This document shows, piece by piece, positions 1 to 64,000 of a DNA stretch of 64,000 nucleotides. Below the pieces are notes generated by a model that did no database searches, was not told the DNA's origin, and was given only the letters and a program-made list of their open reading frames with translations. Origin of the DNA: an uncultured Acidobacteriota bacterium (GTDB lineage Bacteria; Acidobacteriota; UBA6911); the NCBI GenBank assembly GCA_963827655.1, contig CAWHCF010000007.1:1-64000 (forward strand). Reading direction: 5' to 3'. Position numbers and translations under genes: made by a program. Each line of letters starts with the position of its first letter. Position 1 is the first letter of the stretch.

Positions 1-17
1 CGCGGTTAGAGCTGTCT

Positions 18-58
18 AACAAATACCACTAAGACTCAAAGACTCGAAGAAACACTAA
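18..58 (+). repeat. Copy of dispersed octamer-periodic intergenic repeat (consensus ~AAACAAATACCACYAAGACRCGAAGACACGAAGAAACACYAAG)
   Basis: aacaaataccactaagactcaaagactcgaagaaacactaa; contains the stop codon of the 55..918 gene. Confidence 0.8.
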
Positions 59-918
59 CGGTCCGAAGTCGATACAACCCGGGCGCTGACCCGCGTCAAG
101 AGAAGGTTGAAGTAGGTAAAGCAACACTCGCCGTTATTCACCTTGACCGCGACCACGTTTCTGCCGGGGCGCAGGATGTCTTGAGGAATCGGAACGGGCT
201 GGACCGTTCCGTTCACTCCGCAGCGCTCCAACGGATCGTTGACACAGCCGCCCCGGTTCTCCCGGGCTCCCCAGTGTCCCAGGGACCGGCCGTTGACATA
301 GATCCAGATCCCGTCGTCGCTGCTGAAAACCGCGCTTAGTGATTCAAGCGCGTCCTTGAGGTGAAAGTAGCTGCGGTAGAATCGCGCGTGCTTTACCTCG
401 TCGCCGAAGGAATTATCGTCGGGAAGCTCAATCTGCTCCCAGTCGACGTCGTCGAATTCCGTCTCGAACCAGTGGCGGCCGCTCCGGTCGCGCGGCCCTT
501 TGTTTTTTGTCACCGGCGAGGCCAGCCACTCGGCAGCCCCTTCAAGCTCCAGTCGACCTCGGGAACGAATTTCGGCGTCCCGGTCGAGGAATTCGACGGT
601 CAGCTCCACACGGCTTCCTTCGACCGTTCCAACCGCGCGTCCGGCCGGCGCGTCTGAATCACCCTGGTGAAGCTTCAATTCAAGCTTCCCGTCCGACAGG
701 GTCCCTTCCAGCCGATACTCGCCCAACTCTCGCAGGCGGAGGTTGCCGGAAACTGACGCGGTCAGCTCAATCCAGGCCGAGGCGCTGACTGGAATCGGGG
801 CCCGACGCTGGCTGCTCGGAAACTCGGGTGTGAAGAAGCCGCTGAAGTTGCGCGCATGAGCCGTCGCACTGAAAAGCAAGAGAGCAACAAGAATTCTGGT
901 CACGGCTGCAGGTCTCAT
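55..918 (-). CDS. Secreted hypothetical protein with C-terminal beta-sandwich (galactose-binding/PA14-like) carbohydrate-processing domain
   Basis: 287-aa ORF; N-terminal signal peptide (VALLLFSATAHA); C-terminal motifs SDDGIWIYVNG and LRPGRNVVAVKVNN typical of GH2-type jelly-roll sugar-binding domains. Confidence 0.6.
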   Translation of the reverse strand: MRPAAVTRILVALLLFSATAHARNFSGFFTPEFPSSQRRAPIPVSASAWIELTASVSGNLRLRELGEYRLEGTLSDGKLELKLHQGDSDAPAGRAVGTVEGSRVELTVEFLDRDAEIRSRGRLELEGAAEWLASPVTKNKGPRDRSGRHWFETEFDDVDWEQIELPDDNSFGDEVKHARFYRSYFHLKDALESLSAVFSSDDGIWIYVNGRSLGHWGARENRGGCVNDPLERCGVNGTVQPVPIPQDILRPGRNVVAVKVNNGECCFTYFNLLLTRVSARVVSTSDR

Positions 919-1101
919 CTCAGTCTTGCTATAGTGGACGCAAAGCTACGGCCGCTGGTTCACCAGGCGCACAAGATTCTTAGGCGCTTAGCGAAACGTT
1001 CAAACCAACATGTTGTCGTTCATAAGGTGCCTTCGTTCGGGGCGAAGTCCCCAACGAACCTTAGTTCTTGGTGCCTTTGCGTCTTGGTGGTATTCGTGGC
1101 G

Positions 1102-1818
1102 CTAGCGAGTCTTTGGCGGTTCACCCTTCGGCCAAAGGATGTGGGATGGGGCATGCCGTCTCACGCGAATGTTCCGGAACTCCGCCGGCACGCCCTCGGC
1201 CTGCAGCGCGATGTGCCCGATTCGTGGATTCGAGTTGGCCCCCAGGCCGATCACCGCGCCGTTCAGCACGGTAGCAACGCGCCCTTCCTCCGAATACACC
1301 TCGTAAGTGTTCCACTCACCCACCGGCTTCGAATTCTCGTGGATCATCTCGCCCCCCTCCAGATACGCTCCCTGGATCGGGAAGATGCGCCCCATGTGCG
1401 CCTGGTAAAGCTGGCACTCAATCGCCTGCGGCCACACGTCATCGCGCTGGATATGAATCAGCACGCCGCTGTTGCCGCGCTCCGTGAATCTCACCTCCAC
1501 GTGGAAGACAAAGTTGTCGTAGACGTCGCCCGTTCGGATGTAGCCGTTCGGCTTGCCTGTCGTCTTGAGCAGGCCGTTCTCGATATAAAAAGTCGACTGC
1601 TCGGTCATTCTCTCGTCGAAGAAGCGCCGTGACTTGCCTTCCTCCGCGCGCAGTACGACCACGAGTTTCCCGAAATCCTTGCCATCGAACAGCGACGTCC
1701 AGCCTTCGTTATAGTGCTGATCCGGGTCGCGCATATCGCCCGATCGCTGAGGGCGAATCAACTGGCCGGCCGCGATCGGGGCCGCGGTGAACAGGCTTAC
1801 AAAGGACCTGCGTTTCAT
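1102..1818 (-). CDS. DUF1080 (3-keto-disaccharide hydrolase-like) protein, Tat-exported
   Basis: MKRRSF twin-arginine signal; motifs GWTSLFDGK, GNSGV, IECQL, GEWNTYEV, GHIALQAEG..EFRNIRV. Confidence 0.88.
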   Translation of the reverse strand: MKRRSFVSLFTAAPIAAGQLIRPQRSGDMRDPDQHYNEGWTSLFDGKDFGKLVVVLRAEEGKSRRFFDERMTEQSTFYIENGLLKTTGKPNGYIRTGDVYDNFVFHVEVRFTERGNSGVLIHIQRDDVWPQAIECQLYQAHMGRIFPIQGAYLEGGEMIHENSKPVGEWNTYEVYSEEGRVATVLNGAVIGLGANSNPRIGHIALQAEGVPAEFRNIRVRRHAPSHILWPKGEPPKTR

Positions 1819-1980
1819 TGGCGCCTCCTCCCAAACTTAGCATAGAAAAGAAAACCGTCTTGCACGTTTCCTGGTTTGAGATTGTCATGAGAACGTTTAT
1901 TATCCACCCTTTGCACCTGGCAATACGTTACGAAAACCAGACGCGTGCGAGACGTCTCATTTTCCCATAAGGAGATCCAC

Positions 1981-2484
1981 ATGGCTTCAGTTACTTTTAA
2001 AGGAAATCCAGTAACCCTTGTCGGAAACGAAGTCAAAGTCGGGCAGCCAGCGCCGGATTTCACGGCGCAACGCGCCGACGATATGAGCAATTACACCGTC
2101 ACCACATCGGCCGGAAAAACTCGCATTCTGGTCTCCGTGCCGTCGCTCGATACGCCGGTATGCGATATGGAGTCGCGCCGCTTCAACCAGGAGGCGGCCA
2201 AGCTCCCCAACGTCGAGATCGTCTGCGTCAGCATGGATCTCCCCTTCGCGCAGAAGCGGTGGTGCGGCGCCGCCGGCGTCGACAAGCTCATCACCGTTAG
2301 CGATCACCGCGATGGCTCGTTCGGCAAGAATTACGGCGTCCTGATCAGCGGCGGACCATTGGATCGGCTGGACGCGCGAGCGGTGTTTGTCGTGGGCGCC
2401 GACAATAAGGTCAAATACGTAGAGTATGTCCGTGATATCGCAGAACAACCAAACTACGAGGCAGCCCTGGCTGCGGCGCGGTGA
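1981..2484 (+). CDS. tpx: Thiol peroxidase (Tpx-type atypical 2-Cys peroxiredoxin)
   Basis: MASVTFKGNPV start after AAGGAG RBS; PSLDTPVC, SMDLPFAQKRWCG motifs. Confidence 0.95.
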   Translation: MASVTFKGNPVTLVGNEVKVGQPAPDFTAQRADDMSNYTVTTSAGKTRILVSVPSLDTPVCDMESRRFNQEAAKLPNVEIVCVSMDLPFAQKRWCGAAGVDKLITVSDHRDGSFGKNYGVLISGGPLDRLDARAVFVVGADNKVKYVEYVRDIAEQPNYEAALAAAR

Positions 2485-2537
2485 TCGCGTCTGACCGTGG
2501 ACTCGAGGGCCTGTTCGTCAACCGTGAATTTCCGGCG

Positions 2538-3707
2538 CTAGCCGGCGTACGAATACCGGGCCTGTTCCAGGGTCAAGCCCAGGACCTCGATCCGGGAGAG
2601 GTCGGCCGTTCCGACTCCGAGTTGCTCTGCGAGGAGCAACTGGTTGTCGCACTTCTCGAATGGAGGCATTCCGCTCGCGGCGCGCGGGTTCGAGTAGCCC
2701 ATCACGGCTGCCGCTACCGCATCCGTCGAAACCGGATTAAGCCCCACGACGAGAACTCCCGGCTCGGTAAACCGGAGCGGCGGCGTCCAGGGACCTTCGC
2801 CTCCGGCCATTGACGTAATTCCGTCCACGATCGCCAGGTCTACCGGGCGGGCGGCGCATATGTCGGCCACCACTCGAGGCACATGATATCCCGAGCCATG
2901 GGGCTGCGATCCCTGAATGCCGCCGGGAAACCGCCGGCCGTCCCAGACGCTGCGCTCATGCATACGGCCGCGGCCCTTGAGGGCGTCCTCGCGCACGGCT
3001 TCGTCACCGTAAAGAGCATTGGGCGTGAGGCCGAACAAGTTTTTCATCGAAAGGGTCACGCCGGCGGTCTTGTGGTTCTTTAGTTTGGCGAGCGAAACAA
3101 ACACGTCGGTGTCGGCATAGGAATGGTTCAGCTCGAAGTACTCGAAGAGGTGTCCGCCCGACGGCACGGGGAGCCGCGAGTAGCGCTTCCCGCTCCCCAG
3201 GTTGCGCGTGTTCTCGAACTCGACGCTGCCGAGCGCTGCGAGCGCCTTTACGTCCCAACCTGCGGCCGTCGCGATCTGCTCCAGGGGGTCGGGAAACGGG
3301 GACGACTCGACAAAGCGGACTCGCCGGGCTCCCTCGCGCAGGAGGATGGCGGCGAGCGCGGCCGCTGTGTCGCCGTGAGTGATGTAGGTTTCGCCTGGCG
3401 GGCGATCGAAGAGTGATTCGAAGGGGCTCCCGGCCGGTGTGGTCAGATTGACTTTTACCGTGACGGTCTTGCCGCGAACCAGGCGCCCCGCACCGCCCAG
3501 GAGGTCCAGGCCCTTATCCAGAGCCTTCATCGCGTCCCGGCCATACGAGAGGCAGGTCACGATCCCGACTTTGGCCGCCGCAAGGGCGCTCGCGGAAATC
3601 GGCCGGCCACCCGCCTCCGGAAGTTTCTGGCGCGAGCACGACGCGATGAGCGGCGCGACGGCGGCCAGCGTTCCCATTCGAAGGAAATGACGGCGGTAAC
3701 AGTCCAT
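2538..3707 (-). CDS. DUF362 domain protein, Tat-exported
   Basis: RRHFL Tat signal; KVNL, AKLKNH..GVTLSMKNLFG, DGI..M.GGEGP, PVSTDAV motifs. Confidence 0.85.
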   Translation of the reverse strand: MDCYRRHFLRMGTLAAVAPLIASCSRQKLPEAGGRPISASALAAAKVGIVTCLSYGRDAMKALDKGLDLLGGAGRLVRGKTVTVKVNLTTPAGSPFESLFDRPPGETYITHGDTAAALAAILLREGARRVRFVESSPFPDPLEQIATAAGWDVKALAALGSVEFENTRNLGSGKRYSRLPVPSGGHLFEYFELNHSYADTDVFVSLAKLKNHKTAGVTLSMKNLFGLTPNALYGDEAVREDALKGRGRMHERSVWDGRRFPGGIQGSQPHGSGYHVPRVVADICAARPVDLAIVDGITSMAGGEGPWTPPLRFTEPGVLVVGLNPVSTDAVAAAVMGYSNPRAASGMPPFEKCDNQLLLAEQLGVGTADLSRIEVLGLTLEQARYSYAG

Positions 3708-3766
3708 GCTCCCCTCCTTTTGGTTGCCGACGGTTCTGGAATCTGACGCACATTATATTCCGCAGA

Positions 3767-3825
3767 GCGAAACCAATACCACTAGGACACAAAGACACGA
3801 AGAAACACCAAGAATTCTTGCCAAA
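3767..3825 (+). repeat. Copy of dispersed octamer-periodic repeat
   Basis: gcgaaaccaataccactaggacacaaagacacgaagaaacaccaagaattcttgccaaa; very similar to 28430-28487. Confidence 0.8.
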
Positions 3826-3845
3826 CATGCTTAGAGGATAACTTG

Positions 3846-4289
3846 ATGAGATACGAATCCTGCCTCGTCGCCGCAGCTCTCCTTCTGATCAGCGCCGGAT
3901 GCTCTCGTGATGCGGATCCCGGCGCCACCCCGGCGCCGCCTGACGTCGCCGCTCCCCCTCCTGATGCCGATGGAACGCCCGAGGGAGTGTCGTCCAGGGT
4001 GCTCCGGAAAGGAACCGGAACCCGACGCCCGGCGCCGAATGACAATGTGACGGTCCACTACACAGGGTGGACGACCGACGGCAAGATGTTCGACAGTTCC
4101 GTGGCCAGCGGCCAGCCCACGACCTTCAGGCTCAACGAGGTCATCCCGGGCTGGACCATCGGCGTCGGGCTCATGGTCGAAGGGGAGAAGCGCCGGCTAT
4201 GGATCCCCGAGAAACTGGCCTACGAGGGCCGACCCGGCGCTCCGGCGGGAATGCTCGTGTTCGACGTTGAGCTGATCAGGATCCAGTAG
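3846..4289 (+). CDS. FKBP-type peptidyl-prolyl cis-trans isomerase, probable lipoprotein
   Basis: VTVHYTGWTTDGKMFDSS, VIPGW, GEKRRLWIP..LAY, LVFDVEL; lipobox-like LISAGC. Confidence 0.93.
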   Translation: MRYESCLVAAALLLISAGCSRDADPGATPAPPDVAAPPPDADGTPEGVSSRVLRKGTGTRRPAPNDNVTVHYTGWTTDGKMFDSSVASGQPTTFRLNEVIPGWTIGVGLMVEGEKRRLWIPEKLAYEGRPGAPAGMLVFDVELIRIQ

Positions 4290-4378
4290 GCCTAACCGCC
4301 AAGGCGCGATGAGATGCGGCCGGGACGCCGGACCCAACGAAACTCGGCCACAAGCTTGCGCACTCCAAAGCCTCAGCC

Positions 4379-5398
4379 TCAGTACCCTTTCTGCTTGTCA
4401 ACGACATTGAGCAGGGGCTTGCCCTCGGAAAAGCGGCGTATGTTCTCTTTGATCGTTCCGACCATCCGGTCGCGATCCTTATCGGAGCGGCCGGCGATGT
4501 GCGGCGTAATGATGGCATTGGCGCATTTCCAGAGCGGGTGGCCTTTGGGCAGCGGCTCCGGAGTGGTCACGTCAACCCCCGCTCCTGCCAGCTGGTGCGT
4601 TTCGAGGGCACTCACCAGGCCGTTCAGGTCATACAGGCCGCCGCGGCTGACCGCGATGAAGTAGGACCCCTTTTTCATAAGCTGGAACTGTTTCGGGCCC
4701 ATCATCTTGTCACTCATAGGCGTATGGGGCGCGGCGACGAAGACCACATCGGCTTCGGGCAGGACGGTGTCGAGCTGGTCCGGCTTCACTAACTTCTTGA
4801 GAATCGGCATGTAGGGTATGTCTTCAGGATCGACCCCGATAACGCCCATCCCATGCGCCCAGGCTCGGAAAGCGATCTGCGTTCCGATGCCGCCTACTCC
4901 GATCACGACTGCGGTGCGGCCGTTCAACTCGATGCCCGCGTACGGCCGCGGCTGCCAGAGTTCCTGCTGCTTGTGATTGAGGAAGGTGTGGATGCCGCGC
5001 GAGAGCGTAAGCAACATGGCCATGGCGTGATCGGCGATCTCGGGTCCCTGCACGATCTGGTTGTTGGTGAGAACGATGTCGCTGTCGCGCAGAGCTGTTC
5101 CGCCGGAAAGGTGCAGCAGGCGTTCGACCCCGGCGCTCATGGTCTGGACCCATTTGAGTTTCTTGCCCGCTCGCACCTGTTCAGACGTGATCTCCCCGAT
5201 GAACCCGTCGGCATCGACAATCTCTTGCATGACGTTCTGCTGGGTCACCTGAATCACTTTAGCCTGAGGAGTCACGCTCTGAAGCGCTTTGAGCAACTCC
5301 TGGTCAGGGTTGCTGAGGAGGATTTTTTTGGGTTGCGCCTGCGCCGCGAGATCGGTGGCGAAGGCAACTATTGACAGGAAAGCAACTAAGCAGCGCAT
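4379..5398 (-). CDS. D-2-hydroxyacid dehydrogenase (NAD-dependent) with N-terminal signal-like peptide
   Basis: GVGGIG Rossmann motif, AVSRGG, GVDVTTPEPLP..HPLW, TPHIAG; start placed at ATG 5398 after AAAGGAG rather than at 5611. Confidence 0.88.
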   Translation of the reverse strand: MRCLVAFLSIVAFATDLAAQAQPKKILLSNPDQELLKALQSVTPQAKVIQVTQQNVMQEIVDADGFIGEITSEQVRAGKKLKWVQTMSAGVERLLHLSGGTALRDSDIVLTNNQIVQGPEIADHAMAMLLTLSRGIHTFLNHKQQELWQPRPYAGIELNGRTAVVIGVGGIGTQIAFRAWAHGMGVIGVDPEDIPYMPILKKLVKPDQLDTVLPEADVVFVAAPHTPMSDKMMGPKQFQLMKKGSYFIAVSRGGLYDLNGLVSALETHQLAGAGVDVTTPEPLPKGHPLWKCANAIITPHIAGRSDKDRDRMVGTIKENIRRFSEGKPLLNVVDKQKGY

Positions 5399-5514
5399 TG
5401 TTAGGTCTCCTTTGAAGAATGCGACATTGTAACGCAATTGTCCCAGTGGATCGCGAGAACGTTTTCCCAGCGTGTTTGCGTCTTGGTGGATCTTGCCTGG
5501 CGGCGCGGGCTTGT

Positions 5515-5735
5515 CTTTGAAATCCATGTATTGCCGCCAGTCGTACTGGGTGACGTCGTCCTTGCCCGACCGGATCTGGTAACCGGTCGTGTTCATAGTC
5601 GGTCTATTCATCCGCGCATCTCATCAATGCTCAGGCCGTCTGTTCCCGGCAGGCGATAGACAGGATGGGCATGACGGACGGAAGGAACTCGCCCTGCGGA
5701 TTGACCCACAGATCCTCTCTGCCTCCTGCGATTGC
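5515..5735 (-). pseudogene. C-terminal remnant of a CE15-type (glucuronoyl/acetylxylan) esterase
   Basis: Broken translation EDLWVNPQGEFL...PVYRLPGTDGL...GYQIRSGKDDVTQYDWRQYMDF resembles the CE15 C-terminus (W.DP.GEF, GYHIR.G.HDVT.YDW); no N-terminus. Confidence 0.6.
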
Positions 5736-6065
5736 GCACCGGCCAAAAACGCAGCCAGGAACGGCATAGAATCACAGGATTCATAGCGCGGGCTTTTCGT
5801 GAGAGATGGTTAACCGCCGAGACAAGAAGAACGCAAAGATCCGCTCGTCGCAGAGCTTCATCCCTTCTCGAATCTCAATTCTAGTCAATGCGTGATGGAA
5901 GGAAAGACAAATCTATCGTCCCCGCAACCTGGACCCGAGGAGGCCGCGTTACTCCAAGAGCCTGACCTTGACGGTGCTCGACCCCGGGATGGTGGCCCAT
6001 CAAGAAAAGTAAATCGAATGTTGTTTGAACCCATTCGCGTTGTTAAACGGGCCGCGCGCCGTGTC

Positions 6066-6782
6066 CTACCTGCCGGCCGCCTGGTCCGCCAACTGCAGCG
6101 CCTGACGGACGCGCTGACCGACGACGGGGTCGGCGTGGTCCATCAGCGCCCGCCATCGGCCGATCGCCACGGGGGCGCGCAGCGTCAGAAGGAGAGCGAG
6201 AGGCCGCTCTCGATACTCTCGCGGCCCATGGCGTACCTCATCGACGAGTTTGTCGACGAGGGCGGAAAGCTGCGCGTCGTCCCGGCGCAGCTCGAACTCT
6301 AACCGCACCTCGACGAGTGGTGCGTCGCCAGCAGGCGTGAGCGACGCCTGGTGGTCGGCGGTCAGCGGAAGCGGCCGCCGGCAGGCAACGACCAGTTGGC
6401 CTGATGCGCCGGGCTCGAGCAGGTCCAGCGAGTTTTCGAGGCGAACGAACTGGTTAACGACAAGCGTCTGTCGATAAACCTTGGTCGGCTCGACCGTCAC
6501 TACCGTCGCCGGGCCGCCCTCCCAGGCAACGTCCTTGTAGGGGTCGGGAAGCGTGACTCCGGCCATCGTGGCGACGAAGGAGAAAGATCCAGGTCGCTGA
6601 CGCGCCCGGTCGCCGTTGACGAACAAGTGGAGCGCGCGTGCGCCGGCGTTGTCGATGAAGAATTCCACTTCGACCGGCCCGCCCGCGAGCAGGGGCTCGG
6701 CCTCGATGACGCGAAACCCCGACGCCACCTGCAGCTCGAGGGAAATGGAAACGAGGTCGACTTTGCCCTCACGGCTCGACAT
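6066..6782 (-). CDS. Hypothetical protein (238 aa), partner of the upstream DUF4157 gene; HEAT-like C-terminus
   Basis: Starts 5 nt after the DUF4157 stop (MSSREGKVDLV...); the longer 492-aa ORF extension overlaps the upstream gene and is shadow. Confidence 0.6.
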   Translation of the reverse strand: MSSREGKVDLVSISLELQVASGFRVIEAEPLLAGGPVEVEFFIDNAGARALHLFVNGDRARQRPGSFSFVATMAGVTLPDPYKDVAWEGGPATVVTVEPTKVYRQTLVVNQFVRLENSLDLLEPGASGQLVVACRRPLPLTADHQASLTPAGDAPLVEVRLEFELRRDDAQLSALVDKLVDEVRHGPREYRERPLALLLTLRAPVAIGRWRALMDHADPVVGQRVRQALQLADQAAGR

Positions 6783-6787
6783 GATTG

Positions 6788-9436
6788 CTAGAGGAAACGT
6801 ACGCTCAGACGCTTGCGCAGCGCCAGGATCGAATCGGTCGCGGTGACCGTCACCGTCCCTGTGAATCCCGCCGGTCGGGTCACGACCGTCAACATCGCGC
6901 CGCCGGGGCCCGCGAGCGCCGGGGCGACCGTTACCCCGCGGGCCGCCGAGGTGGCGTCGACCGACCAGTTCACCTGGCGGTCGGCAGGCGCGCCGGTAAT
7001 CGTCACCGTCGTGATCGGGGCGCCCGCCGGCACCGTTGACGGCGCTGCGACCATGCCGGTCAGCCTCACCGGAGCCACCCGGATCGGCGTGTCGACGCGG
7101 CGGTTGGGGAAGACCGTGTCCTGGGCGCGCACGCGGAAGTTGCCAGCCCGCATGCCGGCGCGCACGGTCGCGGCCGCTGGCAGCACCGCCGGGTTGCCCG
7201 CAGTAATCAAAATGTCGCCGTCGAGCACGGTCCACTGCACGGTGCGTCCCGGGATGGCGACGCCAGCGGGGCTTTGTGCGTTGACAGTGAGGTTCGCGGT
7301 CGACACGCCGTCGGCGGAAAGGGTCGCTGCTCCAGCCGCTGTCGGCGTCGCGGTGACGCCGGCGAGCACGATCAGCGGGGGCCCGACCCCGACATACGGC
7401 TCGTTGCCCACCGGCGTCAGAGTTACGCCTGGAAAGATATGCTCGGTCAAGAATCGGAAGTTGTTCGCGCCTTGTTCGACCAGCGTCTTCTGCTGACGGC
7501 CCGAGGCGAACACATTGCTGAAAACGGCACCACCCCCCTGCCAAGAGAAGTAGATGAATTCCTGCCGCAACACGATGCCACGCGGGAGGTGCGGCACACC
7601 CGGCCCGACGAAGCGGTTGACGTCGATCGAAACCGCCGCCGTTCCGGGAATGGGAGCCATGGCCACTGCGCCGATCTGGTCCACCCAGCCGTTCGCCGGC
7701 ACTGCCAGCGCGAGGTTGGGGACCGGATTGTACGCGCCATTGACCGGTCCCCGACCGAGTTGGTCACTGATCAGGGTGACCTGCTCGCCGACAATGCGGT
7801 CGAGCGCGTTGGCAGTCGTATCGGAGCGCGCGAACGTGATCGTGCTTAGGAACCCATAGGGTGCTCCGAGGGCGCCGGAGTTGACGAGCGCGCTGACCCG
7901 CAAGGGAACCGGGTTGATCGCCAGCTCGGCCATCAGCGCGGCGCCCCCCGCCAGTGACGGCGCCGCTTCGTCGAGACGTGCGCCCGTCGCGGTATCCGTG
8001 ACTCGGAGTTGCATGTTGCCGGTCTGCCTTCCGGGCGTAATGATGTTTCCGGCGACCGCACCACCGAGCGAGCGACGAAAGGCGACATTGATCGGACGCC
8101 CCAAAGGCGCCGTCGTTGCCACGACGGCGACTGTGTTGCCGTTGATGCCGTCGCGGTTGGGCTCTCCCGTGTTGGCCGGCGGCGCACCTGGAACCAGCGA
8201 CGGCACGCCGATGAACGCCGGATTGTTGTTGTAGACGGCATTCACCACTTGTACCAGGTTAATGGCGGCCGAATCGGCTTCGTCCGGGATACCACCGGGC
8301 GGTGTGGTCAGCCCAGCCCGCACCGTGATCGGCGTACCGCCGATTAAGGTGCCAGGCGGCGGCTGGACGGAGCGGACGCTCACGCGCCGACCTGCGCCGA
8401 TGATCGAGACGCCGGCGGGAACGGCGCCGCCGGGGTTGATGGTCCAGGTGAGCGCCGGATTGGCGGGCGCACCGGCCCCGACTGTGGCGGTGGCGGTGAT
8501 GTCACGTCCGCCGACCCCCAATTCCAGGGCCGATGGCGTCACGAGGGTGACGCGTGGAATCGCCTGCACCCCGCTCGCAACGCCCTTGTCCTGCTGGACC
8601 ACGTGCGCCAGCTCGTGCGCGAGCGTGCGCTGGTGTGCCGGAGCCTCCGGGTTCTCGACCTTGCTGCCGAAGACAATGTGGCGGCCGTGCGTGAAGGCGC
8701 GCGCGCCCAGCCCCTCGGCGGCTTCGGCAGCGGTCTGTCCCGAATGCAGGCGTACGCCGCCGAAGCTCCAACCGAATGCTGCCTCGTACCTGTGGCGCAG
8801 ATCCGGCGACATGGGAATGCCCGAACCGAGCCCGGGGACGCCCGAAGTCGGCACCGAGGGTGTCGACGGCCGGGGCGCGGCCGCGCCCCGTGTGCTCCTG
8901 CCTTGCGCTACCTGATCGGCGGCCCGGTCCGCTTCAATCTCGTGCGACTCGCTGCCCCCGGCAACCTCGATCTGCGGCTGCCGAACCGCTTCAAAACTGC
9001 CTTCATGGGCTGATCGCTGCACCACTGCTTCCATTTGCACCGGCTTTTCGTCTTTCTCCTCATCCGGAATCATCTGCCGTTGGACCATGGGCGCAATGGA
9101 AACCGCAAACGGTGTCATCTGCACCGGTTGGTTCTCCTTGTCTTCGTCTTCTTCGGAGAGTGCCTTACGCTGAACTGATGGCTGGATCCTAAGGCCAAGT
9201 GAACGCATGACCTGCTCCGCCCCGCGGTCCCCTTTACGTTCGTAGGGATCGCCCGGATCAATCGCCTCGAGTTTCTTCCGGATCCGGCGTCCCACGGCGC
9301 GATTGCCGATGGTACGTTGCAGCTGGAGGATGCGCTGGACTGAGGTGACGGGTTGGGTCTGCTCCTGACCAGGAACGTCTGCATCATTTTTCCTGCGGGT
9401 CTTTGTGGCCTTTGATTCGAGCAGTTCGTGTTCCAT
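6788..9436 (-). CDS. DUF4157 (eCIS core domain) protein with Ig-like C-terminal region
   Basis: LQLQRTIGNRAV, VQR repeats, FG.SFGGVRLH...ARAFTHGRHIVF...TLAHELAHVVQQ (HExxH) signature; Gly/Ala/Val/Thr/Pro-rich beta C-terminus. Confidence 0.88.
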   Translation of the reverse strand: MEHELLESKATKTRRKNDADVPGQEQTQPVTSVQRILQLQRTIGNRAVGRRIRKKLEAIDPGDPYERKGDRGAEQVMRSLGLRIQPSVQRKALSEEDEDKENQPVQMTPFAVSIAPMVQRQMIPDEEKDEKPVQMEAVVQRSAHEGSFEAVRQPQIEVAGGSESHEIEADRAADQVAQGRSTRGAAAPRPSTPSVPTSGVPGLGSGIPMSPDLRHRYEAAFGWSFGGVRLHSGQTAAEAAEGLGARAFTHGRHIVFGSKVENPEAPAHQRTLAHELAHVVQQDKGVASGVQAIPRVTLVTPSALELGVGGRDITATATVGAGAPANPALTWTINPGGAVPAGVSIIGAGRRVSVRSVQPPPGTLIGGTPITVRAGLTTPPGGIPDEADSAAINLVQVVNAVYNNNPAFIGVPSLVPGAPPANTGEPNRDGINGNTVAVVATTAPLGRPINVAFRRSLGGAVAGNIITPGRQTGNMQLRVTDTATGARLDEAAPSLAGGAALMAELAINPVPLRVSALVNSGALGAPYGFLSTITFARSDTTANALDRIVGEQVTLISDQLGRGPVNGAYNPVPNLALAVPANGWVDQIGAVAMAPIPGTAAVSIDVNRFVGPGVPHLPRGIVLRQEFIYFSWQGGGAVFSNVFASGRQQKTLVEQGANNFRFLTEHIFPGVTLTPVGNEPYVGVGPPLIVLAGVTATPTAAGAATLSADGVSTANLTVNAQSPAGVAIPGRTVQWTVLDGDILITAGNPAVLPAAATVRAGMRAGNFRVRAQDTVFPNRRVDTPIRVAPVRLTGMVAAPSTVPAGAPITTVTITGAPADRQVNWSVDATSAARGVTVAPALAGPGGAMLTVVTRPAGFTGTVTVTATDSILALRKRLSVRFL

Positions 9437-9670
9437 GGCCTGTCTCACGCCTGAGTTCGATTCGAATGAAGATATTGTGAACTTGCCAAGTTGTCAAACT
9501 TGCCAAGATCCGTAAGCACGTGGTTCCGCGGCAACTTTAGAAGCAGGTAAACCTTCCGAGAATCAGCTTGTAGGATGGCGAAACCAATCATTGAAATCCT
9601 ATCATTGTTCGGCCCACCCGAGATACGCAAACGTATAGGCCGGCTCAAAGCAGAACTTCTCGGAGCTTCG

Positions 9671-10546
9671 TTATCGCCCGATAGCCTTCTTTATCGCCGC
9701 TACTGTGGCGGCCGCCCGGTATTCCACTCCCTTCTTGCCGATGGCGATCGTCTTCTCGGCAGGCGCCATGTTTACGCCGTTGATCGAGAACTTCCCTTTC
9801 GCCATCCGCTGGCGCATCCGTACCGTATTGGGATCAACCGTCATCATGATGGATGAGATACCGAAATCGTCGTGATGTCCCTCGTCGACTTGCGGGAAGC
9901 CCTGGGTCGCGAGCCACTTCTGCAAACCGGGATAGTCATAGTACTCGGGAATAAAATGGATCCTGGCCCCTCCGCCGGTCCACTTCGACGACAGCTCGGC
10001 GGCGACCTCCTTCATACCCTCCTGATTGCCGCCGCTGTCACCGATGAAGACGATGTGCTTGAATCCGTTGGCACGCAGACTGGCGGCTACATCGGTCAGC
10101 AGCCGCTTGTACGTATCCTGCTGCAGGCTGATGGTTCCCGGATAGCGCATGTGGCTGCTCGGCGGATCGATATTGCCTTCGGGCACGAAGGCAATTATAG
10201 GCGCCACGAGCGCATTTCCGAGTTTGCGCGCAATGGCCTCGGTGGTGGCGCGAAGGACATAATTGTGTTTGCCGGTGGCAAGGTACGGACCGTTCATTTC
10301 CATCCCGCCGGTTGCAACAATGACCGTGTCCTTGCCAGCCTTGATCGCGTCACGCACTTCCAGCCAGGTCAACTCTTCGATGAAGACCGAATCATAGGCA
10401 TCGATCGGGCGCGGCATGTTGGGATCCGGAGATGTAGCCGAGGGCGAAGCACTCACCGGAGCAGCCTGAGGGGTCTGCGCCGCCGCGACGGACGCGAGCA
10501 GGAAAGAGCAAGTTAACACGGTTAACCCAAGTCGATAGGAATACAT
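9671..10546 (-). CDS. Creatininase/creatinine amidohydrolase family protein, exported
   Basis: EELTWLEVRDA, TGGME.NGPYL..GKH, GDSGGN motifs; signal peptide; GGAGG RBS. Confidence 0.85.
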   Translation of the reverse strand: MYSYRLGLTVLTCSFLLASVAAAQTPQAAPVSASPSATSPDPNMPRPIDAYDSVFIEELTWLEVRDAIKAGKDTVIVATGGMEMNGPYLATGKHNYVLRATTEAIARKLGNALVAPIIAFVPEGNIDPPSSHMRYPGTISLQQDTYKRLLTDVAASLRANGFKHIVFIGDSGGNQEGMKEVAAELSSKWTGGGARIHFIPEYYDYPGLQKWLATQGFPQVDEGHHDDFGISSIMMTVDPNTVRMRQRMAKGKFSINGVNMAPAEKTIAIGKKGVEYRAAATVAAIKKAIGR

Positions 10547-10621
10547 TGTCACCTCCTGAATTTTGCAGCTGTTGCCATACTGCGAACAAAATCAAAATCC
10601 GAACGTGTTGAGAAACGAAGA

Positions 10622-11236
10622 TCATTTCGGCGGCTTGCCGACCCGCGCGATCGTCAGCTTCCGGATTATAACGTCCTGCACCGGCCTGCGCCCCGAGACT
10701 GGAACTTCGGAGATCTTTTTGACCACGTCGTATCCCTCAACCACCTTGCCGAAGATCGTGTGCTTACGGCTCAGATGGGGAGCGGGTGCGACGGTGATGA
10801 AAAACTGAGTGCGGTTCGTATTGGGTCCGTTGTTTGCCATGGCCAGAAAACCCTCCCGGTCGAACGTGACAGTGGGAACAATTTCGTCCTGGAAAGGGGG
10901 AATGGCCGTGAAGTTTCCCGTCCGGGTCACGTCACCTGCCTGGATCGCGAACCCCTTGATGACACGGTGAAAGGTGACGCCGTCATAGTATGGCTTCTTC
11001 ACGAAGTCGCCCTTGGGAGTCATCCACTCCTTCGTCCCTTCCGTCAGCCCGATGAAGTTGGCCACTGTAACCGGAGTAAGCTTCTCGAAGAGTTCGCAGA
11101 CGAATAGACCCATCGAAGTGTCGAAGAGCGCGTAGGTACCGGGCTTGCGGACCGGCTGGGCACTGGCCGGATTCCCTGGCCTCGCCGCCGGGAAACATAC
11201 GAGCGCGAGCGCGCACAGCAGTCTGACGACCTTCAT
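10622..11236 (-). CDS. Cyclophilin-type peptidyl-prolyl cis-trans isomerase, exported
   Basis: TPVTVANF, FHRVIKGF.IQ.GD, LAMANNGPNTN.TQFFIT, KHTIFGKV. Confidence 0.95.
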   Translation of the reverse strand: MKVVRLLCALALVCFPAARPGNPASAQPVRKPGTYALFDTSMGLFVCELFEKLTPVTVANFIGLTEGTKEWMTPKGDFVKKPYYDGVTFHRVIKGFAIQAGDVTRTGNFTAIPPFQDEIVPTVTFDREGFLAMANNGPNTNRTQFFITVAPAPHLSRKHTIFGKVVEGYDVVKKISEVPVSGRRPVQDVIIRKLTIARVGKPPK

Positions 11237-11334
11237 ATCGATCTCCGTGCCGCCTCAGAAGCGGCCACGTCGCCGCCATTATATCGAGTCCTGATTGCCA
11301 CAACAGGGTAAACGGTGGTACAAACGGACTGCGG

Positions 11335-11394
11335 CGGAACAAAAACCAACCACCAAGACAAGACACGAAGAAACGCTAAGAACCTTGTCGAAAA
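11335..11394 (+). repeat. Copy of dispersed octamer-periodic repeat
   Basis: accaccaagacaagacacgaagaaacgctaagaaccttgtcgaaaa; tail nearly identical to 50971-51025. Confidence 0.75.
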
Positions 11395-11419
11395 TAACAA
11401 CAAAGTGCCGACCAATAAA

Positions 11420-12633
11420 ATGAGATTTGATCGCCGCGAGTTCCTTTGCGCATCCGGTCAAGGGCTGGCCGCCCTTGCGCTGTCGGCGCTCGATGCCGGC
11501 GCCTGGACGCAGACAGCCGGGCTTGAAGATCCGGCGCGTCGACCCGTACGTCCTGCGCATCGGCTCGCGCTCGGACATCGTGTGCGCTCGCGTCGAGACT
11601 GAGGACGGAATCCACGGCTGGGGCGAAGGAACAACGCCCCCCAACCTGGCGCCGGTGGTGGCGCAGATCCGCTCGTTTAACACAGCTGCTGGCCGGTGAA
11701 AGCGCCTGGGACATCGAGCGGCTCTGGCGCCGGATGTATATCGTCGAAGAGAATACTCTCGGCGGCACCCTCTACGCGGCCATCAGCGCGATCGACATCG
11801 CTCTCTGGGATATCGTCGGCAAGAAGCTGGGAGTCCCGGTATACAAGCTGCTGGGCGGGAAGGTGCACCCGCGCCTGCGACTCTATGCCAGCTATCGCTG
11901 GGGCAACATCCCGCGGACGGCCGACGCCTACGCGCGCGCGACCCGCGAGCTCATCGCGATGGGATTCACCGCCGGGAAGTACGATCCCTTCGGCTCCTAC
12001 CCCGGGCCCGATCGGCAGCTGCCCACGGCCACTCTGAACGAAGTGCGGGAGATGATCCGGGGCATTCGCGAAGGGGGGCCGCAGTTCGACATCTGCGTCG
12101 AGGCGCACGGGAAGTTCAATGTCGCCTCGGCCGGCAGGATCATCAAGATGCTCGAGCCTTTCGACCCGTTCTTTCTGGAAGAACCGGTGCCGCCGGAAAA
12201 CGGCGACGCGATGGCGGCGTTACAGCACTCGACCAACATCCCGATTGCTACCGGGGAGGGGCTGCAATCACATTTCAATTTCCGCGAGGTCCTGGTCAAA
12301 CAGGCCGCGCGCATCCTTCAGCCCGACGTCGCCCGCACCGGCGGGATAACCGCGATGAAAAAGATCGCGGCGATGGCCGACGCGCACTACGTCACGATCG
12401 CGCCGCACAATCCCAACGGGCCGGTTTGTACGGCGGCCAGCATGCACCTGGCCGCATCGATTCCGAACTTTCTGATCATGGAGGAAGGAAACAAAGAGAC
12501 CGCCCAGTACAAGGACGTCTTCGTCGGAGGCTGGAACCAGAAGCTCGACTACTGGGAGGTTCCCGAGGCTCCGGGCCTGGGGGTGGACTTTACTCCGGAG
12601 TTCCTGCGAGAGCATCAAGTGAAGCTCGACTGA
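11420..12633 (+). CDS. Mandelate racemase/muconate-lactonizing enzyme family (galactonate dehydratase-like), Tat signal; two apparent +1 frameshifts
   Basis: MRFDRREFL Tat peptide (11420), GWGE (frame of 11427 ORF), SAIDIALWDI.GK, EEP, GE, PHNP (11734 ORF); frames join by removing one base near 11520 and one near 11681. Confidence 0.8.
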
Positions 12634-12652
12634 CCAGCCTGAGAGGAGAGAA

Positions 12653-13243
12653 GTGTTCTCGAAGATCATCCGCCGCACCCATATGTACCTGGCGTTGTTT
12701 CTGACCCCTTGGATGGTGATGTATGCGCTGAGCACCATGGCGATGAACCATCGCGAATGGCTCCGAAGGGGCTCCGGCCAGGCCGTGGCTCAATTCGAAA
12801 AAGAAAGAGAGGAGCCCTATCAGACGTCTTTCGCGCCGGACGCGCCGCCCCAGGAGATCGGCGAAAAAATCCTCCGGGACGCGAGCCTGGAGGGTGCGTT
12901 CAACGCGCGCAAGGATTCGGCCGGCGTCGTCACTATCGTGCGCCAGGATCCGGTCACGCCCCGGAGGCTCACCTACTCGCCCGCCGAGTCGAAGCTCGTG
13001 ATCGAGAAAGAGCCTTTCCGGTGGCCGGCCTTCCTTGAACGCATGCATCGCCGCCGCGGTTACCAGCACGCCGCGCTCGACGACAGCTGGGCAGTTTCGG
13101 TCGATCTCGTGATCGCGGCCATGATCTTCTGGGTCCTGTCCGGCCTCTGGATGTGGTGGGAAATGCCGGCGACCTGGCGTCTGGGCGCCGTGTTCGGGGG
13201 CGGCGGGTTGGCCCTTTTCGCCCTGTTCCTGTTCACGATCTGA
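12653..13243 (+). CDS. PepSY-associated TM helix domain membrane protein
   Basis: RRTHMYLAL N-terminal helix, conserved internal His (RMHRRRG), SGLWMWW C-terminal TM. Confidence 0.75.
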   Translation: MFSKIIRRTHMYLALFLTPWMVMYALSTMAMNHREWLRRGSGQAVAQFEKEREEPYQTSFAPDAPPQEIGEKILRDASLEGAFNARKDSAGVVTIVRQDPVTPRRLTYSPAESKLVIEKEPFRWPAFLERMHRRRGYQHAALDDSWAVSVDLVIAAMIFWVLSGLWMWWEMPATWRLGAVFGGGGLALFALFLFTI

Positions 13244-13246
13244 GCT

Positions 13247-13843
13247 ATGCGATTCAATCTCTTCGTCCGGCGTCTGCATCTGTACCTTGCGCTGTCGCTG
13301 ATGCCCTGGTTTCTGATCTATGGCGTCAGCTCCATCCCATTTGCCCACAATTCCTGGATCGATCGGTTCTACCGGGACGGGAATCCGACCTGGAAGCTGC
13401 GCTTCGAAAAACCCTACGACATTGCGATTCCTGAAGGGGCCGATCTACGCGAGATCGGCGCGCGAATCAAGCAAGACGTGGGGCTCGAGGGCGCGTTCGG
13501 AGCCTATCGCCCCAACCCGAGCGAACTGACCGTCTACGTCCACACCTTCTGGACCGCAAGTCACGCAAGATACTTCCCGGACAAGAAGCTTCTACGGGTG
13601 GAGGACCGGCGCTTCCGCTGGGACCAGTTCCTGACCGGCATGCATGCGCGTGGAGGTTTTCAGGATCGCCAGCCGCTCAACCTCGCCTGGTCGGTCGTGG
13701 TCGACCTGGTCTGCATCGGTTTCCTGCTCTGGATCGCCAGCGGGATTTACATGTGGTGGCAGCTCCCCCAGACGCGGGTTTGGGGCTTTCTCGCGCTGGG
13801 CAGCGGGGCCGCTCTCTTCGCCCTTTTCCTCGTGGGACTCTGA
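13247..13843 (+). CDS. PepSY-associated TM helix domain membrane protein (tandem paralog)
   Basis: RRLHLYLAL, GMHARGG, SGIYMWW; same architecture as the upstream gene. Confidence 0.75.
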   Translation: MRFNLFVRRLHLYLALSLMPWFLIYGVSSIPFAHNSWIDRFYRDGNPTWKLRFEKPYDIAIPEGADLREIGARIKQDVGLEGAFGAYRPNPSELTVYVHTFWTASHARYFPDKKLLRVEDRRFRWDQFLTGMHARGGFQDRQPLNLAWSVVVDLVCIGFLLWIASGIYMWWQLPQTRVWGFLALGSGAALFALFLVGL

Positions 13844-13899
13844 ACCGTCCGCAACACCTACCGCCAAGACGCGAAGACACGAAGAAACGCGAAGCATCT

Positions 13900-16800
13900 T
13901 TAAGGGCTGACTCCGCTGATTCGCTTCAAGAGCTCGCGGGCGGCGCCTGAATCGGGATGGCTCGAGAGCACCTGTTCGACCAGCGCCTTCGCGGCCGCGC
14001 GATTGCCCTTCTTCAAGAGCATCTCGGCTTCGAGCAACAGGGCCGCTGGATTTCTCGGATCGAGACTCTTGGCTTTGTCGATCGACTTCAGGGCAAGCGC
14101 ATCTTCGCCGGTCTTCAAGTAGAAGAGGGCCAGGTTGACGTGACCGGCGGCATCGGTGGGATCAGCCTCGACCGCCTTCAGGAACTCGGCGCCGGCGCGC
14201 TCGGGCCGGCCGGCCTCCATATGACCGATGCCCAGCTCGGTTCTCGCCGAGGCAAGAGACCGGCGTGAAGCGGCATCATCCGGCGCGACGCTGAGCGCAT
14301 GCTCAAGGTACGGGATAGCCGCTTCAGTTTTTTTCTGTTCGAATAGCAGCATCCCAAGATTGGCATGAGCGTCGACCTGGCTCGGTTTAACCCGAAGAGA
14401 GGCGCGAAGCAACTCTTCGGCCCGGCCCAACTCTCCTTCGGCAATCAGCAAGCCGGCAAAGTTATTGTAAAGCTCAAATCCGCTCTGCCCCCGCTTGATG
14501 GCGGCTTCGAAGAGAATTCGAGCTTCGGCGTTCAGTCCCCGTTCCGCCATGGCGGTCGCCAGCTCCGTGTAGTTGCGCCTTGGCTCCGGCGTATACCGCT
14601 TACCGGGAAATGGCAGCGGGGCCCGGTCTCGCGTTGCGGCGTCGGACAGAAGCGACTCTGCAGCAGTGCGTCCCTGGTAGATTTTGATGATCTCGCCCGA
14701 TTCATCGATCAGAAAGCTGGTGGGAAGCGCAAGATCCCGCCGGCGGTCAAAAAGATTCCGATTCAGAATTGTGTAGGCGGCCACGAGGTGATCGTCTGCG
14801 AGCAAGATGGGAAAAGGGAGCGTAATGGTCTCGAGGCGCTTGCGCTCGGCCGGTTCGTCGACCGACGCCGCAAGCACCTGCACTCCAGCGGCCTCGAGTT
14901 TGCCGGCATTGGCGGCGAAGTCCGCTAGTTCTGTTCGGCACGGAGGGCACCAGGTGGCCCAGAAATTGAGCAGCACCTTCTTCCCGCGATACTGGGCCAG
15001 GGAGTGCGTTTTCCCGTCGGCGGAGGGGAGAGAAAACGTGGGCGCAGGCACCGGCTCGCTCAGCCACGTCCCTGGAGTGCGATTCCCTGTCGGAGCTGAT
15101 TTCTCTGCTACAGGCGCATGCTTGGCGGTAATCCGGAATGTTTCCGAGCTTCCCTCGCGAATCCGAACCAATCCGATCTGCGGCAGCTCGTCGAACTTCT
15201 GCTGGAGACCGCTCGGCCACCGAACCTCGAGGGCGAGAACCCGCTCTCCTTTCCGCACACCGAAATGCAGTCGACGACTGGATTGAGAAAGAAAACCCGA
15301 CCCGCTCTGAACAAACCGCGTGCGCCGCCCGCGATCGGTCACCAGCGTGGCTCGCGCGCCAACGGCGTCACGATTGCTCTTGACGCCGATCAGGTCCACG
15401 ATAACGCCGGAGTTGCCGTTGCTCAATCCGTTACGCATGATCCGGACCTGCGGCTCGGTTCTTGATTTCAGCGCGAGGTCCAAAGCCCCGTCGTCATCCA
15501 GATCCAGCGTGACGAACGAGCGCCCGTCCCCTCGGAAGTCCAGGCCGGTTATGAAGGAAACGTCCTGGAATTTTCCGTCTCCCAGGTTCCTGTAGCAGAC
15601 CTTGCGCTCGCGCCCGCTCCAGGAGCCATCGGATCGGATCAAGAGATTGATCGCACGCCATCCGTCTTCGTATTTCCTTGAGAGGCTCGCGCGCTGCGGC
15701 GTTTGCGACACGACCTGTCGCCAGAAGAAGCTTCAAAGGTCGTGGGTATCGGGACCCGTGATGTAGCCGTTCTGGATAAACAGATCGAGGTTTCCATCAT
15801 TGTCGAAGTCGAGAAAGTCGGAGCCCCATGCAAACCGCCCCATCGCTACGCCGGCTTTCTCGGTATCTTCCGTGAATGTGCCATCGCCACGGTTGCGATA
15901 GAGAGAGTTGCCCTGCGCCTGGCGCTGGAACGAGGCGCGGACCTCGCCTGAAGGTGCGACCTGACGGAACTGGCGGTTGTGGGTAAGCCGCAGCCCCGCC
16001 GAAGACCACATGTTGCCGACGTAAAGATCGAGTTTGCCGTCGTTATCGTAGTCGCCCCATGCGGCAGACATTCCTGCGCCAAGATCCTCAACGCCAGTCC
16101 GCGCGGCGACGTCGGTAAAAGTGCCGTCGCCGTTGTTGTGATAGAGATTCTTGCGCCCGAAATCGTTCGCCACGTAAATATCCGGATGCCCGTCACTGTC
16201 GTAATCTCCCCAGGCCGCGGCGAAGCTGTAGCGGTTGTTATTCTGCATCATGCCGGCGCGCTTTGTGGCGTCCTCAAAGGTGCCGTTGCGGCGGTTGCGA
16301 AACAGGAAATTCGGCGGCCCGTTGGCGGCGTCGTAGTATGGCACCGGCGCGTTGTAGTCCCTGCCCGGCTGCCAGAAATCGTAGGAACAGACGTAGAGGT
16401 CCAGATACCCGTCGTTGTCGTAGTCGGCCAGCGCCGCCGAAGTGAGACTGGCGAGGGCGCTTTCGGGAATCTTCAGGCCGGATTGCGGATCGAATTTGAA
16501 ATGGCCCCGGCCGTCGTTCCGGAACAGCAGCGGCTGAGAAGCGGTGATGGCGATGAGGTCCTGGTCGCCGTCGTTCTCGACATCGGCAAACAGGGCTGTG
16601 CGCGTGTCGTCCAGGATATCGATGCCGGCAGAAACCGTAACGTCCGTGAAAGTCGCATCGCCATTGTTGCGGTAGAGACGGTTGGGCAGGCCGGACGGCT
16701 GGCAGATGTACATGTCCTCGAGACCGTCGCCGTCGTAGTCTCCGACCGCAAGTCCGTTGTGGCCGTAGACGTCGATGCCGGTGGCTTCGTCAAGTATGGT

Positions 16801-17385
16801 TCGCCAATGGTCGGTTCCCAGCGCAAGCTGGGCGCGGAAGGAATGGTTCTGACCGATTGCCTTGAGAGTAACGTCGGTGAACTGAGTCGTGGCGCTGCTG
16901 GTTTCAGCGAGAGGGCCAGGACTAAGCTCGCTGAGCGTCCAGTCGCCGTCTGAGTTCAACCAAACGGAATCCCACCGTCCCAGGAGCGACAGCAGCTTTC
17001 CATCGGTGCTTTTGCCTGCCAACTCAATGCGCAGCCCCACTCTGGCGCGCGTCTCTTCCGGACTAGCGCGCTCGCTGCTAGTAATTTTTAGTTCGACGAC
17101 TGACAGGCTTTCAAATCGACGCGCGATTTCATCGAGCCGAGCAAGAGTTGGCTGGCGTTGGCGCAAATTCTGCGCGATCTGGTCAAGCTTGCGGTGGATC
17201 GCCTCGAAATCGCGCTCGCCGATCCAGGCGTCCTTTTCGGGATCCACTCGAGCAAGCAGTTCCTCTATATCCAGCCGGCGCTCGAACTTTGGAGTAACGC
17301 GGTAGTCGTCGTCCTGAGCAAGGGCCAGCGCTGTCAGGATCAGCCAGACGAGTGGGCGCAACCGTAGGAGCATTCCATTTGTCAT
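13900..17385 (-). CDS. Putative selenoprotein: signal peptide, FG-GAP/CRTAC1-like propeller, Sec551, ASPIC/UnbV, AhpC/TSA redoxin (WCPPC), TPR repeats (1161 aa with UGA read-through)
   Basis: ORFs 15733..17385 and 13900..15711 share one frame; only TGA 15735-15733 interrupts ...GPDTHDL*SFFWRQVVSQTP...; many DxDxDG FG-GAP motifs, NRDAVGA/SGSGFLSQ/VRWPSG UnbV motifs, FWATWCPPC, TPRs; SECIS-like hairpin downstream. Confidence 0.8.
15705..15721 (-). promoter_or_regulatory. Putative bacterial SECIS element
   Basis: Minus strand: TGA + 11 nt (AGCTTCTTCTG) + GCGACA-GGTCG-TGTCGC, a perfect 6-bp stem with a G-initiated loop. Confidence 0.75.
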
Positions 17386-17480
17386 TCTTCATTCGTCATT
17401 TGTCATTTTTCATTCAATCGATGTTGTCCGGTATAACCAATGGCAAATGACCAATGACAATTGACCGATGACCAATGAAC
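17378..17480. repeat. Inverted arrays of ~7-bp tandem repeats (TCATTTG / CAATGAC)
   Basis: gtcattcttcattcgtcatttgtcatttttcatt ... aatggcaaatgaccaatgacaattgaccgatgaccaatga. Confidence 0.8.
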
Positions 17481-17484
17481 TGGC

Positions 17485-20400
17485 TCACCACGCCAGCCGA
17501 AGGCTCAGCTGGATCTCCCTTCCCGTGGAGCCGGGGAGCACACCACCGATCGTTCCAAAGTTGCCGCCTCCGCGGAGCGCGTTCGGCTGATCGAACGCAG
17601 GAACGTTCGGAAAGTTGACGATGTCCGTGCGGAAAGTCATCACTAACGTTTCGGTAAGCTTGAAGTGCTTTTGTACCGAAGCGTCAAGGCCGAAAAAGCC
17701 CGGGCCAAGCCCGTTGGTTCGTCCTGAATTGCCAAGCACGCCATCTCCGGGCGCCTGGAAAGCTGTGGTGTCGAAATACTGCCGGATCGTTTCGGCTCGC
17801 GAGCGGCTCGAGGAAAGATTCGGATTCCGGAGCAGGTTGGGCCGTTGCGCATCAGAAAAGGCATTCAAGCGATTCGTCTGTTCGGTTACGCCGTAAGGAG
17901 CGCCCGAGCGGACCTCGAGAATTCCGCCGATCGTCCATCCTCCGGCGATGGCATTAAGGACGCTGTTTTCGATCGACCAGCGCAGCCCCCGCCCGATCGG
18001 AAGATCGTAGAGGCTGCTCCATGCCAGGCGATGCCTGATGTCGCTGCCCGACAGGCCCTTGTCGCGATGGCGCGCCCCGATGTGCTGGTAGCCGTTCCCC
18101 GAGCTTCCCCCCAGCTCGCTGCCTGACTGTACGTCGTCGATGAACTTGGCCCAGGTGTAGTTTCCGAGCAGGCTGAGCCCCGCCGAATACCGCTTTTCCA
18201 CCTTCACATTCATCGAGTGATAACTCGAGTTCCCCCAATCCGGACTGACGTTGAGCACGTTGCCGAATTGCGGGAAAGGACGCAGGGCCTGCGACTGCAG
18301 CGCCGGCCCGCGTTCATCGACAAGCGGGATCTGATTGATGTTCTCGTTCGGGCCTCCCAGCTTATGTCCGACGTTGGCGATATAGGCAATTTCAATCAGG
18401 GCGTTCGCGCGCAGCTCCTTTTGCACGCCAAGGTTCCATTGCTGCGCGTACCCGGCGACGTGGTCATGCTCAATGTAGTCGGGTGAGGTGCGCACGGGAC
18501 GGCCGAGCGGCACGGCGCCGAAGCCTGGCGTAAGGGGTTCGCGCGTGATCGCCGGCATTCCACTGGCGAACAGAAGCGCAGGCGTGAAGCCGCCATCCGG
18601 AGAATCGAACGAGCCGCTTAACGAGAATCCCTGAGCCCACGCATTGGGAACGGCTCCCTGGTAGGGGCCATTATAGGAGACTCCGTAGCCGCCGCGGACA
18701 ACCGTCCCTTTGGTCACCCGATAGGCAAACCCGAAGCGAGGGCCGAAATTGTTCCGGTCGAAGTCGTGGGCGTACTTGCCCACGCCGTCCTGGCCCGCGA
18801 AAGTGATCACGCCGGGCGTTCCCGAGACGGGATTGATCTGGGTCGCATCGAACCCGCTCTGACGATTGTTTTTCTCCCAGCGTGGCGTATCCAGCTCCCA
18901 TCGGAGTCCAATGTTAATGGTCAGGTTGGGAGTGACCTTCCAGTCGTCCTGGAAATAGGTCCCGTAGTAGTCGGTACGCGTCTCCAGTATGTCGGTCTGG
19001 AGCAGGCTTGCGTTGTTCGTCCAGCCAAGCAGCAGAGACGCCAGACCGCTATTCGTGGCTCGGTCGGTAAAGTTGAACAATCCACCGCTCGTCTGTCTGA
19101 AATCATCTTTATTAGAAGAGTAGCGCCATTCAAAGCCCATCTTGAGCGAATGGTTCCCCTTCATCCAAAGCAGGCCGTTGGTGAACTGGTGCGTGAGAAT
19201 CGGGTCCTGAATCCGTTGGTGGGGCGTCTGGCCCAGAGCACTGTGGCCGGTGACTGTCAGACGCGCCAGGTCGGTTGGCTCCACGCCGTCGAGGTTGATC
19301 TGGCCGTTGAGGCCGGAACCGGTGCCGGCGCCACGATTGATGTGCATGCGGTTGCCGTACATGTACTTGAAATCGTTGATCAGGGTTGTGCGGACGGTCC
19401 GCTGCCAGCTTACCACGAGGTTCGCGTGGCGGTTCTCGCGTGTACCCGCGCGTTCGTCGGCAGCCTGCTCTGGCATCACGGCGGCGACTACTTCCGGCGC
19501 GGTCACGTAGGAGAGCCGGGCGAAAGCTCGGTCGTTCGCGCTCAACTGATGATCGACCCGGGCGGTGTGGAAGTCCTGATTGAGCTGGTCGGATCCGTTG
19601 GCGCGGTAATTGTTCGATGGGCGCCCGAGTGGGATCGTCACCCGGCTGATTCGGCGCCGGGTAGAACCCCGCGAAGGCCCTCCCTATGGGATCGATCCGG
19701 CTCTGCGGAATGATGTTGTTGGCGAATGGCGTCGCCGGCGTATTGCCGACTCGAGTCGTGGGGTCCAGGATTCGGACATCGGTGCGGGCCGAGAAATCGC
19801 CGTTCACTTCGGCCGGACGCGGAACGTTTCGGGTAATGGTCACGCCCGTTCGACGCCGTCCGCCTTCGTAGTTGTAAAAAAAGAACGTCTTGTTCTTTAT
19901 TACGGGCCCACCGATGGAAGCTCCGAAGATGTTGAAGCGCAGCGGCGCCTTCTCCGCGGCAAAAAATGTGCGCGCGTTGAGCACGTCGTTGCGCAGCCAT
20001 TCGTAGGCTGAGCCGTGGAATTCGTTGGTTCCCGAACGAGTGGTCATCAAAATAAGACCGCCGCCGGTCCGCCCGAATTCGGCGGAATAGCTGTTGACGA
20101 TCGCCTTGAACTCCTGCAACGCCTCATTGGGAGGATTGAGCGAGAGTTGAGCGACTCCGAGCGCCATGTTTTGAGTAACCCCGCCGTCGAGGTGCCACAT
20201 CTGGTTGAGGGAACGACCGCCGCCCATGGAAAATCTCGGAATCGCCTCGCCTCCGTCCTCGACGCGAAAAGAAACGTTGCCCATCAAGCGAATCAGAGCG
20301 GCGCTACGCCGGCTCTGGATTGGCATATTGAGGATGGCCTTGTTTTCGATCAGCTGGCCAATGGCTCCGCTTTCGGACTCGATGAGCGGCGCCTCGGCCG

Positions 20401-20758
20401 AAACGCTTACGCTCTCGGTGATTTGCCCCAGGGTCAGCTCGATGTTGACGGTCGTCGTGGTGCCGGTCTCGAGCACGAGTCCGGAGCGAGTGAATCGCTT
20501 GAAGCCCGAGAGCTCGCAGGAGAGTTCGTACTGACCCGGATTAAGGAACGCGATCGAGTAGACGCCGCTCTGGTTGGTCAGGCTCGATGTGGTCTGGCCG
20601 GTGTCGACGTTCTTCGCCTCCACCGTAGCGCCCACCACCACGCCCGCGGTGTTATCGGTCACGGTACCGGTTACCCGCGCCTGTCCGAAACCTGCAGCGG
20701 CCATGCACAATAAGACTACAGCACTACCGATGAGTCTGAGCAGGACTCTCGCGTCCAT
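17485..20758 (-). CDS. TonB-dependent receptor with N-terminal carboxypeptidase regulatory-like domain; one apparent +1 frameshift near 19620
   Basis: GTVTD..G.VVGATV, EFK..NSYSAEFGR, QDDWKV..LT.N.GLRWE, NNFGPRFGFAY, C-terminal REIQLSLRLAW; ORFs 19130..20758 and 17485..19641 join at TRAP/SNNY by removing one C from a C run. Confidence 0.88.
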
Positions 20759-20842
20759 GATCTTCGCTCCTGATGTTGAGACGATTTGAAGCTAGCCTTG
20801 AAAATACAGTCGAGCCGAAGGGTTGTCAATAGACCAGAAGAG

Positions 20843-21184
20843 CTAGCGCAAGTCGAGAGCCCTGATCGCTACGATTCGAAGAAAGAAGTATCCAGCAGCC
20901 TGGCGCCGTGAATGACCCGCAAGCACATAGACTGAATCTTCGGATATCCGAAAGATCGTGCGGTAGCTGCCGTAGAGGAGATGACGGTATTTCGTTCCTA
21001 ACAGTTCGTTTTCTGGGATCAGCGGACATCTCTCAGGAAAGTGTTCGAGCGTATCGATTTGTTTTTCTAGTTCAAGAATGAACTCGCGCGCCTCCTTGGC
21101 GCTATCTTCAGCGATAAAGCTCCAGATTTCATCAATGTCGATTTCGGCTAAGCGCGTAATCTTAACCCGATATTTTACGGGCAC
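20843..21184 (-). CDS. Type II TA toxin, RelE/ParE family
   Basis: YRVKITRLAEIDIDEIWSFIAEDS..., FPERCPLIPE, YRHLLYGSYRTIFRI; overlaps the antitoxin. Confidence 0.9.
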   Translation of the reverse strand: MPVKYRVKITRLAEIDIDEIWSFIAEDSAKEAREFILELEKQIDTLEHFPERCPLIPENELLGTKYRHLLYGSYRTIFRISEDSVYVLAGHSRRQAAGYFFLRIVAIRALDLR

Positions 21185-21446
21185 TTTTGAATTCTTTCAA
21201 AAAAGACCGAACGGGTCGTACCCTCTTCGATTTAACATCTTCTTCCGCCGCGATGAGCAATCTGGAGATGTTGCTCGCTCTCAAGTGCTTCTCGTAGGTT
21301 TTTGCATCCATCAGCACCGCATCCGCCTTGCCATTAACGGTTAGCACTACCGGACGCCCCGTGCGATGTATCTGCTGCAGGATGTCACGTGTGTTGCGTT
21401 TCAGCTCCGTTACCGAGCGGATATCCTCTGCTAGATTGATTGGCAT
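21162..21446 (-). CDS. Type II TA antitoxin, Phd/YefM family
   Basis: DIRSVTELKRN...RPVVLTVNGKADAVLMD..TYE. Confidence 0.92.
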   Translation of the reverse strand: MPINLAEDIRSVTELKRNTRDILQQIHRTGRPVVLTVNGKADAVLMDAKTYEKHLRASNISRLLIAAEEDVKSKRVRPVRSFLKEFKSARKISG

Positions 21447-21465
21447 AGAATTAATACCTCTTTTA

Positions 21466-21494
21466 AACACTTAATTCAGTGCTTAACTTAGCAC
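21466..21494. promoter_or_regulatory. Candidate TA autoregulatory operator (overlapping palindromes)
   Basis: CACT-taattc-AGTG and GTGCT-taactt-AGCAC just upstream of the antitoxin start. Confidence 0.45.
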
Positions 21495-21649
21495 CAGGAT
21501 TGATCCGAAAACAAGGATCGACTCGCGACAAAGTGTGTGCCCGGATGACACGCCGGGTAGGAAGGCCTCGCTATTCGTTCTTTTTTTCGTGGGACCCTGA
21601 CCTGCCCGGCTTCGAGCCGGCTGCCGCTGTGACAATCGAGGCACAACGT

Positions 21650-21835
21650 CGAAGGTCGTGCGACGGTGTTGGAGTCGATGACAAGTTGTGCCGGCGTTCG
21701 CGCAGAATGTCTTCCCACAACTCCGGCCCTGTATCGACGGCGCTTCCCTGAGTTGGCGTTGTAGAAGCCGTAGCAAATGATGTTTCTGGCACTCGCCAGC
21801 AGGCACGCCTTGTTTGGACACCTGAGAGTCTTCAT
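21650..21835 (-). mobile_element. Remnant of an IS1-like transposase N-terminal zinc ribbon
   Basis: MKTLRCPNKAC...YGFY...KRRRYR, then shifted frame (G)RSCGKTFCANAGT..HRL; truncated. Confidence 0.55.
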
Positions 21836-21994
21836 TACGGCTGGACCCTGTCGATGCTGGAACTGATCGTTCAATTTGAGTCTTATTTGAGTCTTAAATG
21901 ATACTTTGGACGGGAGTTACAACCGAGCTACCAACAGTCGATGGCGGGCACCGTCGACTACAGGGAAGAGTCTACGATAAAGCTAAGTACGGCC

Positions 21995-22330
21995 GTTCTC
22001 TCAGCCAAAGTGCATCGGATGATGCTCGTCACCCGCAATGACGCCAACGTGTCTGGGGTCGGAGCGATGCTTCGGAACCCGTTCAAGCCTATCCCCACTC
22101 GTCGGTCACCGCCCGATCAACGGGAAGCACGCGGTCGCCAAAGGCGTCGTCGACTTCAGTCAGCCAGGATTCCAATGCTTTCGCTTTCACCGAATCGCGT
22201 CGCCGAGCGAGCTCAATGCCTTTGCGAATTTCACCGAGCACGCTGAGATAGAGGTCGGCATCATCGATCGACGCGTACCACGATGCAACCAACTCATCGC
22301 AGCTCGAACCCTTCCGGACTTCAGAGATAA
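21995..22330. pseudogene. Rearranged VapC (PIN) toxin remnant
   Basis: Minus strand 22330-22089: ISEVRKG..WYASIDDADLYLSVLGEIRKGIE...LPVDRAVTDEWG; plus strand ~21995-22090: AKVHRMMLVTRNDANVSGVGAMLRNPF (VapC C-terminus). Confidence 0.7.
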
Positions 22331-22339
22331 AGCTTGTAA

Positions 22340-22430
22340 TTAGCGCGCCCCGTCCAGAGCGCGGCCGTCTTTGTCCTTTGCGGTCATCAGGTAGAACTGG
22401 CCGCCGCCCAGGTGCTTGACCGTGCTGTAG
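22340..22430 (-). pseudogene. Short fragment resembling DUF1254/DUF1214 proteins
   Basis: KHLGGGQFYLMTAKDKDGRALDG resembles the Y...D.DG.PLDG segment of DUF1214. Confidence 0.4.
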
Positions 22431-22499
22431 CGGTTGCGATGTTGCTTCTTGGAATACTCCCCCAGGGGAATCTTTCTTCCTGATGACTCCGCCTTACAA

Positions 22500-22790
22500 C
22501 CTCGACGCGAATGATGCTCGGATGCTTCGGTGCGTGGCGCCGACGGAATCACCAGCGGCCTCCAATGGGCCGCGGGTGCTAGAAGGCCGTGATACTGGAC
22601 CAAGTTGAACCTTGGCGGCGGCACAAGCGCCGCAAGCTTTTCCACGAGCTCAAGCGGCTCGAAGAGCACATGCGTCGTACCATCGCGCCAGCGGTGCTTG
22701 AGATGGTACAGCAACAGGCCGTCGGGCAGTCGCGACAGAGGCTGTGTGGCCACCGGTGGGCGGGCAACGTAACGACAGAGCTTTTCATAA
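22500..22790 (-). mobile_element. C-terminal remnant of an IS91-like (Y2) rolling-circle transposase
   Basis: EKLCRYVARPP...LKHRWRDGTTHVLFEPLELVEKLAALVPPPRFNLVQYHGLLAP. Confidence 0.8.
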
Positions 22791-22860
22791 GCCAATGGCG
22801 CCGTTACTCCAAACCCATTTCCTCGGTTTTTGCGCGCGTCCAGCGTATTCGCCGTGAGCG

Positions 22861-24765
22861 TCACTCCGTGCCATTGCCGAATTGGAAGTGTAAGATTGTC
22901 TCACTCGAAACACTCTGCGCGCCGCGGCGTGCAGGCGAGAATCGCCACTGGCGCGCCGCATCGACCGCGATGCTGGAAAGATATTCCGTCAGAGTGTTTC
23001 CTTTTGAAAGCGACTCGGCCCGAATCACCGTTCCGTTTGCATCAATGTAGACTTTCACGTCTATCCGGAGACCCGCGACGGGGAGATTCCTTAAGCGAGA
23101 CGGGAGGAAGGGCGCAACTCGGTGAATCGCCTGAGCTGCGATATAATCGATGATCAGTCCCGGACCCTGAACAGACGCAATGGAATGCATTGCAGAAAGG
23201 GGCGGACTCGCCTCCGGGGACGGATCCTTGATTTTTTCACTTACGCCAGCGGTAACGGGCTGGGGCGGCGACTTCGCAGATTCTTCAGGCTGCGGCACGG
23301 TTTCCACAACCTTGCGCGAAGAGTCAGAGGATGGAACCACGCCGGATTCGTTGGGCAGAGAAGGCAGCGACTTCGGCAAAGGCGGCTCGGTGACCGAAGG
23401 AGGGACGGGTTCATCTTTGACACTAGTCGGCGCGGTCTCTGATCGAACGCCCTGAGAATCTCGGACACGACTCGCCTGGCCTGCCTCGGACGGTGACTTC
23501 ACAGTAGGAGCACTGGGGGTGCGGACCGCTTCTGTCGTAGCGATGAGCGGCGGCGAACTCCCGGCTGCTGCATTCGCAGCGGGCTCCTCATTGGCCGGCG
23601 GCCGCGGCGATCCAAGTCGATTGTATCGCAGAATTCGTGCCGACTCGGTCGCCTCTCTGTGGGATGCAATTACTCTCAACCGAACCGTGACATCGCCCGA
23701 TTCGTGGGCATACACGAGGCCCCCCGCACGAAGCTGTTCCGCATTCAGCTTCAGCTCTGTAGTCGAGGTCCCGTCTACGATGGACAGAATCCCGTGGGTT
23801 GCCGTCAGGATCAAAGGAGAACGTCTGTTCCAGTTGATGCGAAGAAGCTTATCGTCGATCGCAGTAGTGAGGTCTAACTCGGTAAGAGTGTCGGCCACAG
23901 TCTGGGTCTTCGCCTGATTCATCAGGTATTTGTACCCGATGCCGCCCAGCGCGAGCACCAGAATGCCTGCTATTGCGAGCCCCGGCCAGAAAAAGATTCG
24001 TCTCGGAGGCAGGGATGCGAGTTGTTGAAAGGCGAGCGTCTGAACCGGAGCGCGATCGGGCGGCGACTCACGCACCAAGACTGGCGGCTCGGCCTGCGAC
24101 TCAGGAACCTCGGGCTGTGGATAAGGCGTGTCGGGCAGTTCCGGTTTAACTTCGACCGCTTCGGCTGGAGAGTACGGCAACGTAGTCTCGCCTCGAGCTA
24201 ACCGCGTCCGGTCGAAGGGAAACATCAGTCTTGGCTGCCGCTCGACATGCCCATGTCGACACACAAAAAGCCCCCCCATTATGAGCCGAGCATTTAACGT
24301 TTGGGCCAAGAGAAAAACGCTTTCACAATCCGAGAAGTATTCCTTCGCCAGGAGCAGATCGTGGTCATCGAGGTTAACACCCTCACGCTGATGGCTGCGG
24401 TAGTACCCGACGACGTGAAGGCTCCGGCCGGCACCTCGATTCCATCTCGTCATCTGTTCTTGGAGAAGTCGTTTATCGGCGCTCGAGAGATGATACGCAG
24501 GCCCGAAAAGGTGCTCACAAGCAACCGGTGTGAACCCTTCGATCATGATTCTCCGGCGGGTATCGACCTCGGTCCTTCCCAGCAGCAATCCACCGACCTC
24601 GATCCCTTCTTCAGGGGACGCGAGACTCCGAGTGATTTCATAATCCAACCATTCCACCGTGCTCAGATGCAGGCCAATAGAAAGCGCGCCTTCATGCACA
24701 TCCCACACGGAGAACTGGGGATTTGAAAACCGTCCGTTTTCACCTCCGTCTGTGGAATTCTTCAT
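22861..24765 (-). CDS. Membrane protein: JAB/MPN-like N-terminus, TM helix, Pro-rich linker, TonB C-terminal domain
   Basis: EVGGLLLG...VVGYYRSH...D; TM IFFWPGLAIAGILVLALGGIGY; C-terminal VKVYIDANGTV..A..AARQWRFSPA. Confidence 0.72.
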   Translation of the reverse strand: MKNSTDGGENGRFSNPQFSVWDVHEGALSIGLHLSTVEWLDYEITRSLASPEEGIEVGGLLLGRTEVDTRRRIMIEGFTPVACEHLFGPAYHLSSADKRLLQEQMTRWNRGAGRSLHVVGYYRSHQREGVNLDDHDLLLAKEYFSDCESVFLLAQTLNARLIMGGLFVCRHGHVERQPRLMFPFDRTRLARGETTLPYSPAEAVEVKPELPDTPYPQPEVPESQAEPPVLVRESPPDRAPVQTLAFQQLASLPPRRIFFWPGLAIAGILVLALGGIGYKYLMNQAKTQTVADTLTELDLTTAIDDKLLRINWNRRSPLILTATHGILSIVDGTSTTELKLNAEQLRAGGLVYAHESGDVTVRLRVIASHREATESARILRYNRLGSPRPPANEEPAANAAAGSSPPLIATTEAVRTPSAPTVKSPSEAGQASRVRDSQGVRSETAPTSVKDEPVPPSVTEPPLPKSLPSLPNESGVVPSSDSSRKVVETVPQPEESAKSPPQPVTAGVSEKIKDPSPEASPPLSAMHSIASVQGPGLIIDYIAAQAIHRVAPFLPSRLRNLPVAGLRIDVKVYIDANGTVIRAESLSKGNTLTEYLSSIAVDAARQWRFSPARRGAQSVSSETILHFQFGNGTE

Positions 24766-24989
24766 GACTTGTTTCCTTCATCGTTTCAGGTCGTCCTCAC
24801 CCAATTACTGGAGCAGAGAAACCTGGCTTTTCGGGATTATACCTATAATCTCACTCGGCAATGGAGCCTTTCATGCAGATTTCATCGATTCAAAGAGATT
24901 AGTCTAGATGGCTAATCTTTCTGGCAATTGAAATGCTACGAGTAAACGTCACATTAAAATCCTAACCCTCGTAAAATTCCAAGCTCTTA

Positions 24990-26090
24990 TTGTGCTCTCG
25001 GGGATTACAGCGCGAGAGCTTGACCAACCAGGACGGTCAGTACTGGTTCGGTTCTCTGGATCCTGGGACCTATGAAGTTACAGTTGAGGCATCGGGTTTC
25101 GCGCCTGCAACGGTGAAGGAAGTGGTGGTGAATGTGGGCGCGGCGGTACAGGTAAATCTCACAGTGGCGGTCCAAGCCTTCACCAACCACGTGGATCTTT
25201 CGACTCCTTCGACCTCGGTGGTCGAATCCTACCCCAGCCAGGTGCTCACCCAGGTTGCCATTCGAGACCTTCCTATTTAACGGGCGTCGCTTTCAGAATT
25301 TCGCGGAGTTGACCCCGGTACAGGCCTCCAGCGAGACGCGCGGCCAGTTGAGCTTCGTCGGCCAGCACCGAATCAACTCTAACGTCATGATCGACGGCGC
25401 CGACTATAATGAGCCGTTTGTGGGCGGAATTCGCGGCGGCGAGCGCTTCAGCGGCGCGCCGCAAAGCGCGATTCAGGAGTTTCAAGTGGTAACGGCCGGC
25501 TACTCCGCCGAGTATGGCCGTTCCACCGGGGGTATTCTCAACGCGGTCACCCGCTCAGGAAGCAACGCCTTCCATGGCGAGACCTTCTACCAGATTCGCC
25601 ACAAAGAGCTCGCGGCAAGCAATCCGCTGAAACAGCAATCACTCGAAACGCAGCACCAGTTCGGAGCAGCCATCGGTGGCCCTCTGCGCAGAGACAGGCT
25701 GTTCTTCTTCGCGGCTGCGGAACAGCAGTTTGCGACCTTTCCCCGTTTTGTGCGTTTCTCGCCGCTAGACAGCGTCGCCGGCAGCGTCACACCCGACATA
25801 GCTCCGGCTTATAACTATTTCCGCTCGCTCGAGACTCCCTTCGAGCAGGACCAATGATGTGACTGCCGTGCTGGGCCACCTGGATTATCAGTTTTCCGTG
25901 GGGAGCCGCCTGACCGGCCGGTACAATTACAGCTACAACCATGCGAAAAACGCCGTTTCCCTTGGCACGAAACTGAACCCGCAGACCAACAGCGCGCTTT
26001 CGAATAATGGGAACGAGAAGGATAAGACCCACACCGCGGTCGGTCAATGGACGAGCGTGATCGGTCCCCTGATCTTGAATGTGCTGCGTA
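24990..26090 (+). pseudogene. Truncated, frameshifted TonB-dependent receptor (paralog of 29043-32054)
   Basis: LDPGTYEVTVEASGF, NGRRFQ, IDGADYNEPF.GG.RGGER, QEFQV..YSAEYGRS; several frameshifts, no signal peptide, lacks most of the barrel. Confidence 0.8.
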
Positions 26091-26149
26091 GGAACATTGC
26101 TCTGGACAGCCAAAGCGCCGTTCAAGCGGCTGGCCGCATGTATCGGGAG

Positions 26150-26450
26150 TTCGCAGCCCTTCCTTCTCGCCTATCAAGGGGAGAACGATCTCGAACTACA
26201 AGCCTATATGGGAATCTGGTGACCCGCATCCAGATGGCCCGCTATCCCCAGTGGGCACAGGTCCCTCCTATGCCACCTCGTAAAAACGGGACGAACCGAT
26301 TCGCGTAAGCATCGTTTCCGGGTTCTTTCGCTATCACTCGAACTGGAAGATCCCGATCAAAGGGTGGATCGAGCACCTCGACCGGCGGCACTTTTCCCTT
26401 TACGGCTATTACACAGGCAAGAAGAGAGGATGCTGAGACCGACGTGGCGC
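26150..26450 (+). pseudogene. Internal fragment of a GT41 (O-GlcNAc transferase/HMW1C-like) glycosyltransferase
   Basis: LAYQGEND.ELQ / LYGNLV.RI...YPQW / EPIRVSIVSGFFRYHSNWKIPIKGWIEHLDRRHFSLYGYYTG across broken frames. Confidence 0.6.
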
Positions 26451-26653
26451 GGCACGCGAAGACGCGAAGAAACACAAATCCGTTCCCATGCTTTGCTCCT
26501 CCCAGCCTCTCAGCGTTCGGGCTTGAACACCGTCGATATCCATGATAATGTGCCCGCAACAAAACACTCACAGTATCGCTTCTTCTTACTGCGGTCCTAA
26601 CCAAGGCTAAGACTGGCGATATCCATAGATGAAGGGTGAGGCCACGGACGGCT

Positions 26654-28090
26654 ATGGAGGCCGAAGATAACACTCTCGCGAAGACCGGCGACGAATTAGA
26701 GCGCTTTCTAGAGGTTCTCGAGAAGGAAATAGAGCGCGCGGCACAGGGGAAAGCTCAAAGCGATACGGTCCCTGACGCAGTCGATACCGCAGTCTCGCAC
26801 TTCCTCCAACACGTCAGTACTCTTTCGATTGAACAGCCCGTTTCCCTGGTGGAAGCTTCGACGGAGGAGCGTCATAGTTCGTCACAAGCCAAGCTGCCAG
26901 AGGTCCCCGCCGAATCCGAAAATGTGGCGCCAGGATTCGAGCCGCAAATTGCAAGGCTCGAGGAGCTTGAACGACTGGATGGAGCCCGGTCCGCCGCTTG
27001 CGCCCCTGCACACACTACCGATGGCGCTGACGCGGACTCGTTGCAACCACCGATCAGGCAGGAATCGGACCTGTCAGTCGCGGGGGGAAGTTCCACCCAA
27101 GACCCTCCAGCCGCTGAAACCGTCGCGGTAGCGCCTGATCATCCCGGTCCACGCACTCACATGCGGCCGGTGAGAACCGCAGAACCATTTCCCTCGAACG
27201 CCAGACTACGCAGCATTCGGACGGGCAGGCAGAGATGGTTCTGGATCTTTACAGTCTTGGCCGTGGCGGCAGTCATCGCGAGCGCCTTATACGTAAGTTT
27301 CAGGCGGAGGAGTGTAGCCCGCTTGACGGAGACGTCAGCGGTAGCAAGCGAAGCTTCCCGGCCGACTAAAGGGACTGTGGCGATCACCCCGCAGGCAGTC
27401 CAGGACAAGGCAAGCTCTTCCTCCTCGGGTCTCGCGGCGAGGACAGACAGCGGTACCAGCGCGCCGAAGGCTGCGCAGCCTCGGCGGCTCGTCCTGGAGA
27501 GAACGGCATCGAATCCTGCCTCCCATCAGACCGACACCGCGCTCTCTTTGCCTGTCCCGAATTCATCCACAGTAGCGGAGGTCCCTACTGTAGAGGATGC
27601 GTCGAGAATTGGGGATGCCAAGACTCAACCGGCGCCGGAAAATCGAGTCGTAACCGAGTCTGAGAAGCTGGCGCCACGCCAGCCAGCGCAGACGACTGCT
27701 CGTGAAATCGACGTGTCGCCACCTCCGGATCAATCTTCAGTCGCTATTCTGCCGTCCGAGGGCGCTGAGAATCTGGGTCCGGCCGGAAGCAAGAACATCC
27801 CAGCCGCGCCCGTCGTCACAACCGTTAGTCCGCCGGTTCCCATCGCGAAAGTTCCCCCTGTATATCCGGAAGTAGCCAAGAGAATGAACATAAGTGGGAA
27901 GGTGGAGCTACGCGTCCGAGTCGACGAGCGCGGCCGTGTCATTCAGGTTACGCCCCTGAGTGGGCCTGCAGTGCTCTATTCTGCTTCTATTGAGGCCGTC
28001 CTGAAATGGCGGTTCAAACCGGCGCTCCTAGACGGAGTGGCAGTTCCCGGAGAGGGAAAGATTGCGGTCGTGTTCAACGAGAAAAAGTAA
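26654..28090 (+). CDS. TonB family energy-transducer-like protein with long N-terminal extension
   Basis: Single TM (WFWIFTVLAVAAVIASALYV); C-terminal PPVYPEVAKRMNISGKVELRVRVDERGRV...AVLKWRFKPA. Confidence 0.82.
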   Translation: MEAEDNTLAKTGDELERFLEVLEKEIERAAQGKAQSDTVPDAVDTAVSHFLQHVSTLSIEQPVSLVEASTEERHSSSQAKLPEVPAESENVAPGFEPQIARLEELERLDGARSAACAPAHTTDGADADSLQPPIRQESDLSVAGGSSTQDPPAAETVAVAPDHPGPRTHMRPVRTAEPFPSNARLRSIRTGRQRWFWIFTVLAVAAVIASALYVSFRRRSVARLTETSAVASEASRPTKGTVAITPQAVQDKASSSSSGLAARTDSGTSAPKAAQPRRLVLERTASNPASHQTDTALSLPVPNSSTVAEVPTVEDASRIGDAKTQPAPENRVVTESEKLAPRQPAQTTAREIDVSPPPDQSSVAILPSEGAENLGPAGSKNIPAAPVVTTVSPPVPIAKVPPVYPEVAKRMNISGKVELRVRVDERGRVIQVTPLSGPAVLYSASIEAVLKWRFKPALLDGVAVPGEGKIAVVFNEKK

Positions 28091-28270
28091 GTGTTCTTCG
28101 TATAACAAACACGTAAGACTTTGCTTTTTTAGCGCGAATTCTCAGGCTGCTAACAAAGCAATATCACTGTCTCGGAAGTTGAGCGCGGTTGTCATGACCA
28201 CATGTCCTTTTGGGGAGATGCGAGAGTAGCGAGCCTTGGGAACCTTGCGGACCAATCCGTATGCCCGGAG

Positions 28271-28350
28271 GAGCCGGTTACGGAAATCAAGAAGATGCTG
28301 TCGTCGCTGGTCCAGAAGCTGACAGCCGACAACTGACGGCTGATAGCTCC
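28271..28350 (+). pseudogene. C-terminal remnant of a four-helix-bundle (23S rRNA IVP-like) protein plus CTGAYAG-type heptamer repeats
   Basis: EPVTEIKKMLSSLVQKLTADN* followed by ctgacggctgatagct. Confidence 0.45.
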
Positions 28351-28395
28351 GCGGCCGGATGGCCGCGTTTGGTTGCGGCCATCGGCCGCGGTGTG

Positions 28396-28487
28396 TTCTT
28401 AGCGTCTTCGTGTCTTAGTGGCTAGCGCAGCGAAACAAATACCAATAAGACGAAAAGACGGGAAGAAACACCAAGAATCCTGCCAAA
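28396..28487. repeat. Back-to-back pair of the dispersed octamer-periodic repeat
   Basis: ttcttagcgtcttcgtgtcttagtgg then gcgaaacaaataccaataagacgaaaagacgggaagaaacaccaagaa. Confidence 0.75.
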
Positions 28488-28527
28488 AAGGTGACACAAA
28501 TGAGTATCGAAGAGATGGAGTAATTCT

Positions 28528-28788
28528 ATGCTGACGGACGGGCAGAGACAAAAATACGAATCGATCCGCCAGACGGCGAAGGAGGAGCTGGAGCAGCTTG
28601 ACCGAGAGATCATGGCAGAACTGACCGAGGTTAAGGAAAAGCTTCAGGAGCTTCAGCAGGCAAGGAGAGCGGTCAAACAGATTTACGATGGCGCCTGCGC
28701 TCGATTGGGAATCAAGAGCGTCATCGAGATCAAGGACTTCAGCCTCGCGGATTTGGACCAAGAAGTCAAGCAAAGCAAAGAGGCCTGA
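28528..28788 (+). CDS. Small coiled-coil hypothetical protein
   Basis: 86 aa with GGAG RBS; heptad pattern AKEELEQLDREIMAELTEVKEKLQELQQ. Confidence 0.72.
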   Translation: MLTDGQRQKYESIRQTAKEELEQLDREIMAELTEVKEKLQELQQARRAVKQIYDGACARLGIKSVIEIKDFSLADLDQEVKQSKEA

Positions 28789-28883
28789 GCCTACCTCCGC
28801 GAGGCGGAATCACGCACTCTACTCGGGAGCTTTTGCGCAAATACTGTCGGGAAGTTCCCGGGAGAGCAAGGGCCTCGCCTAGT

Positions 28884-29016
28884 TAGTTTCTGTCGCGAAA
28901 CTCTTGAAATTGCCGGCATCAATGATTCTTTGTCCCGTAAGTTGTTGCTTTGCAACGACGGAAAATCGGTCGCTGTCGTGGCCGCCAAAAAAACAGCAGT
29001 TTCGCGACAGAAACTA
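28884..29016. mobile_element. MITE-like element with perfect 19-bp terminal inverted repeats
   Basis: tagtttctgtcgcgaaact (28884-28902) / agtttcgcgacagaaacta (28998-29016); non-coding interior; CTAGTTA copies at both flanks. Confidence 0.65.
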
Positions 29017-29042
29017 GTTAGAAACTAGTTAATGGAGTGAGC

Positions 29043-32000
29043 ATGATGAATCGATGCAGTCTGCGGTTGAGAGTGGGGCCGGCCCTTTGGCTCGTCTTGA
29101 TCCTCCTGAACTCACCGAGCACTTCTGGCCAGTCTCAAATCACAACCGGGACCATCCAGGGCACAATCACGGACGAGCGCGGCGGCCCATTGGCCCAAGC
29201 AACGCTTGTCATCAAACATGTCGCGACCAGCGCCGAGCGAACGGTCATCACCGACAGCCAAGGGCGATACACAGCGCCGCTCCTGCAAGTAGGAGATTAC
29301 GAGATTACCGTCAGCGCTACCGGCTTCGGCACGGTTGCCAGCAAAGGTTACACCCTTGCTCTGGGACAGACGCTCACGGCCAACTACACCCTCGCTCTGG
29401 GACAGACTGTCACGGCGGTGACAGTCCCGGAATTCGAAGAGGTGATCACGGTGACATCGGAGGCACCGCTGATCGAAACCTCGCGTGTGGAGACTAGCAC
29501 GCTGGTCAACGCAAGGTCGGTTGACAATCTCCCACTCAATGGCCGGCGCTTTCTCGATCTGGCGTTCCTCACGCCTACCACGGGTCAGGAACGGGAGCGG
29601 GGGCAGCTTTCGCTTGCGGGACAGCGCGGGATCAACAGCAACATCAACATCGATGGCGCTGACTTCAACCAGCCGTTCTTCGGGGGGCAGCGCGGGGGGG
29701 AGCGTACGGACGATGCCTTCGTCATCAGCCAGGAAGCAATCCGCGAGTTCCAGGTCATCCGCGCAGGTTTTTCGCCAGAGTTCGGACGTTCGTCGGGAGG
29801 CGTCGTGAACGCGATTACGAAGTCGGGCGCCAACGACTGGCATGGGGGGGGATTCTATTACCTGCGCCACCGGGAGTTCGCCCCCCGAACGGTCTTCGGC
29901 GACGACGTGGCTCCGGTGCGCCAGCAATTTGGCGGCACCTTGGGAGGTCCCATCCGCAGGGACAAGACTTTCTTTTTCGCTGCCTATGACCAGCAGGCTC
30001 AGCATCAAGCTCTGGTGGTGCGCTTCAACAATACTGCCGGACTGCCAGCGGACCTTCTTGCCCGGCAGGGGGTCTTCGAATCCACCAACGACGTCCATAC
30101 GCTTCTCGCCCGAATCGATCACCAGGCAACGAACAACACCCGGATCACCGGGCGCTACAGCTTCAGCCGCAATCACGCGCTGAACGGAACGTTCACGGGC
30201 GTTACCACAGGGGTGCTCGACAACAACGGCACCGAGCGGGACCTCACCCACACGGGAGTATTCAACGTCAACACGCTCCTTTCGGCACGGGCGTCGAATG
30301 AGTTCCGCTGGCAGTATTCCTATGAGGAGCGGCCGCGCCTGAATAACGGCGAAGGCAGTGACTTCACGCCCACACTGGGCCCGCAGGTCCAGGTTTCCGG
30401 ATGTTGCTTCCTTGGTGGAGTTTCTTTCCTGCCCACCGTCCAGGACGACTCCCGGCTGCAATTCGCCAACAACTTTTCGTATCTCAGGGGCGCTCACAAC
30501 TTCAAGGTAGGCTTCGACTGGAACCGGGCTCACACCGACCAGATCTTTCGCTCGAACTGGCGGGGAGTCTATATTTTCAATACCATCGCAAACTATCTGG
30601 ATAACCTGAACCGCGTGCCAGGGGCTGCTGCCGACCAGTTTCGCGTTTTCTTCGGTCCCGGGACTTTCGATGCCAATCAGCACGACGTCGCCGGGTTCTT
30701 CCAGGACACATGGAGGGTTCACCCACGACTCACGGTGATGGGAGGGCTGCGTTACGAGGCGGAGTTGAATCCACAGCCCGTGAAACCCAATCCTCTGCTC
30801 CCCGAGACGGCTCGTATCCCGAGTGACAAAAAAGAGTGGCAGCCGCGCCTGGGGCTGAGCTGGGATCTGTTCGGCGACAGCAAAACCGTATTCCGGGCTT
30901 CGTCGGGCCTCTTCTACGCTAGGACGCCGATGCTGCTCTTGAATCAGGCATTCAACGCGAACGGAAACCCTGATGTCGGAGTGAGCTTTACCCTGAATGC
31001 CACTCAGATCAGGCAGGCGCGCACCGTCCGTCCGGAGTTCGTCTTCCCCTTCGTCCCTGATACGTCAAGCGCGGCGAACGCTTCGTTTTTCACAGCTGCC
31101 GGCATCGCGGGCCTCAGGCCTGATGCCTCCTTCTTCGCCTCCGACTTCAGAAACCCCCGCACGTTCGGGGCAACGCTCGGGCTCGAGCGTCTCGTGGCGC
31201 CGGACCTCGCGCTTGCGCTCGAGTGGATACACTCGAACACCGTGCAGCTTGAACGGATTCGCGACGTTAACCTGGCTCGACCAGACATGGGTCTGGACAA
31301 CTCCTCGCCGCCGGTCTTGCGGCCACTGTATAACGTATCCCTGCGCCCGAACCCCAACTTCAATATCCTGCGCAGCCAGGAAAGCAGCGCCCGTTCCAAC
31401 TATGACGCCCTGACCCTTTCGCTCAACAGGCGTTACGCAAAAGGGTACCAGTTCCTCACCTCGTACACTCTAGCCTATAACCGGGACGACGACTCGAACG
31501 AGCGCAACTTCGCCGGCATCACGTACGAGGACGCCTTCAACATCAGAGAAGAGTACCGGTGGAGCCGCAATGACATTCGCCACCGCTGGGTGTTCAGCGG
31601 CATCTATGACTTGCCGTTCGGAATCCTTTCCTCGGGCATTCTGACCTACAGCTCCGGACTTCCGTTTAGCGCCTTCACCGGCACAGACAGCAACCGAGAT
31701 TCTCAGTTCACGGATAAACCGATCATAAGCGGGACATCGCTGTTGCGTAACGCGTTTCGGCAGCCAAATTTCTTCAATGTTGATCTGCGGGTTTCGCGGT
31801 CCTTCAAGGTTCGCGACCAGAGCGCCCTCGAACTGATTTTCGACATGTTCAACGTCCTGAATCATCGTAATTTCTTTTACCGCGTCTCCACTAACGAAAG
31901 CAGTACGGCAGCTCTGGGCTCGGTCTGGGGTCCTGGCCAGAGCCCACTCGCTACCTTCCGGACAATCCGCTCCCCGGACGGCACTTTCAACAGCGACACT

Positions 32001-32054
32001 GCCGGTGTCGCTTCCCCGTTCCAGCTGCAGGCGGCGCTTAGATACCGCTTCTGA
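29043..32054 (+). CDS. TonB-dependent receptor with carboxypeptidase regulatory-like N-domain
   Basis: Signal peptide; GTIQGTITDERG, LPLNGRRF, EFGRSSGGVVNAITKSG, QDTWRV, PRLGLSWD, C-terminal QLQAALRYRF. Confidence 0.93.
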   Translation: MMNRCSLRLRVGPALWLVLILLNSPSTSGQSQITTGTIQGTITDERGGPLAQATLVIKHVATSAERTVITDSQGRYTAPLLQVGDYEITVSATGFGTVASKGYTLALGQTLTANYTLALGQTVTAVTVPEFEEVITVTSEAPLIETSRVETSTLVNARSVDNLPLNGRRFLDLAFLTPTTGQERERGQLSLAGQRGINSNINIDGADFNQPFFGGQRGGERTDDAFVISQEAIREFQVIRAGFSPEFGRSSGGVVNAITKSGANDWHGGGFYYLRHREFAPRTVFGDDVAPVRQQFGGTLGGPIRRDKTFFFAAYDQQAQHQALVVRFNNTAGLPADLLARQGVFESTNDVHTLLARIDHQATNNTRITGRYSFSRNHALNGTFTGVTTGVLDNNGTERDLTHTGVFNVNTLLSARASNEFRWQYSYEERPRLNNGEGSDFTPTLGPQVQVSGCCFLGGVSFLPTVQDDSRLQFANNFSYLRGAHNFKVGFDWNRAHTDQIFRSNWRGVYIFNTIANYLDNLNRVPGAAADQFRVFFGPGTFDANQHDVAGFFQDTWRVHPRLTVMGGLRYEAELNPQPVKPNPLLPETARIPSDKKEWQPRLGLSWDLFGDSKTVFRASSGLFYARTPMLLLNQAFNANGNPDVGVSFTLNATQIRQARTVRPEFVFPFVPDTSSAANASFFTAAGIAGLRPDASFFASDFRNPRTFGATLGLERLVAPDLALALEWIHSNTVQLERIRDVNLARPDMGLDNSSPPVLRPLYNVSLRPNPNFNILRSQESSARSNYDALTLSLNRRYAKGYQFLTSYTLAYNRDDDSNERNFAGITYEDAFNIREEYRWSRNDIRHRWVFSGIYDLPFGILSSGILTYSSGLPFSAFTGTDSNRDSQFTDKPIISGTSLLRNAFRQPNFFNVDLRVSRSFKVRDQSALELIFDMFNVLNHRNFFYRVSTNESSTAALGSVWGPGQSPLATFRTIRSPDGTFNSDTAGVASPFQLQAALRYRF

Positions 32055-32250
32055 CGACCTAACCATTCGCAGCCGTCCGGTCAACCCGCAAGTCCCCAGA
32101 AACGAATTGATTGAAATCGTCGGGCCTGGAGTAGAGTAATAATTCCTGATTGTTCGCTACGACCATGTGTGTGGAATTCCGCCGCTGTGCTTAAGCGGGT
32201 CGACTTGATTTAGAGTCAGACAGCCGAAAAGCAATCAAGGACGAGCGAGA

Positions 32251-32391
32251 ATGGCCGACCTGAGCGAACAAGTTGCGCTCTTGACTGGTGCCAGCCGTGG
32301 GGTAGGGCGAGGTGTAGCTCTCGGTCTTGCCAACGCCGGTGCGACTGTTTTCGCGACTGGTCGAGGCATCAAGCAAGCGACATCGGTGTAA
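32251..32391 (+). pseudogene. N-terminal remnant of an SDR oxidoreductase
   Basis: MADLSEQVALLTGASRGVGRGVALGLANAGATVFATGR, then premature end. Confidence 0.75.
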
Positions 32392-32474
32392 GGAAAGCCG
32401 AGCTTGTCTCTTATGAATGCGCGCAGCGCTTCCGGTTCGGAAGAGTAGAACATCGTATGGACGCCTTTGATCAC
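32378..32474 (-). pseudogene. N-terminal remnant of a VOC/glyoxalase family protein
   Basis: MIKGVHTMFYSSEPEALRAFIRDKLGFPYTDV after an AGGAGG-type RBS; continuation is antisense SDR sequence. Confidence 0.7.
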
Positions 32475-32648
32475 CTCAACCTCCTTTTTGCACTCTCCGT
32501 CAAGATGCTTCGCGTTTCCTGGTGTCTTCGAGTCTTCGCGGTTAGTCGAAAATGCCGCCTATAATGACACAAAAAAACGCGCAGAAACCAGCCCACCAAC
32601 CATCCTGACTCGTGATACCATAACAGCCAACCGTCTGAAGGGGCCGCA

Positions 32649-34638
32649 ATGAACATTTACCGGTTTGCAATTGCCCTCGCTACTCGTCTTCACGTCGAGC
32701 GCCGCATCGGCAAGTCCGTCCGCCGATCGCCCGGTCGCCGAGTGGGTCCTGAGGCTGGGAGGAAGTGTCGTCGTAGAGGGCGGGCGCAACCCGATCTGGG
32801 ACGTGGCCGGCTTGCCCGCCGGCGAGTTCCGGCTGCACGCGGTCAATCTGGTCGGTGTGGTTACAGAGCCGCGCGAACTGGCCCGTCTGGGCGAGATAGT
32901 TCACCTCAAGGAGCTGTATCTCAGCGGCCGATTCTGGCACAACGTCCCGGCCCGGCAGTGCGCAGAATCTTTGCGCCCGCTGGAGGCGCTCACGAATCTG
33001 GAGAAGCTTTTCATCAGCTTGCCGGTTCAGACCGACATTCCGATCGAGGACGACGGGATTGCGCACCTGGCCGGGATGCAAAATCTCAGAGAACTGGGCC
33101 TCGATCGGCTTAAAGTAACCGGAAGGACGCTCGGTCCCCTCAAGCAACTCCGGTTCCTCGACCTCAGCAACACCCGCCTGGACGACGAAGGGATCAAGAA
33201 CCTGGAAGGAATGACCTACCTGACCAAGCTTTACCTGCGCGATACACTCATCACCGATAAGGGGCTCGAGGCGCTGCGCGGACTTCATAACCTGGAAGAG
33301 CTCGATCTTAACGGGACGCGGATCAGCGATGAAGGGCTTCGGCATCTCGCGGGGCTGACCCGATTGACGAAACTAAAGCTGTTAGGCGCCGCGCTGACTG
33401 ACGCCGGGCTCGACTTTGCGACGGGTATGACCGGACTGCGCGAGCTTAATCTTTACCGAACCCGGATAACCAACGCAGGCCTGGAGAAGCTGAAATCCTT
33501 CAACCAGCTTCAGGAGATCGACGTGAGGTATACCCTGGCGACCCGCGGCGGAGTCGCTTCGCTGCACGAGGCGCTGCCGCAGTGCCGGGTTACTTTTTTC
33601 GATTCCTCCGGAGGCCTGGCAGCACGCCAACACTCTGTCCCCGCCGGCAGCGGAACGAAGGCACTTCCGCAATGGGTGCAATCGATGGGCGGCGTGGTCA
33701 CTTCGGCGGGCGGGCGGATCCAGGAGATCTCACTCCGGTCCACGGCGGTCTCCGATGCGGACCTGGCAAATCTCGCCGCTCTTCGCGGGCTCGAGCGCCT
33801 GGATCTCCAGGCCACTGAAATCAGTGACGTGGGAATGCAGCATCTGTCCGGGCTCGAGGCGCTCGTCGCGCTCAATCTCAACAATACGATGGTCTCGGAC
33901 GCCGGCCTCGCTCACCTGGGAAGGCTCAAGCGGCTGCGCACCCTTAGCCTGGATCATACCCGGGTGGTTGGATCCGGGCTGGCACATCTACGGGGGTTGA
34001 ACGGCCTCGAGGAACTATCCCTGTCCGGGACTGCCGTAAATGGTCCCGGGCTAACTCACCTGGCTGCGCTCACCAGTCTCAAGCGGCTTTCGCTCGGTCA
34101 CTCCGAGCTGACTGATGACGGTCTCGCCCCGCTGGCCCATCTGAGCAACCTGCAGGCACTCGATCTTGCCGGAAGCGATATGGGCGACGCCGGGCTCGCG
34201 CACCTTCAGTCGCTGGTCGGTCTCACCGAGCTTTCGCTCAGCCACGGACGCTTTACCGACCGCGGGCTGCAACACCTGGCCGGCCTCGCCAGCCTCGCTC
34301 GCCTGGCTCTGGTAAGGACCCGGGTCAGCGACGCCGGTCTGGAAACCCTCGGTGGTTTGAGAAATCTCACCAGCCTGAACCTCGATTACACCGCCGTCAC
34401 CGACAAAGGGCTGGCTCACCTCGGCGCGCTCGATCGATTGGAGGAACTGGGGCTCGATAGCGCCGCCATTACCGACGCCGGAGTCGATTCGCTCAAGCGG
34501 CTTGCGAACTTGAAGCGGCTGAATCTCTACCATACGCTGGTCTCAGACAATGGCTACCGGGACCTGAAAGGCGCGTTGCCGAACTGCCGGATCGTGTGGG
34601 ACCGCGATTCGAGTCTCCCCAACCGTCGCGGGAGTTAA
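32649..34638 (+). CDS. Exported leucine-rich repeat protein (24-aa LxxLxLxxTxVTDxGL repeats); probable +1 error near 32675
   Basis: About 20 LRRs in two blocks; removing one C gives signal peptide MNIYRFAIASLLVFTSSAASA. Confidence 0.85.
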
Positions 34639-34644
34639 TTTTTG

Positions 34645-35707
34645 ATGGTGCGCACGATTGTTCTTTTGATCGGGTTGTTCACGGCCACGGAAGTCGACGT
34701 TGCCGACTGGGTGACGAGTCGTGGCGGCGAGGTCATCGACGACCGGAATGCCGGCATCATCGGCGTCAGTCTCCGCGCCAGCTGGATCACCGATGGGGAC
34801 CTCGAAGTCATCGCTCGCCTCCCCCATCTCAGGACGCTGGATCTTTCCCTGACGCAGATCACGGATCTCGGCATGGAGCGGCTGAAAAACCTGCAAGAAG
34901 TTTCTCACCTGAATCTGTACCACGCCGAGCTCATTACCGACACGGCCGTTGCTCACCTCAGGGGGTGGCGCAGGCTGGAGCGTCTGAACTTGAGAGGGAC
35001 GGACGTCACCGACACGAGCCTCGAGTACGTCGCGAGCTTCACGAATCTGAAAGCGCTGGACGTCAGTTTCACGCAGGTAACGAACAATGGCATTGAACAC
35101 CTGGGCGCCCTGGTCGAACTTCAAGAAATCGCGCTCGGCGGCAACAAGGTCACTGGCGCCGGATTGCAGGTTCTGCGCGTCCTTCCCAAGCTCACGAAAC
35201 TAAGTCTCAACGGCACCCAAAAAAGAAACTCAGGATTCTGGTCGGTTTCACTGACCGATTTCGATCTGGACGTGATCACTGCTTTCGTCCGCCTTGAGGA
35301 CCTCGATTTGGGCGGCACGAAGATCACGGATCCCGGCCTGGGCAAGCTCAAGACCCTGCCGGGACTGCGGGTGCTCGATTTGAGCCGGACCCAGATTTCA
35401 GGCAAGGGAATCGAGCAACTAGCCGCTCTTCCCAACCTGGAGCGGCTGAACCTCTGGCAGGCAAAACGGATCGACGACGCTGCGGCCGCTCCGCTCGCGG
35501 CGTTGCCCAGGCTCGCCATACTGGACCTTGCCGGAACGGCTATTTCCGACACCGGCCTGGAAAAACTCCATGCGCTAAAATCGTTGCGCAAGCTGTTCGT
35601 TGGGGGCACCCAGGTGACGGCTGCCGGCGTGGAAGCCTTCAAACGAGCGCATCCAACCTGTGAAGTCAGCGCGCAGGTTCAGAATCAAGACGGGAAACAC
35701 ACAATGA
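34645..35707 (+). CDS. Second exported leucine-rich repeat protein (appears fused to the next gene, likely by an indel)
   Basis: Signal peptide [14 protein letters not shown]; LRRs; ends near HPTCEVS; a TGA in the +1 frame (35705) overlaps the next ATG (ATGA). Confidence 0.72.
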
Positions 35708-37680
35708 AATGGGGTGTCCATCTTTCGGTCGCCCTGATAGGCCTGCTAGGCGCCTGGGCGCGACCCAACCCTCAGCTGGAGCCGGGCTTTTTCTCGAAGA
35801 ATCTCTATCCCATTTTCGAGAAGGCGAACTGCCGCACATGCCACTCGGAGGATGGTATCGGATCCGCTACACGCCTCCAGTTTCCGCCCGACTCGGCCGC
35901 GCCGGACGATATTGAGGCTTTCGGCCACAGGCTCGTCGCTCTCGTGGATCGGACCAATCCTGAAAAATCACTCCTGCGCAACAAGCCGACCAACCGTGAG
36001 AAACACACGGGCGGGAAAGTCATCGCTCCCGGAAGCGAAGAAGAGCGAGTCCTTTTCACCTGGGTCGATTACCTTGCGCGTCTCGATCCGGCGCAGGCGG
36101 CCGCCGTTTCCAAGCAGCGGGACCCGACGCCTCCCCAGCCGAAGCTCCATTCCATGCGGAGGCTCACCCACAGCCAATACAACAAGACCGTCCGGGATCT
36201 TCTAGGGGACCAGACGGAGCCAGCCGACCATTTCCCGTCCGAGGACTTCGTCCATGGCTTCAAGAATCACGCCGAGTCGCAGCGGATTCCGCCTCTGCTG
36301 GCGGAAGCATATAGCGTGGCGGCCGAGAGGTTGGCCCGCAACGCCTTCAGAGGCGGCGACGTCAATCGGTTGATTCCGTGCCGTCCGTCTTATGCGACCG
36401 ATAGCAGTTGCGGCGCTCAGTTCATCCGCCGCTTCGGTCTAAGAGCTTATCGCCGCCCGCTGACCGAAAAGGAATTCCAGCGCCTGGCGGACATTTTCGC
36501 CCAGGAGACCGCGCGCACCGGGGAATTCCTGAAAGGCGCCCAGCTTGTCGTCGAAACCATGCTGCAGTCGCCGAATTTTCTGTTCCGGACCGAACGGGAT
36601 GCGCCGGGTCTCGAAGGCTACTACATGGCGAGCCGCCTTTCGTATTTCCTCTGGGACAGCATGCCGGACGATGAGCTGTTCGCGAGTGCAGCTTCGGGTG
36701 AGCTGCTCTCGCCCGCAGGAGTGGAAAAGGCCGCGCGGCGGTTGCTCGCCGATTCCCGGGCGCGCGCCGGGCTGGACGAATTCACATCGCAGTGGCTGCG
36801 CTTCGACCTCGTCCTGAATACGGTAAAGGACCGCCGGCTCTACCCGCAGTTTACGCCCGAACTGGCGCTCGCCATGACGGAAGAGACGAAACTGCTGGTC
36901 CACCATCTGGTTTGGAACGATCTGAATTTCATGGAGCTGTTTACTGCCGGTTATGCGTTCGTTAATTCGGAGCTGGCGTCGCTCTATGGAGCGCCGCCGC
37001 CCGAAACCGAGTTCGGACGGGTCGATTTCGGCTCCGGATCCGATCGAGCGGGAATTCTCGGGTCGGGCGCGTTTCTGGCGGCGACCAGCAAACCCGAGGA
37101 CACGTCGCCGACTGCACGCGGTCTTTTCGTGCGCGAGCATTTCCTTTGCCAGCGCATACCCGATCCTCCGCCGGGCACTAACAGCAACTTGCCTCCGATC
37201 AGCGAATCAAAGCCGCAGACCAATCGGGAGCGATTGCAGGTCCACATGGCCAACCCAAGCTGCGTCTCATGCCATAGCCTCATCGACCCGATCGGAGTCG
37301 GCCTGGAGAAGTTCGACGCGATCGGAAAACGGCGGGAAAAGCAGCTGCTGCAGTTCATACCGGATGCGGTGCTGGAGAGGCGCAGCGAACAAAGGAAGAC
37401 GATGGAGCTGCCGCTGGAAACGGGCAGCAGCGTGACCGGGATTCCCGATTCCGATTTTTCGTCGCCCAGGGAACTGGGTAAAGTGCTCTCCGCCAGCCCC
37501 GCCTGCCAGGAATGCGTGGTGAAACAGCTCTTCCGATACGCCCTGGGCCGGCAGGAGACCCCCGACGACACCACGACCATCAAGCAGGTGTGGGCGGCAT
37601 TTCGGGACTCGCAATTTCGCTTCAAGGAGCTTATGATCTTGCTCGTGAAGACTCCTCAATTTCGCCTGGGAGGGAGTTAA
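35704..37680 (+). CDS. DUF1592/DUF1588/DUF1585-type (PSD/PSCyt) c-type cytochrome protein
   Basis: Own signal peptide [19 protein letters not shown]; CRTCH and CVSCH heme motifs; [56 protein letters not shown]. Confidence 0.88.
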
Positions 37681-37684
37681 AGCC

Positions 37685-39008
37685 ATGCGCGTTCATCTGT
37701 CACGCAGGACGTTTTTGAAAGGGATCAGCCTGTCGGGCGTCGCCGTCCAGGTCGGACTGCCCCCGCTGGAGGCCATGTTCAACTCCAACGGGACTGCGCT
37801 TGCCGAGCGCGATGCCGCGGGCAAGCCGATCGAGTCCGAAGTCGAGTCGCGATTCGTGCTCTGGTTCAATGGCAATGGAATTCCCGAGAGTCACTGGATT
37901 CCGAACGCGACCGGACCGGACTACAAGTTCACTCCGTGCCTGACTCCGCTCGCCCCGTGGCGCAACGACATCCACGTGGTTTCAGGGCTGGACAATCCTG
38001 CCGCTCGCCTTCCCGGGCCGGGCAACGACCACCATCGCGCCATGAGCTCCCTTGTCTCCGGCACGTCCTTTACCGGACGAGGCGCCGGGGGGCCATCCAT
38101 CGATCAGCTAATTGCAGCCAGGATCGGAGGAAAGTCGCGCTTCCGTTCGCTCCAGATCGGCGTGTGCCAGGAATCGCACGGCGACAGCATCCACAGGAAC
38201 ATGAGCTGGGCAGGCTACGACCGCGCTCTTCCTCCGGAACTGGTCCCGCAGAATCTCTTCAACCGGATTTTCGGAGCTCAAGGAAGAAAGCTGGGTCCGC
38301 CGCAAGAAAAGCATTCTGGACGCCGTCGGCGACGAGGCCGCGGAGCTCCAATCGGAACTCGGCACCAATGATCGCGCGCGGCTGGACGAGCACCTGACGT
38401 CGATCCGGGAGCTCGAACACGCGATCGCCAGTCTGCCTCCGGAGTATAGCAAGATTGAGGAACCGGAGAGCGGCGGCGATCCGAAAGACTATCCACGCAT
38501 TGCCAAGATCCAGACCGACCTGCTGGTCCACGCTTTAGCTACTGGGCAGACCCGCGTCGCAACCTACATGCTGACCAAGTGCCAGAGTCTGGTCCGGCTG
38601 CCGTGGCTGGGATACACAGCATTGAGGCACCACGACTATACCCATACCAAAGCCGATTCGCCCGAGGGGCAGCGCATCCTGCGCGACATTTGCCGCTGGC
38701 ACGTGTCGGAGTTTGCCTACCTGGTCGCGAAGCTCAAGTCCGTCCCGGAGGGGGATGGAACACTGCTAGATCACTGCTGCCTCCTCTTCGTTCATGAGCA
38801 TGCGGAGGCGAACCCTCACAAGAATAACGGACTGGCGGCCATCGTGGCGGGGCACACTGGCGGGCTGGTTACCGGAACCCACACGAAGGTTACGGGCAAG
38901 ATGGGCGATCTCTTCCTGACCGTCGCCAACGATGTCATGAAAGCCGGCCTCGACGGATTCCCGACTGCCGACAGGGCGCTGGGTGAAATAGTTCGCGCCC
39001 AGAGCTGA
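37685..39008 (+). CDS. DUF1552 family protein, Tat-exported; one apparent +1 frameshift near 38279
   Basis: LSRRTFLKG...[43 protein letters not shown]; frames join at GAK/EESW. Confidence 0.85.
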
Positions 39009-39111
39009 CTCGAAATCCTGCGCGCCCCGGGTTTTTGCGTAGTTGGGGTTGCCGCGCTCGATGATTGGGTTGCGGCTTTTCTTCTGCCACAATCGGTTTC
39101 AAACCCTTATT

Positions 39112-39846
39112 ATGAAAAAGAAGACGGCAATGGCGTTTGGGCTGTCGCTCCTTTTCGTCCCTGGTTCCGTCTGGCAGACTCCATCTGGTAGCCAGGAACA
39201 AGGGCAGACTTCTCCCCTCACAACCAAGTTTCAGTTCGCTCGCGTGCAATTCAATTCCCCCATGGGTCGCCGGTCGGCGGGGTGGGCGCATGACTATCCG
39301 CGGGCCGATCGACACTTTCTCACCATCCTGGCCGAGGTGACCAAGGTACAGACGACTCCAGACTCCTATGTCATCGTGAGGCTGGATGATCCGGCCCTCA
39401 TGCGATACCCGGCGCTCTATTTCAGCGAGCCCGGCACCTGGGCCATCACACCAGAGGAGGCCAGGAATCTGCGCGAATACTTTCTACGGGGAGGCTTCGC
39501 AATCTTTGACGACTTTGACGGAGCTTACCAGTGGAACAATTTCCAGAACTGCATCAAGGAGGTGCTGCCGGAGTCTACGCTGCAAGTCTTGACCGTCGAA
39601 CAGTCCGTGTTTCAATGCTTTTTCCAGATAAAAACGCTCGATATGGTTCCTCCCTACGATGTGGGTGACAAGCCCATCTTCTACGGAATTTTCGATGAGA
39701 AGGAACGCCTTCAGGTAGTGGTCAATTTCAACAATGACATCGGGGATTACTGGGAGTGGTCGGACCATTCGCTCCATCCGATCGACCATTCCAATGAAGG
39801 ATACAAATTCGGCGTCAACTATGTCATCTACGCGATGACCCATTGA
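39112..39846 (+). CDS. DUF4159 domain protein
   Basis: FQFARV, WAHDYPRAD, LREYFLRGGF..FDDF, NNDIGDYWEWS, GVNYVIYAMTH. Confidence 0.85.
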   Translation: MKKKTAMAFGLSLLFVPGSVWQTPSGSQEQGQTSPLTTKFQFARVQFNSPMGRRSAGWAHDYPRADRHFLTILAEVTKVQTTPDSYVIVRLDDPALMRYPALYFSEPGTWAITPEEARNLREYFLRGGFAIFDDFDGAYQWNNFQNCIKEVLPESTLQVLTVEQSVFQCFFQIKTLDMVPPYDVGDKPIFYGIFDEKERLQVVVNFNNDIGDYWEWSDHSLHPIDHSNEGYKFGVNYVIYAMTH

Positions 39847-39943
39847 GATCCCGCACGCAAATGAAGAATCTTCTCGCCCGAATAGACCGACTCCTGATCA
39901 AACCGAGACCCGGCCAAGCGCGGACTGGACTTTGCACCGTCTC

Positions 39944-40480
39944 TTTTGGAGTGCTCACAAGCTTGCTTGCGCCTTGTGTTGCGGCGGCTTGCCCGTCGCC
40001 AGCGCGGTGCCGGAGATGTTCTGAGCCCACTCCGCAGTGGCGAAGCTAGAGCTTCGCCAAACTCAAGCGCGTGAGCAAGTTCTGCAAGCCGTACACACTA
40101 TCTTGACCAATGGCCGATAACGAATGGGTACGCCCAACGTCGCGCCCTGAAATGGCGAGTCTAATGAGACTGTGCAAGGACTACGCCCGGGCAGTGCGGC
40201 GACTAGCCGTCTGCTCCCGGCGATGCTCTATGCACCTCAAGGTTCAAAGGCATGCGACTACGTGATTCCGAGGCGCCGAGGCCCGTCGCCACAGCGTGCT
40301 CCAAAGCAATGTCTGCGCCCCTCCAGGGCGATCTGGGGCGCGAGGCTCATAATACCCGCCCCAAAACCCCGGGCAGCGCTTCGCTTGCTCCGGGGCTAAT
40401 TTCCGCCGCCCCTCCGGGGCGGAATTGCCAAGACCGTAAGTCGCGTGTAAGGTTCAGAGCAAGCTACCGCACTCCAAGCT
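39944..40480. repeat. Cluster of REP-like palindromic elements
   Basis: ttttggagtgc..caagcttg (39944) and caagctaccgcactccaag (40460); gcgaagctagagcttcgc hairpin; gcccctccagggc / gcccctccggggc pair around ccccgggc..ccggggc; related aagcttgcgcactccaaag at ~4352. Confidence 0.55.
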
Positions 40481-42737
40481 GTTTCAGCATGACGGCTACG
40501 TCGGTAGTGGGGAGCTTGCAAGCGTAGTTTTCACACACGTACGCCGTCGCCTTGCCGTTCAGCCTTTTCACCGTTTTAAGGAAGGGTAGATACTGAATCA
40601 AGAATTGCTGTCCGGCTCCGCCATCGGCAAGCAAGACGACTTTCCCCGGAATGTACTGCCGGTGCACCTCACGCAACATTTTCTGCGTGTCCGCGCGCTG
40701 AGGGCTGCCGGCAATGATAATCTGTTTCGGCTTGTCGAGATGAAAGTCGAGTGCCACTAACAGCTGAGGCATAGCCTGCGGTTGTTGCTTGGCCCGCTCC
40801 CCGAATAAGGCCAGCGACCGCTCCGCCATCTCACGCCATTGCCCGCTGTCGGTCATTTGCGCCAGGCGCGAGAGATTCCACAACGCGATCGAGTTGCCCG
40901 CCGGCTCCGCGCCGTCATAGTCTTCCTTGGTTCGGAACAGAAGCGTAGAATCTTTTCCGGAAGTATCGAAAAAACCGCCATTCTCGCCGTCATAAAACAA
41001 AGCATTCTGCTCGCCGGTCAGCTCGATGGCCAGCTTGAGCCAGCGAATATTCAGGGACGCCTCGTACAGGTCCAGCAAGCCCATCGTGAAGAATGCGTAG
41101 TCGTCGAGATTAGCCGCGAAGCGAGCCTCTCCATCACGATACCGGCGCAGGAGTCGCTTCGCTTTGGCATCGTACAGTTTCTGATAGATGAAATCTGCGG
41201 CTCTTTCCCCCGCGCGAAGATAGGCAGGATCCTCTAACGCCTGGGAGGCTCGGGCAAAGGCCGAAATCATGAGACCGTTCCACGAGGTCAGGATTTTGTC
41301 GTCAAGGTGAGGCCGGGGCCGGCGCTGACGTTCCCGGAGAAGTCTGGCGCGAGAATCGGCCAGATCCCGAGCGATCTGATCGGGCGTCTGCTGGAACTTC
41401 TTCGCGGTCTCGTCAATGGGATGTTCAACGTAAAGAATATTCTTTCCTGAAAATACCTTGTGGACATCTTCCAGCGCATTGCCTTGGGACCTGATGCCGT
41501 ACCGGTACTTGAATACCTTTGCCCGATCGCCTGCCAGAACCTGCTCGATCTCTTCCTCCGTCCACAGGTAGAAGGCGCCCTCTTCTTTCTCGCCGGGTTT
41601 GTCAAAGTCCACGGGACTCTCGGCATCCTCGGCCGAGTAGAACCCTCCTTCCGGATCGGTCATGACGCCGAGCACGTAGGTGAGGGTCTCCCTGGCGGTT
41701 GCCGCGTAATCCAGATTGCGGGTGATCTGATAAGCGTCGACGTACGAACTGACCAGCAGCGCCTGGTCGTAAAGCATCTTTTCGAAATGCGGGACGCGCC
41801 ACTGACCGTCGACCGAATACCGGTGAAAGCCTCCGCCGAGATGGTCGTAAATCCCTCCGGCGCGCATTTTTTGGAGGGTCGCCAGCACCATGCGGAGCGC
41901 GTCGGCTTCGTTGAACCTGGAATGATAACGCAACAGGAAATTCAACGTTACCGGGCGGGGAAACTTCGGCCGCCCGCCGAACCCGCCATAAAGCGGGTCA
42001 AAGCTTTGCTGGAATTGTTCGTACGCGGTCTTCAAAATGGATTTCTGTGGTTCGACCCCGGTTTTGGCACCGACAGAGCTCAGCTTGAGGACCTCGGTGA
42101 TCTCCCGGCTGGATTGCAGGATCTTCTCGGGATCGGCCGTCCAGATTTCTTGGATCTCGCCTATGAGTTCGCGAAACCTGTCGGCCGGAATATAGGACCG
42201 TCCGAAAAATGGCTTCAGGTCCGGGGTCAGGAAAAGCGACATGGGCCAGCCGCCTCCCCCGGTCAGCGCCTGAAGCGCGTTCATGTAAATCCGATCCACG
42301 TCGGGGCGCTCTTCGCGGTCGACTTTGACATTGACAAAATACTTGTTGACCACGCCGGCGATCTCCTCGTTCTCGAACACCTGCCGTTCCATGACGTGGC
42401 ACCAGTAACAAGAGGAGTACCCGACGGAGAGAAAGATCAGCTTATTCTCTTTGCGCGCCCTGACAAACGCTTCTTCGCCCCACGGGTGCCAGTCTACCGG
42501 ATTGAAAGCATGCTGCAGCAGGTAAGGGCTCTTCTCGTTAACCAGACGATTGGGCTTCTTCCCTTTTCGCAGTTGATCGGCCACGAAGGTTGCCGCCGTG
42601 TTCTCCGAGCCCCGGACCACGTTCGGTCGGTCTTGCGAGGACCGCGTCGTGCCGACGCTGAAAGCCACAACCGCGGCCGCCGCCAAAACCATTGATCCGA
42701 GACTTTTCCGATATGCGCGCATCCCCTTCGTCTTCAT
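40464..42737 (-). CDS. Thioredoxin-domain + six-hairpin glycosidase-like protein (YyaL/SSP411 family)
   Basis: [83 protein letters not shown]. Confidence 0.93.
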
Positions 42738-42761
42738 GACAAAAGTATACTAGCAACGAGG

Positions 42762-42833
42762 TTTAGTGTCTTCGCGTCTTCGTGGTTAGTGCAGCGGAAC
42801 AAAAAACCACCACTGAGACGCGAAGACGCGAAG
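42762..42833. repeat. Back-to-back pair of the dispersed octamer-periodic repeat
   Basis: tttagtgtcttcgcgtcttcgtggt then accaccactgagacgcgaagacgcgaag. Confidence 0.75.
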
Positions 42834-42845
42834 TAAGATAAACCT

Positions 42846-44063
42846 GTGGATCATCATCGGCGATTTGAAAGCATGCGGTCGACACTCTTGCGCTCGAACC
42901 ATTTCTACCGACCGCGGCTCGAGCGGCAGCTACCTTTTTCCGAGCTTCCATTCACTTCTAAAGCAGAGCTCGTGGAAGATCAGGCGATGAATGCTCCGTT
43001 CGGGACCAACCTGACCTACCCTGTTTCATCCTACACGCGAATGCATCAGACCTCGGGAACGGCCGGGAAACCGCTACTGTGGCTGGACACACCCGAGTCC
43101 TGGGACTGGTTCCTCCGGTGCTGGGAGGAAGTTTACCGGGGAGCGGGAGTTCGAACGGGCGATTGCGTGTTTGTCGCGTTTTCATTTGGTCCTTTCATCG
43201 GATTCTGGGGTGCGTTTGAGGCGGCGCAACGAATGAAAGTGATGGCGTTGTCGGGCGGAGGGCAGTCCACCGCGCAGCGTCTTCGGACGATTCTAGACCG
43301 CCAGGCCACGGTCCTGGTGTGTACGCCAACCTATGCGCTGCGGCTGGCGGACGCGGCCACCGAGGAGGGTCTGGATATTCGGTCCAGTTCCATCCGGGTC
43401 ACGATCCATGCCGGCGAACCCGGGGCCAGCATTCCCTCGGTCCGGAAACGCATCCAGGACTCCTGGGGAGCTCGTACTTACGACCATACGGGGATGACGG
43501 AAATCGGCGCCTACGGCTTCGAATGTGAAAGCCAGGCCGGCGTCCATATTAATGAAGACGAATTCATCCCCGAGGTGATTGACCCGGTCACCCTTCAGCC
43601 GGCGGAGCGCGGTGAAAGAGGCGAGCTCGTATTAACCAACCTCGGACGCCTGGGCATGCCGCTGATTCGCTATCGCACCGGGGACCTGGTGGTTCTTTCG
43701 CGCCAACCGTGCGCCTGCGGGCGCAAGTCGGTCCGTATGGTCGGGGGAATCCTGGGACGGACCGACGACATGATCACCGTCCGTGGCGTGAATCTGTTTC
43801 CCAGCGCCGTAGAAAACATCATCCGCAGACATCCGGAAGTGGTCGAATTCTCCATCGAAGTTTCTCGCCGTCGGCAAATGCAGGAACTGGCGTTGAAGCT
43901 GGAGCTGCGAGACACGGTCGATGGGGCTGCGGTGGTAGAACGCATCGGCCGCGAGTTGCTACTCGATCTTCACATCCGCGCCGTCATTGAGTGCGTTCCT
44001 GCCGGGCAATTGCCTCGATTCGAATTGAAGTCGCGCCGCATCCGCGTCGTCGATTCCGCTTAG
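42846..44063 (+). CDS. Phenylacetate-CoA ligase (PaaK-like) family aromatic acid-CoA ligase
   Basis: TSGTAGKP, TPTYAL, AGEPG, GMTEIG, GELVLTNL..PLIRYRTGD, GRTDDM..VRGVNLFPS. Confidence 0.88.
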   Translation: MDHHRRFESMRSTLLRSNHFYRPRLERQLPFSELPFTSKAELVEDQAMNAPFGTNLTYPVSSYTRMHQTSGTAGKPLLWLDTPESWDWFLRCWEEVYRGAGVRTGDCVFVAFSFGPFIGFWGAFEAAQRMKVMALSGGGQSTAQRLRTILDRQATVLVCTPTYALRLADAATEEGLDIRSSSIRVTIHAGEPGASIPSVRKRIQDSWGARTYDHTGMTEIGAYGFECESQAGVHINEDEFIPEVIDPVTLQPAERGERGELVLTNLGRLGMPLIRYRTGDLVVLSRQPCACGRKSVRMVGGILGRTDDMITVRGVNLFPSAVENIIRRHPEVVEFSIEVSRRRQMQELALKLELRDTVDGAAVVERIGRELLLDLHIRAVIECVPAGQLPRFELKSRRIRVVDSA

Positions 44064-44105
44064 TGTTTCTTCGTGTCTTCGTGTCCTGGTGGTATTTGTT
44101 TGCGC
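44060..44105 (-). repeat. Copy of dispersed octamer-periodic repeat
   Basis: ttagtgtttcttcgtgtcttcgtgtcctggtggtatttgtttgcgc; contains the TAG stop of the CoA ligase. Confidence 0.8.
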
Positions 44106-44147
44106 TTTTTCAGTTGACAGGCGCACCCCCAGGCATAAGACAGAACG

Positions 44148-44786
44148 ATGGTTCAATCTTCGAACAGACGTTCAAAAAGCGGCCAAGCCCGCATGCGCCG
44201 CCGCTATGATGCCCGGCGTCTGGATATCCTGAGCGCGGCCTCCAAGGCCTTTCGCCAGCGGGGCTTCGCCGCCACCGGCATGCGGCAGATCGCCGACGTG
44301 GCAGGACTCTCCCCCGGCAACCTCTACCACTACTTCAAAGGAAAACAGGAACTGCTCTATTTCTGCCAGGATCATTCCCTCGAGAAGATGCTCGCGGCTC
44401 TTCGGCAAACCCGAATTTCGGGCGAGACCGCCGCGGGCAAGCTCAGGATCGTCATAGACGCTCACGTGCGCTGCATACTCGACGAGATCGAAGGGTCGGT
44501 GGCACACCTGGAGGTCGACGGGCTCCCTGCAACCTTGCGACGGCGTCTCCTGGCGAAGCGTGACCGCTACGAGCGCGGAATTCGCCGCCTCGTGGCGGCA
44601 GGAACCACGTCGGGCGAGTTTGTCGCGTGTGATCCCAAGCTCGCCACGCTGGTGATTCTCGGATCGCTCAACTGGACGGCGCGCTGGTTCCGCCCCGAGG
44701 GGGACCAATCCGCGCGCGAGATCGCCGAAGCCTTTGCCGATTACCTGATCCGCGGGTTAGAGAAACGAAAGGGAGTCAAAACTTGA
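44148..44786 (+). CDS. TetR family transcriptional regulator
   Basis: ILSAA..F.Q.GF.ATGMRQIADVAGLSPGNLYHYFKGKQELL; LNWT.RWFRP (KstR2-like C-terminus); start may be 44193. Confidence 0.92.
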   Translation: MVQSSNRRSKSGQARMRRRYDARRLDILSAASKAFRQRGFAATGMRQIADVAGLSPGNLYHYFKGKQELLYFCQDHSLEKMLAALRQTRISGETAAGKLRIVIDAHVRCILDEIEGSVAHLEVDGLPATLRRRLLAKRDRYERGIRRLVAAGTTSGEFVACDPKLATLVILGSLNWTARWFRPEGDQSAREIAEAFADYLIRGLEKRKGVKT

Positions 44787-45379
44787 AGAGTGATTCCTGC
44801 AGCCAATGTTACCTTGAGCCTAAAAATGAGATTCTCAAGGCCGCCACCATTGCGCTTCGTCTGAACGGGGAAGATGTCGAGGTGGCGTTTGCCCCTTACA
44901 AGACACTGCTTGAAGTCCTCAGGGAGGATCTCGGGCTCACCGGAACCAAGCACGGCTGCGAACTGGGCGAGTGCGGAGCCTGTACCGTGCTGCTTGACGG
45001 AGAACCCGTCCTCTCGTGTCTGGTCCTGGGACTCGAGTGCGACGGGCGCGAGGTCCACACCGTCGAGGGGTTGGCGTGCCAGGGAAAACTCCACCCGCTG
45101 CAGGAAGCCTTCGCGGTCCTGGGCGCTGCGCAGTGCGGCTACTGCACGCCGGCCATTCTGGTCACCGCCAAAGCGCTGCTCGACCGGGTCGCAAGTCCGA
45201 CGCGCGACGAGATTCGTCAGGCTCTCTCCGGCACTCTGTGCCGCTGTACCGGCTACCTGCAGATCTTCGAAGCGGTCGAAGCCGCAATCCTGGCGTTGCG
45301 CGACGGGGTCAGGACTGATACGGCGGCTGCTTGCGCCGCGGCGGACCGAACCGTCCGCGAACGGGGAGAAGAGCCGTGA
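44783..45379 (+). CDS. hcrC: (2Fe-2S) subunit, 4-hydroxybenzoyl-CoA reductase gamma-like
   Basis: GTKHGCELGECGACTV, AQCGYCTP, LCRCTGY. Confidence 0.75.
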   Translation: MKSDSCSQCYLEPKNEILKAATIALRLNGEDVEVAFAPYKTLLEVLREDLGLTGTKHGCELGECGACTVLLDGEPVLSCLVLGLECDGREVHTVEGLACQGKLHPLQEAFAVLGAAQCGYCTPAILVTAKALLDRVASPTRDEIRQALSGTLCRCTGYLQIFEAVEAAILALRDGVRTDTAAACAAADRTVRERGEEP

Positions 45380-47838
45380 ACGGGGCTACCCACACGATTA
45401 TCGGCATACCCCGGCGGCGCGTCGATGGACGCGCGAAAGTGACCGGGCAGACCCGCTTCGCCGACGATGTCGTCCTGCCCCGCATGCTCTACTGCAAGCT
45501 CTTGAGATCGCCCCATCCGCATGCCCGGATCCTCGGCATCGATACCGCGCGCGCGCGTGCCCGTCCAGGCGTCCAACTCGTTCTCACCGGAAAGGACCTC
45601 CCGATCGAATATGGAATTCTACCGGTAACCCAGGATGAGCAGGCGCTGTGCGTCGAGCGGGTCCGTTTTGTAGGCGACCCGGTCGCCGCGGTAATCGCGC
45701 GAGACGAACTCACGGCATTCGAAGCGCTCGACCTCATCACGGTTGACTACCAGGCGCTGCCAACCATCGCAGACCCCGAGCAGAGTCTCGAGGTGGCTGA
45801 GCCTCAGATTCACGGGTATGGTGAGGAAGGAAATATTCACAAGCGCGTCTCTTTTGACTTCGGCGACGCAGACGCAGGGTTCGTCGAGGCGGACCACATT
45901 TTCGAGGACACGTTCTTCTACCAGGGAAACACCCATCTTCCCATCGAGCAGCACGCGGCCGTCGCGGCAGTCGATCCTGATGGAAAGCTCACAGTCTGGT
46001 CCAGCACCCAGACCCCGCACTACCTTCATCGCGCCCTGGCAAAAGTGCTGGAACTCTCTCCCGCCCACATCCGGGTGATTGCCACACCAAACGGCGGCGG
46101 CTTCGGCGGGAAGAGTGATCCTTTCAACCATGAGATCGTCGTGGCAAAGGCGGCCCTCCTTCTCGACCGGCCGGTCAAAATCTGTCTTACGCGCGAGGAA
46201 GTCTTTTACTGCCATCGCGGCCGTCACCCGGTCCTGATGGCATTCAAGACCGGCGTAAAAAGCGATGGAACGATCACGGCCATGCACCTCAGGACCCTGA
46301 TCGACGGCGGGGCTTACGGCTCTTACGGAGTAGCGAGCACGTTTTATACCGGCGCGCTTCAGACCACGACCTATCATATTCCGCGCTACAAGTTTCAGGG
46401 GTGCCGGGTCTTCACCAACAAGCCGCCGTGCGGGCCGAAGCGCGGACACGGCACGCCCCAGCCACGGTTCGGACAGGAAGTCCAGCTCGACAAAATCGCC
46501 GAGGCCCTGTCGCTGGACCCGGCCGAACTACGCCTTCGTATCCTTGAAACACCCAACTCGGTGACGGCGAATTACATTCGCCTGGGAACAGTCGGCCTCG
46601 ATCAGTGCATTCGCCGGGCCGTTGCAATTTCCGGCTGGAAGGAGAAATTCCGAAAGCTGCCCGAGGGGAAAGGGGTCGGCCTCGCCTGCTCTGCCTACCT
46701 CACCGGGGCGGGATTGGCGATCTACTGGAACTCGATGCCGCATTCCGGCGTTCAACTCAAGCTCGACCGTGGCGGGGGTGTCGCCGTCTTCTCCGGGGCG
46801 ACTGAAATTGGTCAGGGTTCTGATGACGTGCTCGTGGCCATTATCGCCGAGGTGCTGGGGGTTCATCCCTTCGATATCCGCGCGGTAACCGGAGATACCG
46901 ACCTGACTCCCGTCGACCTGGGATCCTACTCGAGCCGCGTGACATTGATGATGGGAAATGCCGCCATTCAAGCCGCCGAACGCGCGAGAGATATGCTTGC
47001 CGATGCGGTGGCTCGTCACCTTGACCTGCCGAAGGCACGGCTGATCTTTGCCGACCGCCGCGTGTTCGATTCGGAAGACACGGACAGAGGAGTCAGTTTC
47101 AGGGAGGCAGTCTGTCTGGCGGAGGCCATTTTCGGAACCATCGGGACGGTCGGCTCCTACACCCCGCCGCCATCACCGGCGCGCTTCAAGGGAGGAGGCG
47201 TGGGCCCGTCGCCGACATACTCGTACACGGCGGCCGTCGTCGCCGTGGACGTCGATCCGGCCACAGGTTGGATTACGGTGCCCAACATCTGGGTGGTGCA
47301 TGACATCGGGTGCGCGATCAACCCGACTCTGGCGCGCGGGCAAGTCGAAGGAAGCGTCTACATGGCGCTGGGGGAGGCGCTTATGGAGGAACAGCTTTTT
47401 CGCCGTCTCCCGCCGAAATTTTCGAACGCGCTGGTCCACAAGTTTCCCTCGATCCTGGAATACAAGAGCCCGACCTCACTCGACATGCCGGAGATCGTCA
47501 CCGAGCTGGTCGGGGTTCCCGATCCCAGGGGGCCGTTCGGCGCCAAAGAGGTCGGACAGGGTCCCCTGCTTCCGATCATGCCGGCGCTGGCGAACGCCGT
47601 TTACGACGCGATCGGAGTTCGAATCGATGAGGTCCCGATCACCCCGGAGAAGGTCGTCAAGGCGCTCGACGCCAAGAGGGCAGGGCGGCCCGCCCGATTC
47701 GGCCCCGCGGCCTTTCCCGACATCCGTTGGCCCGAGTCACTGCGGGTTACGACACCCTGGCAAGGTGGGGACGGCCGAGCCCTGAATGAGCCGGCTCGAA
47801 AGTCGAGTCCGCGACGAGAAAAGGTGATTTTCACATGA
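45376..47838 (+). CDS. hcrA: Xanthine-oxidase-family molybdopterin subunit, 4-hydroxybenzoyl-CoA reductase alpha-like
   Basis: AKVTGQ.RFADD, GGGFGGK, RGHGTPQ, EIGQG, GSYSSRVT, GAKEVGQG; C-A-B gene order with an HcrB-type beta subunit. Confidence 0.72.
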   Translation: MNGATHTIIGIPRRRVDGRAKVTGQTRFADDVVLPRMLYCKLLRSPHPHARILGIDTARARARPGVQLVLTGKDLPIEYGILPVTQDEQALCVERVRFVGDPVAAVIARDELTAFEALDLITVDYQALPTIADPEQSLEVAEPQIHGYGEEGNIHKRVSFDFGDADAGFVEADHIFEDTFFYQGNTHLPIEQHAAVAAVDPDGKLTVWSSTQTPHYLHRALAKVLELSPAHIRVIATPNGGGFGGKSDPFNHEIVVAKAALLLDRPVKICLTREEVFYCHRGRHPVLMAFKTGVKSDGTITAMHLRTLIDGGAYGSYGVASTFYTGALQTTTYHIPRYKFQGCRVFTNKPPCGPKRGHGTPQPRFGQEVQLDKIAEALSLDPAELRLRILETPNSVTANYIRLGTVGLDQCIRRAVAISGWKEKFRKLPEGKGVGLACSAYLTGAGLAIYWNSMPHSGVQLKLDRGGGVAVFSGATEIGQGSDDVLVAIIAEVLGVHPFDIRAVTGDTDLTPVDLGSYSSRVTLMMGNAAIQAAERARDMLADAVARHLDLPKARLIFADRRVFDSEDTDRGVSFREAVCLAEAIFGTIGTVGSYTPPPSPARFKGGGVGPSPTYSYTAAVVAVDVDPATGWITVPNIWVVHDIGCAINPTLARGQVEGSVYMALGEALMEEQLFRRLPPKFSNALVHKFPSILEYKSPTSLDMPEIVTELVGVPDPRGPFGAKEVGQGPLLPIMPALANAVYDAIGVRIDEVPITPEKVVKALDAKRAGRPARFGPAAFPDIRWPESLRVTTPWQGGDGRALNEPARKSSPRREKVIFT

Positions 47839-48875
47839 TGCGGCTTCCCCTTTTTCAATATCGCGCGCCGCGCAGCCTGAGCGAGGCATCTCGTATCCTC
47901 GAAGGAGAAGGGGCGCGCGCAATGCTCCTGGCCGGTGGTACCGACCTGCTCCCCAATATGAAGCGGAGGCAGCAAGTTCCTGCTACGCTGGTCGCCCTTC
48001 GGCGCGTGAAGGGGCTGCGCGAGACGCGGGTTCGAAAAGAAAACGGACTCGCCCTTGGGCCCTGTTTGACCATAACAGAGATTGCACGAAACTCGCGGAT
48101 CAAGGAGCAATACACGGCACTGTGGCAGGCGGCGTCTCAAATCGCAACTCCGCACATCCGCAACCTGGGGACTCTGGGCGGCAATCTTTGTCTCGATACT
48201 CGCTGCAATTATTACAACCAGAGCTACGAATGGAGGAAGGCGATCAATTTCTGCATAAAAAAGGAGGGCGACATGTGCTGGGTGGCAACGGGGAGCCGCC
48301 GCTGCGTCGCGGTCTCGTCGACCGATACCGCGCCGGCGCTCATGGCGCTCGGAGCTCGACTGCGCCTGGTTTCGCAACGCGGCGAGCGTGAGATCGATCT
48401 GGTGGATTTTTATCGGAACGACGGTATCGAGTATCTGACACGCCGCCCGGATGAGATTCTGTCCGAAGTCCTGCTGGATTCTCGGGCAGGATGGCGGAGC
48501 ACTTACTGGAAGCTTCGCCGCCGCGGCTCCTTCGATTTCCCGGTTCTTTCGGTCGCAGCGGCCGCCCGAATCGACGGTGACGGAGTGGTGGAAAACGCTC
48601 GCGTCGTGATCGGGTCGGCGGCCTCATGCCCTATGATCGCCGCGCAAGCGTGCGACTTCCTCGCCGGCCGACGCCTGGACGATGAGACGATCGAGGAAGC
48701 GGCCACGCTGGCTGCGCGGGTTGCGAAGCCGCTGGACAACACTGACTTTGCCATGGGATGGCGCAAGAAGGTGGCGCGCGAGTTTGCCACGTATGCTCTT
48801 CGCGAACTCCGCGGCGACGACACGCGCCTTGCACGCGAGCGCCTCGTGCGCCATTCCTTGTTTTATCAAGGCTAG
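47835..48875 (+). CDS. hcrB: FAD subunit with [4Fe-4S] insert, 4-hydroxybenzoyl-CoA reductase beta-like
   Basis: AGGTDL, RNLGTLGGNL; C-x15-C-x7-C-x8-C insert (CNYYNQSYEWRKAINFCIKKEGDMCWVATGSRRC); KLRRRGSFDF. Confidence 0.8.
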   Translation: MMRLPLFQYRAPRSLSEASRILEGEGARAMLLAGGTDLLPNMKRRQQVPATLVALRRVKGLRETRVRKENGLALGPCLTITEIARNSRIKEQYTALWQAASQIATPHIRNLGTLGGNLCLDTRCNYYNQSYEWRKAINFCIKKEGDMCWVATGSRRCVAVSSTDTAPALMALGARLRLVSQRGEREIDLVDFYRNDGIEYLTRRPDEILSEVLLDSRAGWRSTYWKLRRRGSFDFPVLSVAAAARIDGDGVVENARVVIGSAASCPMIAAQACDFLAGRRLDDETIEEAATLAARVAKPLDNTDFAMGWRKKVAREFATYALRELRGDDTRLARERLVRHSLFYQG

Positions 48876-49042
48876 CAGCTGTTACTCCACCGCTAAGCCG
48901 CAAAGACGCCACGCAGCGCGGGCAGGGAGCGCGCCTGACAACAACATAAAGTCGTCTCCGCGGCGGTTCATAACGATGTACACTTACTCGGGGACGTCCG
49001 CAGTGGGCCCTGCCCACTGCCCTGATTAAGGAGGGAACGATT

Positions 49043-49342
49043 ATGGCAGAGAACGATGAAGGCAGTTTGCTCAAGAAAGCCAGGCAGGTCGGAGAACAGG
49101 TGGCGCAGGCGGCCGCTGAAGCCTCCCGGCTGAAAGATGTGGCTTCTCATGCCGTTGAAGATGCGGTGACTGAGGCCAGGCGGTTCGCCAAACGCGGCCG
49201 TAATGCCGCCGAAGACCTGGTCGACGAGGCGGCCCATCGCATCAAGCGCGATCCTATACGCTCGGTCGCCCTTGGCTTCGCGATTGGCCTCGGTGTGGGC
49301 ATTTTGACCGGATTGCTGGCATCACGCCGTACCGAGGAGTAA
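49043..49342 (+). CDS. DUF883 / ElaB-YqjD-like membrane-anchored protein
   Basis: Helical N-part; C-terminal IKRDPIRSVALGFAIGLGVGIL anchor. Confidence 0.72.
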   Translation: MAENDEGSLLKKARQVGEQVAQAAAEASRLKDVASHAVEDAVTEARRFAKRGRNAAEDLVDEAAHRIKRDPIRSVALGFAIGLGVGILTGLLASRRTEE

Positions 49343-49380
49343 CTATCCCGGCCGGTTATCCCGAAGCAAGATTAGTAGTC

Positions 49381-49424
49381 TTAGTGTTTCTTCGTGTCTT
49401 CGCGTCTTGGTGGTATTTGTTTCG
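49381..49424 (-). repeat. Copy of dispersed octamer-periodic repeat
   Basis: ttagtgtttcttcgtgtcttcgcgtcttggtggtatttgtttcg; near-identical to 44060-44105. Confidence 0.8.
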
Positions 49425-49436
49425 CACGACCGGCGG

Positions 49437-49712
49437 TCAGGCTTCCGAACTCGTCGGATCGATCATCGCTTTTACCGGAGAAATGCGGTTGGCCGGAAAT
49501 CCGCCCCGCCGGGCGTGCTCTCGCACCGTCTCTTCATCGGGCGCAATGTACACACAGTAGATCTTGTCCGGGGTAACGTAACTGTGAATCCATTGAATCT
49601 GGGGGCCCAGTTCTCTCAGCACGTCGCAAGACTTTTGCGAAATGGCCTGCAGTTCCTTCGCAGATAGTTTTCCAACTCCTGGAATCTCTCTCTCGATCAC
49701 ATACTTCGGCAT
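49437..49712 (-). CDS. DUF4242 family protein
   Basis: MPKYVIEREIPG...IQWIHSYVT.DKIYCVY.AP.EE.VREHARRGGFPANRIS. Confidence 0.9.
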   Translation of the reverse strand: MPKYVIEREIPGVGKLSAKELQAISQKSCDVLRELGPQIQWIHSYVTPDKIYCVYIAPDEETVREHARRGGFPANRISPVKAMIDPTSSEA

Positions 49713-49802
49713 AGCAGGTCTCCTTTTTGTCTGCGCCTCTTAACGCCGTTTCAGGGGTCCCCATGCGTTGAGTGAGCAGAGCAGAGTCAAATTAGAAAGC
49801 GG

Positions 49803-50987
49803 TCATTTATGGCTTGCTGACTTTACTATCTGGTTGATCCACACGTCAATCCGCGGCGTGTCCCAGCTGTACGGTTTTGACAGAATATCGAGGTCTCCGT
49901 CTCCGTCCAGGTCGGCGACTCTCGACTCATGATTGCCCATCCCCTTCGAAACAAGGGTGCGGGTGAAATTGCCTTTACCATCACCCAGGAGAATCCAGCT
50001 TCGGGCCTCCGGGTGGTCGGAGGCCGCTCGCGTCCAGCGCGCCATTTCGGCGCAAAATATGTCGAGGTTCCCGTCGTTATTGCAGTCGGCTACGGCGAGG
50101 CTGTGGCCGTGGATCACATCTTCCCCGAACAGGTCGTGACCGATGAAAGAAGCGCCCGACCATTCATACCACTTCAGCCGCCCGACCCCATCGCCGACCA
50201 CGAATACGACCTCGGGTCTTCCCCCCTTCTTGAGCTGACCCGCTGCAGCTCGAGAGAAGCTCTGGGTTTCATCGATGAGGTGCGAAGCATAGCGGGTTCC
50301 TCCGTCATGTTTGAACCAGCGGCCGCCCCCCACAATATCGAGCTTTCCGTCGCCATCGATATCGGCGCCGGCTAACCCTTCGCACTCTCCGGATTCCCAC
50401 GAGAAGATTTCGATCGACTGCCAGGATCCTGCTGCTCTGGGATCGTCCGGAATTTCGGCGAGATACAGCTTCCGCTCTCCCTGATTCCAAAAAACCAGCT
50501 CGGCCTTGCGGTCGCCATCAAAGTCGCCGAATATCTGGTCGTGGTGCTTCTTGCCGCCAGATTCCTTAATGAAGCGGCGAGTCCAGGCGGAGTCAGGAGC
50601 ATACCGGGGATAAGGATTTTCCCACCAGTAGACCCTGTTCCCCGAGGCGTCATCACCCATCACGATGTCGAGATCTCCGTCCCCATCTATGTCGTGGAAG
50701 GCGCCCCCGGCCTCGATGGGAAGGAATTCCTTTTCGATGGCATATTTCGTCCAGCCATTCGGTTGACGCCGGTACCACACGAGAGCCGGAGCCTTCTCGC
50801 GGGCGCCAATCACAAAGTCGTTGATTCCGTCCCGGTCGATGTCGAGCACCAGGGAGGCCGTCTGCTGGGTCGAATGACCCGGCGCGGGAAGGTCGCCGTT
50901 CCGGCTCGAGAGCTGACCCCACGAAATCTGCTGGGGCGCGCTGAGAACCAAGAGCGATCCATAAACCAAAACCAGCCACGGAGACAC
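49803..50987 (-). CDS. FG-GAP/VCBS repeat beta-propeller protein (start uncertain)
   Basis: DIDRDGINDF, DIDGDGDLDI, DFDGDRKAEL, DIDGDGKLDI, DLDGDGDLDI repeats; upstream ORF part overlaps a repeat and the next gene. Confidence 0.8.
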   Translation of the reverse strand: MSPWLVLVYGSLLVLSAPQQISWGQLSSRNGDLPAPGHSTQQTASLVLDIDRDGINDFVIGAREKAPALVWYRRQPNGWTKYAIEKEFLPIEAGGAFHDIDGDGDLDIVMGDDASGNRVYWWENPYPRYAPDSAWTRRFIKESGGKKHHDQIFGDFDGDRKAELVFWNQGERKLYLAEIPDDPRAAGSWQSIEIFSWESGECEGLAGADIDGDGKLDIVGGGRWFKHDGGTRYASHLIDETQSFSRAAAGQLKKGGRPEVVFVVGDGVGRLKWYEWSGASFIGHDLFGEDVIHGHSLAVADCNNDGNLDIFCAEMARWTRAASDHPEARSWILLGDGKGNFTRTLVSKGMGNHESRVADLDGDGDLDILSKPYSWDTPRIDVWINQIVKSASHK

Positions 50988-51063
50988 GAAGACGCGAAGA
51001 AACGCTAAGAACGCTGTCGAAAAACAAGAAAGCGCCGACTCGCGCCGAAGTGGTAAAGAAGGG

Positions 51064-51663
51064 TTAAGCCTGATGCTCGGGATGGGTACACCCTTTGAAC
51101 TCTTTGAGGTAGGCGTTTCCCTGGTAGCGTAGATCCTTGTGGATGCCGATTTCCGAAGTATAGTAGCCGTCAATCGTCAGGTTCTTGATTCTCCGGAAGA
51201 AGCTTTCAGCGGCACTTTTGGGTTGGCGCTCATTCTTGCTGATCTCCTTGAGCAGCGCGATCTGCTGCTCCGGAGTCGCGCTGCGAAAATTTGTCGAGCA
51301 GTCACGCTGGCTTTTCTCGTCGATCGCCTTGAGTCCCTCGCGCCAGGCGGCCTTGACCTCGTCGGACGACTCGCTCACCATCAAGTCTATGAATTCGGGG
51401 ACACCTGCTTCCTTTGCGCCCGGAGATCGCTCGTCGGTGGGGATGACAAGATCGGAAATGATCGTGATGGTTGCCAGCTCCTCGGCAGTGAAGAACTTGG
51501 GCCGCGATTTCTCGGCCTTTGCCTCCTGAGGCGCGCCGCGGTGCGCATGCTCCCGCGCGAGCGCGGACCTGTCGACAATCTGGAGGGTGCCGGCCGTTCC
51601 AACACCCACCGCAATTACTTTCAACGCCTGCCGGCGGCTGACGGCATCCTTTTCGTCTGGCAT
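51064..51663 (-). CDS. Gluconate 2-dehydrogenase subunit 3 family protein, Tat signal
   Basis: SRRQAL; FFT.EE...IP.DE..PGA.EAGVPEFID; T..GYYTSEIG. Confidence 0.88.
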   Translation of the reverse strand: MPDEKDAVSRRQALKVIAVGVGTAGTLQIVDRSALAREHAHRGAPQEAKAEKSRPKFFTAEELATITIISDLVIPTDERSPGAKEAGVPEFIDLMVSESSDEVKAAWREGLKAIDEKSQRDCSTNFRSATPEQQIALLKEISKNERQPKSAAESFFRRIKNLTIDGYYTSEIGIHKDLRYQGNAYLKEFKGCTHPEHQA

Positions 51664-51721
51664 TTTCCGAATCTCCGTCGATCAGTAGCGACATTATTGG
51701 GTTAACAGGGGGAAAAAGCAA

Positions 51722-51791
51722 GATTGCAGATTGGTCGAAGACCCGGCTGCCAGATCCAATCTGCAATCCGAAATCCGCAATCCGCAATCGG
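51722..51791. repeat. Inverted heptamer tandem repeats (GATTGCA / AATCCGC)
   Basis: gattgcagattgg ... ccaatctgcaatccgaaatccgcaatccgcaatc. Confidence 0.75.
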
Positions 51792-51870
51792 ATGTGTCTT
51801 GATTCAGTTCGGATCCCTGTATTATCGTGTTTCGAAACCGACTCTCACCTTAGAAAGGCGCGAGGTCACA

Positions 51871-53574
51871 GTGGCACAAGACAAATCGAAAAAAACTTAC
51901 GACGCTCTCATTATCGGGTCAGGAGCTTCCGGAGGATTAGCGGCCAAGGAACTGACCGAGCGTGGCTTCGAAGTGCTCGTGCTCGAAGCCGGACCTCCTG
52001 TGGACCCGGCCAGGGATTTTTCGATGCACAGCTGGCCTTACGAAGACATGTATCGCGGCTTCGGTCCGCCGGGCTGGAAGGAACGCGAACAGTGGATGCA
52101 GAACACGGCATCGCACTTCAGCCGTCACTTCTACGTGAACGATACCGAGCATCCCTACACAACCGAACCTGGAAAACCGTTTCACTGGATCCGGGCGCGC
52201 ATTGTCGGCGGGAAGACCCTGCATTGGGGGAGGCTCTCGTGGCGGATCGGCGACATTGACTTCAAGGCGGCCAGCACCGACGGCTTCGACGTCGACTGGC
52301 CGATCCGCTACGCCGATCTCGAACCCTATTACGATCGCGTCGAGGAGTTCATCGGGGTCGCCGGGAACAGGGATGGGCTCGAATACCTGCCCGACGGCAA
52401 GTTCCTCCCTCCGATGAATCTCACCTGCGGCGAGCAGCTGCTGAAGAAAGGCGCGGAAAAGACCGGACGGAAGGCGATCGTCGCTCGCGTGTCGATGCTT
52501 ACGAGACCGCACAAGGGCCGGGCGCCCTGCCACTATTGCGGCCACTGCGGTGAAGGGTGCGATGTCGGCGCGATGTTCAGTTCCGTGGCTTCGACGCTTC
52601 CGGCGGCACAGGCGACCGGCCGGATGACGCTTCGGCCTAATTCAGTGGTGCGGCACATTATTACCGACACAAAAACCGGCCTGGCTAAAGGCGTGGCGTT
52701 TGTCGATCGAGTCACCTACCAGGAGCAAGAGGCGTTCGCCCGGGTGATTGTCGTCGCTGCTTCAACGCTCGAGTCCACTCGCATTCTCTTCAATTCGAAA
52801 ACCCGGCAGCACCCCAACGGGCTCGGCAACTCTTCGGGCGTCCTGGGGCACTATCTGGTGGATCATTGGGGCGGGATCGGCGCCTCGGGCTTCTTCCCGG
52901 TACTGATGAGCCGCGACCCGAAACCGGAATATTGCGACGGAAAAGCAACCGGGCTCTTCATTCCCCGCTTCGTCAACCTCAACAAGGAAACGAAACATCC
53001 CGATTTCCTTCGCGGATTCGGCTTCGAGTGCTCTTCGGCTATCGGTCGCTTTCCCGGCGCAGCCCGCAGCGTTCCCGGCTTCGGTCCTGAATTCAAGAAG
53101 CAGGTGCGCCGGTATTACTCCGCGCCGGTCGGGATGACGACGCGCGCCAACATGTTGTCCCGGTTCGAAAACTTCGTCGAAATCGACCCGGACGGCGTTG
53201 TCGATGCCTGGGGGATTCCGGTCATACGAATCCACATTCAGCACTCGGACAACGAGCGCAAGATGGCCAAGTATGCCGCCGAAACCAGCGAAGAGATCCT
53301 GCGCGCGGCGGGCGCCGAGGTCGTCTCGACCGGAGGGGAAATGACGGCGCCGGGAAAAATCATACACGAGCTAGGCACGGCGCGGATGGGAGATGATCCG
53401 AAAAAGTCCGTGCTCAACAAGTTCAACCAGGTGCATGATGTGAAGAACGTGTTCGTGACTGACGGCGCTGCCTTCGTCAACTCAGCCAACCAGAACCCGA
53501 CCATCACTATCATGGCGCTCACTACCCGCGCGTGTGACTACATAACCGAAGAACGCAAGCGAGGAAACCTGTGA
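51871..53574 (+). CDS. GMC family FAD oxidoreductase
   Basis: IIGSGASGG, GGKTLHWGR, DWPI.Y.DLEPYY, HELGTARMG, VTDGA, NPT.TIMAL. Confidence 0.93.
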   Translation: MAQDKSKKTYDALIIGSGASGGLAAKELTERGFEVLVLEAGPPVDPARDFSMHSWPYEDMYRGFGPPGWKEREQWMQNTASHFSRHFYVNDTEHPYTTEPGKPFHWIRARIVGGKTLHWGRLSWRIGDIDFKAASTDGFDVDWPIRYADLEPYYDRVEEFIGVAGNRDGLEYLPDGKFLPPMNLTCGEQLLKKGAEKTGRKAIVARVSMLTRPHKGRAPCHYCGHCGEGCDVGAMFSSVASTLPAAQATGRMTLRPNSVVRHIITDTKTGLAKGVAFVDRVTYQEQEAFARVIVVAASTLESTRILFNSKTRQHPNGLGNSSGVLGHYLVDHWGGIGASGFFPVLMSRDPKPEYCDGKATGLFIPRFVNLNKETKHPDFLRGFGFECSSAIGRFPGAARSVPGFGPEFKKQVRRYYSAPVGMTTRANMLSRFENFVEIDPDGVVDAWGIPVIRIHIQHSDNERKMAKYAAETSEEILRAAGAEVVSTGGEMTAPGKIIHELGTARMGDDPKKSVLNKFNQVHDVKNVFVTDGAAFVNSANQNPTITIMALTTRACDYITEERKRGNL

Positions 53575-53643
53575 GCCGAGTCTGCTCTGCTACCTGAACG
53601 CGAAGGCGCGAAGTGGGTTACCTTGATACGAGGAGACGCTCGA

Positions 53644-54339
53644 ATGTTTAACCAGAAGGAAACGGCCTCTTCCACTTCAGCGAAAGATGCGCCTGCGCCT
53701 CAACCGTCTCGCAAGCTTTATTCCATGGCCGGCCTCCTGCGCCAGGGCAGGTTCGAGGGTGATTTCAACGCCCAGGGGGAGAAGTACCGGTTCACGTTCG
53801 CGCCGCGGGAGGCGACGATCTCCAACCGGAAGCTGGAACTTTCCGGAAGCCTGAGCGTTCAAGGACCGCGCGGCACAACCCGCACGGCGAAAAAAGTTGT
53901 GGCGCGGCTGGCGGCTACTCAGGGCGGAATCGGCGGCTCACCGGCTCGCCGCCAGCTCATCACAGGAACCACCGGGGCTTCCACTGTGTCGACGGCAGAC
54001 CAGCAGCAGGAGCAGGCCAAAGCTCCCGAGCTTGGCCCAGGGTCGGATAACACACGCGCCACCGCGATCACCTCCCTGCCAATTACGGAATCGACCGGCC
54101 GGCTCGGTTTCGTCGCCGTCCTGTATCTGCGGATGCAGTCGCTCGACGGAACTGCGCTCGGCGTTCCCCTCGACCTCAAGAACGTTCAGCTCAACGCCCG
54201 GCTTGCCCCCGACAACGATCGCGATCGCGACCTCCTCTGGACATACTCCGACCTGGTCGCGGCGCTCGCCGGCGAGAAACCCGACGGGGCCGAGGCCAAG
54301 AAGCTGCTGGCGGAGCTGAATCGAGCGCTCGCCGGTTAG
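53644..54339 (+). CDS. Hypothetical protein
   Basis: 231-aa ORF with GAGGAG RBS and typical codon usage; no recognised motif. Confidence 0.6.
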   Translation: MFNQKETASSTSAKDAPAPQPSRKLYSMAGLLRQGRFEGDFNAQGEKYRFTFAPREATISNRKLELSGSLSVQGPRGTTRTAKKVVARLAATQGGIGGSPARRQLITGTTGASTVSTADQQQEQAKAPELGPGSDNTRATAITSLPITESTGRLGFVAVLYLRMQSLDGTALGVPLDLKNVQLNARLAPDNDRDRDLLWTYSDLVAALAGEKPDGAEAKKLLAELNRALAG

Positions 54340-54348
54340 CTCCTGCTG

Positions 54349-54583
54349 AGGGTTCGCGCAGAAATAAGTTCGCATTCTGCTGCAGGCCCCCAGGCCCGCT
54401 GGCGAGGCGCGAGCGACGATGCGTACCCGGTGCGGTACGTGAGAAGCGAGCAACAAAGCCAGCGGGCCTGCGGGCCGCAGCCCGAAGGGGCGCGATCCTG
54501 AGCGTGCGCAGCTAACAGAAAGCGGTTCATGATTGACCACCGACTGTCGCGCCAGAATGTGAAGTTATTTCTGCGCGAGCCCT
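54349..54583. mobile_element. MITE-like element, 235 bp, ~31-bp imperfect terminal inverted repeats
   Basis: agggttcgcgcagaaataagttcgcattctg / cagaatgtgaagttatttctgcgcgagccct (3 mismatches); internal IR caggcccgctggc/gccagcgggcctg; ends CTGAG/CTAAG. Confidence 0.75.
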
Positions 54584-55133
54584 AAGAATCCAGGATTGCC
54601 TCAGCATCGATGGTGATGTCCACCTCGTCGCCGACAACGATTCCACCCCGATCCAGCGTCGCATTCCAACTGACCCCGAAGTCATGTCGATTGATCTGCG
54701 TCGTGGCTACAAAGCCGGCACGAATTTTGGGACCCTTGTCAACGCCATCTTCCCACCAGGGGGTTTGCCACTGCCCCAGATAGCACACATCCAACTTCAC
54801 CTGGCGACGAATTCCCCGGATTGTCAGTTCCCCGGTCAGGGTGTAATCATGACTGCCTCGGACCTCGACTTCTCGGCCCGCGAAAGTGATTTCTGGGTAG
54901 GCTTCCACATCCAGGAAGTCCGCGCTCTTAAGATGGTTATCCCGGTCGGGTTCTCCGGTCCAAATTCCCCTGGCGTCGATGATTAGTTCGACCGAAGCCT
55001 GGCGCGGATTCTCCGGATCGAATTCCAGCGTACCGCGGACATTTTTGAAGTGTCCACGGACATACGTGACCATCATATGTCGCACACAGAACTCAGCGGC
55101 CGTGTGCCCGGGCTCAAAAGTCCATTTCGCCAT
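54582..55133 (-). CDS. YceI family protein
   Basis: HT..EF.VRHMMVT.VRG.F, RDNHLKSADFLDVE.YPEITF, GELTIRG, INRHDFG.SWN. Confidence 0.93.
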   Translation of the reverse strand: MAKWTFEPGHTAAEFCVRHMMVTYVRGHFKNVRGTLEFDPENPRQASVELIIDARGIWTGEPDRDNHLKSADFLDVEAYPEITFAGREVEVRGSHDYTLTGELTIRGIRRQVKLDVCYLGQWQTPWWEDGVDKGPKIRAGFVATTQINRHDFGVSWNATLDRGGIVVGDEVDITIDAEAILDS

Positions 55134-55287
55134 GGTCGCGCCTCCTTGCGGTTGGTCACGGATCAGTAATTCCTGAGAGACTTCCGGTCGTTCTTCGCAT
55201 CCTAATCTCACATATTCACCGCGAAGACTCGAAGACCAGGAAGAAGCCTACGCGGGCCGGCGTCCGAGCGCAAGGCGAACCCGAGCG

Positions 55288-56292
55288 TCAGGAACCTTGC
55301 GGCGAAAGATTCACACGGAGCCCACGCGCCCCCTTGAGCGCCTTCTGGTAAACCGCGACGGCTGCGGCCGCGTCCTGTAAAGCCGTTCCGGTGCTGTCGA
55401 AGATGATGACTTCCTCCTCGGACTCGCGTCCTGGTTTCTGCCCGTCGACTACCTCGCCAAGTTCTGCGTGAACGTCCCCCTTGCCGACATATCCCCGGAT
55501 CAGCGCGTGATGAAGTTCACCCATGGTGGCGCACTGTTCCAGGACGTCGACCACCACCTTGGTCGAAGCCAATAGAGCCGGGTCGAGCTCCTGCTTCTCG
55601 GGACTGTCGGCTCCGACCGCTGCCACAAAGGTCCCCGCGGCTACGTATTCCTTTTTCACAAACGGGTGTCTGGAGGGCGTGCACGTGACACAGATCTGGC
55701 TCAGTCCGATCGCCTCAACCGGATCCGCCACAGGCGTCACTTCGACCTGGAGCTCGGTGGAAAGTTCAGCCGCAAATTGTTCGGCCTGTTTCCGGTCGGT
55801 GTCAAAGGCAAAGATCTTTTCAATAGGGCGCACCCTCTTGAGCGCCCGAGCATGAATCCGGCCCTGGTTTCCGCAGCCACATATCGTCGCGATCCTCGAG
55901 TTCGACCGTGCCAGGTATTTGGCCGCCACGGCCGTCGCCGCTCCGGTCCGTCTTATGGTGATCTCGATAGAGTCCATGATCGCCAGCGGATAACCGGTTT
56001 CCCCGTCGCACAGCAGAATGACACCTTGAATGTTGGGCAAGCCGAAACGCCCGGAATTCCCGAAGAAGTTCGCGTTGGCCTTGGCGGCAAAGTAGGTTCT
56101 GTCCACGGTTATAAGAGCGGACTTGATGTGGAACATCCCTCCCTCCGACTTTACGTGGACCACATCAGGGAGCGATACCTTTCCCTGAGCGCTCAGCCGG
56201 AAAGCTTGTTCGACGACCGCGATCGACTCATCGAGGGTCAACAATTCCGCAATTTCATTTCCGTCAAGCAGAAGCGTGCCTTCGGGTTTCAT
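55288..56292 (-). CDS. Ornithine cyclodeaminase / mu-crystallin family protein
   Basis: IT.RRTGAA.AVAAKYLAR, GCGNQG, AVGAD...K.EL, FDSTG.A.QD. Confidence 0.92.
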   Translation of the reverse strand: MKPEGTLLLDGNEIAELLTLDESIAVVEQAFRLSAQGKVSLPDVVHVKSEGGMFHIKSALITVDRTYFAAKANANFFGNSGRFGLPNIQGVILLCDGETGYPLAIMDSIEITIRRTGAATAVAAKYLARSNSRIATICGCGNQGRIHARALKRVRPIEKIFAFDTDRKQAEQFAAELSTELQVEVTPVADPVEAIGLSQICVTCTPSRHPFVKKEYVAAGTFVAAVGADSPEKQELDPALLASTKVVVDVLEQCATMGELHHALIRGYVGKGDVHAELGEVVDGQKPGRESEEEVIIFDSTGTALQDAAAAVAVYQKALKGARGLRVNLSPQGS

Positions 56293-56322
56293 CCGGCGTT
56301 CTCTCAGGAAGGATTATCAAAA

Positions 56323-56350
56323 TTACAATTGTGATAATATCATCTTGTAA
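56323..56350. promoter_or_regulatory. Imperfect palindrome upstream of chrB (candidate operator)
   Basis: TTACAA-ttg-TGATA-a-TATCA-tc-TTGTAA in an AT-rich divergent intergenic region. Confidence 0.45.
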
Positions 56351-56409
56351 AAATATAGCAACTGTACTATTACTTAGCCGGTCTGAGACAAGAGAGAGGT
56401 GTGGTGGGG

Positions 56410-57378
56410 ATGGGATCCGGAGGACGATGGCTTCTGTTACTCCACCAGATTCCTCCGAAACCGGCCTACCTTCGCGCCAAGGTGCTTCGCAGACTGAATC
56501 AGCTCGGCGCGCTGGCGGTAAAGAACTCCGCCTATATGCTTCCGTCGAATGACGAGACTCTCGAGGATTTCCAGTGGCTGCGCCGCGAAATCGAAGAACA
56601 GGGGGCTGAGGCGTGGCTCTTCGCGACGGATGCCCTCTCGGGGCTCTCCGACCAGTCCATCCGCGAAGCCTTCCGGGCCCTCCGCGCCCCCGATTACGCC
56701 GAGTTGATCGAATCAGGTCACCGGCTGCTGAACGAGATACGAATCAGTCGCGACAGCAGCTCTGCGACCCGCCCGGAAAACAGCCACGAAGATGAATGGC
56801 GCAAAATCAGGCGCCGCCACGCGGAAGTCCGCCGCATTGACTTTTTTGACGCTCCTGGAAGCGAACAAATGGAGGTTCTGATGAATTCAATCGACCGCAT
56901 TCTGCATGATTCGTCCAAAGTATCCTTCTCCAAGCCGTCCCTGGCCGAAGTCAAGGGGCGCACCTGGGTGACCCGGCGTGGAGTCAAGGTCGATCGAATC
57001 GCATCGGCCTGGCTTATCCGCCGCTGCATCGACCCGGCGGCCCGGTTTGTGTTTGTCGATCCGGCAAACTACAGCCACGCCACCGGGGAGATCCGGTTTG
57101 ACATGTTTGAAGGAGAATTCACGCATGATGGGGATCTGTGCACGTTCGAGGTGCTTCTGGGATGGAGTGCCAATGACGATCCGGCGCTCCGCAGGGTCGC
57201 AGAGGTGGTTCACGACATAGATCTTAAAGACGGCAAGTACCAGCGCCCTGAGGCGGCCGGGATCGCGTCTGTCATCGAGGGCATCGCCCTTCGCCACTCG
57301 GATGATTCGCGCCGCCTCGAGGAAGGGGCCACCCTTTTTGAAGCCCTCTACACCCGCGCGCGGACCGAACATCCTTAG
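56410..57378 (+). CDS. chrB: Chromate resistance regulator ChrB
   Basis: WLLLLHQIP...[46 protein letters not shown]. Confidence 0.9.
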
Positions 57379-57449
57379 CGCCTTTGGGTCTTCGCGGTAG
57401 AGGCTCGGCAACCCACTCGCCAGGACGCAAGACGAAAGAGCAAACCGCC

Positions 57450-58826
57450 TTGGATCAACGGAGAGTTTCATTTCGCGAAGCGCTTCGATTCTGGATCAAG
57501 CTGGGATTCATTTCATTTGGCGGACCGGCGGGGCAGATTTCGATCATGCATCGAGAGCTGGTCGAGCGGCGCCGCTGGCTGAGTGAAGATCGATTTCTTC
57601 ATGCGCTCAGCTACTGCATGTTGTTGCCCGGTCCTGAAGCTCAACAACTCGCGATTTATATCGGCTGGCTACTGCACCGGGTCCCCGGCGGTATCGTGGC
57701 CGGATCGCTCTTCGTCATCCCCTCGATCTTCATCCTCCTGGCGCTCTCCTACGCCTACGCGGCCTTCGGCAATCTTCCCCTGGTAGCCGGCGTGCTGGCC
57801 GGCTTCAAGCCGGTCGTAGTCGCCATCATCGTCGAAGCAGTGATCAAGATAGGCAGACGCGCGTTGACCCACGGCGTGCACTATGCCATGGCCGCCCTCA
57901 TGTTCATCGCCATGTATAACCAGATTCTTCCATTTCCGATGATCGTGGTGATCGGCGCCGTTACTGGAATCCTTGGGACGTGGTATCGGCCGAAGCTCTT
58001 CAGCGCAGCCTCGGGCAAGTCCGGAGCCGGCAAGGAAAGTTCGAGCCCGGGGAAGGCTGCGAATTCTTCAGTCGTTTCCGGCACCGGGGGCGCCGTCTTC
58101 GCAATCGGGGACGATTCGCCTCCTCCCGGCCACACGCTTCCCTCAGCGGCCCGCTTCTGGCGGACGCTTGGCGCCGGAATTGTCCTATGGTTGATCCCTT
58201 TTTCGTTCCTGATCGCGTGCTTCGGGTGGGAAAGTCTCTTTACTCGGCAATACCGATTCTTCACTCAGGCCGCCCTGGTCACCTTTGGTGGAGCGTATGC
58301 CGTCCTGGCCTACGTCACCCAGATCGCTACGAACGATTTTGGCTGGATTTCATCGACGCAGGCGATGGACGGCCTGGCGCTGGCGGAGACGACGCCGGGA
58401 CCGCTGATCATGGTATTGCAGTTCGTTGGCTTCATGGCGGGTTGGAACAATCCCGAGCACACGGCTCGCGTCTGGAGCGCCACGCTCGGCGCGCTGGTAA
58501 CCACATACGCAACTTTTCTCCCTTGCTTTATTTTCATCTTCCTGGGGGGTCCCTATGTTGAGGTGTTTCGGGCGCACAAGGTCCTGAACGGGGCGCTCGC
58601 GGGAATTATGGCATCGGTGGTCGGCGCTATCGCGAATCTGGGGCTGATGTTCGCAGTTGCCGTCATCTGGCCGAACGGCCTGGGCGCAGGGACGAACTGG
58701 ACCGGCATCTCAATGAGCGTTGCGGCTTTTCTGGCGCTTTATCGATTCAAGGCCGATGTCGTCTGGATCATCCTGGCAGGCGGCGCAATCGGATTGGGAC
58801 TTGGCGTCTGGGAATCTTCGCGCTAG
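57450..58826 (+). CDS. chrA: Chromate efflux transporter ChrA (long-chain CHR)
   Basis: [43 protein letters not shown]; start uncertain (TTG 57450). Confidence 0.93.
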
Positions 58827-58862
58827 CGGGATGGTGATGGAAGTGCGCCCGGGAAACCACGC

Positions 58863-59703
58863 TTATTGCTCGGTGATTTCCACGTCCAGGTATAGATCGC
58901 CCCGATTGCCGCCGGGGCGCTCTTCCCCTTTGCCGCGCAGCCGCAGCTTTGTCCCCGAACGCACGCCGGGGGGGATGGTGACGGTGAATTTCTCCACCCC
59001 GCTGGTTCGCTCCAGCGTGACTCGTTTGTGCCCGCCTTGCTGCGCCTCCGCCCGCGACAGCGCAAGCGGCAGAACGATGTCGTCCCGGGCCTCAGCGGCG
59101 GGAGCAAGAACGGGCGGAAGCCCAATCAGCCATTTCCCCAGACGCCTGAGCCCTGCCAGAATTCCCCCTCCAGGGGGAAGCGCGCGGGTCTGGGCAGCCT
59201 CGACCGATGCGCCATTTCGCGCGCCGCGCACCGCCGCGCGAGCCATCTTGAAAACGGTATTAAGAGGAGTAAAAGGTGTGACCACGAAAATCCCGCCGGT
59301 AACCACGGTCCGTCCGCCAAAAAGAGTCCGGTGGAAGTGTTGGCGATCCACTCGCATCCCCATGCGTTCGAACTCGCGTGTCAACTCGTCGAATACGGCA
59401 CTCGCCCTCGCATTGGCAAACAGTTCGCGGAAGAGATCCTCACGGTTCTGCTGAAAACCAGCCGGCCCTCCCGCGTGCCACGCATGATCGTACTGCCGCC
59501 GTTTCCCAGGGTCGATCAGAACCGCGTACGCTTCGCTTATTTCCTGGAAACGCTGGGTGGCGTCCGAGACTTCCAGGATTGCGATCGGGATGCCACCGGA
59601 TCGCCAACCGTCGGTAGGCTTTCCGGATTTCTTCTTCATTGGCGTCCGGGCGCACGCCCAAGGTCCCATAGTAGTCTCTGTTGAATCGATCTCGCGCCGG
59701 CAT
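58863..59703 (-). CDS. DnaJ/CbpA-like J-domain protein; apparent +1 frameshift near 59567
   Basis: [28 protein letters not shown], then [18 protein letters not shown]; C-terminal [21 protein letters not shown]. Confidence 0.85.
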
Positions 59704-59756
59704 TAACTCACCTGAAACAGGATTTTAACCGAAAAGTAACGGAGGTCCCATGATTA

Positions 59757-60734
59757 TTACCGCAGCGCCAGGACCGGGTCGGGACCGGCTCCCGCCGCGG
59801 TTTTGATCTCGCGCACCACCTTCCGGTCCTTTATCGAGATGACGTAGACGATGTCGATATCCTGAGCGGACGCGAAGGCGAGCTGCCCGTCCGGAGATAT
59901 CGACAGCGAGACCGGACTTCCGCCGAGCGATACCTTGCCTAGAACCTTGCGAGTAGCAGCGTCGGCGAACTCCACCGCGTTCTCGTGCATAAGAGCAAAC
60001 ACCACCAGGCGGCTGTCAGGCGTGAGCGCGACTCTCACGGGACCCTTGCCGGTCTTGATACGGTCGACGGCCTCCTTCTTGACCGTATCAATGATCGTGA
60101 TCTGTTCCGCCTCCCGGTTTACGACATACAAGAGCTGGCCGTCCTTGGAAAGGGCGCTCCCCTCCGGCCGCGTTCCGGTGGGAATCGGCTTTACGGCGCC
60201 GCTGGAAAGGTCGAGAGCGGAAACATTGGAAGAACTGCTGTTGCTTACGAAAGCCCAGCGGCCGTCGCGCGCTATCGTTACCATATGGGACGTTTTCCCT
60301 TTGGTATCGTAGTTTCCGATGACGGCGCGCTTGGCAGGATCGATTACCAGCAGCTGGTCCGGCAGTTCGCAACTCACCAGCAGGTTTCCGGTTTTGCGAT
60401 CGAGATCGATGCCGTGCGGCCGCCGGTATTTGCCCGTGGAGATCTCTCCGACCTTTTTCCGGCCGAGAACGTCAATAATCGAGACCGTGTTGCCGCCGGT
60501 CCCCTCCTGTTCGATTTTCATGGTGCCGTTGTCGGTCGTGTATACGTACCGCCCATCGGAAGACAGGACCATTTCATGCGGGTGGGCGCCTACCGGCACA
60601 CTAGCCAGCAGTTTCCCATCGTTCGTGTAGAAACCGAGCGAGCTGCTCCCTTTGTGAAGTATCAGGAGTTCGGCATCCTGGGCCTGCAGAGAGACTGCCG
60701 CGATCACAAGCGCAAGGAACAATCTGAGCGCCAT
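59757..60734 (-). CDS. YVTN/YncE-family beta-propeller, exported
   Basis: Signal peptide; repeated P.G..P...SxDG..YV motifs. Confidence 0.85.
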   Translation of the reverse strand: MALRLFLALVIAAVSLQAQDAELLILHKGSSSLGFYTNDGKLLASVPVGAHPHEMVLSSDGRYVYTTDNGTMKIEQEGTGGNTVSIIDVLGRKKVGEISTGKYRRPHGIDLDRKTGNLLVSCELPDQLLVIDPAKRAVIGNYDTKGKTSHMVTIARDGRWAFVSNSSSSNVSALDLSSGAVKPIPTGTRPEGSALSKDGQLLYVVNREAEQITIIDTVKKEAVDRIKTGKGPVRVALTPDSRLVVFALMHENAVEFADAATRKVLGKVSLGGSPVSLSISPDGQLAFASAQDIDIVYVISIKDRKVVREIKTAAGAGPDPVLALR

Positions 60735-60881
60735 CGATGTGCCTCCATGTGTCAGGCTATGGTTCCCAATTCAGAGGGGGCAAACCGACCCCGAATCCCC
60801 ATCCCGGAATTGGGAAAAGCGTAGCCTGACACCTTATCACGCTCGTGGTGGCTTTTGTGTTTTCGTGGTAGATTTTGATCT

Positions 60882-62297
60882 ATGGCGCTCGACGATTCAC
60901 TCGCCATTAATCTCCAGACCGAGACCGTCGGAGTAACCGCCGAACTGGTCGACAGGTATAACGTTCCCGGCCCCCGGTACACGAGCTATCCCACCGCGCC
61001 TGAGTGGCTCGACAATTTCGGCCCGGCTGAATTTGAGAAATCGTTCGAGGAATCGAACGCCGCGCAGCCGCAGCGCCCGCTCTCGCTCTACATGCATCTT
61101 CCGTTCTGTGACAGCCTGTGCCTTTTTTGCGGCTGCAACGTGGTGATAAACCGCAACCATGAGGTCGCTCATCCGTACATTCAAACGCTCAAGCAGGAAA
61201 TCGATCGGGTCGCCCGGCGGCTGGATCGATCGCGTCCGGTCGTGCAATTCCACTGGGGTGGCGGCACCCCCACGTATCTCAGTCCGGCGCAACTCGAGGA
61301 TCTTTTTCTCCATACCAAGGAGCGCTTTACTTTTGCTCAGGATGCCGAGATTGGCCTGGAAGTCGATCCCCGGGTCACCAGCCAGGACCATGTCATGGCG
61401 CTCAGACGCCTGGGGTTCAATCGAATCTCGATGGGGGTTCAAGACTTCAATCCGCTGGTTCAGAAAACGATTCATCGCATCCAGCCCTATGATCTCACCA
61501 GGGACCTCGTGGATTCATGCCGGGCGCAGGGCTACGAATCCATCAATATCGACTTGATCTACGGCCTGCCCCATCAAACCTCCGATACGTTTGCAGACTC
61601 GGTCGACAAGGTTATCCAGCTGCGGCCGGATCGCGTGGCGATGTTCAGCTACGCCCACGTGCCGTGGCTCAAGAAACAGCAGAATTCCTTCGCGCAGTCT
61701 ATTCCACAGGGGATGGCCAAATTCCAGATCTTCCGGGCCGGGATCGAGCGCTTTACCCGGGCTGGTTATTTCTATATCGGAATGGACCACTTCGCGCTGT
61801 CTGAAGACGAGTTGTACACGGCCCAGCACAATCGCACCCTGCACCGCAATTTCCAGGGGTACACGACCAAAGCGGGATCCGACCTGTTCGCCATGGGCGT
61901 CAGCTCGATCAGCGGTCTCGAGCGTGTGTACGCGCAGAATTTTCGAGATCTGAAGGATTACTACACCGCAATGGAAGGGGGCGACCTACCCACGATGCGC
62001 GGCATTCGCCTGAACCACGATGACCTGGTTCGCCGCGCCGTTATCAACCGGATCCTGTGCCACTGTGTCGTTCACAAGAAAGAAATCGAAGACGCCTTCA
62101 ACCTGGATTTTGACGAGTATTTCGCCGATGAGCTCGTACGGCTCAAGGGTCTGGAAAAAGACGGGCTGGTAAGACTGACGTCCGATTCCCTCTTTATCAC
62201 ATCCCTGGGACGCATCTTTATCCGCAACGCCGGCATGGTGTTCGATAAATACTTGCAGAAGACGCAGGACAGACCGCTTTTCTCGAAAACACTTTGA
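60882..62297 (+). CDS. hemN: Oxygen-independent coproporphyrinogen III dehydrogenase (radical SAM)
   Basis: GPRYTSYPTA, H.PFCDSLCLFCGC, HWGGGTP, GMDHFA, RNFQGY, C-terminal FSKT. Confidence 0.96.
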   Translation: MALDDSLAINLQTETVGVTAELVDRYNVPGPRYTSYPTAPEWLDNFGPAEFEKSFEESNAAQPQRPLSLYMHLPFCDSLCLFCGCNVVINRNHEVAHPYIQTLKQEIDRVARRLDRSRPVVQFHWGGGTPTYLSPAQLEDLFLHTKERFTFAQDAEIGLEVDPRVTSQDHVMALRRLGFNRISMGVQDFNPLVQKTIHRIQPYDLTRDLVDSCRAQGYESINIDLIYGLPHQTSDTFADSVDKVIQLRPDRVAMFSYAHVPWLKKQQNSFAQSIPQGMAKFQIFRAGIERFTRAGYFYIGMDHFALSEDELYTAQHNRTLHRNFQGYTTKAGSDLFAMGVSSISGLERVYAQNFRDLKDYYTAMEGGDLPTMRGIRLNHDDLVRRAVINRILCHCVVHKKEIEDAFNLDFDEYFADELVRLKGLEKDGLVRLTSDSLFITSLGRIFIRNAGMVFDKYLQKTQDRPLFSKTL

Positions 62298-62301
62298 GCG
62301 G

Positions 62302-63303
62302 ATGAGCATCCGGACCACACGAGGTATCCTGCTCTTTAATCTCGGAGGGCCCGAGAGACTCGACGACGTTCGTCCGTTTCTCTTCAACCTGTTTTCCGAC
62401 CCCGACATCATCCGGATCAAAAACGACACGGCGCGCCGGCTGCTTGCGTGGTTCATTGCGACCACGCGGCAGCGCAAGTCGCGCGGCCTCTACCAGCAGA
62501 TTGGTGGCGGCTCGCCCCTGCGAAAAATTACCGAGGGGCAGGCCGAGGCTCTTGGCATCCGCCTGTCAGAACGGGGTTACCCCGTCAAGGTCTACGTCGG
62601 GATGCGCTGCTGGCAGCCGACGATCGCTGAAGCAGTCCGTCAAATCGAGCGCGACGGGATCTCGCAACTGGTCGCACTTCCTTTGTTCCCGCAGTTCTCC
62701 GTCACGACGACCGGCTCCTGCTTCAACTACTTCAAGAAGACGATGGCCGCGGCCGGACTTGGGCAGAAGGTCGCCGTTTCTTATGTTGAACGCTGGTTCG
62801 ACGAACCCTTGTACCTGGAATCAATGGCAGACTTGATCCGGAAGGCCATGGGACGGTTCTCGGACAAGAATCCGAAGAATTCTCATCTGCTCTACAGCGC
62901 CCATTCCATCCCGGCGCGCTATGTCGAAGAGGGCGACCCCTATCTGGACCAGACCAGGGAGACGCTGACGCTGATCGATGAACGTCTCGGGAACGTCTCC
63001 CCCTCGACACTCGCATTTCAGAGTAAGGTCGGTCCGGTGAAGTGGCTGGGCCCCTCAACCAATAGCGTGCTTACCGAGTTCGGCAGGCGTGGCACTTCGC
63101 GGGTGCTGGTAATCCCAATAAGCTTCGTCTCCGACCACATCGAGACCCTGCAGGAAATCGACATCCTCTACCGCGGACTGGCAACCAAGGCAGGGATCGC
63201 AGAGTTTGAGCGCGCCGAGTCATTGAACCTCTATCCGAAGTTTATTGAGGCTCTGGCAAACCTCTCGATTCGAGCGCTACAACAAATGACGGATCCTAAA
63301 TAG
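62302..63303 (+). CDS. hemH: Ferrochelatase
   Basis: NLGGP, IGGGSPL, PLFPQFS..TTGS, SAHSIP, GDPY, FQSKVGP..WL.P, FVSDHIETL.EID. Confidence 0.96.
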   Translation: MSIRTTRGILLFNLGGPERLDDVRPFLFNLFSDPDIIRIKNDTARRLLAWFIATTRQRKSRGLYQQIGGGSPLRKITEGQAEALGIRLSERGYPVKVYVGMRCWQPTIAEAVRQIERDGISQLVALPLFPQFSVTTTGSCFNYFKKTMAAAGLGQKVAVSYVERWFDEPLYLESMADLIRKAMGRFSDKNPKNSHLLYSAHSIPARYVEEGDPYLDQTRETLTLIDERLGNVSPSTLAFQSKVGPVKWLGPSTNSVLTEFGRRGTSRVLVIPISFVSDHIETLQEIDILYRGLATKAGIAEFERAESLNLYPKFIEALANLSIRALQQMTDPK

Positions 63304-63353
63304 TTCTTTCGCGGCTTTGCGCCTTCGCGGTTTGCTTTTTGCACTGAGTCCGT

Positions 63354-64000
63354 ATGGAGACCGAAACGAGAAAAGTCATCGTCATCGGCGCCGGCATTGC
63401 GGGGCTCACCTGCGCTTACCGTTTGAAGCAGGCCGGCTGTCCCGTGACCGTCGTCGAATCGACCGATTGCGTCGGCGGCGTCATGCGAAGCAGTATCGAG
63501 GATGACTTCCTGTGCGAGAGAGGGCCCAATAGCTTTCAGAACATCCCTGAGATTCTCGACCTGGTTCACGAGCTTGGTCTCGATCACGAGCTTGTCACTG
63601 CCGAAGCCCGCCTTCCACGCTACATCTTCTATCGCGGGACCCTGCATCGTGCGCCCATGGCTCCGGCCGCGCTCCTGTCGACACGGCTGCTGACGGCGGC
63701 GGGGAAACTGAGAATCGTTCGCGAGTTGTGGACCAAAGCGGGTTCAGACGGCCAGGATGAGAGTCTTTCAAATTTTGTGATACGTCATTTCGGGACCGAG
63801 GTGCTCAGGAATTTCGTCGCGCCGCTTGTTTCCGGAATCTATGCCGGCGATCCTTCTCGCTTGAGCGCTCGGTCCGCCTTCCCCTACCTGATTGATCTCG
63901 AAAGAGAATACGGCAGCTTGATCAAGGGCCTTGTGTTCTCGGCCAGGCGCTCGGCAAAACCCCGTAGACCTCGGCAGCTCTGTTCGTTCCAACAGGGCCT
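63354..64000 (+). CDS. hemG: Protoporphyrinogen oxidase, HemY/HemG FAD type (runs off the window)
   Basis: METETRKVIVIGAGIAGLTCAYRL, VGG, E.GPNSF, VSGIYAGDP..LS; follows hemH. Confidence 0.9.
   Translation, partial: METETRKVIVIGAGIAGLTCAYRLKQAGCPVTVVESTDCVGGVMRSSIEDDFLCERGPNSFQNIPEILDLVHELGLDHELVTAEARLPRYIFYRGTLHRAPMAPAALLSTRLLTAAGKLRIVRELWTKAGSDGQDESLSNFVIRHFGTEVLRNFVAPLVSGIYAGDPSRLSARSAFPYLIDLEREYGSLIKGLVFSARRSAKPRRPRQLCSFQQG

What the first reader, a model, noticed from the sequence alone, without database searches (positions are those of the whole stretch)
13900..17385. Candidate large exported selenoprotein: FG-GAP propeller, Sec, ASPIC/UnbV, CxxC redoxin, TPR
Seen: two annotated ORFs are one reading frame broken by a single TGA (15735-15733) in ...NGYITGPDTHDL*SFFWRQVVSQTP.... 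The break falls inside the FG-GAP/CRTAC1-like region, before the last FG-GAP motif and the ASPIC/UnbV domain that normally belong to the same polypeptide. The downstream ORF has no convincing RBS or signal peptide. Exactly 11 nt after the TGA lies a 17-nt hairpin, GCGACA-GGTCG-TGTCGC. Established: the minimal E. coli fdhF SECIS is a 17-nt stem-loop 11 nt from UGA with a CAGGUC apical sequence, which also occurs here, although this stem lacks the bulged U. Inference: a ~1161-aa periplasmic or surface protein with Sec551 in a propeller loop plus a separate WCPPC thioredoxin-fold domain, possibly forming an intramolecular redox relay. This is not one of the classical bacterial selenoprotein families I know (Fdh, SelD, GrdA/B, Prx, HesB-like); I cannot confirm it is undescribed. 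The other defects in this window are +1 indels, whereas this is a clean in-frame codon.
Basis: partly seen in the sequence, partly recalled or inferred. Interest (0 to 1): 0.92.

Follow-up and report, generated by a model that had tools for sequence, protein, structure and literature searches.

The report
Unrecognised exported propeller selenoprotein family
The apparent stop codon inside this large secreted propeller protein is almost certainly read as selenocysteine, and the same signal recurs in soil and marine bacteria of several phyla, pointing to a widespread selenoprotein family that gene annotation currently cuts in two.

Summary
One minus-strand frame (17385..13900, 1161 aa) is broken only by TGA at 15735-15733, and a 6-bp/5-nt-loop hairpin starts 11 nt later.

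The selenocysteine reading is strongly supported by comparison, not by the single sequence: the hairpin's energy alone is not significant (z -0.11).
- The TGA sits in the same column in 162 distinct homologous sequences from Acidobacteriota, Planctomycetota, Verrucomicrobiota and one Flavobacteriaceae MAG.
- The hairpin has 6/6 pairs in 145/162 TGA forms and in 0/15 sense-codon forms that encode the same SFFWRQVV peptide. It also shows compensatory changes.
- The genome holds selA, selB, selD and tRNA-Sec. Its own fdhA has a hairpin at the same 11-nt spacing with a GUC loop.
- TGA forms occur almost only in selB-positive genomes: 16/16 against a 58/201 background, and 15/16 against 50/121.

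Unusually, sense-codon homologues carry Ser, Ala, Gly, Asn or Glu at this column, and Cys only rarely. Losing Sec goes with decay of the fused ResA/TlpA-like CxxC motif (intact in 58/60 Sec forms, 6/101 others), which fits a Sec-CxxC redox relay.

Public gene calls truncate the protein at the TGA (119/120). A 2026 catalogue of 119 selenoprotein families lists nothing like it. No experiment exists yet.

The parts
13900..17385 (-). One gene for a 1161-aa protein: signal peptide, N-terminal beta domain, FG-GAP propeller, UnbV/ASPIC domain, ResA/TlpA-like redoxin, TPR. It is read through one UGA. The stop codon is at 13902-13900.
   Evidence: AF2 model with pLDDT 87.0 and pTM 0.86
15733..15735 (-). 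In-frame TGA, proposed selenocysteine codon for residue 551, which is the first residue of predicted helix 551-559
   Evidence: same column in 162 distinct homologous sequences; unchanged in bridging contigs of runs X1 and X2
15705..15721 (-). SECIS-like hairpin with a 6-bp stem (GCGACA/TGTCGC) and loop GGUCG, starting 11 nt after the UGA
   Evidence: 6/6 pairs in 145/162 TGA forms and 0/15 non-TGA forms; covariation 0.199 against 0.097 in shuffles, 0/500 reaching it; same spacing and a GUC loop in the genome's own fdhA
17314..17385 (-). N-terminal signal peptide, residues 1-24 (MTNGMLLRLRPLVWLILTALALA | QDD)
   Evidence: Read from the sequence; helix 10-21 with low pLDDT 1-24. Relatives begin with lipobox, TM or signal-like N-termini. 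No signal-peptide predictor was run.
15406..16773 (-). FG-GAP/VCBS beta-propeller, about residues 205-660, with the Sec-bearing helical insert 551-584 between two blades
   Evidence: Pfam FG-GAP_3 168.2 bits in 6 stretches; Foldseek best match murine CRTAC1 9etn_A, E 3.3e-24, TMt 0.74
15595..15597 (-). Cys597, in the first strand of the next blade, a candidate resolving partner of Sec551
   Evidence: Cys at residue 596/597 in 35/46 group-A Sec forms, against 0/16 in the non-Sec clade, 0/1 in the lone non-Sec L057, 0/7 in group B and 0/10 in outgroups. In a larger set the figures are 93/118, 2/34 and 0/18.
15181..15366 (-). UnbV_ASPIC domain, residues 674-735
   Evidence: Pfam 58.8 bits, cut-off 23.4
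14662..15048 (-). ResA/TlpA-like thioredoxin-fold domain, residues 780-908. The active-site WCPPC (C813, C816) lies at 14938-14949.
   Evidence: Pfam AhpC-TSA 97.5 bits and Redoxin 74.4 bits; PDB ResA 1st9 and TlpA 1jfu by sequence and by fold, TMt about 0.8; CxxC intact in 58/60 Sec forms and 6/101 non-Sec forms
13930..14574 (-). C-terminal TPR superhelix, residues 938-1152
   Evidence: Pfam TPR families; helices 939-1156; TPR matches by fold

Best explanation
The two ORFs are one gene for an exported 1161-aa selenoprotein. SelB and tRNA-Sec decode UGA-551 as selenocysteine, directed by a small hairpin that starts 11 nt downstream and is built from the codons of the conserved peptide W-R-Q-V-V-S. 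The protein has a signal peptide, a CRTAC1-like FG-GAP propeller with an UnbV/ASPIC domain, a ResA/TlpA-like CxxC domain and a TPR tail. Sec551 is predicted to sit at the N-terminal end of a short helix inserted between two propeller blades. My inferred mechanism is that Sec is the redox-active residue of an extracytoplasmic oxidoreductase. After it reacts with its unknown substrate, Sec would be regenerated through a selenenylsulfide, with Cys597 in most lineages, and finally by the fused CxxC domain, which would draw electrons from a membrane thiol reductant. The gene belongs to an old family that appears to have begun as a selenoprotein and is found in Acidobacteriota, Planctomycetota and Verrucomicrobiota. 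One acidobacterial clade lost Sec to Ser, Ala, Gly, Asn or Glu, and its CxxC motif decayed as well. Shown by computation: the conserved recoding signal, the sel machinery and the co-occurrence with selB. Inferred: actual Sec insertion, the redox role and the relay. My confidence that this is Sec recoding is about 0.85; for the relay mechanism it is about 0.5.
For: (1) Conservation. TGA is in the same column in 12 of 19 nearest homologues. In the window's class, 52 of 61 matches carry it, out of 137 genomes searched. At least 120 GenBank contigs across phyla hold the motif, with frames open for hundreds of codons on both sides. In all there are 162 distinct TGA sequences.
(2) With the codon left free, all 31 motif matches in 201 Verrucomicrobiales-type genomes and all 32 in 121 Pirellulales-type genomes are TGA.
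(3) Hairpin. 145/162 TGA forms have 6/6 pairs, against 0/15 sense forms that encode the same peptide. The loop is GGUCG in 124/162. Pair 4 occurs as G.U 71, A-U 45, G-C 22, C-G 16 and U-A 1, and 0 of 10000 shuffles reach the observed pairing. By the tool's own count, 97.9% of cells are paired and covariation is 0.199 against 0.097 (0/500 shuffles), while slid partners reach at most 67%.
(4) Machinery in this genome: selA 372.8 bits, selB 380.1 bits, selD 384.3 bits and tRNA-SeC(tca). The genome's fdhA (1381 bits) has UGA followed after 11 nt by a hairpin with a GUC loop.
(5) selB co-occurrence: 16/16 motif genomes against 42/185 others (p 4.4e-10), and 15/16 against 35/105 (p 4.6e-6). selB is over its cut-off in 43/48 further carrier genomes.
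(6) Redox coupling. CxxC is intact in 58/60 Sec forms and 6/101 non-Sec forms. Cys596/597 is present in 35/46 group-A Sec forms and 0/16 of the non-Sec clade. The one Cys-for-Sec form that keeps CxxC also keeps that Cys.
(7) AF2 places residue 551 as the first residue of helix 551-559.
(8) Outgroup-rooted tree: Sec forms lie on both sides of the deepest split and the non-Sec clade is nested among them.
Against: There is no experimental evidence of selenium in the protein. The hairpin's folding energy in this one sequence is not better than shuffles (z -0.11). Rfam finds no SECIS family here. Sense-codon homologues rarely carry Cys: 1 of 116, 2 of 30 and 0 of 12. Instead they carry Ser, Ala, Gly, Asn or Glu, so the usual Sec/Cys criterion is barely met and the column tolerates non-redox residues. 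Group B Sec forms lack Cys597 (0/7, 0/18). Some sense forms also fold a weaker hairpin, because the peptide's codons are nearly palindromic. The association between CxxC and Sec rests mainly on one large non-Sec clade, so it amounts to few independent events. Seven TGA carriers have no selB match over the cut-off: G082 and G117 and five small MAGs or SAGs. An eighth, G828, has no selB match at E <= 1e-62.
Confidence: 0.85

Rival explanations
1. UGA/SECIS acts mainly as a selenium-dependent translational gate. Sec is inserted, but its chemistry is incidental. The codon sets how much full-length protein is made relative to the 550-aa N-terminal product according to selenium supply, and residue 551 is not catalytic.
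For: The column tolerates Ser, Ala, Gly, Asn, Glu, Met and Asp in sense-codon homologues. The peptide's own codons nearly form the hairpin, so a recoding signal could arise easily. Group B lacks the Cys597 partner.
Against: CxxC is intact in 58/60 Sec forms and only 6/101 non-Sec forms. The Cys596/597 partner is specific to Sec forms. Residue 551 is placed at a helix N-terminus. The TGA has been kept across phyla, with up to 5 copies per genome.
Confidence: 0.07
2. The UGA is a true stop and the locus encodes two polypeptides, a 550-aa propeller fragment and a separately initiated C-terminal protein. The hairpin would then serve coupling, re-initiation or mRNA stability. A variant of this idea is read-through by a near-cognate tRNA rather than tRNA-Sec.
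For: Gene callers annotate it this way: 119 of the 120 best database proteins end exactly at ...DL. An in-frame GTG lies 8 codons downstream.
Against: The two halves stay in one frame in every copy examined (81 instances), which separate genes would not need. The break cuts through a single propeller that folds as one domain, and sense-codon homologues are continuous. The downstream GTG sits inside the hairpin. TGA forms are confined to selB-positive genomes.
Confidence: 0.05
3. The locus is a pseudogene, a nonsense mutation or a sequencing error in this assembly.
For: The window has other broken genes; the upstream TonB-dependent-receptor-like gene is split into two overlapping ORFs. A paralogue elsewhere in the genome has an in-frame TGA with no hairpin.
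Against: The same codon is in the same column in 162 distinct sequences from several phyla. Contigs of independent metagenome runs confirm it. Both halves are conserved at the protein level.
Confidence: 0.01

Closest known systems
Bacterial selenoprotein genes decoded by SelB at a hairpin just 3' of UGA, for example formate dehydrogenase alpha subunit (FdhA, TIGR01553)
   Same: An in-frame UGA is followed after 11 nt by a short G+C-rich hairpin whose small apical loop holds G-U. The genome's own fdhA has the same spacing and a GUC loop. selA, selB, selD and tRNA-Sec are present. [quoted passage not shown]
   Different: The protein family is unrelated to FdhA. Sec is not a metal ligand in a molybdopterin enzyme. 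Homologues rarely carry Cys at the Sec column, whereas published screens require Sec/Cys pairs (PMC1088965 and PMC12013277, passages seen). No Rfam SECIS model matches.
CRTAC1 / ASPIC-UnbV family of FG-GAP (VCBS) propeller proteins (murine CRTAC1, PDB 9etn)
   Same: FG-GAP_3 repeats plus the UnbV_ASPIC domain are over the Pfam cut-offs. 9etn_A is the best match by fold (E 3.3e-24, TMt 0.74) and also matches by sequence (E 8.3e-16). The genome has many paralogues of this kind (98 matches).
   Different: The ordinary paralogues are 550-720 aa, lack the SFFWRQVV helix motif, and serve as the outgroup in the tree. This subfamily adds the Sec codon, a fused CxxC redoxin and usually TPRs. The biochemical function of bacterial CRTAC1-like proteins is unknown to me (recalled).
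ResA / TlpA / DsbE-type extracytoplasmic thiol-disulfide oxidoreductases
   Same: Residues 777-915 match ResA (1st9) and TlpA (1jfu) by sequence and by fold (TMt about 0.8). The WCPPC motif is at the expected place.
   Different: NCBIfam ResA and TlpA equivalog scores are far below their cut-offs (77.4 against 170; 66.5 against 230). Here the domain is fused to a propeller instead of standing alone behind a membrane anchor.
[quoted passage not shown]
   Same: They are extracytoplasmic-type redoxin domains in Sec-using bacteria, and NCBIfam NF041054 (WAxxUGC_long) gives a weak hit on the redoxin domain (54.5 bits against a cut-off of 300).
   Different: In those families Sec replaces a Cys of the redoxin motif itself (UxxC, UGC). 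Here the redoxin keeps CxxC and Sec lies about 260 residues upstream in the propeller. None of the 119 listed families carries an FG-GAP, VCBS or UnbV domain.

Membership tests
Bacterial selenoprotein gene (SelB/SECIS-dependent UGA recoding) | In-frame UGA conserved at the same column among homologues, with coding sequence continuing in frame | tested here: met
   162 distinct TGA sequences. 52 of 61 class-level matches carry it. In 81 instances the frame is open on both sides. The free-codon pattern gives TGA in 31/31 and 32/32 matches.
Bacterial selenoprotein gene (SelB/SECIS-dependent UGA recoding) | Stem-loop immediately downstream of UGA with a small apical loop containing G, maintained by selection | tested here: met
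   The hairpin starts 11 nt after the UGA with loop GGUCG. 6/6 pairs occur in 145/162 TGA forms and 0/15 sense forms. Covariation exceeds all 500 shuffles. The single-sequence energy is not significant, and no Rfam model matches.
Bacterial selenoprotein gene (SelB/SECIS-dependent UGA recoding) | The genome encodes selA, selB, selC (tRNA-Sec) and selD | tested here: met
   Carriers are selB-positive in 16/16, 15/16 and 43/48 genomes, against backgrounds of 58/201 and 50/121.
Bacterial selenoprotein gene (SelB/SECIS-dependent UGA recoding) | Homologues with Cys aligned to Sec (the criterion used by published screens) | tested here: inconclusive
   Cys is found in 1 of 116, 2 of 30 and 0 of 12 sense forms, while Ser, Ala, Gly, Asn or Glu dominate. 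One Cys form, P0386, keeps both the CxxC and the Cys597-equivalent.
Bacterial selenoprotein gene (SelB/SECIS-dependent UGA recoding) | Selenium demonstrably incorporated at the UGA position | not testable with these tools
   This needs 75Se labelling or mass spectrometry.
CRTAC1 / ASPIC-UnbV FG-GAP propeller family | FG-GAP/VCBS repeats forming a propeller, followed by the UnbV_ASPIC domain | tested here: met
   Pfam FG-GAP_3 168.2 bits and UnbV_ASPIC 58.8 bits. The fold matches CRTAC1 9etn_A at TMt 0.74.
ResA/TlpA-type thiol-disulfide oxidoreductase | Thioredoxin fold with a CxxC active site | tested here: met
   AhpC-TSA 97.5 bits and Redoxin 74.4 bits. WCPPC lies at residues 812-816. The fold matches ResA at TMt about 0.8.
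ResA/TlpA-type thiol-disulfide oxidoreductase | Scores as a ResA or TlpA equivalog (NCBIfam cut-offs) | tested here: not met
   NF002854 scores 77.4 against 170 and NF047696 scores 66.5 against 230. It is a related domain, not an orthologue.
Peroxiredoxin (AhpC/TSA) | Peroxidatic Cys in a PxxxTxxC motif (motif as given in PMC13188914 section 7, there written with U) | tested here: not met
   The site reads F-W-A-T-W-C-P-P-C, a thioredoxin-type CxxC, and NCBIfam peroxiredoxin models score far below their cut-offs.

The most novel reading that the evidence does not exclude
This is an ancient, Sec-founded family of extracytoplasmic oxidoreductases spanning several phyla, in which cysteine is almost never an acceptable substitute for selenocysteine. 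Lineages that give up Sec replace it with inert residues and let the dedicated CxxC recycling domain decay instead of switching to Cys. If so, it would be a natural case of near-obligate selenium chemistry. It could also be one of the commonest selenoproteins of soil Acidobacteria and of marine and soil Planctomycetes and Verrucomicrobia, and invisible to all Sec/Cys-pair-based screens.
Probability: 0.35. Interest if true: 0.85.

Novelty: new member of a known kind. Interest (0 to 1): 0.76.

Why it matters
If confirmed, this adds a large, exported, multi-domain family to the prokaryotic selenoproteome. It would be, as far as the literature I checked shows, the first with Sec in a beta-propeller. 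It lives in phyla that dominate soils and are common in the sea. Some genomes carry 4-5 copies, so it may make up a sizeable share of their selenium demand.

It also exposes a blind spot. Current screens accept a UGA only if Cys homologues exist, and gene callers cut these genes in two; the halves are named 'VCBS repeat-containing protein' or 'hypothetical protein'. The joint decay of Sec and the fused CxxC domain offers a natural experiment on why selenium is used rather than sulphur. It is also the first functional lead, a redox role, for bacterial CRTAC1-like proteins.

Tried and rejected
- **Rfam** scan of 15500-15900 at E <= 10 gave only a chance snoRNA hit and no SECIS family.
- **Single-sequence folding** as evidence for the hairpin was rejected: z -0.11.
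- **Operon partners.** The upstream TonB-dependent-receptor-like gene is shared only with L160, L125 and L131, plus weak hits in L193 and L207. All-against-all clustering of ORFs in 107 8-kb loci gave no broadly shared neighbour beyond the gene itself and what look like antisense shadow frames. I did not annotate the smaller clusters of 7-24 loci.
- **NCBIfam** has no model for the propeller part.
- **Within-class selB test** was uninformative, because selB is present in 127/137 genomes. I used other orders instead.
- **Other TGAs in own-genome paralogues** flagged: three are ordinary stop codons and one (C20) lacks a hairpin.
- **Model coordinates** were not placed in the script box, so no Sec-Cys distances could be measured.
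- **RNA run X15.** One contig covers 15564-15757 but reaches only 22 nt beyond the TGA, too few to count as bridging. I draw no conclusion on expression from it.
- **Complex prediction, the protein-atlas search and the metagenome-contig scan** were not used.
- **Literature.** Four full-text searches found no paper linking selenoproteins with FG-GAP, ASPIC, UnbV, CRTAC1 or VCBS. Term look-ups in the main texts of PMC13188914, PMC12013277, PMC13326102, PMC2398784, PMC9312934, PMC1088965 and bioRxiv 10.64898/2026.09.15.751765 found none of these words. Table 1 of PMC13188914 was read in full. Supplementary tables were closed, among them the BSepDB family list (Table S2), so a listing there cannot be excluded.
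- **Correction.** My note after said 13 non-TGA matches; the output has 12 non-TGA and 34 TGA of 46.


Full report
**The observation**

On the minus strand, the ORF listing gives two ORFs, 15733..17385 (550 aa, ATG) and 13900..15711 (603 aa, GTG). They share one frame. Translating 17385..13900 with TGA read through gives 1161 residues with a single recoded position, U551, in ...YITGPDTHDL-U-SFFWRQVVSQTPQ.... Directly from the sequence, TGA (15735-15733) is followed by 11 nt (AGCTTCTTCTG) and then GCGACA-GGTCG-TGTCGC (15721-15705). RNA folding of the 40 nt gives exactly this hairpin as the minimum-energy structure, at -10.5 kcal/mol. That energy is no better than dinucleotide shuffles (z -0.11; 81 of 200 fold as well), so the hairpin in this one sequence proves nothing.

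Pfam finds the following:
- FG-GAP_3, 168.2 bits, in six stretches on both sides of the break
- UnbV_ASPIC at 674-735
- AhpC-TSA and Redoxin at 780-908
- TPR families at about 938-1152

The thioredoxin motif WCPPC has its cysteines at 813 and 816. The N-terminus (MTNGMLLRLRPLVWLILTALALA/QDD) reads as a signal peptide. That is my reading of the sequence; no predictor was run.

**Not an error**

Twenty public runs from 18 studies of soil and rhizosphere metagenomes hold part of window 15300-16200. I laid contigs of four runs. X1 (15300-15957) and X2 (15665-15903) bridge the codon, and no run shows another letter at 15733-15735. The nearest variant, 15730 G>A on the plus strand, is the synonymous AGC->AGT in the next codon. 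X1 may be the sample the window came from, so X2 is the independent confirmation.

**The machinery**

The genome (8.18 Mb, 53 contigs, 90% complete) has:
- selA, 372.8 bits
- selB, 380.1 bits against a cut-off of 242
- selD, 384.3 bits
- one tRNA-SeC(tca) among 47 tRNAs found by ARAGORN

Its formate dehydrogenase alpha subunit is a classical selenoprotein (TIGR01553, 1381 bits). It carries one in-frame TGA (..ARL-U-HGPTV..) followed after 11 nt by the hairpin GGTGGCCA-GTC-TGGCCGCC. The spacing and the G-U-C loop content match the candidate. This serves as a positive control within the same genome.

**Comparative evidence for recoding**

- *Nearest relatives.* In 61 related genomes, 19 strong matches were found. 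12 of them have exactly one TGA, and alignment puts all 12 in the window's column.
- *Two groups.* Group A reads ..D-L-U-S-F-[FL]-W-R-Q-V-V (45-67% identity to the window in the class-level search). Group B reads ..K-D-T-U-S-F-F-W-R-H-V-V-A (38-42%).
- *Whole class.* Across the 137 genomes of the class, 52 of 61 matches carry the TGA.
They come from Verrucomicrobiota (Roseibacillus, Akkermansiaceae), Planctomycetota (Pirellulaceae, Planctomycetaceae, Phycisphaerae), Acidobacteriota (Bryobacterales, Holophagales, Thermoanaerobaculia, Terriglobia) and one Flavobacteriaceae MAG.
- *Frames.* In the 81 instances of the 80 loci shown, the frame is typically open for 550-700 codons upstream and 400-800 downstream where the locus allows.
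- *Architecture.* FG-GAP plus UnbV was found in 7 of 7 representatives scanned. A redoxin was found at E <= 1e-6 in 4 of 7, and all 10 printed translations show a CxxC. Most also have TPRs.
- *Free codon.* With the codon at the column left free, all 31 matches in 16 of 201 Verrucomicrobiales-type genomes are TGA, as are all 32 matches in 16 of 121 Pirellulales-type genomes. In 401 genomes of the window's phylum, 34 of 46 matches are TGA and 12 are sense codons: GCC x2, GCA, AGC, GGC x3, AAC x2, AAT x2 and TAC.

**The hairpin is selected only where the TGA is**

I collected 177 distinct 90-nt windows from the held loci: 162 with TGA and 15 with a sense codon that encode the same peptide motif. 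Results:

| Measure | TGA forms (162) | Sense forms (15) |
|---|---|---|
| All six core pairs standard | 145 | 0 (at most 5 of 6) |
| Mean local folding energy (kcal/mol) | -10.2 | -5.8 |
| Loop GGUCG | 124 | 2 |

- *Val codon.* None of the 12 sense forms uses GTC for the first Val codon.
- *Pair 4.* This pair joins the third base of the Arg codon to the first base of the Ser/Pro/Ala/Thr codon. It occurs as G.U 71, A-U 45, G-C 22, C-G 16 and U-A 1, with 7 mismatches. None of 10000 shuffles reaches the observed 155 paired (mean 119.7).
- *Other changes.* Two sequences change pair 2 on both sides (AGG...CCU). Three sequences, L139 and L252 (GGCGACA-GGU-UGUCGCC) and L192 (GGCGGCA-GGU-UGUCGCU), keep a 7-bp stem in a register shifted by one base.
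- *Tool count.* On 129 distinct rows, 97.9% of cells are paired (shuffles 93.6%, 0/500). The covariation score is 0.199 against 0.097 (0/500). Sixteen cells change on both sides against 1.8 expected (0/500). Partners slid by 1-3 columns pair in at most 67.3% of cells.

Three caveats apply. My pattern fixed part of the 5' arm and loop. The rows are related to one another. Some sense forms fold a weaker hairpin, because W-R-Q-V-V-[SA] codons are nearly palindromic. That last point suggests how the signal could have arisen.

**Sec rather than another kind of read-through**

- In the Verrucomicrobiales-type sample, selB is over its cut-off in 58 of 201 genomes, and all 16 motif-bearing genomes are among them. 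One-sided Fisher p is 4.4e-10.
- In the Pirellulales-type sample, selB is found in 50 of 121 genomes and in 15 of the 16 carriers, p 4.6e-6. The exception, G828, is a 2.9-Mb genome.
- Among 48 further carrier genomes, 43 have selB over the cut-off, and the five without are 1.6-3.2 Mb MAGs or SAGs.
- In the window's own class, selB is nearly universal (127/137), so that test has no power. Two genomes with sense-codon forms (G047, G051) lack selB, and two TGA carriers (G082, 72% complete, and G117) show no selB.

Related genomes are not independent, so the p-values overstate the evidence.

**What is unusual: Sec is not paired with Cys**

- Of the 120 best full-length database homologues (all at most 57% identical, about 1270 aa, same architecture, mostly Terriglobia metagenomes), 116 carry the motif. 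Their residue at the column is S 51, A 48, G 12, N 3, C 1 and E 1.
- A filter-free search of 1.84 billion cluster representatives gave 30 motif-bearing proteins among the best 150: N 8, S 8, E 3, M 3, A 2, C 2, D 2, G 1 and Q 1.
- So Cys occurs, but rarely. One Cys form (P0386, 1184 aa) keeps both the CxxC and the downstream Cys.

Trees:
- On a FastTree of 180 rows, the state 'TGA or not' needs only two changes.
- In an IQ-TREE quick tree of 80 rows rooted with ten CRTAC1-like paralogues that lack the motif, the motif family is one clade (SH-aLRT 86). Group B, all Sec, is sister to the rest (99). The non-Sec clade (16 rows) is nested as sister to four Bryobacterales Sec forms (99). L057 (Glu) is a separate single loss.
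- Parsimony therefore favours a family that began with Sec and lost it twice. The rooting and the sampling are limited: I subsampled 70 of the 180 ingroup rows.

**Evidence for a redox role and a relay**

- *CxxC motif.* The redoxin active site is CxxC in 58 of 60 Sec forms (1 CxxS, 1 SxxN) but in only 6 of 101 non-Sec proteins. The others read SxxC 27, AxxC 25, SxxS 18, AxxS 7 and so on. A separate regex look-up showed that a few non-Sec forms still have CxxC: P0009, P0042, P0048, P0078 and P0089, plus loci L055 and L057. This is as expected if the motif decays after Sec is lost.
- *Partner Cys.* A Cys at window residue 596 or 597 lies in the first strand of the next blade. It is present in 35 of 46 group-A Sec forms, in 0 of 16 of the non-Sec clade, in 0 of 1 for the lone non-Sec L057, in 0 of 7 of group B and in 0 of 10 outgroups. 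In a larger set the figures are 93 of 118, 2 of 34 and 0 of 18.
- *New Cys in the non-Sec clade.* That clade has instead gained Cys at residues 263 (14/16), 281 (8/16), 390 (14/16) and 442 (10/16).
- *Model.* AlphaFold2 on the full protein, with 60 non-Sec homologues as the alignment, gives pLDDT 87.0 and pTM 0.86. Residue 551 is the first residue of helix 551-559, which with helix 570-584 forms an insert between blades, and Cys597 lies in strand 596-600.

A nucleophile at a helix N-terminus is the usual setting for redox-active Cys or Sec in thioredoxin-fold enzymes. That is established knowledge recalled from memory, not tested here. The association rests largely on one big non-Sec clade, so it reflects few independent events.

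**Closest known**

- By fold, the propeller plus UnbV part is nearest murine CRTAC1 (9etn_A, E 3.3e-24, TMt 0.74). The redoxin is nearest ResA (TMt about 0.8), and the tail is nearest TPR proteins. Sequence searches agree.
- NCBIfam has no model for the propeller part. ResA and TlpA models score far below their cut-offs.

**Prior knowledge**

- Public gene calls cut the protein. Of the 120 best database proteins matching the N-terminal half (64-99% identity), 119 end in ...DL, that is at the TGA. They are named 'VCBS repeat-containing protein', 'FG-GAP-like repeat' or 'hypothetical protein'. No full-length relative above 57% identity is on record.
- Four full-text searches and term look-ups in seven papers found no link between selenoproteins and FG-GAP, ASPIC, UnbV, CRTAC1, VCBS or propellers.
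- The May 2026 review PMC13188914 lists 119 prokaryotic selenoprotein families in Table 1, which I read in full. None has such a domain.
- Published screens keep a UGA only if Cys homologues exist. PMC1088965 requires at least two Cys homologues and more than 50% TGA/Cys pairs, and PMC12013277 requires its top hits to be Cys homologues (passages seen). That would explain the omission.

**Verdict**

The best explanation is a genuine selenocysteine codon, not previously recognised, in an exported CRTAC1-like propeller-redoxin-TPR protein that belongs to a family spread across several phyla. My confidence is about 0.85. The Sec-Cys597-CxxC relay is a reasoned inference at about 0.5. The substrate and the physiological role are unknown.

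The upstream TonB-dependent-receptor-like gene is shared only with the closest relatives, and I found no broadly conserved neighbour. One row among the comparative sets (L051) comes from the unpublished genome G046, and no claim depends on it.

Noticed in passing
window 17485-20758 (-): The gene just upstream on the same strand is a TonB-dependent-receptor-like outer-membrane protein (CarboxypepD_reg plus OMP_b-brl_4). It is split into two overlapping ORFs (20758..19130 and 19641..17485), so it has a frameshift or an assembly indel. The neighbour is shared only with the closest relatives (L160, L125, L131).
   Followed up: partly
G000:C20:323001-323222 (-), outside the window: A CRTAC1-like paralogue has an in-frame TGA inside a calcium-loop motif (DYNNDG-TGA-VDLYV). 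No SECIS-like hairpin follows it. It is probably a nonsense mutation or pseudogene, not a second Sec site.
   Followed up: partly
Homologues P0002-P0121; window residues 263, 281, 390, 442: The non-Sec (mostly Terriglobia) clade has gained four Cys that Sec forms lack (14/16, 8/16, 14/16 and 10/16). Three of them (263, 390, 442) lie a few residues before a DxDxDG loop in a blade. They might be a replacement thiol or metal site, or structural disulfides.
   Followed up: no
window 15703-15733: In soil metagenome run X3 the summed contig depth jumps to 188 in this 31-nt bin, against about 9 in the flanks. Contigs break here, presumably because many organisms in one sample share the UGA-hairpin motif.
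   Followed up: no
L250-L252 (G451, G424): A variant of the motif has Thr after the TGA (D-[FY]-TGA-T-F-F-W-R-Q-V-V-A). Its hairpin is in a shifted register (GGCGACA-GGT-TGTCGCC). G451 has two identical copies.
   Followed up: partly
window 6788-9448 (-): An 886-aa ORF carries an eCIS core domain (PF13699, 90.3 bits). It is unrelated to the finding.
   Followed up: no
G000, whole genome: The genome holds a large family of CRTAC1-like FG-GAP/UnbV paralogues: 98 matched stretches in roughly 25 genes. Only the window's copy has the SFFWRQVV motif and the Sec codon.
   Followed up: partly
window residues 25-200 (about 16786-17313, -): The N-terminal region folds confidently into helices plus a beta-sheet of 5-6 strands (strands 91-171, pLDDT about 90). 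No Pfam family matches it. It is conserved in relatives, which share a D-x-x-x-D-x-W-x-T-E motif near the start.
   Followed up: no
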